Positions 1 to 33,259 of a stretch of DNA of 33,259 nucleotides are shown piece by piece (within the stretch, counting starts at the first letter, position 1; each line of letters opens with the position of its first letter). The stretch lies in IMG/VR virus record IMGVR_UViG_3300011425_000009, positions 1 to 33,259 of that record; one strand, written 5' to 3'. The notes under the pieces were generated by a model, which had not been told where the DNA came from, ran no database searches, and worked only from the letters and a program-made list of their open reading frames with translations. Source of the stretch: a virus. Lineage: Duplodnaviria > Caudoviricetes. The translations under genes and the position numbers were made by a program.

Positions 1-2064
1 GACTGATAAATAACTTAATGGCATCGTTGCCGCCAGTGTTCGTATCGCAAAAGCGAGTTTTGGGTACATACCATCGGCTTGACTTAATCCTTGGTGCCAT
101 ACGCGATCAAAATAAGTAATCGGGTACATTTTAAATTGAGAAACCATCCTTAAAAATTCACCACTGATTGTCCCCGGTTTAGTTCCTTGTAAAAATAATG
201 CCTTGATAAACTCATCAGGGTTTAATTGCATATTTTCACTGCCCACACTAAATATGGAATACACTTTACGATAAAGATCAGATCGTCTATTCAATAATGG
301 AACATTATTATTTAAATTTCTTAACTCATCATTTGATATTCGGTCTACATTATCAGGCGTAAATAATCCACTATCATTTTTAGCGCGTAATAAGTTCCAT
401 TCATCTTCTGTCATATTATGGTTTTCTAACATGGAACGCATTTTATCTGGCAATCCCACCCATGAAAGATGAGAAGCTTCTGCAAAATCTTTTGACATTA
501 AATGCATGACACTTACTTTATTTCCACCATCAAAAGGTTCCATAAAATTAAGATTAAATACTTTAGAACTTAAACGATTCATATAAGTCCCGAATGTTTG
601 TGCATCTAAAGCTTTAGCAATATAACCTAAATGCGAATCACACATTAATTTCATTTTTTTAGCAAATGCCACACGTGATGGATCAAGCTCTTTACCAATA
701 GGATTATTAAAAAGATTGGCCAACATTGTTCCCATGGTGCGAAATTCATTGTGACCAATTCGACCAAGATACGACATGCCAGTTGCTAGATCATTTAAAC
801 TTCTAAGCGGCAATAATATTAAATTTTTAGTTGATGTTAATGCAGTAAGATTTGCCCTAAATGCAGCCAGTCCAGGACTAACAGCGGTTTGATTAGCACC
901 CATTAAATTAAGAAATGTAATGTCATTATGATGGTTCCATAAATCAGGGCTTAATATAGATTTTTTATAACCTACTTTACGTTGCGCTTCCGCTAGGTCC
1001 ATATACATACTTGCCGGCGAACTGCCAAATAAATCAGCGGCCCCTATTTGGCTACCAGAACCCATGATGTCACCCATCAATGATGGAAATAAGGCTTGGT
1101 GGCCATAAATATTATTATATTCTCCCCAAGCGTTCCAATCTTTAAAATTTAATCTTAAACGTTTTTTATTCGCAATGGCTTCCCTATTATTAGCAACAAG
1201 CGATTGTGTCGTCACTTTATTTTTATTGGTCGTGATATTATCAAAAATATCTTCCACCACTTGACGTAATTTAGTTTGGTCTATTACACCATTTTTATCA
1301 GCAAGAAATGCACCATTAATAGGGTTTTCTGGGTCTAAACGTTGCAAAACATACTCGACCCATTTTGTTTTAGCATCTACTGTTTGTTTAACTCTGTTTA
1401 ATAAATCTTTGGCACGTTGGGCGAGCGTTCGACCACCATTAATAATAGCTGTCCGATCATGCATATGGTCTAAATATTTATAGTCACTGGTATTTTCTAT
1501 AGATAGCACACCCGTACGAATGGATTCTGCATTACGTAATTGACGATAATTTTCAACACGCTCAGCTATTTTTTTTGCTAATGGAGAAGCCGCTTTTTTA
1601 TTCAATGCATTATAAATATCTTTATCATTGTTTTTATTGATTAAGAACGCTTGTTCTTCCTCAGTAATACCATCAAACACTGGTTTAGAAATATAGCCCT
1701 TGGCGGCCTGTTGAGATTGACGAATATTATCAGCTTGGTTCTTGCCCCGTGAAACTAATAAATTTCTTAATGTAAATTTCTTAGATTGTATCTTTGAATT
1801 AAGAAGATCATAAGAGGCAATATTACTCGCTGCTAATCGACATTGATTAAATAGATCAGCTGATTTACCTTTATTAACTTCATCCATTGCTCGTTTAATC
1901 GCTTCCTGGCCTCGCACATCAGTATAAGTAGCCGCTTTAGCATATATTTGATTAACATAATCATGCAATTCATCATTTGTAAACGATGCTAACGCTTCTG
2001 CACCAATCTCTAAACAATCTTTACGTGATATAGGTTGACCTTTATTTACTTTTTGCTTAGCCAT
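1..2064 (-). CDS. Large internal virion (ejection) protein, runs off the left edge
   Basis: Not in the ORF track. ATG at 2064 overlaps the upstream TAA (TAATG). The frame reads MAKQKVNKGQPISRKDCLEIGAEAL... and appears open to position 1. Its position is that of a T7 gp16-like gene. Confidence 0.65.
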   Translation of the reverse strand, partial: MAKQKVNKGQPISRKDCLEIGAEALASFTNDELHDYVNQIYAKAATYTDVRGQEAIKRAMDEVNKGKSADLFNQCRLAASNIASYDLLNSKIQSKKFTLRNLLVSRGKNQADNIRQSQQAAKGYISKPVFDGITEEEQAFLINKNNDKDIYNALNKKAASPLAKKIAERVENYRQLRNAESIRTGVLSIENTSDYKYLDHMHDRTAIINGGRTLAQRAKDLLNRVKQTVDAKTKWVEYVLQRLDPENPINGAFLADKNGVIDQTKLRQVVEDIFDNITTNKNKVTTQSLVANNREAIANKKRLRLNFKDWNAWGEYNNIYGHQALFPSLMGDIMGSGSQIGAADLFGSSPASMYMDLAEAQRKVGYKKSILSPDLWNHHNDITFLNLMGANQTAVSPGLAAFRANLTALTSTKNLILLPLRSLNDLATGMSYLGRIGHNEFRTMGTMLANLFNNPIGKELDPSRVAFAKKMKLMCDSHLGYIAKALDAQTFGTYMNRLSSKVFNLNFMEPFDGGNKVSVMHLMSKDFAEASHLSWVGLPDKMRSMLENHNMTEDEWNLLRAKNDSGLFTPDNVDRISNDELRNLNNNVPLLNRRSDLYRKVYSIFSVGSENMQLNPDEFIKALFLQGTKPGTISGEFLRMVSQFKMYPITYFDRVWHQGLSQADGMYPKLAFAIRTLAATMPLSYLSV

Positions 2065-3875
2065 TATTCCTTCGCTCCAAAGCAATCCATCATGTCTTTC
2101 AATGCAGATAGGCCTTTCTTGAATTGTTTATATCGTTTAGATAAATCTTTATAATCATTTTTTAGGTTCTTTTGACCTTTGACGTTTTCAACTTGCTCAT
2201 CAAAATCATTAATAAAAGAACCAGCATCGGTTGGTTCAGTATTAGCGGCCCTGATCACTTCTTCTGGTGTTTTTTCTGCCTCATACGATTCTTTATATTC
2301 ACCATCAATACCAGCGGCTTTATCAATCTTCTGTTTAAGATATCGCTGTACACGGCCCACATCAGAAAATTTTTCTATTTGTGAATCTAATACTTTTAAA
2401 TAATTACCAATAATATTTCGATAAGCATCACTTTTATTATAATCCGCTTCTAAATTCACACGATCTAATAAAGTTTGTGCATTGTGCCAAACGTCTGCTA
2501 AATCAACTAGACGTCCATATTCTTTACTGCGCTGCCAATTTTTAGATAGGCCTTTTTCATTTATTAAGGAATTCCTAATATGTGATAGTTCTTCTTGTGG
2601 TGATTTTAAATTAACTTCTTCATTATTTATTTTATTTTTAACATCTTCTGGAACAGTATAAGGCAAATGCTCCGTAGGATTATTTTTAACTTGTTCATAA
2701 ATATCATGCTGATCAAAAGGCATTCTTTCAGTTAAACCAGTATGAAGATGTTCATCAACTATCTTATCCATTTCTTGTAATTTTTCTTCACGATTTGCAA
2801 GCTTATAATCTAACTCTTCTTTCGCCCCACGTAAGCCATCCACATGCTCGGGTTGGTCACGTAACTTATCCAAACTATTACCAAAGATAAAATCAGATAA
2901 TGCTTTTTTGTCTGTTGATTCATTCGCATTATTTAACTGTTCTGCAAATGTACTTTTTAAATTGTCCCATGTATTTTCATCAACCATGGAAAAGAATGCT
3001 TTAGCTTTAGCAGTATTAATAGGCATTCCTTTGTCTATCATTAATTTAGATGCTTTACTAACTAATTCAGGATTATGCGGTCCTTCATAAAGCATTTTTC
3101 CATAATCATATTCGTCCTTAGTAATACGTTTTTCAGCCAGTGCTTGGTCTAGTCGAACAGACATATTATTGCCTTCTGGCGTATTAGGCATTGGAACTGA
3201 CTCATCGGGTGACAATATCTTTTTAAAGGCGACTCCCGCCGCATAACCAGGAATGGATAGCAATGCTCCGATCGCACCATTAATACCTACTTCTTCTGTT
3301 ACGCCTCCCCAAGAAATAGACTTAGTATCAGCATTGTAATTATTAATAATGGCATTAGGAACAGCAACCCCTGCAAAACCACTTGCGCCATGTTTAGCAT
3401 TCGCTGCAAGTTCTCCTAACGATTCTGGTAAATATTTACCTGCTTGTGTACCAACTAATGATGTAATTGATTTTCGTGCTAATTGTCCTATCTCAGGAAA
3501 GAAATTCAATGCAGCACGTGATAGTCCTTCAGTTGCAACCCCACCACTTGCTACAAATGGATAAGTAATGGGATTAAACGCCATACCAATTGCACTACCA
3601 ATAAATTCTAAAGGGTATCGACTGACTTTCTGAGGAATTGATAGTAATTGGCTTTCTTTCGCATTTTCGTTCTGGATCGTGTCCCATAATGCATCCACAT
3701 GCTCATTTGGCTTTCCTAATTCACTAGATGACTGTAAAACATTGATAGCTTTATCACCTGTATAAAAACCTTCTTTTACACTATTAAACATAGATTGTGT
3801 AAAACTAGGAGGGACTAAACTAGCTGATTTAAAGGATTGTGCATAAGCATCATCTGCCGGTGTTTCACTAATCAT
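2064..3875 (-). CDS. Putative internal virion protein
   Basis: 603 aa with a Gly/Ala-rich hydrophobic N-terminal half; coupled to both neighbours, downstream of the tail genes. Confidence 0.55.
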   Translation of the reverse strand: MISETPADDAYAQSFKSASLVPPSFTQSMFNSVKEGFYTGDKAINVLQSSSELGKPNEHVDALWDTIQNENAKESQLLSIPQKVSRYPLEFIGSAIGMAFNPITYPFVASGGVATEGLSRAALNFFPEIGQLARKSITSLVGTQAGKYLPESLGELAANAKHGASGFAGVAVPNAIINNYNADTKSISWGGVTEEVGINGAIGALLSIPGYAAGVAFKKILSPDESVPMPNTPEGNNMSVRLDQALAEKRITKDEYDYGKMLYEGPHNPELVSKASKLMIDKGMPINTAKAKAFFSMVDENTWDNLKSTFAEQLNNANESTDKKALSDFIFGNSLDKLRDQPEHVDGLRGAKEELDYKLANREEKLQEMDKIVDEHLHTGLTERMPFDQHDIYEQVKNNPTEHLPYTVPEDVKNKINNEEVNLKSPQEELSHIRNSLINEKGLSKNWQRSKEYGRLVDLADVWHNAQTLLDRVNLEADYNKSDAYRNIIGNYLKVLDSQIEKFSDVGRVQRYLKQKIDKAAGIDGEYKESYEAEKTPEEVIRAANTEPTDAGSFINDFDEQVENVKGQKNLKNDYKDLSKRYKQFKKGLSALKDMMDCFGAKE

Positions 3876-6181
3876 GATTTACTACCTTTAATTCCGCGGC
3901 CTTCTTTTAATGATTTTAATTCATCTTCTAATTGCTCAGAGGTCATATTTTTATGGTCAATGCCTTTATCTTGCATAAACGGTTTTAATGCTTCATGAAA
4001 ATTTCTAGTATCTTCGTCCGCATGAGAAGGTCGTATTTTATCAGGTAGATTATTCACTTTATCAATTTGTTCTTGGGTAATACCTTTAGGAACATTAGGT
4101 TCAAAATTTACATGTTCATTAGTAAAAGGATTGAAAGGACGTAAATCAAGTGATTTCTTAATACGTTCTTTATCTTGTCTTTCTTGGTCTGCATGAGCAG
4201 TCGCCAGTAATGATGGACTATATTTTACTGTATGTAAGGGATTTCCATATGAATCAGCTACCACTAAATTACCAGTGGGCGTACTTAGCATTTTAAAATT
4301 ATTAACATCTGCCCATGCACCTATTTGACCATCTGAATAACCTAATTTTTTAGCATTTTCTTTTACATAATTAATTAAATAATTCGACATAATATCTTTA
4401 TCTTGAGGACTTAAATTAGGTAAATCATGGTCATTAGTTATCCATGTGGAACCAGACGATACCGGATAAGCTTTAGCAACAATATTAGCGGCCGGCCCTG
4501 CATAATTCGCTACATTCGATAAATCATTTGCATTGATAGCCATCGTATATGCTAGGTTCGTTGTCATATCCACCATAGCAGCAACACGTTGTGTACCATT
4601 GACTTGCTGTCCTACATATCCAGTTGCATTTTTAAATGCGGGACTTCCAGCAATTTTATATCTTACTTGAGATTTACCTTCATCTCGTTGGCCTTCTTCT
4701 AACGCTGTAAATTTCATCCCATCTTGGTTAGACATGATTAACATATTTATATCATTATCATTCACACCTGAACCTAATAAATTACCAACAGCACGTCCAA
4801 CTTCTTGCTGTTGTGGTGTTTTTAAACCACGCGCCACATATTCACGTAATTGAGGATCATAAGATTTTAAAACCGCTTTTAATGTATTAGGGTCACTCAC
4901 ACTTCCATCAGCATTTTTATTAAATGACGTCTGCGCCCTATCAATTATTTGTTTAGGAATAGGTTGGATATATTCGTCTTTCATTCCCTTTGCATAGGCC
5001 AAATTCACTTGAGAATGCGCAAAACGATTTGATTCATATTGCCCTTGTTGCATTTTTTGTTGATCAGTTAGATTAGGATTGGCCATAATCGCTGCCATGG
5101 CTTGATTATGTTGTGCTTCCATTTGCTGATAATTACCATCTGAAGATATAGTTGCTAAAAAATTACCATTCACTCCTTGATTGATAATATTACCTAGTCT
5201 ATCTTTTTCACCACGTTCCCTAGGACTAGGATTTTGAATCTTACCAAGTTCTTTAAAACGTGCTTCCATTTCAGGATAGGAAACACCTGTTTGCATATCT
5301 GCATTAATAAGTGATGCACCTTTGGCATATTCTAAAACTTCAGCTTGGCTTCCCGAAGCAATATGTTGAAATGCTACAGGATTTGGCGTTCCACCAGCTG
5401 CAATAGCAGATTTAACTGATGCTGCACTGGTATCACTATTATAAGTTTGGGCATGGTAAGCATTATTTTGGTCTGTCGGCAATCCATGATGACCATCATC
5501 ATTCGCAAATGGAATCTGCACCATTCGATTATGTTCTTTAGCACCAATATCAGGATTACCAAAGTTTTCAATATAAGCACGACGACTAGATACTACCGCT
5601 GCTATTTGTTTATAAAATCCACCAGAAGCAGCCGATGGTAATGCACCACTTCTAACCCCTGCATCAATCGTATTTGTTAATAATTTTAATTGATTATCAA
5701 ATGCAGTTTGATCACCTACAGAATCTTGTAGTTTTTTTAGAGCATCAGGAAATGCCGTATAAATACTAATAGCAGCATTTTTATTATTTACTTCATTTTG
5801 TACTGATGCTGCTTTAATTGTTAATGCATTAATATCTTGATTAGCTTGATATGTTAATTTAGACCTATCACTTTTATTAACAACCGCTTGTTGCAATACT
5901 TGTTGATATTGTTGTTTTGAATTTTCTAATATTTGTGTCGCCAATCCAGGGTTTTTAATTAAATCAACTTGTGCTTGTGTTTTAATATCATCAGCATGCA
6001 TTTGAGTTTGTAGTGTCATCGCACTACTTTGCGCTTCACCCATTGATTTAGCGCCTTCAACAACTTCTTTAGAAATATTACCTAATGTTTGCGCAATCGC
6101 CTCTAGGCCTTGTGCTTTTGATTCAATCGGTTGCTCACGAATAATCGGATTATCATTATCAAATTGTGCTAAGTCAGCCAT
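3872..6181 (-). CDS. Putative internal virion protein (T7 gp15-like position)
   Basis: 769 aa, Gln/Ala-rich and helical-looking; call rests on synteny. Confidence 0.55.
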   Translation of the reverse strand: MADLAQFDNDNPIIREQPIESKAQGLEAIAQTLGNISKEVVEGAKSMGEAQSSAMTLQTQMHADDIKTQAQVDLIKNPGLATQILENSKQQYQQVLQQAVVNKSDRSKLTYQANQDINALTIKAASVQNEVNNKNAAISIYTAFPDALKKLQDSVGDQTAFDNQLKLLTNTIDAGVRSGALPSAASGGFYKQIAAVVSSRRAYIENFGNPDIGAKEHNRMVQIPFANDDGHHGLPTDQNNAYHAQTYNSDTSAASVKSAIAAGGTPNPVAFQHIASGSQAEVLEYAKGASLINADMQTGVSYPEMEARFKELGKIQNPSPRERGEKDRLGNIINQGVNGNFLATISSDGNYQQMEAQHNQAMAAIMANPNLTDQQKMQQGQYESNRFAHSQVNLAYAKGMKDEYIQPIPKQIIDRAQTSFNKNADGSVSDPNTLKAVLKSYDPQLREYVARGLKTPQQQEVGRAVGNLLGSGVNDNDINMLIMSNQDGMKFTALEEGQRDEGKSQVRYKIAGSPAFKNATGYVGQQVNGTQRVAAMVDMTTNLAYTMAINANDLSNVANYAGPAANIVAKAYPVSSGSTWITNDHDLPNLSPQDKDIMSNYLINYVKENAKKLGYSDGQIGAWADVNNFKMLSTPTGNLVVADSYGNPLHTVKYSPSLLATAHADQERQDKERIKKSLDLRPFNPFTNEHVNFEPNVPKGITQEQIDKVNNLPDKIRPSHADEDTRNFHEALKPFMQDKGIDHKNMTSEQLEDELKSLKEGRGIKGSKS

Positions 6182-6183
6182 GT

Positions 6184-6621
6184 TTATGCCTTACTTGGAA
6201 ATGAAGATGCAGTACCTGCGAGATCAGATGCAAAGTCCGCCGCGTCACCAAAGATTTGCGATGCGAACGTCATTTGTACGTTTGCTTTTTCAATTGCTGC
6301 ATTTCGATCAAATATACTTTTTTCAGTATCTAAGTTCTTTTGGTTCTTAGCAGATGTACTTAATACATTTTCTTGTGCTGCTTGAAAACTGGGGCTGCCC
6401 ATACCAACACCACGTACAGATTCTTGCGCTAATTGTCGGTCTAAAATCTTATTGGTCAAATCATAATTAGCTAATGTTTTTTGTTGATAGGCCAATTGGT
6501 TTTGTTCTGCTTGTAATTGCAATGCTTGCTCTTGTTGTTCCATCCCGAAATATTGCGCGCCCACTTTCGCCCCAGCGGGTGAAACAAGCCCTAATACAAT
6601 CAATGCTGTCGTTTGGTCCAT
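6184..6621 (-). CDS. Small internal virion protein (T7 gp14-like position)
   Basis: 145 aa with hydrophobic N-terminus and Gln/Ala-rich helix, directly after tail tubular B. Confidence 0.6.
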   Translation of the reverse strand: MDQTTALIVLGLVSPAGAKVGAQYFGMEQQEQALQLQAEQNQLAYQQKTLANYDLTNKILDRQLAQESVRGVGMGSPSFQAAQENVLSTSAKNQKNLDTEKSIFDRNAAIEKANVQMTFASQIFGDAADFASDLAGTASSFPSKA

Positions 6622-6629
6622 ATATCCTC

Positions 6630-8783
6630 TTAAATAATCTGTGAATCTATTTGATATCGAATTGCCGTAATCTGTAAATCAAAAGGCGAATCTTGAACAA
6701 TATCAAATGTAGTATAACGTCCCCATCCATCGACCGCCTGAACAATAGCCGTATCAGTAATCGGCACTAAATATGGAAAATTCGCTTGTATCTGAGTAAA
6801 TGATTGATATGGAACATCATAACCATTGATACTAAAATTAATACTTTCAAAATAATCTACAAATATTTGTTTAATATTTTTAAAATCATTTGATTTTGTT
6901 GCACCAGCAAATATGTACATCGGCCTTAGTAACACAGGATAACTAAACCCTACATAAATCTGACCAAAGTAGTCATTAAAATTCTCAAAGTAAGCGACCC
7001 CTCCAGAAACAGGCGCTGGTGCGCCTAACACATCGAGTGATTCTCCAAAGTCCTGGCGTGCTATCTTTCCATCAATCACTTGTTGTAAGAAGAACCTAAC
7101 ACTATATCCTTCATAATCTCCGAGCCCTAATACGACCCCTCGTTGGCCTGCAATAAATACAATCGCATTATGAGATTCAACTAAGTCCTCACGGAAATTA
7201 TCATCAAACACTTCAATAAAATAATTACCACTCGTTAAATACTTCTTTAAGAAATAAACACGATTGTTAACCGATACAATATCAATCGTCTGGACTTCAT
7301 CCACCCAAGTAATAGGTGTAAAGGCCGCCAGTTTAACTTCTGATTGAAATTGAAATGTCGCAACCGGAGCAACTTCCGTTAGTGATGGGCTGTTCACAAA
7401 GTAAATAAAGTTGTCTTGGGCAGACGTTTGGGAGCGCTGTAATGCCCTATTGATCGGGTTGCCAATAAGGTGCTGAGAGGCAATCGAAATATTACTGGAG
7501 GTATAAGCAAGCCCCACACCATCAAAGTGAAAGTTAACGATCGAACCACCGCCCTTCGTAGCAAAATAACTATCGTTCATGTACGTGATAGGCTTCATCA
7601 ACGCTGAAGCACCAAAAGACGATTGTTGCCTAACAGAGAACGTCCCTGGCGTCAGTCCTATGGCTTGGTCTTGAGGGCAAGCGAACTCATAATTTTCTGT
7701 ATAGATTTCTAGCTGTTTGCCCCCATTCAACCAGAGAATATCACCAGTGCCTGTTTGCCCAATATTATAAATAATCGCATCAGCATCACCTGCTACCCCA
7801 ACATCAAAATTGACTGGTTGGTTGATCTTAGACCCATAGATTGTCGTCGGTTGCTGCATGGTATTAGCAAACCATAACCTATTTTGATAAAAAGCGACCG
7901 CCTCAGGCCATCCCAACGTTGCCGACCATGCCGGTTGTTTAATGGAATATTGCGAACCGATCAATGGCATATCAGCAGGGGCTGCAAATGGGACATATAC
8001 TACCCCATCAAATTGAACGGTCGTTGCACCTGGGTGCGTCACATTGGTAATAATTCCATAACCTAACGGCCGAGGCTCAGTTGCACCAAAGCTTGCTATT
8101 TCACCACCGATCCAAGCCGTGGTAAATTTGGCGGCCTCGCCTGGATGGGCACCATCTTCCGTCATCACAATACGAAATGTCGTTGGCGTCGGATTGGTAA
8201 AAACTACCGTAAAATTAGCATAATTCACTTTCTGAAAATCAAATGATGGTAGCGGAAATATCGGGCCATTGAGCGTATCAACAACGAGCGTCTGCCAAGT
8301 AAAGACAGCTGGCCCATAACTACTGACAAATATCCGTCCTGGTGCAACGCCAGCTGTCGTCAAAACCAAAGAATCACTGTCCAAAGCGTAATCAATATGA
8401 AGTAATTGTGGCGTAGTATAAGGGGGCGAACCTGCTACTGTCTGGTAGAACGTCAATGAACCGTCTGTAGGGTCAACAAGAAATACCGTCCAGCCAGTCG
8501 CAGCGGTCGCTGACATGATCAAATAATATTGCTGGTTAATGTCGATGAACTCATACATCTGAGATTCATCTTGGGCATATATCGTAACGTCTGATGGGTC
8601 ACCCGTATCGATAAAGGCATTGCGTGTACCACGGCGCTTTTTAGCCAGCTGCGTCGTGCCAATTTCCATATTAGTCAATGCTTGGGCGGCAGATAGATAC
8701 GCTTTTAAATCAGTACGCTTCCAATTGACAACGTCTACTTCGCCGAGTGAAAAAGTTGCCTGTTGAATGACTTCCGTCGTCAT
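6630..8783 (-). CDS. Tail tubular protein B / nozzle (T7 gp12-like)
   Basis: 717 aa; N-terminal QATFSLGEV and the WSATLGWPEAVAFYQNRLWFA motif typical of podovirus nozzle proteins. Confidence 0.8.
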   Translation of the reverse strand: MTTEVIQQATFSLGEVDVVNWKRTDLKAYLSAAQALTNMEIGTTQLAKKRRGTRNAFIDTGDPSDVTIYAQDESQMYEFIDINQQYYLIMSATAATGWTVFLVDPTDGSLTFYQTVAGSPPYTTPQLLHIDYALDSDSLVLTTAGVAPGRIFVSSYGPAVFTWQTLVVDTLNGPIFPLPSFDFQKVNYANFTVVFTNPTPTTFRIVMTEDGAHPGEAAKFTTAWIGGEIASFGATEPRPLGYGIITNVTHPGATTVQFDGVVYVPFAAPADMPLIGSQYSIKQPAWSATLGWPEAVAFYQNRLWFANTMQQPTTIYGSKINQPVNFDVGVAGDADAIIYNIGQTGTGDILWLNGGKQLEIYTENYEFACPQDQAIGLTPGTFSVRQQSSFGASALMKPITYMNDSYFATKGGGSIVNFHFDGVGLAYTSSNISIASQHLIGNPINRALQRSQTSAQDNFIYFVNSPSLTEVAPVATFQFQSEVKLAAFTPITWVDEVQTIDIVSVNNRVYFLKKYLTSGNYFIEVFDDNFREDLVESHNAIVFIAGQRGVVLGLGDYEGYSVRFFLQQVIDGKIARQDFGESLDVLGAPAPVSGGVAYFENFNDYFGQIYVGFSYPVLLRPMYIFAGATKSNDFKNIKQIFVDYFESINFSINGYDVPYQSFTQIQANFPYLVPITDTAIVQAVDGWGRYTTFDIVQDSPFDLQITAIRYQIDSQII

Positions 8784-8850
8784 AATGAGTATCCGTAATC
8801 GCTATGGAGTTATTCTATACGATTATAGGGTTTAGAGGTAGAATCCGTGT

Positions 8851-8880
8851 AGCCCAGAGAAGTTGAAGCTTCTCTGGGCT
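8851..8880. promoter_or_regulatory. Perfect 12-bp inverted repeat
   Basis: AGCCCAGAGAAG-ttgaag-CTTCTCTGGGCT between divergent genes; no clear U-tract on either strand. Confidence 0.6.
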
Positions 8881-8910
8881 GAATCCTTTAAACTTTTACG
8901 AGAAGTTTGT

Positions 8911-9225
8911 ATGACCAATAATACTAAACGTTTTGCACGTGATCAAGTTAGACATTTTCTTCAATCTGATAAATCAATCAACTTAGATTCAATTGATGTC
9001 GCTATTCTCTATACCATTGCTGGATATATTGATTTGCCTAAAGGTGAATGTTTTGCCAAAAGAGAAGTGTTGATATTTGAATCAAAATGCAGTGACCGCA
9101 CCTTTCGTCGTAAAACCAAAATATTACTCGAAAATAAAATCATTTTTAAATATTGCAAATTAGATGACAAACGAGAACGGTATTTATTAGGTGAGAAAAT
9201 TACAGGCATAATCCAAGATGAGTAA
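8911..9225 (+). CDS. Winged-HTH protein resembling a phage replication-initiator N-terminal domain
   Basis: ILYTIAGYIDLPKGECFAKREVLIFESKCSDRTFRRKTKILLENKII fits an HTH_36-like pattern. ATG 8911 preferred over TTG 8863. Confidence 0.6.
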   Translation: MTNNTKRFARDQVRHFLQSDKSINLDSIDVAILYTIAGYIDLPKGECFAKREVLIFESKCSDRTFRRKTKILLENKIIFKYCKLDDKRERYLLGEKITGIIQDE

Positions 9226-9428
9226 TGGTGGCAGAAGTTAGCAAAGTGCTGCCACGCTTTGGACTCACAGTCCAACGATTTGTCCACCATCCGGACTCAC
9301 AGTCCAAAATATTGGACTCACAGTCCACTATATATATAAGAATAGATAACCACATATATACAACATACAGTTGTTGTTTTTCTTTTTTCCTCATGGGGAA
9401 ATTATCAATAAATCTCCCATTGACTTAA
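9225..9428 (+). CDS. Short ORF spanning the iteron-like repeats; possible split-off part of the initiator
   Basis: TAATG overlap with the HTH gene; two of the repeats translate as DSQS. Confidence 0.25.
   Translation: MVAEVSKVLPRFGLTVQRFVHHPDSQSKILDSQSTIYIRIDNHIYTTYSCCFSFFLMGKLSINLPLT
9261..9327. repeat. Three identical palindromic 14-mers GGACTCACAGTCCA (iteron-like)
   Basis: Copies at 9261, 9293 and 9314, followed by an AT-rich tract. Confidence 0.9.
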
Positions 9429-9443
9429 AGAATTGTATATTTT

Positions 9444-10022
9444 TTAGACATAACTCTGTCTATCATAATCATTTTGGGGAGTACTTTGGATCATGCGTTC
9501 TTGGTCGTTCAATAAAATAGCTTCATTCAACTTCAGTTGGTATTTACCTTCCAGCACTTTCCCTAATCCTACATTGTTAGTTAGCACCGCAGCACATTCA
9601 GCCGCTGTATAAAGCACGAGAGCGCGGTAGAACAAAGGTGGTATGACGCCATAACTCACCGTCTGGACGACGTAGTAGTAAAGCACGGGGCGCACATTGG
9701 TCATTAACGTCTGGTCTATGATCCGGTAGACAAAACTGAATGCCGTGCTGGACAACTGCCAGGAGAACCGGTCCATACGGTTATAATCAGCGGGCAATGT
9801 GTAGTTATACAGGTAGTCAGGCGAGATATTAGCGACATTTGGCGTATCGTCTGTCACAAATTTTATCGCAAAGTTCCAGTCTGTACGCAGTAGCATTTCA
9901 GGTAACAAGATATCGAGTTTATTCGATATTAATGTTGATGCAGCGGTAGAAGTTAACGTCTGAATAAACGGAAACCCTAACTCATTGAGCACTTGATTAA
10001 CAACATCTAACTTAGCAGGCAT
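9444..10022 (-). CDS. Tail tubular protein A / adaptor (T7 gp11-like)
   Basis: 192 aa; KLDVVNQVLNELG, WNFAIK and YNYTLPADY motifs; strong SD GGGAGG. Confidence 0.85.
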   Translation of the reverse strand: MPAKLDVVNQVLNELGFPFIQTLTSTAASTLISNKLDILLPEMLLRTDWNFAIKFVTDDTPNVANISPDYLYNYTLPADYNRMDRFSWQLSSTAFSFVYRIIDQTLMTNVRPVLYYYVVQTVSYGVIPPLFYRALVLYTAAECAAVLTNNVGLGKVLEGKYQLKLNEAILLNDQERMIQSTPQNDYDRQSYV

Positions 10023-10027
10023 ATTTT

Positions 10028-10069
10028 CCTCCCAAAAGGAGGGAGGAGGACTTGAATATCATCCTCCCC
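10028..10069 (-). promoter_or_regulatory. Tandem hairpins, one occluding the adaptor gene SD
   Basis: On minus: GGGGAGGA pairs with UCCUCCUC, then CCUCC-uuuug-GGAGG covers the SD. Confidence 0.5.
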
Positions 10070-10077
10070 GTTGGCCT

Positions 10078-10938
10078 TTATGCAGTTGCAATAATGCGAT
10101 AGTGAATCTTAGCAACCCAAGTACCATCACCTGTGGTGAATGCACCCGTCTTATTAGACAAGTAAAGACCTTTATTGACATTAGCGACAAATGGTACAAG
10201 CCCACCATCAGTGGTGGCTGCATTTCCAGAGTTACCATTAAACATAAAGACACTACTTGCTGCTGCAAAGAAGTCTGCCGCTGCTTCAATATTGGTAGCA
10301 TGCTGACCAAGACCGTTAGCAGTAGAGTCCCATTGTGCTGCGACCACACCGCCAGCTGCATAAGCTGCAGCGACAAATGTCATCACGAGCTCCATACGGT
10401 CTACCACGATCAATCTATTTGCACCTGGTGCTGCAATTAACAACATTGGTGCTGCATACATACCATTGAACTGTGCTGCTGTAATTGGGACTGATGCATA
10501 GCGTAAAACATTGTCTACATTAAACCCAGAATCTTCTACTGTCCCAGCGGTGTCATTAAAACTAGCAAAGTTATTGGCGACCGTTGCTCCATTAACAGAA
10601 GCTACCGTAGGCAATAAATTGTCAGAAGCGTCCTTACCAGCTGCTGTACCTAATGCTGGATCAGGCAATGCAACTAATGTACTTACGCCAGCAGTAATAC
10701 TAACAGAGAACGAACCTAACGTTGCTGACATACCACTTGGATATAATGGAAAAGTACTTAAGTCATCATAATTTATCCAAAAAACATCGTTTTCTTTGAA
10801 TTCACCTTGACTTAAAAACGCATCTAAATAACCAGCCGTAGTAATTTCAGCTAAACTGTCCGCCGTTGATGCTACAAAAATAGTTGGCGCTGTTCCTACA
10901 ATCGCGGGAGAAGCAATGCCAAAAGATTCAAAAGCCAT
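10078..10938 (-). CDS. Putative capsid decoration / minor capsid protein
   Basis: 286 aa, Ala/Gly/Thr-rich, directly after the major capsid gene with SD AAGGAG. Confidence 0.55.
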   Translation of the reverse strand: MAFESFGIASPAIVGTAPTIFVASTADSLAEITTAGYLDAFLSQGEFKENDVFWINYDDLSTFPLYPSGMSATLGSFSVSITAGVSTLVALPDPALGTAAGKDASDNLLPTVASVNGATVANNFASFNDTAGTVEDSGFNVDNVLRYASVPITAAQFNGMYAAPMLLIAAPGANRLIVVDRMELVMTFVAAAYAAGGVVAAQWDSTANGLGQHATNIEAAADFFAAASSVFMFNGNSGNAATTDGGLVPFVANVNKGLYLSNKTGAFTTGDGTWVAKIHYRIIATA

Positions 10939-10949
10939 GATACTGCTCC

Positions 10950-11837
10950 TTAGTTATTTACGTATGGGTCATTACAAGTTAACAATGCAATACCATTGTA
11001 CTGAATAATCAATGCACCGGAAGTCATAATCGTCAAGAGTTCCCAACGGTCTTGGTTAGGCAACCATGTGATACTTGTCATGATGTCACGATTGTATGAT
11101 TGAACAATAGCGTCTTTATGTACCATTGGAACAAGATATACATAAGGCGATATCAATGTACCTAACCCTGTTCTTGGGATTTTGTTAATACCATTTTCAC
11201 CAAGGAAACGCATATCACAACCAAGATAGCCCGTAATACGGTTGTCGGTCAGTGGCTTAACATCATTGTAGAAGAAGTTGACTACCCGATCATCAGCATA
11301 CAATGAGGTCTTTAATAGAGCTGGTGCCCAGATAGACACGGAATAATCCATGATGTCTACGCCTTGGCTTTCCAAGTAAGCAATCCCTGCCGCAATCTTG
11401 CCTTCGTTTAAGCCGGTATTTACACCAACTGTAATAGGGAAGGTTTGGATCGTGCCCACAGAAGGGTCACTAAAGATCGCGTCAATCTTCAAGAAGTCGT
11501 CATTACGAGCGCCAGCTAATGCATGGAGTTTTGCGTGGTCAACGATCTTGTCGAAGTTGAACAATGTCTTTTCACCACCACCGATTACCGTTTTGACATG
11601 ATAATCATTAGTCAAAACTTGACGGTTTGTTTCATCAACGGGGGTGGGTGGAATGTCAACAGGTGCGAAATCACCTAATGTCATTTCAATTAAATCTGAA
11701 ACAGGCACGTTTAATGTCGTACCAGTCGTACCATGACGTTCGTCAATAGTACCTTGTAATCTAAGGTGGTTCTGATACTTGAGGGTCACTTCAGTATCGA
11801 ACAACTGCATTGCAGCTGCTAAATTAATACCGGCCAT
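10950..11837 (-). CDS. Major capsid protein
   Basis: 295 aa from ATG 11837 (SD GGAG). QLFDTEVTLKYQ start, ALAGARNDDFL helix and GYLGCDMRF strand resemble podovirus capsids; synteny agrees. Confidence 0.8.
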   Translation of the reverse strand: MAGINLAAAMQLFDTEVTLKYQNHLRLQGTIDERHGTTGTTLNVPVSDLIEMTLGDFAPVDIPPTPVDETNRQVLTNDYHVKTVIGGGEKTLFNFDKIVDHAKLHALAGARNDDFLKIDAIFSDPSVGTIQTFPITVGVNTGLNEGKIAAGIAYLESQGVDIMDYSVSIWAPALLKTSLYADDRVVNFFYNDVKPLTDNRITGYLGCDMRFLGENGINKIPRTGLGTLISPYVYLVPMVHKDAIVQSYNRDIMTSITWLPNQDRWELLTIMTSGALIIQYNGIALLTCNDPYVNN

Positions 11838-11966
11838 GAATATTACTCCAATAGTTGGATAACGAAAAAATCCGTTAAACATCTATCAGGGTAAGCCGTA
11901 GCTCGCTGATAACGTTATGGTCGACTTAAACGGGTATCTTTTGGAAGCGTTTAAGTTAACACCAAT

Positions 11967-11994
11967 AGTATAGCGCAGTTATTGGTCGTTGCAA
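11967..11994 (-). promoter_or_regulatory. Sigma70-like promoter for the capsid operon
   Basis: TTGCAA-16 nt-TATACT; the inverted repeat ACCAATA/TATTGGT brackets the -10 box. Confidence 0.55.
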
Positions 11995-12080
11995 CGTCCC
12001 ATGTAAGTAATCATATCTTTTAATGGCTCTCATCACGCATGATAAGGCTTCTCAACTAGATTTCAACGGAGCAAAAAATC

Positions 12081-12926
12081 ATGGTAGATGAACATAAATG
12101 TGGTGGTTGTTGTCCAGGGCCACAAGGCAACATGGGGCCACAAGGGCTTCAAGGCGTCCAGGGCGTCCCTGGAAAAGATGGCGCACAAGGCCAAGCTGGT
12201 CAACAAGGCCTACAAGGCGTCCCTGGTGATAAAGGCAATCCGGGTGACAAAGGCGACCAAGGCCTACAAGGCCTACAAGGTTCTCCCGGTGTCCAAGGCG
12301 CACAAGGCGTACCAGGACAACAAGGCCAACCTGGATTAAATGGTCAAGTGGGGCCACAAGGCGTCCCTGGTGCACAAGGACTCCCAGGACAACAAGGACT
12401 ACAAGGCATACCAGGCGATTGTGTTGAATGCCCATGCCATTGTGACGCACCAGAATTTGCAGAAGTATTTTCTTCACTCCCTCAAACATTAGCTGCATCT
12501 CCTGGCGCATTACTAGCAGGTCAAGTTGTTTTATTAGAAAATACACTTTTTGCAAGTCCTAGCATTGATGTTTCTCAAGCGGGTGTGAATGGAAAAATCA
12601 TCATCAATAAAGCGGGCTGGTATGATGTTTATACAGGCATTTGCGGCTATTTAAATCCAATTGCTTCGCCACTTCCATGCTGGACATTATCACTCTTTAA
12701 AAATGGCGTTTACGTAGCGGGCTCAACATTTGCTAACCAAACCATTTCTCCTGAACAAAAGTCGAACGAAATTGTTGCAGACGTATTTGTTCATTTTAAT
12801 GTTGGAGATGTGTTGGAACTATGCAATACAAGTACCGCAATTGTTAATATGGCCGCTCCAACATTAGGCACTAACTCCCCGGCAAACTCTGCCTATATGA
12901 AGCTAATTTTATTACAAGCTGATTAA
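12081..12926 (+). CDS. Collagen-like protein with BclA/C1q-like C-terminal domain
   Basis: About 33 uninterrupted Gly-X-Y triplets flanked by CGGCCP and CVECPCHC; beta-rich C-domain (IIINKAGWYDV...VGDVLEL); SD GGAG. Confidence 0.85.
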   Translation: MVDEHKCGGCCPGPQGNMGPQGLQGVQGVPGKDGAQGQAGQQGLQGVPGDKGNPGDKGDQGLQGLQGSPGVQGAQGVPGQQGQPGLNGQVGPQGVPGAQGLPGQQGLQGIPGDCVECPCHCDAPEFAEVFSSLPQTLAASPGALLAGQVVLLENTLFASPSIDVSQAGVNGKIIINKAGWYDVYTGICGYLNPIASPLPCWTLSLFKNGVYVAGSTFANQTISPEQKSNEIVADVFVHFNVGDVLELCNTSTAIVNMAAPTLGTNSPANSAYMKLILLQAD

Positions 12927-12930
12927 TATT

Positions 12931-12959
12931 AATGCCCGATGAAAGTCGGGCGTTATTTT
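12931..12959 (+). terminator. Intrinsic terminator, probably bidirectional
   Basis: AATGCCCGAT-gaaa-GTCGGGCGTT followed by ATTTT, between convergent genes. Confidence 0.7.
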
Positions 12960-12990
12960 ATTATAACAATATAATTGTGTTATGATTTTA

Positions 12991-13245
12991 TCACTGAATA
13001 ATATTTCGATTAGGGACCAAAATAACACCTTCGTTCGGATCACGTATTGTACTTTCTCCAATATTCAAGAAATTACCGTCCAGCATAAAATCACATTCTA
13101 ACTGGTAATATTCTTCTTTAATTTTAAATTTGCTTTTAAAGTGGTGCCACTGGCCATCTTTATATTTGTGTTTCACCTGTTCATACATTAATTTAATAAG
13201 CCTACGTTGCAATGGTGAAAAGTCCTTAATACGTTTAATAGTCAT
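12991..13245 (-). CDS. Hypothetical protein
   Basis: 84 aa ORF in operon orientation. Confidence 0.55.
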   Translation of the reverse strand: MTIKRIKDFSPLQRRLIKLMYEQVKHKYKDGQWHHFKSKFKIKEEYYQLECDFMLDGNFLNIGESTIRDPNEGVILVPNRNIIQ

Positions 13246-13492
13246 TATACTTCCCTGGGTCTTGCCTATCTTCCCAATCAGTCATACGTTGTTCTATTTT
13301 ACTTATACGTTCCCAAATCATATCAATTTCAGATTTGGGTTTTAACATATCAGCGACCGTGATGGCTTTCTGTCCTATACGACCACACTTACCACATCCA
13401 CCAATTAATGGTTTTTGATGAGGACAAACTGCATAAACACTCACAGGACCATTATTTTTCGACATTGCCAAATCGCTCATTGCCGACTTCAA
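13235..13492 (-). CDS. Hypothetical protein, possible metal-binding motif; start uncertain
   Basis: CPH...CGKC motif followed by a short coiled coil. Confidence 0.5.
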   Translation of the reverse strand: MKSAMSDLAMSKNNGPVSVYAVCPHQKPLIGGCGKCGRIGQKAITVADMLKPKSEIDMIWERISKIEQRMTDWEDRQDPGKYNDY

Positions 13493-14186
13493 TTGCTAGG
13501 TTTTCATAACGTTCACGTGCGCGACGGTCTGCCTTGTTACTATGATACGCTTTAGCAGCGTCCATCAATTCTTTCTGTCCGTCGTAGGTACTCGTTTTAC
13601 CAGCACTACCACTAGCAATACCTGGTACTTCGCTATTTAATGTTTGGTCTCTATGCTTCAATGCATCACTCATTACTTTATCGTCCCTTATTATTTTATC
13701 TAAAATGACTGGTTGTAAACTTTCAGGGTAGTTCTTTTTAACATAGTCCTGCAAGATGTTTAATCTTTCTTCCCCTATGTTCTTCTTTTTACTTTCATAT
13801 TGTTCTCGTTGTTTAACAACACGCGATTCCATGTCTTTTGCAGTTTTTTCGTATTGCGCCTGAGTAAGTCCTGCATTTTTTGCGAGTCGTTGAATATCTG
13901 TAAGCTCATCTTGTCGTAATCCAATCCCTTGAATTTCGCCATAATTCTCAGGTACTTTGGTAACAGTTTCATGCGTTTCCTTTAACGAATGAAATTCATT
14001 CGAAAGTTTAGAATATTCTTTGTCTTTATTAATAATAGCAGCTTCCATGTCCTCAGCTGACTTGTATTTTCCTGCCCATAATTTAGGGGAGACTATATTA
14101 TCAACAATCGATTCAGATTGGGAGGGTTGGGAAATGTTGTTTCCATGCGTCACTGCTATTGATTGTTGGGTTGCTACTTCCGTCAT
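13452..14186 (-). CDS. Capsid scaffolding protein
   Basis: LWAGKYKSAEDMEAA motif typical of T7-like scaffolds; lies between portal and capsid. Confidence 0.75.
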   Translation of the reverse strand: MTEVATQQSIAVTHGNNISQPSQSESIVDNIVSPKLWAGKYKSAEDMEAAIINKDKEYSKLSNEFHSLKETHETVTKVPENYGEIQGIGLRQDELTDIQRLAKNAGLTQAQYEKTAKDMESRVVKQREQYESKKKNIGEERLNILQDYVKKNYPESLQPVILDKIIRDDKVMSDALKHRDQTLNSEVPGIASGSAGKTSTYDGQKELMDAAKAYHSNKADRRARERYENLAIEVGNERFGNVEK

Positions 14187-14430
14187 TATATTTCTCCATC
14201 ACATCATTTACTTTATTAATAATAATTTTAATATCACGCCATACACTTCGTCGCCCATCATGCCATACAAATAATTCCATTGAAGGTTGTTGTGGTTCTT
14301 CCATGACAATAGACTCGAGCATGTATACTAAAAATTCTTTAGCTACATCGTTTCCAACAAACGTAATATAAGTTTTATATTCAATTTTACTAATTTTACC
14401 TTCATGTAACAATCTCTGTAACTTGTCCAT
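14113..14430 (-). CDS. Small post-portal protein (Bbp19-like)
   Basis: FVWHDGRRSVWRDI motif; TAATG-coupled to the portal stop. Confidence 0.55.
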   Translation of the reverse strand: MDKLQRLLHEGKISKIEYKTYITFVGNDVAKEFLVYMLESIVMEEPQQPSMELFVWHDGRRSVWRDIKIIINKVNDVMEKYNDGSSNPTINSSDAWKQHFPTLPI

Positions 14431-15998
14431 TAAACTTGTACGCCCCCCGAATTTGGCAACTGGCTTTGCACAGCTGCGGTACTGGCTTGTGGCAATTGTT
14501 GCTGCTGCGCAACTTGGCCTGCTTGTTGAATGAATTGTGTAAGCTGTTCATCACTGACATATAAATCACTGGGAAGATTGAGCCATTCGCGCAATCTATC
14601 TTTTACTTTAGCCAAGTTCGTTGCCATTAACGGCGAACCTTGTCCCCAGAATTGTTGGAGAATTTGCATATTAGTCACAAAATGCGTGAGGTCATCTTGC
14701 TTCTGCAGGTCAAACAATGGCGATTGAAAATCAAACGTAAAACGCTTGGTCGTTTTAAACATCGTACCACGGTCTTTTGTCAGTAATCGGCGTTCAGATA
14801 ATATTCGCGCAGCCACATCATAAATTTGTTTAGGCAATTCATTAATCAAGCGAGAGATATCAGTAGAAGTGCTGCGTTGTGCGCGGTTCTCACGTATAGA
14901 TATTTCAGTTGCTGATTTAACGGGAGATGTAATCTCGCCAAGTGGGTCGACCATGAAACCTTTAAGGATAAATTCACGCGAGTCCTTGATCCAGTTAAAT
15001 ACATCGGGATATTCCGGCATCTGTAATGCTTCGAGTGGGTTGCGCCCATTCGGCATACGCGCAATCATTGCTCCTGCCCATTGCCTGACCATGTATGGAT
15101 TAAAATATCGATCAGCATCATAGAACATCGGTGGGTTAGCTTTGAAGGCCAAGTTCTGAGTTGTGTATGCAAGTGTACGATTAAGGTCACGAATGAGAGG
15201 TAACATATCGATACCGATACCTCGTCCGTCAGACTCACCTGGCCTGACCCTATCTCTATAGATAAGTATTTGTGGATATTTTCTTTCTGTTTCCCATAAA
15301 GGTTCGAACATATCATCTTCTAGCACCGCATAAATAAAAAACTTATCTTCCGCTAATTTGATCTGACCGTATATCACAATAAAAATATCATTAGGAGATT
15401 CTTGTAGCGCATTGAGCCGATTACCACGATAGTCTGGAAAAGTATCTCTTATTTGTCGGCCTGTAAATTTACATTGGTACCAACACGTATTTAAAACATC
15501 ATCTGTCGAGTACTCGATATATAAGCACACAGCAGGGACAGAACGAAAATAAAGAGGAGTGATATCGTCAATCGATTCCACCCAAAGCGCTCCGGTTCCC
15601 CCAACAAGATCGAGATTACTACTGCTAACGACGCGAGCCAGATTAGATTGATTAAGATAAAAGAATATGCGTTCATTAATTTCATCCATTGTTGGCTGGT
15701 TGGCTTCGATTGTGGCTTCATCAAACAACTGCTTGTCCATGACCAACTTTCCCCAAACCCTGTCCTTGGGCAAAAGTAACCCATGAATATCATTTGCTCG
15801 TTGATATGCCGCTAACACAGCAGTGTTGTCCCAAACTTGGACAGTAGTTGGTTTACCATCATCGCGATAGTTCCACTTAACATTAAAAGCATCACGATCA
15901 GGAATCACGTAATAATATAGGTCTTTGTACAACGCCAGCCAACGGTCTTTATATTGTTTGGTTTCTTGATAGCGCTCATTCAGTTTAGTATATTCCAT
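14430..15998 (-). CDS. Portal / head-to-tail connector (T7 gp8-like)
   Basis: 522 aa; VWDNTAVLA, PGESDGRGIG and KSATEISIR motifs. Confidence 0.9.
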   Translation of the reverse strand: MEYTKLNERYQETKQYKDRWLALYKDLYYYVIPDRDAFNVKWNYRDDGKPTTVQVWDNTAVLAAYQRANDIHGLLLPKDRVWGKLVMDKQLFDEATIEANQPTMDEINERIFFYLNQSNLARVVSSSNLDLVGGTGALWVESIDDITPLYFRSVPAVCLYIEYSTDDVLNTCWYQCKFTGRQIRDTFPDYRGNRLNALQESPNDIFIVIYGQIKLAEDKFFIYAVLEDDMFEPLWETERKYPQILIYRDRVRPGESDGRGIGIDMLPLIRDLNRTLAYTTQNLAFKANPPMFYDADRYFNPYMVRQWAGAMIARMPNGRNPLEALQMPEYPDVFNWIKDSREFILKGFMVDPLGEITSPVKSATEISIRENRAQRSTSTDISRLINELPKQIYDVAARILSERRLLTKDRGTMFKTTKRFTFDFQSPLFDLQKQDDLTHFVTNMQILQQFWGQGSPLMATNLAKVKDRLREWLNLPSDLYVSDEQLTQFIQQAGQVAQQQQLPQASTAAVQSQLPNSGGVQV

Positions 15999-16255
15999 TA
16001 CTTTCCAGCCCCCCCAAATCCTCCTTTGACTAAATCAGTTGCTACTTTAGTGAACAATGAATCGTCCTGGTTGCCTCGTGCTTTCATCTGTGCGGGGGTA
16101 TTAGTAGGCGTCCAAGATGGCTGTCCTTGCATTTTCAGAATTTCTATTTGGCGCTCACGCAGTGCTTGCCGTTCCTGCTCAATGTTTTGATTGTTTTCTT
16201 GGATTTGTGACTCTAGCAAGTCATTTGCATCATTATTATCATCATCACCCTGCAT
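15998..16255 (-). CDS. Small pre-portal virion protein
   Basis: 85 aa, Gln-rich with Gly-rich tail, coupled to the portal. Confidence 0.5.
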   Translation of the reverse strand: MQGDDDNNDANDLLESQIQENNQNIEQERQALRERQIEILKMQGQPSWTPTNTPAQMKARGNQDDSLFTKVATDLVKGGFGGAGK

Positions 16256-16257
16256 GA

Positions 16258-16671
16258 CTAACGCCTCCAGTGCGTTATAATTTCATAGTTCCTCATATGG
16301 TCATACTTTAACAGTTTCTTATAAAAGTGGTAAGGTGTTAAGGTAAGCCCAACATCGACCTTTGAAAGATATCTCGCCAATTCATTGCACGTCAAGATAC
16401 GTGGAACAAAAAATGTTTCACGTAGAACATAATAAGATTCTATCTCTATGATACATGTAACTGTAGATAATTTTTTAGCGGCATTAAAGAGGCTTCCTGC
16501 AGAAAAGTAACGTGACCTGCGTACTGCAATTCCTGAATGTGTCAACCTAAGTACAAACCATCGCTTGCCGACCTCTATAAAACAGTCAACGTGCTTATAG
16601 TCCTCATGAAGTAACCAATTACTTACCCATGAATCACCATGGTTGTAAAACACGAGAACAACGCGCATCAA
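16258..16671 (-). CDS. Putative permuted papain-like (YiiX/NlpC-type) protein
   Basis: His (YKHVD) precedes Cys (TCNEL), with C-terminal LTPYHFYKKL. Confidence 0.5.
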   Translation of the reverse strand: MMRVVLVFYNHGDSWVSNWLLHEDYKHVDCFIEVGKRWFVLRLTHSGIAVRRSRYFSAGSLFNAAKKLSTVTCIIEIESYYVLRETFFVPRILTCNELARYLSKVDVGLTLTPYHFYKKLLKYDHMRNYEIITHWRR

Positions 16672-16859
16672 AACCTCGGCAACGGTGGCATTTCAGACCA
16701 TGCTAAAGGTGAAAGTATGCGTGACATTTCATTTGTATTAGCAAAAAATACGTCATGATTAATATTATAAAAACCAGATTGTATTTTTCTTCCGTCCCAA
16801 ATTAATATATCTCTTTCATTATCTGGCATCTTCCATGCGCATTTCGTCCATTTAGCCAT
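16668..16859 (-). CDS. DUF551-like small protein
   Basis: KWTKCAWKMPD...AWSEMPPLP pattern. Confidence 0.6.
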   Translation of the reverse strand: MAKWTKCAWKMPDNERDILIWDGRKIQSGFYNINHDVFFANTNEMSRILSPLAWSEMPPLPRF

Positions 16860-17029
16860 TACTCGTCCTTCGGTGGTTTAGGGATTTCCTGCCAATGTGA
16901 TATAGGAAAGTCCCATTCACCATCTCTTAACGTACATACACCCACCCATTTGTATTCATGCGCTTCGACCACGAGATATCGACCGTCTTTTTTTGGCATT
17001 CGTTCAGTTGCTTTTATCCACTCAGCCAT
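16859..17029 (-). CDS. DUF551-like small protein (second copy)
   Basis: Not in the track; 56 aa MAEWIKATERMPKKDGRYLV...ISHWQEIPKPPKDE, SD GGAG. Confidence 0.7.
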   Translation of the reverse strand: MAEWIKATERMPKKDGRYLVVEAHEYKWVGVCTLRDGEWDFPISHWQEIPKPPKDE

Positions 17030-17153
17030 TAATTTTCTCCATAGGATGATGGATCTTTTCTAGGCTCTCCATCGACACCATATGGATAGACATAAGCACA
17101 ATAAATGTCCCACATATGATTGCCATAATCCAAATATATTGGTCATTGTTCAT
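17022..17153 (-). CDS. Small membrane protein
   Basis: 43 aa MNNDQYIWIMAIICGTFIVLMSI...; ATGA-coupled to the upstream gene. Confidence 0.45.
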   Translation of the reverse strand: MNNDQYIWIMAIICGTFIVLMSIHMVSMESLEKIHHPMEKING

Positions 17154-17365
17154 AGGATAATTTTCCTAAACCCATTTAATCGGTAATCAAATTCATATTT
17201 GTTTATGAAATCAGGCGCACACCATGGACAGAGATCAAATGTTTCTTCACGGGTGTAGAAATCTTTTTGAGGATTATGAAGGTCAGGATTAGCTAGCATA
17301 TCTTCTTGATGATGTTTATCTTTTAATCGTAGTATTTGATCGAGAATTTCATTTTCAAAACTCAT
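17150..17365 (-). CDS. Hypothetical protein
   Basis: 71 aa with CPWC, coupled to neighbours. Confidence 0.5.
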   Translation of the reverse strand: MSFENEILDQILRLKDKHHQEDMLANPDLHNPQKDFYTREETFDLCPWCAPDFINKYEFDYRLNGFRKIIL

Positions 17366-17562
17366 TGTAAATTACCTGCCATCTGCCCTTTAATAAACTT
17401 TAACAGTTTAGTAGCACGACCAACCTTAATCATATCTAAGGGCGTTACATGTCCTAATGCTGGATTAGTATATTGAAACCATAGCCACACTTTACGCGCA
17501 TTGCCTTGGAAGTATTGGTTCACCAGGTCGTAGCATTTCTGGATTGTTTTAGTGTCTTTCAT
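17362..17562 (-). CDS. Xre/MbcA/ParS antitoxin C-terminal-like domain (DUF2384-like)
   Basis: FQGNARKVWLWFQYTNPALGHVTPLDMI matches the W-x4-NPALG-x2-PLD pattern. Confidence 0.7.
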   Translation of the reverse strand: MKDTKTIQKCYDLVNQYFQGNARKVWLWFQYTNPALGHVTPLDMIKVGRATKLLKFIKGQMAGNLQ

Positions 17563-17820
17563 CTATTTATCACGTAATTCAATTTCCTTGCGGAGTTTCA
17601 CAATGGCTTTCTTTTCCATCGTGCCAATCCTACCAAAAGGGAGGTTATTTACAACTAATGATATTTCTCGGTGCGTATGACGACGAGAATATTTACCAAG
17701 CCCAAACCTCATTTCTATGATAAGGCGTTCAGTAGAGTTTAAAATTGATAAATCACAATCCAGCGGTAACATGTGATTAATCCTGATCTTTACTCTTTTT
17801 TTAGGAACATTAATAGACAT
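17563..17820 (-). CDS. Stand-alone sigma70 region-4-like HTH protein
   Basis: LNSTERLIIEMRFGLG...THREIS...RIGTMEKKAIVKLRK. Confidence 0.75.
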   Translation of the reverse strand: MSINVPKKRVKIRINHMLPLDCDLSILNSTERLIIEMRFGLGKYSRRHTHREISLVVNNLPFGRIGTMEKKAIVKLRKEIELRDK

Positions 17821-17822
17821 GA

Positions 17823-18005
17823 TTATTTTTTATTCATTTTCTTTAATGTTTGGGCGGGCCTTGCACGCTGGCCAAGTTTTCCACCTTTTTTAGCTGCTGC
17901 TGCGAGTTTTTTAGCTGGGACCTTCTCACCAAGCTTTACATCCAATTCTTTATGTAATGCACCCGGATGTTTGATTGCTTTTTGGATCCATTTTTTAGCG
18001 GGCAT
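17823..18005 (-). CDS. Small basic conserved phage protein
   Basis: KWIQKAIKHPGALH...KKLAAAAKKGGKLGQRAR, a motif I recognise from uncharacterised phage proteins. Confidence 0.6.
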   Translation of the reverse strand: MPAKKWIQKAIKHPGALHKELDVKLGEKVPAKKLAAAAKKGGKLGQRARPAQTLKKMNKK

Positions 18006-18489
18006 CTTCTTTTTTCTCCTTTATTTTGGCCTTGATCCATTCCTTTGTTTCTTTAGCAATCTCTTTAGCAGTAGAATTCTTTGATGTAATCTTTTGGCTA
18101 ATGTCAGCAATCTTGGCTTCTAGCTCGTCCAATATTTCACCAAACTGACTATAGTCTTTACGTGCTGTTCGTTCCAGCAACCAAGCAAATCGTTGCCAGC
18201 CAGATTTATTATCTTCGATACTTTTTTCAAGATAAGCAATACGATTTGATATGGCAGTCTTTACTTTAGTGTATAATTCTTTGAATAAAGTATCGGTACC
18301 ATTAAAATAATCTTCTTCACCTTGTTTTAACCAAGCTTTAATAGTTTGTTCATGTCTTTGAGATAAACCAGCAACCGTACTTAATACTAAAGTTCTGGAA
18401 AAATTCTTACTAATCGTTTCTACATCTTTTTTAGTGAGAGTAAAAACGCGTCCAACTTTACCAGCGTTATAAAGTACTCTATCACTCAT
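17995..18489 (-). CDS. Putative terminase small subunit
   Basis: N-terminal HTH (QTIKAWLKQG) plus GWQRFAWLLERT motif; first gene of a leftward operon that leads to the portal. Confidence 0.5.
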   Translation of the reverse strand: MSDRVLYNAGKVGRVFTLTKKDVETISKNFSRTLVLSTVAGLSQRHEQTIKAWLKQGEEDYFNGTDTLFKELYTKVKTAISNRIAYLEKSIEDNKSGWQRFAWLLERTARKDYSQFGEILDELEAKIADISQKITSKNSTAKEIAKETKEWIKAKIKEKKEDAR

Positions 18490-18580
18490 ATATCTCTCTT
18501 GCTATTAAGTTAACACACTGTTAACATACATCTATTGATTAGCACAATAATAACAAATTTTAACCAAAGGATAAATAGAA

Positions 18581-18697
18581 ATGTCAAGCTCAAGTATAGC
18601 GTTTGGTATCTTAGAAGGATACGCATTGATATGGGTAGGTTTTGTAGGAATGGTAGGTTTAATAGGATTATTCACTTGGCTAACTTCACAAAAATAA
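18581..18697 (+). CDS. Small membrane peptide
   Basis: 38 aa MSSSSIAFGILEGYALIWVGFVGMVGLIGLFTWLTSQK; SD AAGGA. Confidence 0.55.
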   Translation: MSSSSIAFGILEGYALIWVGFVGMVGLIGLFTWLTSQK

Positions 18698-18709
18698 GGA
18701 CAAAACAAA

Positions 18710-18844
18710 ATGTTGCGCGTCATGAAATGTAAGATGTCAAACCAGTATACCGTATTAACAGAATCAGGATTAATTTTAAGAATATTCAATACACAAGATG
18801 AAGCCATTAAATATAGAAATCAACTAAGCGGATACAAATCATGA
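18710..18844 (+). CDS. Small hypothetical protein
   Basis: 44 aa, SD TAAGGA, ATGA overlap with the next ORF. Confidence 0.5.
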   Translation: MLRVMKCKMSNQYTVLTESGLILRIFNTQDEAIKYRNQLSGYKS

Positions 18845-18993
18845 CACACGCTCAGGTAGCATTTGGAATAGAAGGCATACTCCTTTATTTCTCATATAAG
18901 AATTATCACTTATCAAAATGGATATGGCGATTATTCGCATTTCAATTAATGAGTACTGCATTCATTATTTTATCGATGGTACTTACTCCATGA
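18841..18993 (+). CDS. Small membrane peptide
   Basis: 50 aa MTHAQVAFGIEGILLYF...FIILSMVLTP; coupled at both ends. Confidence 0.5.
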   Translation: MTHAQVAFGIEGILLYFSYKNYHLSKWIWRLFAFQLMSTAFIILSMVLTP

Positions 18994-19058
18994 TTAAATT
19001 ACTTATCACCACTATATTTATAGCATTTATTAGCATTTATTATCATTTACAACATTAA
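18990..19058 (+). CDS. Very small hydrophobic peptide
   Basis: 22 aa MIKLLITTIFIAFISIYYHLQH; ATGA overlap. Confidence 0.35.
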   Translation: MIKLLITTIFIAFISIYYHLQH

Positions 19059-19072
19059 AGGGAGTAGAGGAA

Positions 19073-19162
19073 ATGAGTCCACTCATAAGTTGGGTCACGG
19101 TCATTACTATGTTTTTTAGTATATTTTTAGCGGTCGAGTTTCACTATCGTTGGAGACGTTAA
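19073..19162 (+). CDS. Small membrane peptide
   Basis: 29 aa MSPLISWVTVITMFFSIFLAVEFHYRWRR; SD GGGAG/GAGG. Confidence 0.5.
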   Translation: MSPLISWVTVITMFFSIFLAVEFHYRWRR

Positions 19163-19163
19163 A

Positions 19164-19337
19164 ATGGATGAAAAGACATTCTTAAAACATAAAAAAATTA
19201 ATCTAGAATCTTATCGTCAAGGTGTAATAGATATTCATAACGAATTTGTTGATATGTTAAATTCATCCAAAAGACAATCGATTAATCTTATTGAGAGTGA
19301 AATAAAAAAAGTAGAAGAAGAAATAAACCATGAATAA
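19164..19337 (+). CDS. Small helical protein
   Basis: 57 aa MDEKTFLKHKK...; SD GGAG. Confidence 0.5.
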   Translation: MDEKTFLKHKKINLESYRQGVIDIHNEFVDMLNSSKRQSINLIESEIKKVEEEINHE

Positions 19338-19647
19338 CGATCCAGAATTAGCAGAAGCATTAAATAAAACAGCAATCGCATTAAAAGCTATTGGCGAGAG
19401 AATGGAATTATTTGAAAAATGTTTAGGTGAGTTAATAAAAGCAGTAGAAATACTTCAAGTATTACAACTTAAACCATCCGAATTGATTATAGATCTTCAA
19501 TCAGTACCAAAACAAAATGAGTTAAAAGAATATTTAATTGAAATTGCTAGTAAAATTAAAGGTAATGAATCAATAGACTTTCTTTTTAGAGAGGGTTATC
19601 TATCAGCCATCAACCGTATTTCGATCAAATTTAATCTTAAGATTTAA
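19330..19647 (+). CDS. Hypothetical protein
   Basis: 105 aa; last gene of the rightward unit. Confidence 0.55.
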   Translation: MNNDPELAEALNKTAIALKAIGERMELFEKCLGELIKAVEILQVLQLKPSELIIDLQSVPKQNELKEYLIEIASKIKGNESIDFLFREGYLSAINRISIKFNLKI

Positions 19648-19656
19648 CCCAATAAC

Positions 19657-19683
19657 ATCGACATATCTAATCCATATGTCGAT
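19657..19683. terminator. Hairpin between convergent units
   Basis: ATCGACATAT-ctaatcc-ATATGTCGAT. Confidence 0.5.
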
Positions 19684-19705
19684 TGGTTATAACTTGTTCT
19701 TTTAG

Positions 19706-20011
19706 TTATAACTTGTTCTTCCCGTTCTCTGGCGACCCCACTTTGGTATCGTAGCTAACGTTGTGAGTTGTTCCACCAAAGGGTTCATGTTTCTGTACAT
19801 ACCTAGGGTTCGCTACGTCAGCGCCACGCATCGCACGTTCCATCATATGCTGAGGGCAGTAGTAACCGACATCGGCGATCTGGGGGCAACCTGCCCAATG
19901 ACAACCGCATCGTAAGGGGCGATTGCCTTTCATACGTGCTTCTTCCATGTTGCGATATCGGGGCGTTACTTCTTTTTTAACATCTACCATGCTATGAGCT
20001 CCAAATTTCAT
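19706..20011 (-). CDS. Hypothetical protein with Cys/His metal-binding motif
   Basis: CHWAGC...YYCPQH; start uncertain. Confidence 0.55.
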   Translation of the reverse strand: MKFGAHSMVDVKKEVTPRYRNMEEARMKGNRPLRCGCHWAGCPQIADVGYYCPQHMMERAMRGADVANPRYVQKHEPFGGTTHNVSYDTKVGSPENGKNKL

Positions 20012-20016
20012 CCAGG

Positions 20017-20307
20017 TTAGCGGGTGTTATTAGACCCATGCAGATTACCTCGGTTCATCGATCCTTCAGCCACGTCGATTTTAGCGGCCTTAGGCACCGA
20101 TTGTGATACGCCCCATTGAACTACCTTACGCTGATAGGAGTTTTCCAGGGCCTTATCGGAAGGTGCGATCTTATGGCGATGGTTTTCAGCGCCTTGATAA
20201 CCGCCCACGGCCTGATAAGTCGCCCAATCCAATCCGTATTTACGTCCAGGCGCACGGTTACTGCCTTCTGCGACGTTGAGAGAAGAGGTAATTTTATTAT
20301 TAGCCAT
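20017..20307 (-). CDS. Hypothetical protein
   Basis: 96 aa, SD GGAG, VAEGS present twice. Confidence 0.6.
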   Translation of the reverse strand: MANNKITSSLNVAEGSNRAPGRKYGLDWATYQAVGGYQGAENHRHKIAPSDKALENSYQRKVVQWGVSQSVPKAAKIDVAEGSMNRGNLHGSNNTR

Positions 20308-20332
20308 GAAAATACTCCAGTATAATCAACAA

Positions 20333-20545
20333 CTAGCCGCGGTCTACGTAACGCACAGCACCATTTAATCGTTGAAACTTCTGTTTGTTCTGCCAATGTG
20401 CCTTACGTATTCCAGCAATTAAACCTGGTTTGACTTCTTTTTCAAAGATAGCCATTTCATCACGATTTGGCATATTGGTTAATGAACCAGCGGAGGGTTC
20501 AGATTTAATTTTTGCTTCTTTGGATATTTCTGGTTTCTTAGACAT
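20333..20545 (-). CDS. Hypothetical protein
   Basis: 70 aa, overlaps the upstream ORF. Confidence 0.5.
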   Translation of the reverse strand: MSKKPEISKEAKIKSEPSAGSLTNMPNRDEMAIFEKEVKPGLIAGIRKAHWQNKQKFQRLNGAVRYVDRG

Positions 20546-20720
20546 CGTCTGTTCCTAGGGTTGGTTCATTTTTGTCAGTATAACTATCATTACGAGCGCC
20601 AGCAAGGACGTTCATCACCAAAGGGTCGGTTGTCCTGCCGCATTTCTGGCAGACGTAATAAGCCACACAGCCGCCACTGACAACGTCCATCTCTGCCTTA
20701 CAACACCTGCTCCGTGTCAT
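20538..20720 (-). CDS. Small zinc-ribbon protein
   Basis: SRCC...YVCQKCG; SD AAGGA. Confidence 0.55.
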   Translation of the reverse strand: MTRSRCCKAEMDVVSGGCVAYYVCQKCGRTTDPLVMNVLAGARNDSYTDKNEPTLGTDDV

Positions 20721-20736
20721 TTTACTGCTTCCTTAG

Positions 20737-21030
20737 TCATATGCTGTCCTTCGTCAAATAATCAAGTGCTTCCTCCAAAGAAGCAATGATAGCAACTTGT
20801 CCCGGCCAGGTATCGTGAAACTTTTGTTCAGCAACTGTTAATTTCTGTTGAGACAAAGGTTTGTCACCGTCTTTGATCTCAAACAAATAATTCTGCGATG
20901 AATGACCTCCTGATACAACAATATCGGGAAAACCGAACCCAATAGCCGAAGTGACAAACACATTAAACCCATTATTTCTCAATCCTTTCACAATCTGAAA
21001 TTGGTTCGCGTCCGTGCGTTTAGCCCGCAT
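20737..21030 (-). CDS. VRR-NUC / PD-(D/E)xK nuclease, probable resolvase
   Basis: KRTDANQ...GFPDIVV...FEIK...KLTVAEQKFHDTW. Confidence 0.8.
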   Translation of the reverse strand: MRAKRTDANQFQIVKGLRNNGFNVFVTSAIGFGFPDIVVSGGHSSQNYLFEIKDGDKPLSQQKLTVAEQKFHDTWPGQVAIIASLEEALDYLTKDSI

Positions 21031-21053
21031 ATTAATCCTTTATTTTATTACCT

Positions 21054-21311
21054 CTAAAGCCCTAAGATATTATAAGGATGGTTAGTATCAAACGCCCATG
21101 ACGCATAAGGGCCTGATTCAGTATTTTTAATTTTATCCAAATAAATTTCATATGAATTAGGAAATACCATTTCAAACTCTTCTGCCAATATTTTCCTATA
21201 ATGTTTTACCAGAAAGTCATGTCTATCTTTTTTAGGTAAATTTTTTGCTACTAATTGCAAACGAATAAAAGCATCAATTAAGTACATCATTACATCGTCT
21301 AATTTTCTCAT
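21054..21311 (-). CDS. Hypothetical protein
   Basis: ATG 21311 with SD GGAG preferred over the track start. Confidence 0.5.
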   Translation of the reverse strand: MRKLDDVMMYLIDAFIRLQLVAKNLPKKDRHDFLVKHYRKILAEEFEMVFPNSYEIYLDKIKNTESGPYASWAFDTNHPYNILGL

Positions 21312-21358
21312 CTTCTTTATCTCCAAAATTAATATTTTACATAAAAATTTACACAATC

Positions 21359-21545
21359 AGGGCATTAGGGCACGAAAGGGCACTATTGTTCCCGAGTGCA
21401 TATTCAGTATATATAACTATTATTAAAATAATTCTTAATCATATATTCTATATACCCTATATACTCTATTATCCCCTAAGACCAATAACCATAGAGCATT
21501 AGAAGGGGTACGTTCAAAAATATTATTACCCTTTCATATGCCCTT
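21359..21545. repeat. AGGG(C/T)A repeats around an AT-rich core; candidate origin
   Basis: AGGGCA at 21359, 21367 and 21377; reverse copies TACCCT/TGCCCT further right; non-coding gap after the helicase gene. Confidence 0.45.
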
Positions 21546-21583
21546 TTTAGATGATTTACCATTAAATAATAAGGTTGGTTCCC

Positions 21584-22903
21584 TTACTTAACGAAACTTT
21601 GATTAAATCGAGTAGGAACGTCATAAACTCTCAATCCGTTACTTTTTCTACCTTTAGACCCTGTTTGCTCTTTTAATATCCTACCCATACGCCTAGTTTC
21701 AGTGGGCGTAGGACGTTCGTACCCCAAAACCTTCAACACATCTGTTACCGTCATGCCCCGTGTAGTAAAAGGCCCTGACCAATCGTAAATAGACAATAAT
21801 TTCTCTTTTAAGCTATCGGTTTTTTCATGAGATTTATTACGGATGTTAATAAAACTTTGTAATTCAGATTGAATATAAGGTTTAGCGCCATTCTTTAATT
21901 CGTGATGAACTTCAGCCCAAACCTGGACCATATTAAAATCATGGTTGTAATTAATGGATTCAGCAGCAATTGTTAAAAACCGACGATTACCTGTGGTGTC
22001 AACTAAAAACTCAGTTTCGTTAACGGTCGCTATAAATGCAGTACGCCGAATCAATCTAATATCTTTTCGACCATAAGGCACCCGTATATCGTCAACCGGG
22101 GAAGTTATAAAACTTTTTAAATGCGCAATATCTGTCTTGTTTAAGGTTGCATCTAACTCGCCTAACTCCGCAATCCAAAAACGATTTACATTTATAATGG
22201 TATCTTTATTTTTAGGGTCCAATAACGCACCGACTTTAATAGCATTACAATGGATAGGATCAAGTTTTCTTACCCAGGCTGTCTTGCCTATCCCCTGCTC
22301 CCCCTGGATAACTAGAATTCCGTGAGAAATAAAATCACCTTGACTGTAAGCGGCAGATACTGCCATTAACATAAAAGTTTTAATGATTTCTTTATCTTCA
22401 TTGGGATTGTTAGTTTTAATTGTTTCAAGAAAACTATCTAATCTACCTATACCGTCCCATTTGTTACCTTCTAAACAGTCGACAATGGGATGATATGCGT
22501 TTTCTCCCGCTAAAACTTCCAGCCATTTATCAATATTACGCCATGGCATATGGTTGATAGTTGCTAAATACTCTATTTTAGCTAATGTATCATTAGCCCT
22601 ATCGTCACTGAAAAAATTCAAACCAGGAAGGTTAATTTCCCTGCGGCGCGACATTAAATTGTATTTAATCTCGGCATTAAAATGCTTTAATAGAAATTCA
22701 AGATTTTTATAAGTATCTAAGACTTTAACTCCTGATCTAGATTCTACAATTTCAGGATAAAGTAAAGGAGATTCAATAACCCTATATGGTTCATTTTTTT
22801 GTTGGCCCTGAAGTTTTTTATGTGATTTTAAATTATTTTTATAATTAGATTTCTTCTTTCTCTTGTCCAAGCTATCATGTCTTTCGTTATGTACTTTTGT
22901 CAT
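21584..22903 (-). CDS. VapE/VirE-family P-loop helicase-like replication protein
   Basis: Walker A GEQGIGKT, WIAELGELD, RVPYGR and ATVNETEFLVDTTGNRRF. Confidence 0.85.
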   Translation of the reverse strand: MTKVHNERHDSLDKRKKKSNYKNNLKSHKKLQGQQKNEPYRVIESPLLYPEIVESRSGVKVLDTYKNLEFLLKHFNAEIKYNLMSRRREINLPGLNFFSDDRANDTLAKIEYLATINHMPWRNIDKWLEVLAGENAYHPIVDCLEGNKWDGIGRLDSFLETIKTNNPNEDKEIIKTFMLMAVSAAYSQGDFISHGILVIQGEQGIGKTAWVRKLDPIHCNAIKVGALLDPKNKDTIINVNRFWIAELGELDATLNKTDIAHLKSFITSPVDDIRVPYGRKDIRLIRRTAFIATVNETEFLVDTTGNRRFLTIAAESINYNHDFNMVQVWAEVHHELKNGAKPYIQSELQSFINIRNKSHEKTDSLKEKLLSIYDWSGPFTTRGMTVTDVLKVLGYERPTPTETRRMGRILKEQTGSKGRKSNGLRVYDVPTRFNQSFVK

Positions 22904-22929
22904 CAGCTTACATCCTGTAAGTTAAATTG

Positions 22930-22958
22930 ATAAAACTAGGGGGAATGATTCCCCCTAG
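22930..22958 (-). terminator. Terminator/attenuator upstream of the VapE gene
   Basis: 10-bp stem CTAGGGGGAA/TTCCCCCTAG followed by TTTT on minus. Confidence 0.6.
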
Positions 22959-22962
22959 GTAC

Positions 22963-23307
22963 TTATTGAGTATATTTCCGCATAGGTTCTTTTAATTCTC
23001 CTTGTTCATCAAATAAATATAAACGCACAATATTTGCACCATCTCTTAATAACACAAGCACAACATCTTCACACATGTCTAATGTGGACGACCCATCATC
23101 AAAAACAATGATGTCACAATCTTCTACAGGCCAAAATAAATCATTAGGACAGGTATATTTAGGAAGGCAGAGTGCAAATTTGTTCAGTTTAAATCCTTCA
23201 CATTTATTGAAAGACCATTTGCCGGTAAAGACATAAATATCATTTGTGGGGACGTTGCCAGCTATTAAGAATTCGTACAAACGCTTGCCGTAAGGGGGTA
23301 GTTTCAT
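22963..23307 (-). CDS. Hypothetical helicase-associated protein
   Basis: 114 aa from MKLPPYG with SD AAGGA; FWPVEDCDIIVFDD. Confidence 0.55.
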   Translation of the reverse strand: MKLPPYGKRLYEFLIAGNVPTNDIYVFTGKWSFNKCEGFKLNKFALCLPKYTCPNDLFWPVEDCDIIVFDDGSSTLDMCEDVVLVLLRDGANIVRLYLFDEQGELKEPMRKYTQ

Positions 23308-23438
23308 TATAATTCCTTTGTTGTGTATAGGGATGTATTTTCTGTGGGGGGGTGTCGTAGTCCCCCCCAGAGAGCTAAATGATACTGCTACTAAAACCAA
23401 AAAACTATCGCTGATTTCGCTTGATAAATCATGTAAAA

Positions 23439-23615
23439 CTATATATATAATTCTCCCAATACCACAATATAAGCACGTAATTTTTTCTCTGCTACTCTTC
23501 GATCTTTCATCGGTAAATCAGGGTTTGCTGCTATTCTTTTATTTAACTCAATATGTTCGCGCATCAAGTCTCTAAATTTATTTTGCTTAGAAACTTCCTT
23601 GTTAATTTTATCCAT
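23439..23615 (-). CDS. Small hypothetical protein
   Basis: 58 aa MDKINKEVSK...VLGELYI, SD AGGA; not in the track. Confidence 0.5.
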   Translation of the reverse strand: MDKINKEVSKQNKFRDLMREHIELNKRIAANPDLPMKDRRVAEKKLRAYIVVLGELYI

Positions 23616-23625
23616 GCGTAAATTC

Positions 23626-23838
23626 CTATTTATTTTTATGTTTAACTAAAATGATCTTCATACTGTCTTTGCGAATTTGTTCTTTAGTACGTCTTGCCCT
23701 AATAGGTTCACCAATGTCTGCGTAGCCCCACTTGTTCTCACGCTGATAATGTGCCGCACATAACTTACACTTCATGATATAAGACTCACGCTTGCAACCA
23801 CGCACTTTACATTTAGTTCGTTTTAATTTTGGCCTCAT
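23626..23838 (-). CDS. Small basic zinc-finger protein
   Basis: CKVRGC...LCAAHYQR; SD AAGGA. Confidence 0.6.
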   Translation of the reverse strand: MRPKLKRTKCKVRGCKRESYIMKCKLCAAHYQRENKWGYADIGEPIRARRTKEQIRKDSMKIILVKHKNK

Positions 23839-23927
23839 TTTATTGTCCTTGTTTTATTTTATGTTGTAGTTTAAAAAGAAAATAAATATACTCCACCCCT
23901 ATTTCCAAAGCAAACAAAAGGCATTTT

Positions 23928-24233
23928 ATGACAGAACAACAAGAAAAATTTAAAGAATTGTTTGAGCAATTAGTTTTAGATTTAGGAAAAACACTCATTC
24001 ATTTTGTTGATGAACACCAATTATTGTTCGAGAGCAATACCAATATATGTATAGATTGTTTTACGACACATGCTATTTGGGAAGCGGCCATCAAGAGTTT
24101 AGTCATTAATTATGAAAACCACAAAGAATTTTATCCTGAAAAGTTACTTAAATTAATTCAACAATGTGCGGAAGCTGTCAATGTTAAATTTATGTTTGGA
24201 ACGCTAGCTCCTGAAAATAATACCCAACATTAA
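23928..24233 (+). CDS. Hypothetical protein
   Basis: 101 aa with SD AAGG. Confidence 0.55.
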   Translation: MTEQQEKFKELFEQLVLDLGKTLIHFVDEHQLLFESNTNICIDCFTTHAIWEAAIKSLVINYENHKEFYPEKLLKLIQQCAEAVNVKFMFGTLAPENNTQH

Positions 24234-24242
24234 GGAAATAAT

Positions 24243-24530
24243 ATGTTTATAGAATTTAATAAAAATTTAGTGAATTTAAATAATGTAACTTATATTCATA
24301 AAGATAATAAAGAAATTTATATTAATTTTCATAGTCCTGAAGATCCCTATATAGCACAGGTTTTTGATAGTGCCGAAGAAGCTCAACAAAAATTTAATGA
24401 ATTAAAAGATTTATTAATTCCTAAACCATTAACGAAAGATGAACTCAATCGAATTCAATGGAACGGTGTTATGCTAACTAAAACAAATGATGCCCAAGTC
24501 GACCATCAATTGCCCGAATCTCAGTTGTAA
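24243..24530 (+). CDS. Hypothetical protein
   Basis: 95 aa with SD TAAGGA. Confidence 0.6.
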   Translation: MFIEFNKNLVNLNNVTYIHKDNKEIYINFHSPEDPYIAQVFDSAEEAQQKFNELKDLLIPKPLTKDELNRIQWNGVMLTKTNDAQVDHQLPESQL

Positions 24531-24553
24531 AATTAAAACTCAAATGATATGCT
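24525..24553 (+). promoter_or_regulatory. Sigma70-like promoter facing non-coding DNA
   Basis: TTGTAA-17 nt-TATGCT with extended -10 TG. Confidence 0.55.
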
Positions 24554-24559
24554 ATGAGT

Positions 24560-24657
24560 ATCCGGTATCCTTCCGGGTCCCTTTAATGTTAATGCTATTC
24601 CCGTCCTTTGTGTGATGAGTTGGACATGGCCCAGGCCGAATCCTCCTGGGTCATTTC
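24560..24657 (+). ncRNA. Candidate antisense sRNA rich in anti-SD (UCC) segments
   Basis: Upstream promoter, no ORF, terminal stem TGGCCCAGG/CCTGGGTCA plus TTT, and complementarity to phage RBSs. Confidence 0.45.
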
Positions 24658-24881
24658 CTAGGCCGTGGCTTCTTGGGAAGCAGCATTTCTAGTTTCCACT
24701 CTAAGCCTACCGTGTGCGCCAATTCTAAGAGCTTGTAAGCGTTATTAATATCGGGCGCCCTAATGCCTGTCTCCCAGAAATAAGTCGTCACGCGTGATTT
24801 TAAGCCCAATACTGCGGTAAACTTCGTGCGGTTCATTTTTAACTTGGTGCGTAATTCAATAATACGGTCTGCTACTGCCAT
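24651..24881 (-). CDS. Xre/Cro-family HTH regulator
   Basis: 76 aa from MAVADRIIELRTKLKMNR...VTTYFWETGIRAP; SD AAGGAG. Confidence 0.8.
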   Translation of the reverse strand: MAVADRIIELRTKLKMNRTKFTAVLGLKSRVTTYFWETGIRAPDINNAYKLLELAHTVGLEWKLEMLLPKKPRPRK

Positions 24882-24902
24882 AACATCTCCTTTCATCAAA
24901 AC

Positions 24903-24964
24903 AATATAAACTAAAATTCTGATGTAGACAATGCGTTGACATAAGATAAGACCAGCGGTATAGT
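24903..24964. promoter_or_regulatory. Divergent sigma70 promoters
   Basis: Rightward TTGACA(24936)-17-TATAGT; leftward TTGTCT(24931)-17-TATATT. Confidence 0.7.
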
Positions 24965-24995
24965 CAACACACATTAAACATTAAGGACAAAGGAC

Positions 24996-25469
24996 ATGAC
25001 ACTTAGATTAAAAAAACCATTAAAAATATCACCTATGCTCAACCAGTATTTAGCTCTTTTGGTAGACTCTGGCCGTAAGTTTGTGACGGCGCGCCCTGGG
25101 ATGAAACCAGAAAATATATTAACTGACTTGGAATGCCAAGAGTTGGCAGGTTACATGTTGATGGAAATCAGTGATACCCCCGAAATATTTAATTTTTATC
25201 GGTTTTACAAACAAGACAAGCCTGGGCTGGGGGTGCATTTTATTTCACGATTATGTACTTATTGTATTGAAGATTCCGTCTATAATGGCGAACGACTGTT
25301 GGACGATATGAAAATAATGGTGCGTTATTACTTTCAGGAAGATAACCGTATGCAAGGCCTATTAGATTGGTTCCGCCATGGACAACAAGCGCAATATCAC
25401 GAAGCCCGGCAACGTGTCATTGAAGGTGACCACGAAGTGGCACACGCAGAGGAGCTACGTTATGTTTAA
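24996..25469 (+). CDS. Hypothetical early protein
   Basis: 157 aa, SD AAGGA, first gene after the rightward promoter. Confidence 0.65.
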   Translation: MTLRLKKPLKISPMLNQYLALLVDSGRKFVTARPGMKPENILTDLECQELAGYMLMEISDTPEIFNFYRFYKQDKPGLGVHFISRLCTYCIEDSVYNGERLLDDMKIMVRYYFQEDNRMQGLLDWFRHGQQAQYHEARQRVIEGDHEVAHAEELRYV

Positions 25470-26325
25470 AAAAGCAGAACGTCGACAAGTTAAATTACGA
25501 TTGGCACTATGTGGTGTATCAGGCTCTGGAAAGTCATATAGCGCCCTGCGCTTAGCAAAAGGGCTGGGTGAAAAGATCGCTGTCATTGATACCGAAAATG
25601 GATCAGGTGAACTCTATACGGATGTAGCCGATTATGAGATTTGCTTACTACATCCTCCGTTTTCACCAGCCAGATATATTGAAGCGATCCATGCAGCTGA
25701 ACGATATGGATTTGATGTGTTGGTCATTGATTCCTTAAGTCATGCGTGGTCTGGTTCAGGTGGTGTATTAGATATGCATGATAATATTGCAAAAACGGCA
25801 CAAAATAAAAATACGTATTTCGCATGGCGTGAAGTCACCCCACAACATAACGCATTAATCGATACCATATTACAAAGTCCATTACATATTATTGCAACCA
25901 TGCGCAGTAAGACCGCTTATGAAGTACAAGATCGTGATGGTAAAAAAGTACCCGTTAAAATAGGGCTAGAACCGGTTCAACGAGCTGGGATGGAATATGA
26001 ATTTACCACAGTATTAGACTTAATTCCTGAATCTAACTTTTTTACTTCTTCTAAAGATCGCACTGGCATCTTTAAAAACAAATTTGGAGTATTAACCGAA
26101 GAGCATGGTCAGCAATTAATTGACTGGCTAAATAGTGGAAAATCAGATTTACAATTGGTTGAAGATGCCTTTGGTCCCCTGACTTCAGTCGATAGTCTAC
26201 GGGTAGCTTATTTAAAATTAGTGGCTGAATATCCTTCTTTAAAAACCTACATTACAGAAGCAGCCAAACAATACAAAGAAAAATTAACCCCACCCAAAGA
26301 AGAAGATATTATGGAGTGTTTATAA
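25462..26325 (+). CDS. AAA_24 / Sak4-like ATPase (recombination)
   Basis: From MFKKAERR (SD GAGGAG); Walker A GVSGSGKS, VIDTENGS and VIDSLSHAW. Confidence 0.85.
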   Translation: MFKKAERRQVKLRLALCGVSGSGKSYSALRLAKGLGEKIAVIDTENGSGELYTDVADYEICLLHPPFSPARYIEAIHAAERYGFDVLVIDSLSHAWSGSGGVLDMHDNIAKTAQNKNTYFAWREVTPQHNALIDTILQSPLHIIATMRSKTAYEVQDRDGKKVPVKIGLEPVQRAGMEYEFTTVLDLIPESNFFTSSKDRTGIFKNKFGVLTEEHGQQLIDWLNSGKSDLQLVEDAFGPLTSVDSLRVAYLKLVAEYPSLKTYITEAAKQYKEKLTPPKEEDIMECL

Positions 26326-26813
26326 TGCACCTATACCAACTCTCAAATGAATATAGAAAACTATTTGATGAAATGTCTAACCTCGATGAATGGCCAGCAG
26401 ATTTGCTGGCTACGATGGAAAAAGTAGACCAAGACTTTACAAACAAAGCGATTAACGTTGCTTTATATATCAAAGAACTATTGGCACAAGCTGATGCGAT
26501 TAAAAACGCCCGTGCAGAAATGGCAACAAGACAAGCTAAATTAGAAAATAAAGCAGAAAGTTTAACGGAATACCTTCGGTACCATATGGAACAAAACGAA
26601 AAATCTCATATCGTTGACGCACAAGTCGAATTAAAATTAAAACGTAATCGATTTGCTGTCACGATAAATGATGAATCGCTTCTTCCTAAAGATTATTTTA
26701 GAAGAAAAGAAGTTTACACCGTGGACAAACTTTTAATTAAACAAGATATTGATGCTGGGATTAATGTTCCTGGCGCAACATTAACATCAAAAATTCAATT
26801 AGACATTAAATAA
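26325..26813 (+). CDS. Siphovirus Gp157-family protein
   Basis: MHLYQLSNEY, coiled coil, C-terminal VDKLLIK...VPGATL...LDIK; TAATG-coupled. Confidence 0.8.
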   Translation: MHLYQLSNEYRKLFDEMSNLDEWPADLLATMEKVDQDFTNKAINVALYIKELLAQADAIKNARAEMATRQAKLENKAESLTEYLRYHMEQNEKSHIVDAQVELKLKRNRFAVTINDESLLPKDYFRRKEVYTVDKLLIKQDIDAGINVPGATLTSKIQLDIK

Positions 26814-26822
26814 GGAAATACC

Positions 26823-27299
26823 ATGTTTCATGATGAACCTATCAGTAGAGAACAATCAGACGAACCACGAGGCTATCCATTATTAGACGAAGGCGTTTAT
26901 AAATTCGTGGTAGCTAAAGCCAACTTTCGTAACTCAGCCAAAGGCAATAAGATGATTGAGCTACAACTTTGTGTCTATGACAATAATGATAAAGCTTACA
27001 TCGTATTTGATTATCTGATTGCCCAAGAAAACATGCGTTGGAAAACCAGACATTTTTGTGATGCCGTTGGGTTAGACAAACAATATGAAGCCAAAGAATT
27101 TAATGAGTATATGTGTCCTGGGCGAGAGGGATATGTAGAGTTAAAAATACAACCAGCCAAAGACGGGTATGCGGCCAAAAACGCCGTCTTGGATTATTGC
27201 ATGACAGACAAAGGGCTAGTTAAATCAGATTTAGCACCACCTAACAATACCACTCCCAAAGCAACAAATGGATTTGTAGATGATGATATCTTGTTCTGA
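26823..27299 (+). CDS. DUF669-like single-stranded DNA-binding protein
   Basis: LLDEGVY...SAKGNKMIEL...VFDY; acidic tail DDDILF. Confidence 0.75.
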   Translation: MFHDEPISREQSDEPRGYPLLDEGVYKFVVAKANFRNSAKGNKMIELQLCVYDNNDKAYIVFDYLIAQENMRWKTRHFCDAVGLDKQYEAKEFNEYMCPGREGYVELKIQPAKDGYAAKNAVLDYCMTDKGLVKSDLAPPNNTTPKATNGFVDDDILF

Positions 27300-27309
27300 T
27301 ACCCAACTA

Positions 27310-27338
27310 TTGACAGCGATAACAGTTATTGTTATCAA
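27310..27338 (+). promoter_or_regulatory. Promoter of the RNA array with embedded palindrome
   Basis: TTGACA-17 nt-TATCAA with TG extension; GATAACA-5-TGTTATC overlaps the spacer and -10. Confidence 0.55.
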
Positions 27339-27343
27339 ATACC

Positions 27344-27411
27344 GTCCTCTGCTTCCTTTAATTACTTAAATTTAGTCCATTTTTTAAGCTTTGATGTAAA
27401 CGGCAGAGGAC
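27344..27411 (+). ncRNA. Array unit 0: leader stem-loop
   Basis: GTCCTCTGC/GCAGAGGAC 9-bp closing stem at the predicted start site, followed by the linker TAGTTTAT. Confidence 0.5.
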
Positions 27412-27422
27412 AAATAGTTTAT

Positions 27423-27522
27423 GCGGGTCTAGGTTTGTCCTAGTATGAATAGATTGGAGCCATTATTTACTAGTTAAACTTGGCTATCCTAATGGGGACT
27501 TAAAACGTCCTCACCCGCTCCA
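27423..27522 (+). ncRNA. Array unit 1: tRNA-like RNA
   Basis: GCGGGT/ACCCGC plus TCCA; T-arm-like GGGGAC-ttaaaac-GTCCTC; CTAGG/CCTAG hairpin; long AT-rich middle arm. Confidence 0.65.
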
Positions 27523-27528
27523 GTTTAT

Positions 27529-27600
27529 GGCTGACGATACTTATGGAAAAGAGAAGTACGCCGTGCGAGACGGTATACCATAGGGAAAATAGGCGCACTA
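27529..27600 (+). ncRNA. Array unit 2: structured RNA without a clear acceptor stem
   Basis: Bounded by linkers; ends GGCGCACTA, similar to unit 3; CTTATGG/CCATAGG and CCGT/ACGG stems. Confidence 0.4.
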
Positions 27601-27606
27601 GTTTAT

Positions 27607-27699
27607 GCGTCGGATAACCTCAGAGGTGAGGGGGATTTAGACGGCCTGCGCAGGAAGTCTAGATTGACCACAATGGGTGAAAATCCCTCCGGCGCACCA
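27607..27699 (+). ncRNA. Array unit 3: tRNA-like RNA
   Basis: GCGTCGGA/TCCGGCGC plus ACCA; D-like CCTC/GAGG; extended arm GATTTAGAC/GTCTAGATT; T-like GGG-tgaaaat-CCC. Confidence 0.7.
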
Positions 27700-27704
27700 G
27701 TTAT

Positions 27705-27814
27705 GGGGTATGCCCGTAGGCAACGATGGGCTGGACCTAGATTGTGAGTGTTGCACTATAAATTCAGACGCCAGGTGACTCACAACGTAATAGGTGGCAA
27801 GTCATACCCCACCA
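27705..27814 (+). ncRNA. Array unit 4: RNA with tRNA-like ends
   Basis: GGGGTATG/CATACCCC plus ACCA; CCCGT/ATGGG, ACCTA/TAGGT and TTGTGAGT/ACTCACAA stems; no T-arm. Confidence 0.65.
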
Positions 27815-27820
27815 GTTAAT

Positions 27821-27890
27821 GGCAATCGTCGTCTAAATGTGAGGACGCCTACTATAGTGGAAATGCTGCACACCACGCAGTCGATTGCCA
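27821..27890 (+). ncRNA. Array unit 5: compact tRNA-like cloverleaf
   Basis: GGCAATCG/CGATTGCC; D-arm CGTC/GACG; truncated arm CTAC-tata-GTGG; T-arm GCTGC-acaccac-GCAGT. Confidence 0.65.
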
Positions 27891-27961
27891 AAAGGATTAA
27901 TACAATTCTGTTATCAACTTTGCTATAGTAAATTTTATTACACTTTTAATGGAACATTAAA

Positions 27962-28075
27962 ATGCCTGTATCAAAAAAAGAAGTTGGAAAAATGATTAAG
28001 AAAAGTGAAAAAAAAGACGATAAGAAAGACAATAAAAAGTTTAAATTAAAAGACAAGAAAAAAGGCAAGAAGTAA
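27962..28075 (+). CDS. Lys-rich microprotein
   Basis: 37 aa MPVSKKEVGKMIKKSEKKDDKKDNKKFKLKDKKKGKK; TAATG-coupled to the next ORF. Confidence 0.55.
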   Translation: MPVSKKEVGKMIKKSEKKDDKKDNKKFKLKDKKKGKK

Positions 28076-28209
28076 TGCCTCCGTATAAATCTGCTAAACA
28101 ACGCAGGTTTCTTCATGCTAAACACCCAAAAATAGCTGCCAAGTGGGACGCAGAATATGGTAGTAAGATTGTTAAACCTAAAAAAAAGGCCAAATCTAAA
28201 AAGAAATAG
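28075..28209 (+). CDS. Small basic conserved phage protein
   Basis: 44 aa MPPYKSAKQRRFLHAKHPKIAAKWDAEYG..., a motif I recognise from uncharacterised phage proteins. Confidence 0.65.
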   Translation: MPPYKSAKQRRFLHAKHPKIAAKWDAEYGSKIVKPKKKAKSKKK

Positions 28210-28229
28210 CCTTGTCTTAGTCTAGTCGT

Positions 28230-28505
28230 TTACGCTGCTTTTTCATCTACATTATCTGGAATAGAAACAGGTTTTGTTGCTTCTGATAATTTTGTTTTAA
28301 CATCGTCTAGTTCTTTCTTTGTTTGTGCCAATTCCTGGGTCAGTTCTACAAGTCGTTGGGCATATTCCACGCCTTGCACTCTCAACTCATGACATTTGCG
28401 TAATGTTTCCATGTACACCGTATCTAATGCAATTTTTTCTGCTTCAGACTTTTTAAATTTTGTTTCTAATGCTTCAAATACTTTTGTGCTAACAATGTCT
28501 GTCAT
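28230..28505 (-). CDS. Coiled-coil hypothetical protein
   Basis: 91 aa, SD GGAG, follows the tail fibre gene. Confidence 0.6.
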   Translation of the reverse strand: MTDIVSTKVFEALETKFKKSEAEKIALDTVYMETLRKCHELRVQGVEYAQRLVELTQELAQTKKELDDVKTKLSEATKPVSIPDNVDEKAA

Positions 28506-28570
28506 ATTTCTAACTCCAATTAATTTTAAAAAACATATTATAAATATAATTAATTTATAAAACAGATTTA

Positions 28571-30118
28571 TTACCGCGCGCGTCTTGCTGCAATAAACCC
28601 ATAAGCTGTCATAGTTGAAACCGCAAATGTAACATTCGCAATTAAATAAATCGTGGTCGTTGCTGAAAGGCTTTGTCTACCGGGGCCGATTGGAAAAGCT
28701 TGACCTAGACTTGCGCCAGATGCTCCACAAATCACCGTTAAAGGAGTAGCAACACCTTGTGTTGGTAATGTATTGTTAACTATACTAATTGCACCTATTG
28801 CTACACTTGTCGTTGTTCCTACCGCCGGATTACAATTTAATACAGCACTGATGTCCCAATCTCCCGCCGTGAGTGAAATTGAAGTGATCGTTTTTGAAGT
28901 GGCACTTACTAAACTGACTGCTGAGCCTATTGCTATATTGGAACTGATATATTCACCAATATTACCAGCGCTTGCATTATCATTTGTAGCTGTTCCTGCT
29001 ATTTGACTACCATTCGCAAAAGATAAAACACCACTTCCATTTGTTTTCATAATAAAATTTGCTGAACCATCTACCGCTGGTAAAACTAGCGAAAGATCAG
29101 TCGCTTGAGCATTAGCTACACTTAATTTAGTTGAAAATGTACCAGCGGCATTAGTAAATGCTAATAGAGGTGAATTGGTATTAGTTGAATCTCGTAATAC
29201 AACTTGGGAATTTTTTACATAAATATTTAGACCAACAATAGCATCATCACCAGCAGTCAAAATAGAAACACCGTTAGCGGTAGCTTCATTTCTAATCGTT
29301 AAATAATTAACTGCACTTCCAGAAACAGTAAATAATAATAATTCATTACCGTTATTATCTTGAAACCCTTTGCCCGTATTGAATGGAATATTATTAGCAG
29401 CGCCCACACCTAGTACAGAAGATGCTATCGCTAAACCCTGGCCTAACGTTGAAGTAATAGAAGGAACACTTCCAGCGCTAGTGACAAGAACACCATTAGC
29501 AGCGGTTGCTAAACCACTAACCGTTGAGCCGGTTGCAGCATACCAAGCTAATTGATTAAGTAACCCAGAACTAACTACACCCGTTGAATTTGTATCTTGT
29601 GCAATAATAGACCACTGAGTGGCCGTTTTCATGATCAACGCACCTTGTTGCGGTGCAAGTGTCAATGAAGCCGCGCCATCAATCGTGTCACCAGGGAAAG
29701 GGGTAAAAGTCACATTACCGGACGACGTGTTTTTCAACGCCATTTTAAAACCATTGACGAAAGCAGCCAACCCAACACCGTCTGATAAATTAACGGGGCT
29801 AGCTGTATAATCAAAAGCAACATTAGTTTGTAATGGTGAAAGGACTGCGTCCCCTGCGAGGTTCGCGTAAATAAACCCTGCGTTTAACGTAGCAAGTCTT
29901 GCAGAACCACCCGTGACGTTTATAGCATTTGCATTTTGAAATGCCATTGTCCCTAAATTAAGCCCTGAACCACCGCTTAACTGGTCTACTAAATCACTAA
30001 AAGTAATCGCAGTATCGTCACCCAACCCAAAAGGCGAAGCAGCAATATAAAATAAGTCCGGGTCGGCAATCGTCGTGCTGGGGTTGTCGTCATATACTTG
30101 CTTGACATTTCTCGCCAT
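28571..30118 (-). CDS. Tail fibre / receptor-binding protein
   Basis: 515 aa, Ala/Gly/Ser/Thr-rich; LGTMAFQNANAINVTGG, DTIDGAASL and SLTAGDWDI fibre motifs. Confidence 0.75.
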   Translation of the reverse strand: MARNVKQVYDDNPSTTIADPDLFYIAASPFGLGDDTAITFSDLVDQLSGGSGLNLGTMAFQNANAINVTGGSARLATLNAGFIYANLAGDAVLSPLQTNVAFDYTASPVNLSDGVGLAAFVNGFKMALKNTSSGNVTFTPFPGDTIDGAASLTLAPQQGALIMKTATQWSIIAQDTNSTGVVSSGLLNQLAWYAATGSTVSGLATAANGVLVTSAGSVPSITSTLGQGLAIASSVLGVGAANNIPFNTGKGFQDNNGNELLLFTVSGSAVNYLTIRNEATANGVSILTAGDDAIVGLNIYVKNSQVVLRDSTNTNSPLLAFTNAAGTFSTKLSVANAQATDLSLVLPAVDGSANFIMKTNGSGVLSFANGSQIAGTATNDNASAGNIGEYISSNIAIGSAVSLVSATSKTITSISLTAGDWDISAVLNCNPAVGTTTSVAIGAISIVNNTLPTQGVATPLTVICGASGASLGQAFPIGPGRQSLSATTTIYLIANVTFAVSTMTAYGFIAARRAR

Positions 30119-30132
30119 AAAAGCAATTCCTT

Positions 30133-30276
30133 TTACAATTGTTGCAAGTTTTCTCCACTAAGGAGAAGGAAATCCGTGTCGTCCAATAGGAGGAAGTCTA
30201 AATTACTTGGGGGAATAGGAATACTTCCCGGAAAGTTCCAAAACATACCAAACAATTTATGGACAATATGTTTCAT
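30133..30276 (-). CDS. Small fibre-associated virion protein
   Basis: 47 aa ...DFLLLDDTDFLLLSGENLQQL, SD AAGGA; not in the track. Confidence 0.55.
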   Translation of the reverse strand: MKHIVHKLFGMFWNFPGSIPIPPSNLDFLLLDDTDFLLLSGENLQQL

Positions 30277-30285
30277 GGTTGTCCT

Positions 30286-30552
30286 TTAATAAACCGGTGC
30301 AGAACAATACATAACGCCCGTGGTGGTCGTGTTTCTTGCTACACCATTAACTACGCCAGTGGCTAAAATACTTACGGCAGAAATAGGCCATAATCCAGGG
30401 GTAGCGCCTTGTACCCATTGGGCGGAACCATCAGGCGCTTCATAAACTAAATCACCAGCTGTTTGTACCCATAAATACGTAGAAGGAAGCGGAAATGCAA
30501 CATCATTGACCGCAAGGTCAGAATAACTAAACGTAAATCCTTGAGTAATCAT
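30286..30552 (-). CDS. Small beta-rich putative virion protein
   Basis: 88 aa, YLWVQTAGDLVY; SD AAGGA. Confidence 0.55.
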   Translation of the reverse strand: MITQGFTFSYSDLAVNDVAFPLPSTYLWVQTAGDLVYEAPDGSAQWVQGATPGLWPISAVSILATGVVNGVARNTTTTGVMYCSAPVY

Positions 30553-30566
30553 GGTGAAGTCCTTGT

Positions 30567-32882
30567 CTATGGAACGATGTTTTGATTGATATAAACTATA
30601 TCATATGATCTTTCATTTATCATATTAGCATCATATGCCAGTGTCATGGTTTGAAATGCGTCACAGTTATGGACAATAGCGCCATTTGCTAGCGAAAACT
30701 CACTCATACCAGGAACCGTCAAACACCACACATCTTCACTTTCCGCTATTTCTTCTAATCGTTCGACTTCTAGATCGGCATTGCCATGAGCAATATTTTT
30801 GGGTATTAATAGCATCACCATTTTTTCGAATAATGGCATTAATTTCGATATTACATACCAAGCAATGTTTTTTTTCTTTTTTCCAATTTTTCCATCCCTG
30901 GGTTTTAATAGCATTTTCTTTATGCCATTGTCGCCCCTTGTCAGAACGATGCCATGCTGTTGCTTTTTCGTTATCTTCTTTTGTAAATTTATTAGTTCTT
31001 CTGTTTTTTGATTCATGCCATGAAAGTGATAAATGTTCTTTGATCGGTAAGCATTGCAAATTTGATATGGAGTTATTAAATTGATTATTATCGATGTGAT
31101 GAATATGACAATCTCTTGGGATTTCTCCAAAAGCTGTTTGCCAAACCATCCTATGTAATCTTTTCTTTTCCTTAAGATTAATAAAATATCTTTCATTTTT
31201 ATATAATCTATATATTTTACCAGCGAAACATTGTTCTTTTTTATTAAGGCAGATTGGATCTTCAAACCCTTTACTAATTTTTCGGCAGATATCCAACCGT
31301 TGACCGTCTTGAATAAATGATCCGGCGTACACTTCACCATGTAATTGTTTTTGAATATTACTTTGATTATTTTCGCATTCTTTCGAGTTACTCTTGGATT
31401 GATATAATTCTTCCATCCGCATGATGTTAAGACCTTCCCTGTCTTTGGAAGGTTCATTATTGAGCAGTGTCCGTTAAGTGTCAATACCTCAGTATCACCC
31501 GTAAAGCAACCATGACTTGCAAAATTGTGCAATGGGTTGTCTTTATAGATGCCCCTTTTCTCATCAAATTCTTTACAGTAGTTAGATAAGCAATCGATCA
31601 AGCGAGCAGTATTTTCCTTGTTAAATCGACACCGGTATAACATTCTTCGTATGGCTTGGATGGCGTTGTATTTTTTGGTCGGGCGCTTAACCAAATGTAC
31701 CGTAAGGCCAAAATCACGACCATAATCAGTAATGTCTTTAGCAGTCCCAAAATCACGTTTTTTACCATCGTGCGGAGCAAATATCTCATCAAGTGACAAC
31801 CCTAATCGTCTACAAAAATTCTCTGCCCATCGGAAGTAATGCTCATATTCTTTATTGTTATTTTCATAATAAGCAATCACAACGGGATTAAAGTGTTCGT
31901 CCGACTGCTCTAACACACATGCCGTACTGTCATTCAAACCTAAGTCCATGTGCATCCTGACACGTTTGTGCGGCAAGACGAGGCCTTCTATAATACGCTT
32001 TGTCTCATGGATAATATTTAATTCAGTGGCGAAATAGAGCGTCTCTTGGTTTAACTCGACCGCCGAGTAGTATTCCTGTTGTATCATAAATTCAGGCATA
32101 CCACTCTTACGATCTTCTTCAATCATGTCGTCCGTGACATAACGATTTCCATTATCATCAACCAATGTTTCAATGGTTTCAACACGACAATACCAGCTTG
32201 GATTAGATTTAACATCTTGCATCAACTGATAAGCATGGTTCATTCCATTATAGGTCGTTTGGCCTATCATCCATCCCCCGTTCTGGCGGAGGATAGGCAT
32301 TAAAATATGTCTGACACGTGGGTCTGAATAAGCGAACTCAGAAAGCACAACACCACGAGGGTTAGTACCTCTCAATTTATCAGGGTCAATGTCTGAGCCT
32401 AATATCCATATCACTGACCCGTTCGTGAGTTTCACGACCATGTCAGCATCATTAGGCTTTTTGCCTAAAAACTTTTGCGGCAACATATCCAAGAACTTAA
32501 TACTTTGACCACCTGGCAATAGAATAGCGCCTTCCCACAAGACCATCCTAGCGCGGACGTTTGTAGGATAAATCATGAGATATAAGCCAGGGTCAGTGAT
32601 AGCGGCTTGTAAGACAATGTTCCAACTACAATGCTCTTTGCCAGCCCGCCTAGGCCAGACAAGAAAATGAAACCTTATCCCCTCTACAAATAATTGACGC
32701 TGCACCTCAAGTTGATAAGGCCGAAAGGGAACACTTGGAAATGTATAGATTTCATCGTTTTCAAATAAAATATAAAGATTAGATTTTTCATCACGAACAA
32801 AATCATACGTCATGCCGCTGATCGTGGCTTCGTTCTCTATTAACTCATCTACCTTTGCCAACAAGGCTTGAATGTTGCCCAT
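30567..32882 (-). CDS. terL: Terminase large subunit containing an intein
   Basis: Walker A WPRRAGK, LRG...VVLSE, QEYY, nuclease MDLG and PLHNFASHG|CDA. Start 32882 chosen from the TAATG overlap. Confidence 0.92.
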   Translation of the reverse strand: MGNIQALLAKVDELIENEATISGMTYDFVRDEKSNLYILFENDEIYTFPSVPFRPYQLEVQRQLFVEGIRFHFLVWPRRAGKEHCSWNIVLQAAITDPGLYLMIYPTNVRARMVLWEGAILLPGGQSIKFLDMLPQKFLGKKPNDADMVVKLTNGSVIWILGSDIDPDKLRGTNPRGVVLSEFAYSDPRVRHILMPILRQNGGWMIGQTTYNGMNHAYQLMQDVKSNPSWYCRVETIETLVDDNGNRYVTDDMIEEDRKSGMPEFMIQQEYYSAVELNQETLYFATELNIIHETKRIIEGLVLPHKRVRMHMDLGLNDSTACVLEQSDEHFNPVVIAYYENNNKEYEHYFRWAENFCRRLGLSLDEIFAPHDGKKRDFGTAKDITDYGRDFGLTVHLVKRPTKKYNAIQAIRRMLYRCRFNKENTARLIDCLSNYCKEFDEKRGIYKDNPLHNFASHGCFTGDTEVLTLNGHCSIMNLPKTGKVLTSCGWKNYINPRVTRKNAKIIKVIFKNNYMVKCTPDHLFKTVNGWISAEKLVKGLKIQSALIKKNNVSLVKYIDYIKMKDILLILRKRKDYIGWFGKQLLEKSQEIVIFITSIIINLITPYQICNAYRSKNIYHFHGMNQKTEELINLQKKITKKQQHGIVLTRGDNGIKKMLLKPRDGKIGKKKKNIAWYVISKLMPLFEKMVMLLIPKNIAHGNADLEVERLEEIAESEDVWCLTVPGMSEFSLANGAIVHNCDAFQTMTLAYDANMINERSYDIVYINQNIVP
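30666..31508 (-). mobile_element. Intein (281 aa) in the TerL nuclease motif
   Basis: Begins CFTGDTEV, block B CTPDH, ends DVWCLTV...NGAIVHN followed by Cys+1. Confidence 0.92.
30736..31422 (-). CDS. HNH homing endonuclease nested out of frame in the intein
   Basis: RLHRMVW...GEIP...IHHIDNNQFNNSISNLQCL...EH, plus C-terminal CLVC...KYCSWQC; -1 frame relative to TerL. Confidence 0.85.
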   Translation of the reverse strand: MRMEELYQSKSNSKECENNQSNIQKQLHGEVYAGSFIQDGQRLDICRKISKGFEDPICLNKKEQCFAGKIYRLYKNERYFINLKEKKRLHRMVWQTAFGEIPRDCHIHHIDNNQFNNSISNLQCLPIKEHLSLSWHESKNRRTNKFTKEDNEKATAWHRSDKGRQWHKENAIKTQGWKNWKKEKKHCLVCNIEINAIIRKNGDAINTQKYCSWQCRSRSRTIRRNSGK

Positions 32883-33259
32883 TAATGGCCTATTGCCATC
32901 CAAGTAAACACAGCAACACCACTTGATGAAAGCGAATTTCTAACTAAAAACCCATTGACGGTCAATGTATCTATCATGCCGATGATAGCTGAAGCATCAC
33001 TTGCAGCCGTTGCTGTTGCACCTGCAAAAAGAATAGCGGTAGGAAATGGTGTTCCAAATGTCACTAAAGAACTTGAATCAGTCGCAATCCCTGGAGTAGT
33101 ACCATATTTTAAAATCAACCCTCCAGGCAATGTTACTGTTCCCGCGCCCAATGGAAAGCCTGCCTTTAACCCAGCCGGTGTAATAGGGTGTGCTGTATCA
33201 GTCCCTGCCGATACTTCCGCCGTTGTTGCCTTACGCGGAAATGGGTTGATTAACTGATA
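32882..33259 (-). CDS. Tail fibre C-terminal part (gp53-like), 5' end outside the window
   Basis: Frame is open to the edge; ATTAEVSAGTD..ITPAGL, TLPGGLILKYG, FGTPFPT and WMAIGH. Confidence 0.8.
   Translation of the reverse strand, partial: YQLINPFPRKATTAEVSAGTDTAHPITPAGLKAGFPLGAGTVTLPGGLILKYGTTPGIATDSSSLVTFGTPFPTAILFAGATATAASDASAIIGMIDTLTVNGFLVRNSLSSSGVAVFTWMAIGH

Follow-up and report, generated by a model that had tools for sequence, protein, structure and literature searches.

A phage array of small non-decoding RNA units with tRNA-type or 5S rRNA loop-E ends

The closest described system is found in the tRNA region of phage T4, which encodes RNA C (rnaC, 139 nt) and RNA D (rnaD, 119 nt), also known as the species 1 and 2 RNAs. 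According to two papers, both RNAs are expressed and their function is unknown (PMC9697503, PMC3014915). T4 rnaC has a GTTCGAATC T-arm, CCA follows T4 rnaD, and a function for phage stable RNAs of this type has been missing for decades. The C4 RNA of phage P1 and the CI RNA of phage P4 are non-tRNA substrates of RNase P and act as single antisense RNAs. Engineered tRNA and 5S display scaffolds are used to stabilise inserts. In addition, the report by Mukai et al. describes irregular-tRNA polycistrons containing 8/4 and 9/3 allo-tRNAs, which possess long acceptor stems, anticodon loops and a 12-bp branch, are assigned to Acidobacteria and are in some cases thought not to serve translation (PMC5389517). 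With respect to processing, a further paper gives G+1/C+72, N-1 and RCCA as determinants of RNase P and indicates, for pre-4.5S RNA and model hairpins, that cleavage requires no more than a hairpin end carrying G+1 and RCCA (PMC11143913).

The array described here resembles T4 RNA C and RNA D in being composed of small non-decoding RNAs. However, T4 has two fixed RNAs together with eight tRNAs, whereas in the phage arrays tRNAs are few or absent, unit classes are numerous and inserts can be swapped. The window array has no sequence homology to rnaC or rnaD, and the loop-E-like motif of one of its units is absent from the T4 tRNA region. Similar to the irregular-tRNA polycistrons of PMC5389517, the phage arrays are polycistronic and contain long-acceptor tRNA-like RNAs; in contrast to the allo-tRNAs, one phage class is of the 8/5 form, with an insert that replaces the anticodon arm and no anticodon loop, and the other phage classes are not cloverleaves. 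Unlike C4 and CI, the phage units occur in multi-unit arrays, and no antisense target in their own genome was found. The phage units would hold inserts as the engineered scaffolds do, in a natural and multi-unit version. The array is real, and represents a known but unexplained kind of phage RNA in a new form.

The window, which is the whole stretch of DNA that was analysed, is a virus record of 33,259 nt that is 97% complete. It encodes a podovirus-like phage with a head-tail adaptor, tail tubular proteins, a major head protein and a terminase; a tail-fibre-like gene (12081-12926, plus strand) is oriented against the structural operon. The array DNA occurs in freshwater sediment sequencing runs, of which three may be its source. 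An AAA_24/Sipho_Gp157/SSB-like trio precedes the array, which extends from 27344 to 27893, and two tiny lysine-rich ORFs of 37 and 44 aa (27962-28209, plus strand) come directly 3' of it, with a TG-TATAGT site near 27925 ahead of them. ORFs similar to this lysine-rich pair flank the arrays in the related loci L011, L017, L027 and L061.

Sequence and folding together divide the array into six stem-closed units (u0 to u5) joined by five near-identical linkers (Table 1), in line with the initial annotation of this DNA, and all six units begin with G, as stated there. The same annotation had found no credible ORF, and the array indeed contains none of 50 aa or more, the longest having 48 aa. The GC content is about 0.5 in the array compared with a window mean of 0.38, and the fold z-score of the whole array is -2.5. 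The check for ordinary tRNAs or a known RNA family proposed earlier gave nothing: ARAGORN called 0 genes in the window, and Rfam 15 gave 0 matches at the gathering score (tmRNA, Y RNA, C4, GOLLD and others), the best match in E-value mode being at 0.59. The full three-way junction of 5S rRNA with its domains beta and gamma (RF00001) had no match in the window. Moreover, the window units have no ARAGORN or RF00005 score, and none of their folds has a 5-bp stem bearing a 7-nt anticodon loop together with a TTCRA T-loop, so that they do not qualify as canonical tRNAs. Among 20 related loci, Rfam returned only 4 tRNA matches and no RF00001, and its E-value mode on 17 loci gave tRNAs and four sub-threshold matches. 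Such arrays are overlooked completely by the standard tools ARAGORN and Rfam.

Table 1 Coordinates of the array and its control region in the window
Feature	Position	Strand	Fold z-score (+ strand)	Description
Candidate sigma-70-type promoter	27310..27338	+		TTGACA-17-TATCAA (from sequence); TTGACA at 27310, TATCAA at 27333
Perfect palindrome	27318..27336	.		GATAACA-N5-TGTTATC; covers promoter spacer and -10 box
Five AU-rich linkers	27412..27820	+		(A)GTT(T/A)AT; pattern starts 27415, 27521, 27599, 27698, 27813
u0	27344-27411	+	-4.3	Long AU-rich hairpin, 10-bp closing stem, no CCA
u1	27423-27522	+	-2.6	tRNA-like; GCGGG/CCCGC acceptor, U73, CCA; 6-bp T-like arm, enlarged central loop
u2	27529-27600	+	-1.6	5S helix IV/loop E handle, GACGATA 27533-27539 and GAAAATA 27585-27591; 45-nt folded insert
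u3	27607-27699	+	-3.3	8-bp acceptor-like stem and ACCA; 5-bp D-like hairpin, long central arm, TGAAAAT T-loop hairpin
u4	27705-27814	+	-1.4	Acceptor-like stem and ACCA; tetraloop hairpin, long arm with AATTCAGAC loop; no T-arm
u5	27821-27893	+	-3.2	Short 8/5-class member (GGCAATCG/CGATTGCC); minimal insert, degenerate T-loop

The promoter proposed earlier is present as far as its two hexamers and their spacing are concerned, and its +1 would be G27344 or a base close by. A consensus promoter scan of the window missed it owing to the absence of the final T from the -10 hexamer, so the promoter remains only plausible. The palindrome that overlaps it is the sole perfect copy in the window, with one further half-site at 27909, and could be a repressor operator. 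Each linker stops immediately 5' of the G+1 of a unit. The linker motif [CT]AGTT[TA]?ATG occurs five times in about 420 nt of the array compared with four times in the remaining window on both strands, a clustering with a Poisson probability of about 1e-10 for a motif picked after being seen. RNase E cuts AU-rich linkers in tRNA operons, and the linkers of the array are candidate RNase E/RNase P leaders.

Acceptor-like stems with NCCA close three of the units as first described, u1 with 6 bp and TCCA (UCCA in the RNA), u3 and u4 each with 8 bp and ACCA; u5 is a cloverleaf of the 8/5 type that ends in AAAA and has no encoded CCA. T-like loops of 7 nt are formed in u1 (TTAAAAC), u3 (TGAAAAT) and u5 (ACACCAC). 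The description of the array as tRNA-like thus suits these three units, and does not suit u4, which has no T-arm, the long hairpin u0, or u2, which carries a 5S loop E. L222 contains a conventional tRNA, with a TTCCA loop, that has the acceptor end of u1, and by our own reading of the L222 sequence this acceptor would be of the tRNA-Gly type. Homologues of the u1 scaffold are present in L011 and L272, with 75% column identity and a CTAG-TAA loop in common. No homologue of u0 was detected by nhmmer in L003-L085, and the L003 array likewise begins with a hairpin starting with GTCC. The fold z-score of u3 is -3.3 on the plus strand versus -0.7 on the minus strand; full homologues were found neither for u0 nor for u3, and both fold well.

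The covariation test suggested in the initial annotation was possible for u4, whose homologues in L051 and L208 give 33 pairs with 0 broken and 7 changed on both sides, in a count that covers three sequences only and uses a structure derived from those same three. The AATTCAGAC loop at the end of the long arm is also conserved in these homologues. For u5, the 8-bp acceptor is identical to that of an 8/5 class (8-bp acceptor, 5-bp T-stem), which keeps the acceptor, D and T arms and has the T-loop TGCAATT in 12 of 21 rows. The acceptor and the T-arm in this class are separated by 36-180 nt, with u5 as the shortest member, and ACCA is encoded in one of the 21 rows. The pair counts of the 8/5 class are no test of covariation, because the parser selects for pairing, and one of the 21 rows is a chance match.

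These tRNA features raise the alternative, which we regard as unlikely, that the main job of the units is to serve as decoys for tRNA-directed defence enzymes or binders, such as CCA/acceptor-end toxins, synthetases or EF-Tu. Toxins that act on tRNA 3' ends exist, and the Gly-type acceptor and U73 kept by u1 and its two relatives would suit such a role, as would the arms and the T-loop retained in the 8/5 class. However, CCA is frequently not encoded, the most frequent unit consists of a 5S arm closed by a stem of 4 bp, and dozens of different conserved inserts would be needless for a tRNA-end decoy. Anticodon nucleases in particular would be poorly served, since a 7-nt anticodon loop is retained in none of the units, which makes the earlier suggestion of anticodon-nuclease decoys unlikely.

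The commonest unit type is represented in the window by u2, a unit for which the initial annotation had offered no explanation. By sequence, its ends are demonstrably the arm that helix IV and loop E form in bacterial 5S rRNA. The motif GCCGACGATAC..GGGAAAATAGG matched about 650 stretches of GTDB genomes; a regex detected a 5S context in 116 of the 120 matches listed, and of 20 matches drawn from these 120 and checked with Rfam, 18 were 5S rRNA above the cut-off and the other two lay at contig ends. The heptamers GACGAUA/GAAAAUA and the flanking GCC/GG of the loop-E units are identical to those of bacterial 5S rRNA (RF00001), and many bacterial 5S genes also have their C-G and then U.G inner pairs. 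The loop-E units thus possess the symmetric 7x7 loop, the 5S sequence and helices on either side. In contrast to 5S genes, in which 15-18 nt separate the two halves of the motif, the 59 phage units measured have an interior of 31-79 nt, and they contain this arm alone, with tRNA-type flanks and no 5S score. The exact variant is found mostly in Dehalococcoidia and Oscillospiraceae and also in Armatimonadota and some CPR genomes; the E. coli 5S arm has the same layout and differs at two of seven positions per strand. The 5S loop E or the bL25 of the phage host may not match the handle, which weighs against our preferred explanation. A loop-E motif outside a 5S gene was also seen in a Cytophagia MAG (L169). 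The closing stem of u2 itself is slightly worn (GGCG C ACTA compared with the consensus GGCC ACCA). The CUGACGA..GAAA of u2, which we took to be a possible hammerhead motif, was rejected as such, since this U is paired within the closing stem and most homologues have C in its place.

Pooled searches with a relaxed regex yielded 73 distinct loop-E interiors. Both heptamers are exact in 53 of 59 distinct phage units. The inner pairs were left free by the search patterns, and the first of them is kept in 57 of the 59 units, as C-G, U-A, A-U or G-C, compared with a mean of 42.4 in shuffles and with none of 2000 shuffles as high, in a test that ignores relatedness. The second inner pair is kept in 59/59 and is U.G in 38, like in 5S arms, and the third is kept in 46/59. 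The inner flanking pairs of the loop-E units covary. The folds of the inserts are weak on average (median z -0.57; 6/59 below -2), which speaks against the explanation preferred below; several inserts recur between phages with altered stems.

The symmetric bacterial loop E is the binding site of L25/TL5/CTC (PMC4408793), and we consider it reasonably likely that the phage loop-E handle would, as predicted from its sequence, bind the bL25/CTC of the host. L25 is encoded in none of 24 carrier records, so such a binder would be host-made. The exact heptamers in 53/59 units, together with the U.G kept in 38/59 while adjacent pairs vary, would suit sequence-specific recognition. Alternatively, loop E could be a mere rigid helix-like spacer derived from 5S rRNA that completes an RNase P substrate and binds no bL25. 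Loop-E-type motifs recur in other RNAs, and four pairs, seven non-canonical pairs and the inner pairs would produce a rod of the length of the tRNA top. Yet a plain Watson-Crick helix would do for this purpose, and neither the exactness of both heptamers nor the retention of the U.G next to freely changing pairs would be needed, which makes the spacer decidedly improbable.

The loop-E units and their companions are spread over small uncultured phages, of which the complete ones are 33-40 kb. Of 3 matches to a linker-pair pattern, L003 is a true independent array, L004 and L005 being dropped by eye as chance, and two L003 units carry GACGATA..GAAAATA in common with u2. This motif was found in 29 viral stretches, 5 of them (L012, L015, L016, L028 and L034) judged by eye to be chance, and a flank-free loop-E pattern in 32; the 34 metagenome stretches with the motif are partly from the same phages as the viral set. 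L039 and L046 were kept from a set of 16 matches, together with the duplicates L037, L042 and L043, while most others were dropped, and L041 is an ordinary tRNA cluster. From a set of 14 matches, 12 were dropped and L208 and L218 were kept, the latter being the L051 contig; L224 was dropped elsewhere. The smallest arrays consist of one unit, and the largest, in L051, has about 14 by an eye count over 1.5 kb. The terminase of the window is shared by 2 of 11 complete carriers and the portal likewise by 2 of 11, which implies that the units cross phage lineages. In addition, run X10 contains u2 with its insert (1 difference) set in other flanks, and L208, which was reached via u4 alone, also carries a loop-E unit. 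At the level of sequence, these comparisons establish that inserts and units are exchanged between phages, and the array units very probably constitute a real conserved non-coding RNA family. The window array has no BLAST match among 50,697 phage records (cultured phages), no plasmid match was found, and the strict pattern found 0 prophage copies in GTDB genomes.

Several other features were observed in the related loci. The array of L051 (1540-3040) belongs to a phage whose terminase has 61% identity to that of the window; one 49-nt piece of this array matches 10 Klebsiella/Serratia jumbo-phage records, and it has no other cultured-phage match. On the minus strand of L046, a contig of 102 kb, lies a GC-rich phage array whose irregular tRNA-like units carry the same CCAGTTTATG linker and include one of the form GCGGG..CCCGCTCCA. 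L010 (upstream of a loop-E unit, minus strand) and L022 (downstream, minus strand) share a unit class with CTGATGAG..CGAAA, which we take to be a hammerhead-like core, and with a second conserved hairpin; this class has no Rfam hammerhead match. L003, L013 and L018 have in common a conserved 88-nt GGGG(A/T)GAG unit with an 8-bp acceptor and a T-like arm, whose invariant AAAGTAAGCGTACGATGAAA loop resembles a bulged-G motif. Another class, found in L011, L052, L019, L081, L010 and L031, combines internal loops of the form GAGATC/GATGAC..GGATGTA with a hairpin, GATC or GAGC, that ends in AATA, and is loop-E-like yet distinct. In L018, a sub-threshold match to the cspA thermoregulator (1953-2200) lies upstream of the array, and the adjoining frame resembles a cold-shock protein by eye.

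The flanks of the loop-E units were compared in a flank-free scan of 33 units. G+1 is paired in 33/33, U-1 is present in 31/33 and A-2 in 29/33; at the 3' side a purine discriminator is found in 32/33, RCC in 19/33 and RCCA in 13/33. These flanks match the RNase P determinants at U-1 and at the paired G+1; the encoding of RCCA in a minority of the units, like that of ACCA in one row of the 8/5 class, counts against our preferred explanation. Moreover, tRNA-Gln/Tyr genes were called in the array loci L039, L020 and L066, and in L039 the tRNA-Gln is directly followed by the window-type linker. The arrays thus combine non-decoding RNA, tRNA-type ends and a tRNA-like operon, as in the T4 RNA C/D type, and judging from the processing signature the units are probably released as discrete RNAs. 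The earlier proposal of non-decoding RNAs with tRNA-type ends is borne out, as the units are under structural selection and are neither ordinary nor decayed tRNAs.

The RNase P signature would fit equally well if the units were cis-acting processing or stability elements of the t-element-like kind, with RNase P cuts that shape or protect neighbouring mRNAs and with the RNAs as by-products. Solitary loop-E units often begin a few bases past a stop codon (L006, L013, L023, L025, L030, L057 and L076), a position that also suits a cis role and counts against our preferred explanation. However, one cut site would be enough for cis-acting elements, yet there are 6 units here and about 14 (by eye) in L051; the inserts and loops are conserved between phages, and RNase P has no need of the loop-E identity. 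We therefore assign a low probability to a cis role.

The variable interiors between fixed handles are reminiscent of guide arrays, and the initial annotation had considered the units as possible scaffolds for antisense loops. For antisense pairing with the phage's own genome, the longest match was 11.1 nt in the own genome compared with 10.95 nt in other genomes (40 units and 12 genomes, 3 of which were covered in part), and that suggestion is not upheld. General rRNA mimicry by the inserts was likewise rejected, since 99 units, a few of them mis-parsed across two units, showed no excess of k-mers matching E. coli 16S/23S on either strand. In addition, u2 and u5 look partly worn in the window genome, which speaks against our preferred explanation and would be expected if the array were debris of decayed tRNAs. 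Such decay is contradicted by the covariation, namely the compensatory stems in u4 and in the loop-E class. Antisense guides or tRNA debris are together very improbable.

The explanation that we prefer, with slightly more confidence than doubt, is a cassette whose small non-coding RNA genes are interchangeable; each RNA would consist of a handle cut by host tRNA enzymes and a folded insert, and would act by protein binding in preference to base-pairing. The array would be transcribed as one precursor, which would either start at the 27310 site or arise when transcription of the SSB-like gene continues into the array. After cuts in the AU-rich linkers, RNase P would cleave directly before G+1, on the 3' side of A-2U-1, and the 3' ends would then be trimmed or their CCA repaired. 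The handle would have one of two forms, a tRNA-type end or the copied loop-E arm of 5S rRNA, and bL25/CTC bound to loop E would protect the RNA, titrate the protein, or both. The earlier reading of the array as a means of releasing RNAs through tRNA-shaped ends is in agreement with this explanation for the tRNA-type ends, and falls short for the most widespread type, in which the loop-E arm of 5S rRNA encloses an insert that can be swapped. The inserts might be protein-binding decoys or aptamers against host factors, for example translation or defence proteins, a role for which we see a little less than an even chance. A further extension, which is speculative and rather doubtful, is a natural RNA display in which a host-processed, bL25/CTC-recruiting loop-E handle would present dozens of folded aptamers, traded singly between phages and each aimed at a host protein, for example in defence or translation. 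Such a display would be an RNA counterpart of the arsenals of small anti-defence proteins.

In the literature outside subscription papers, no description was found of a phage mimic of an rRNA protein-binding site or of such a family. The motifs are absent from six supplementary files of PMC10690425, a source of which three further files may hold unnamed candidates. In the loop-E family, the handle has a specific partner that can be tested, the predicted bL25/CTC, and more than 70 natural inserts are available. If the proposed explanation is true, the loop-E units would represent the imitation by phages of a site at which rRNA binds a protein, and a natural counterpart of the tRNA/5S display scaffolds of biotechnology.
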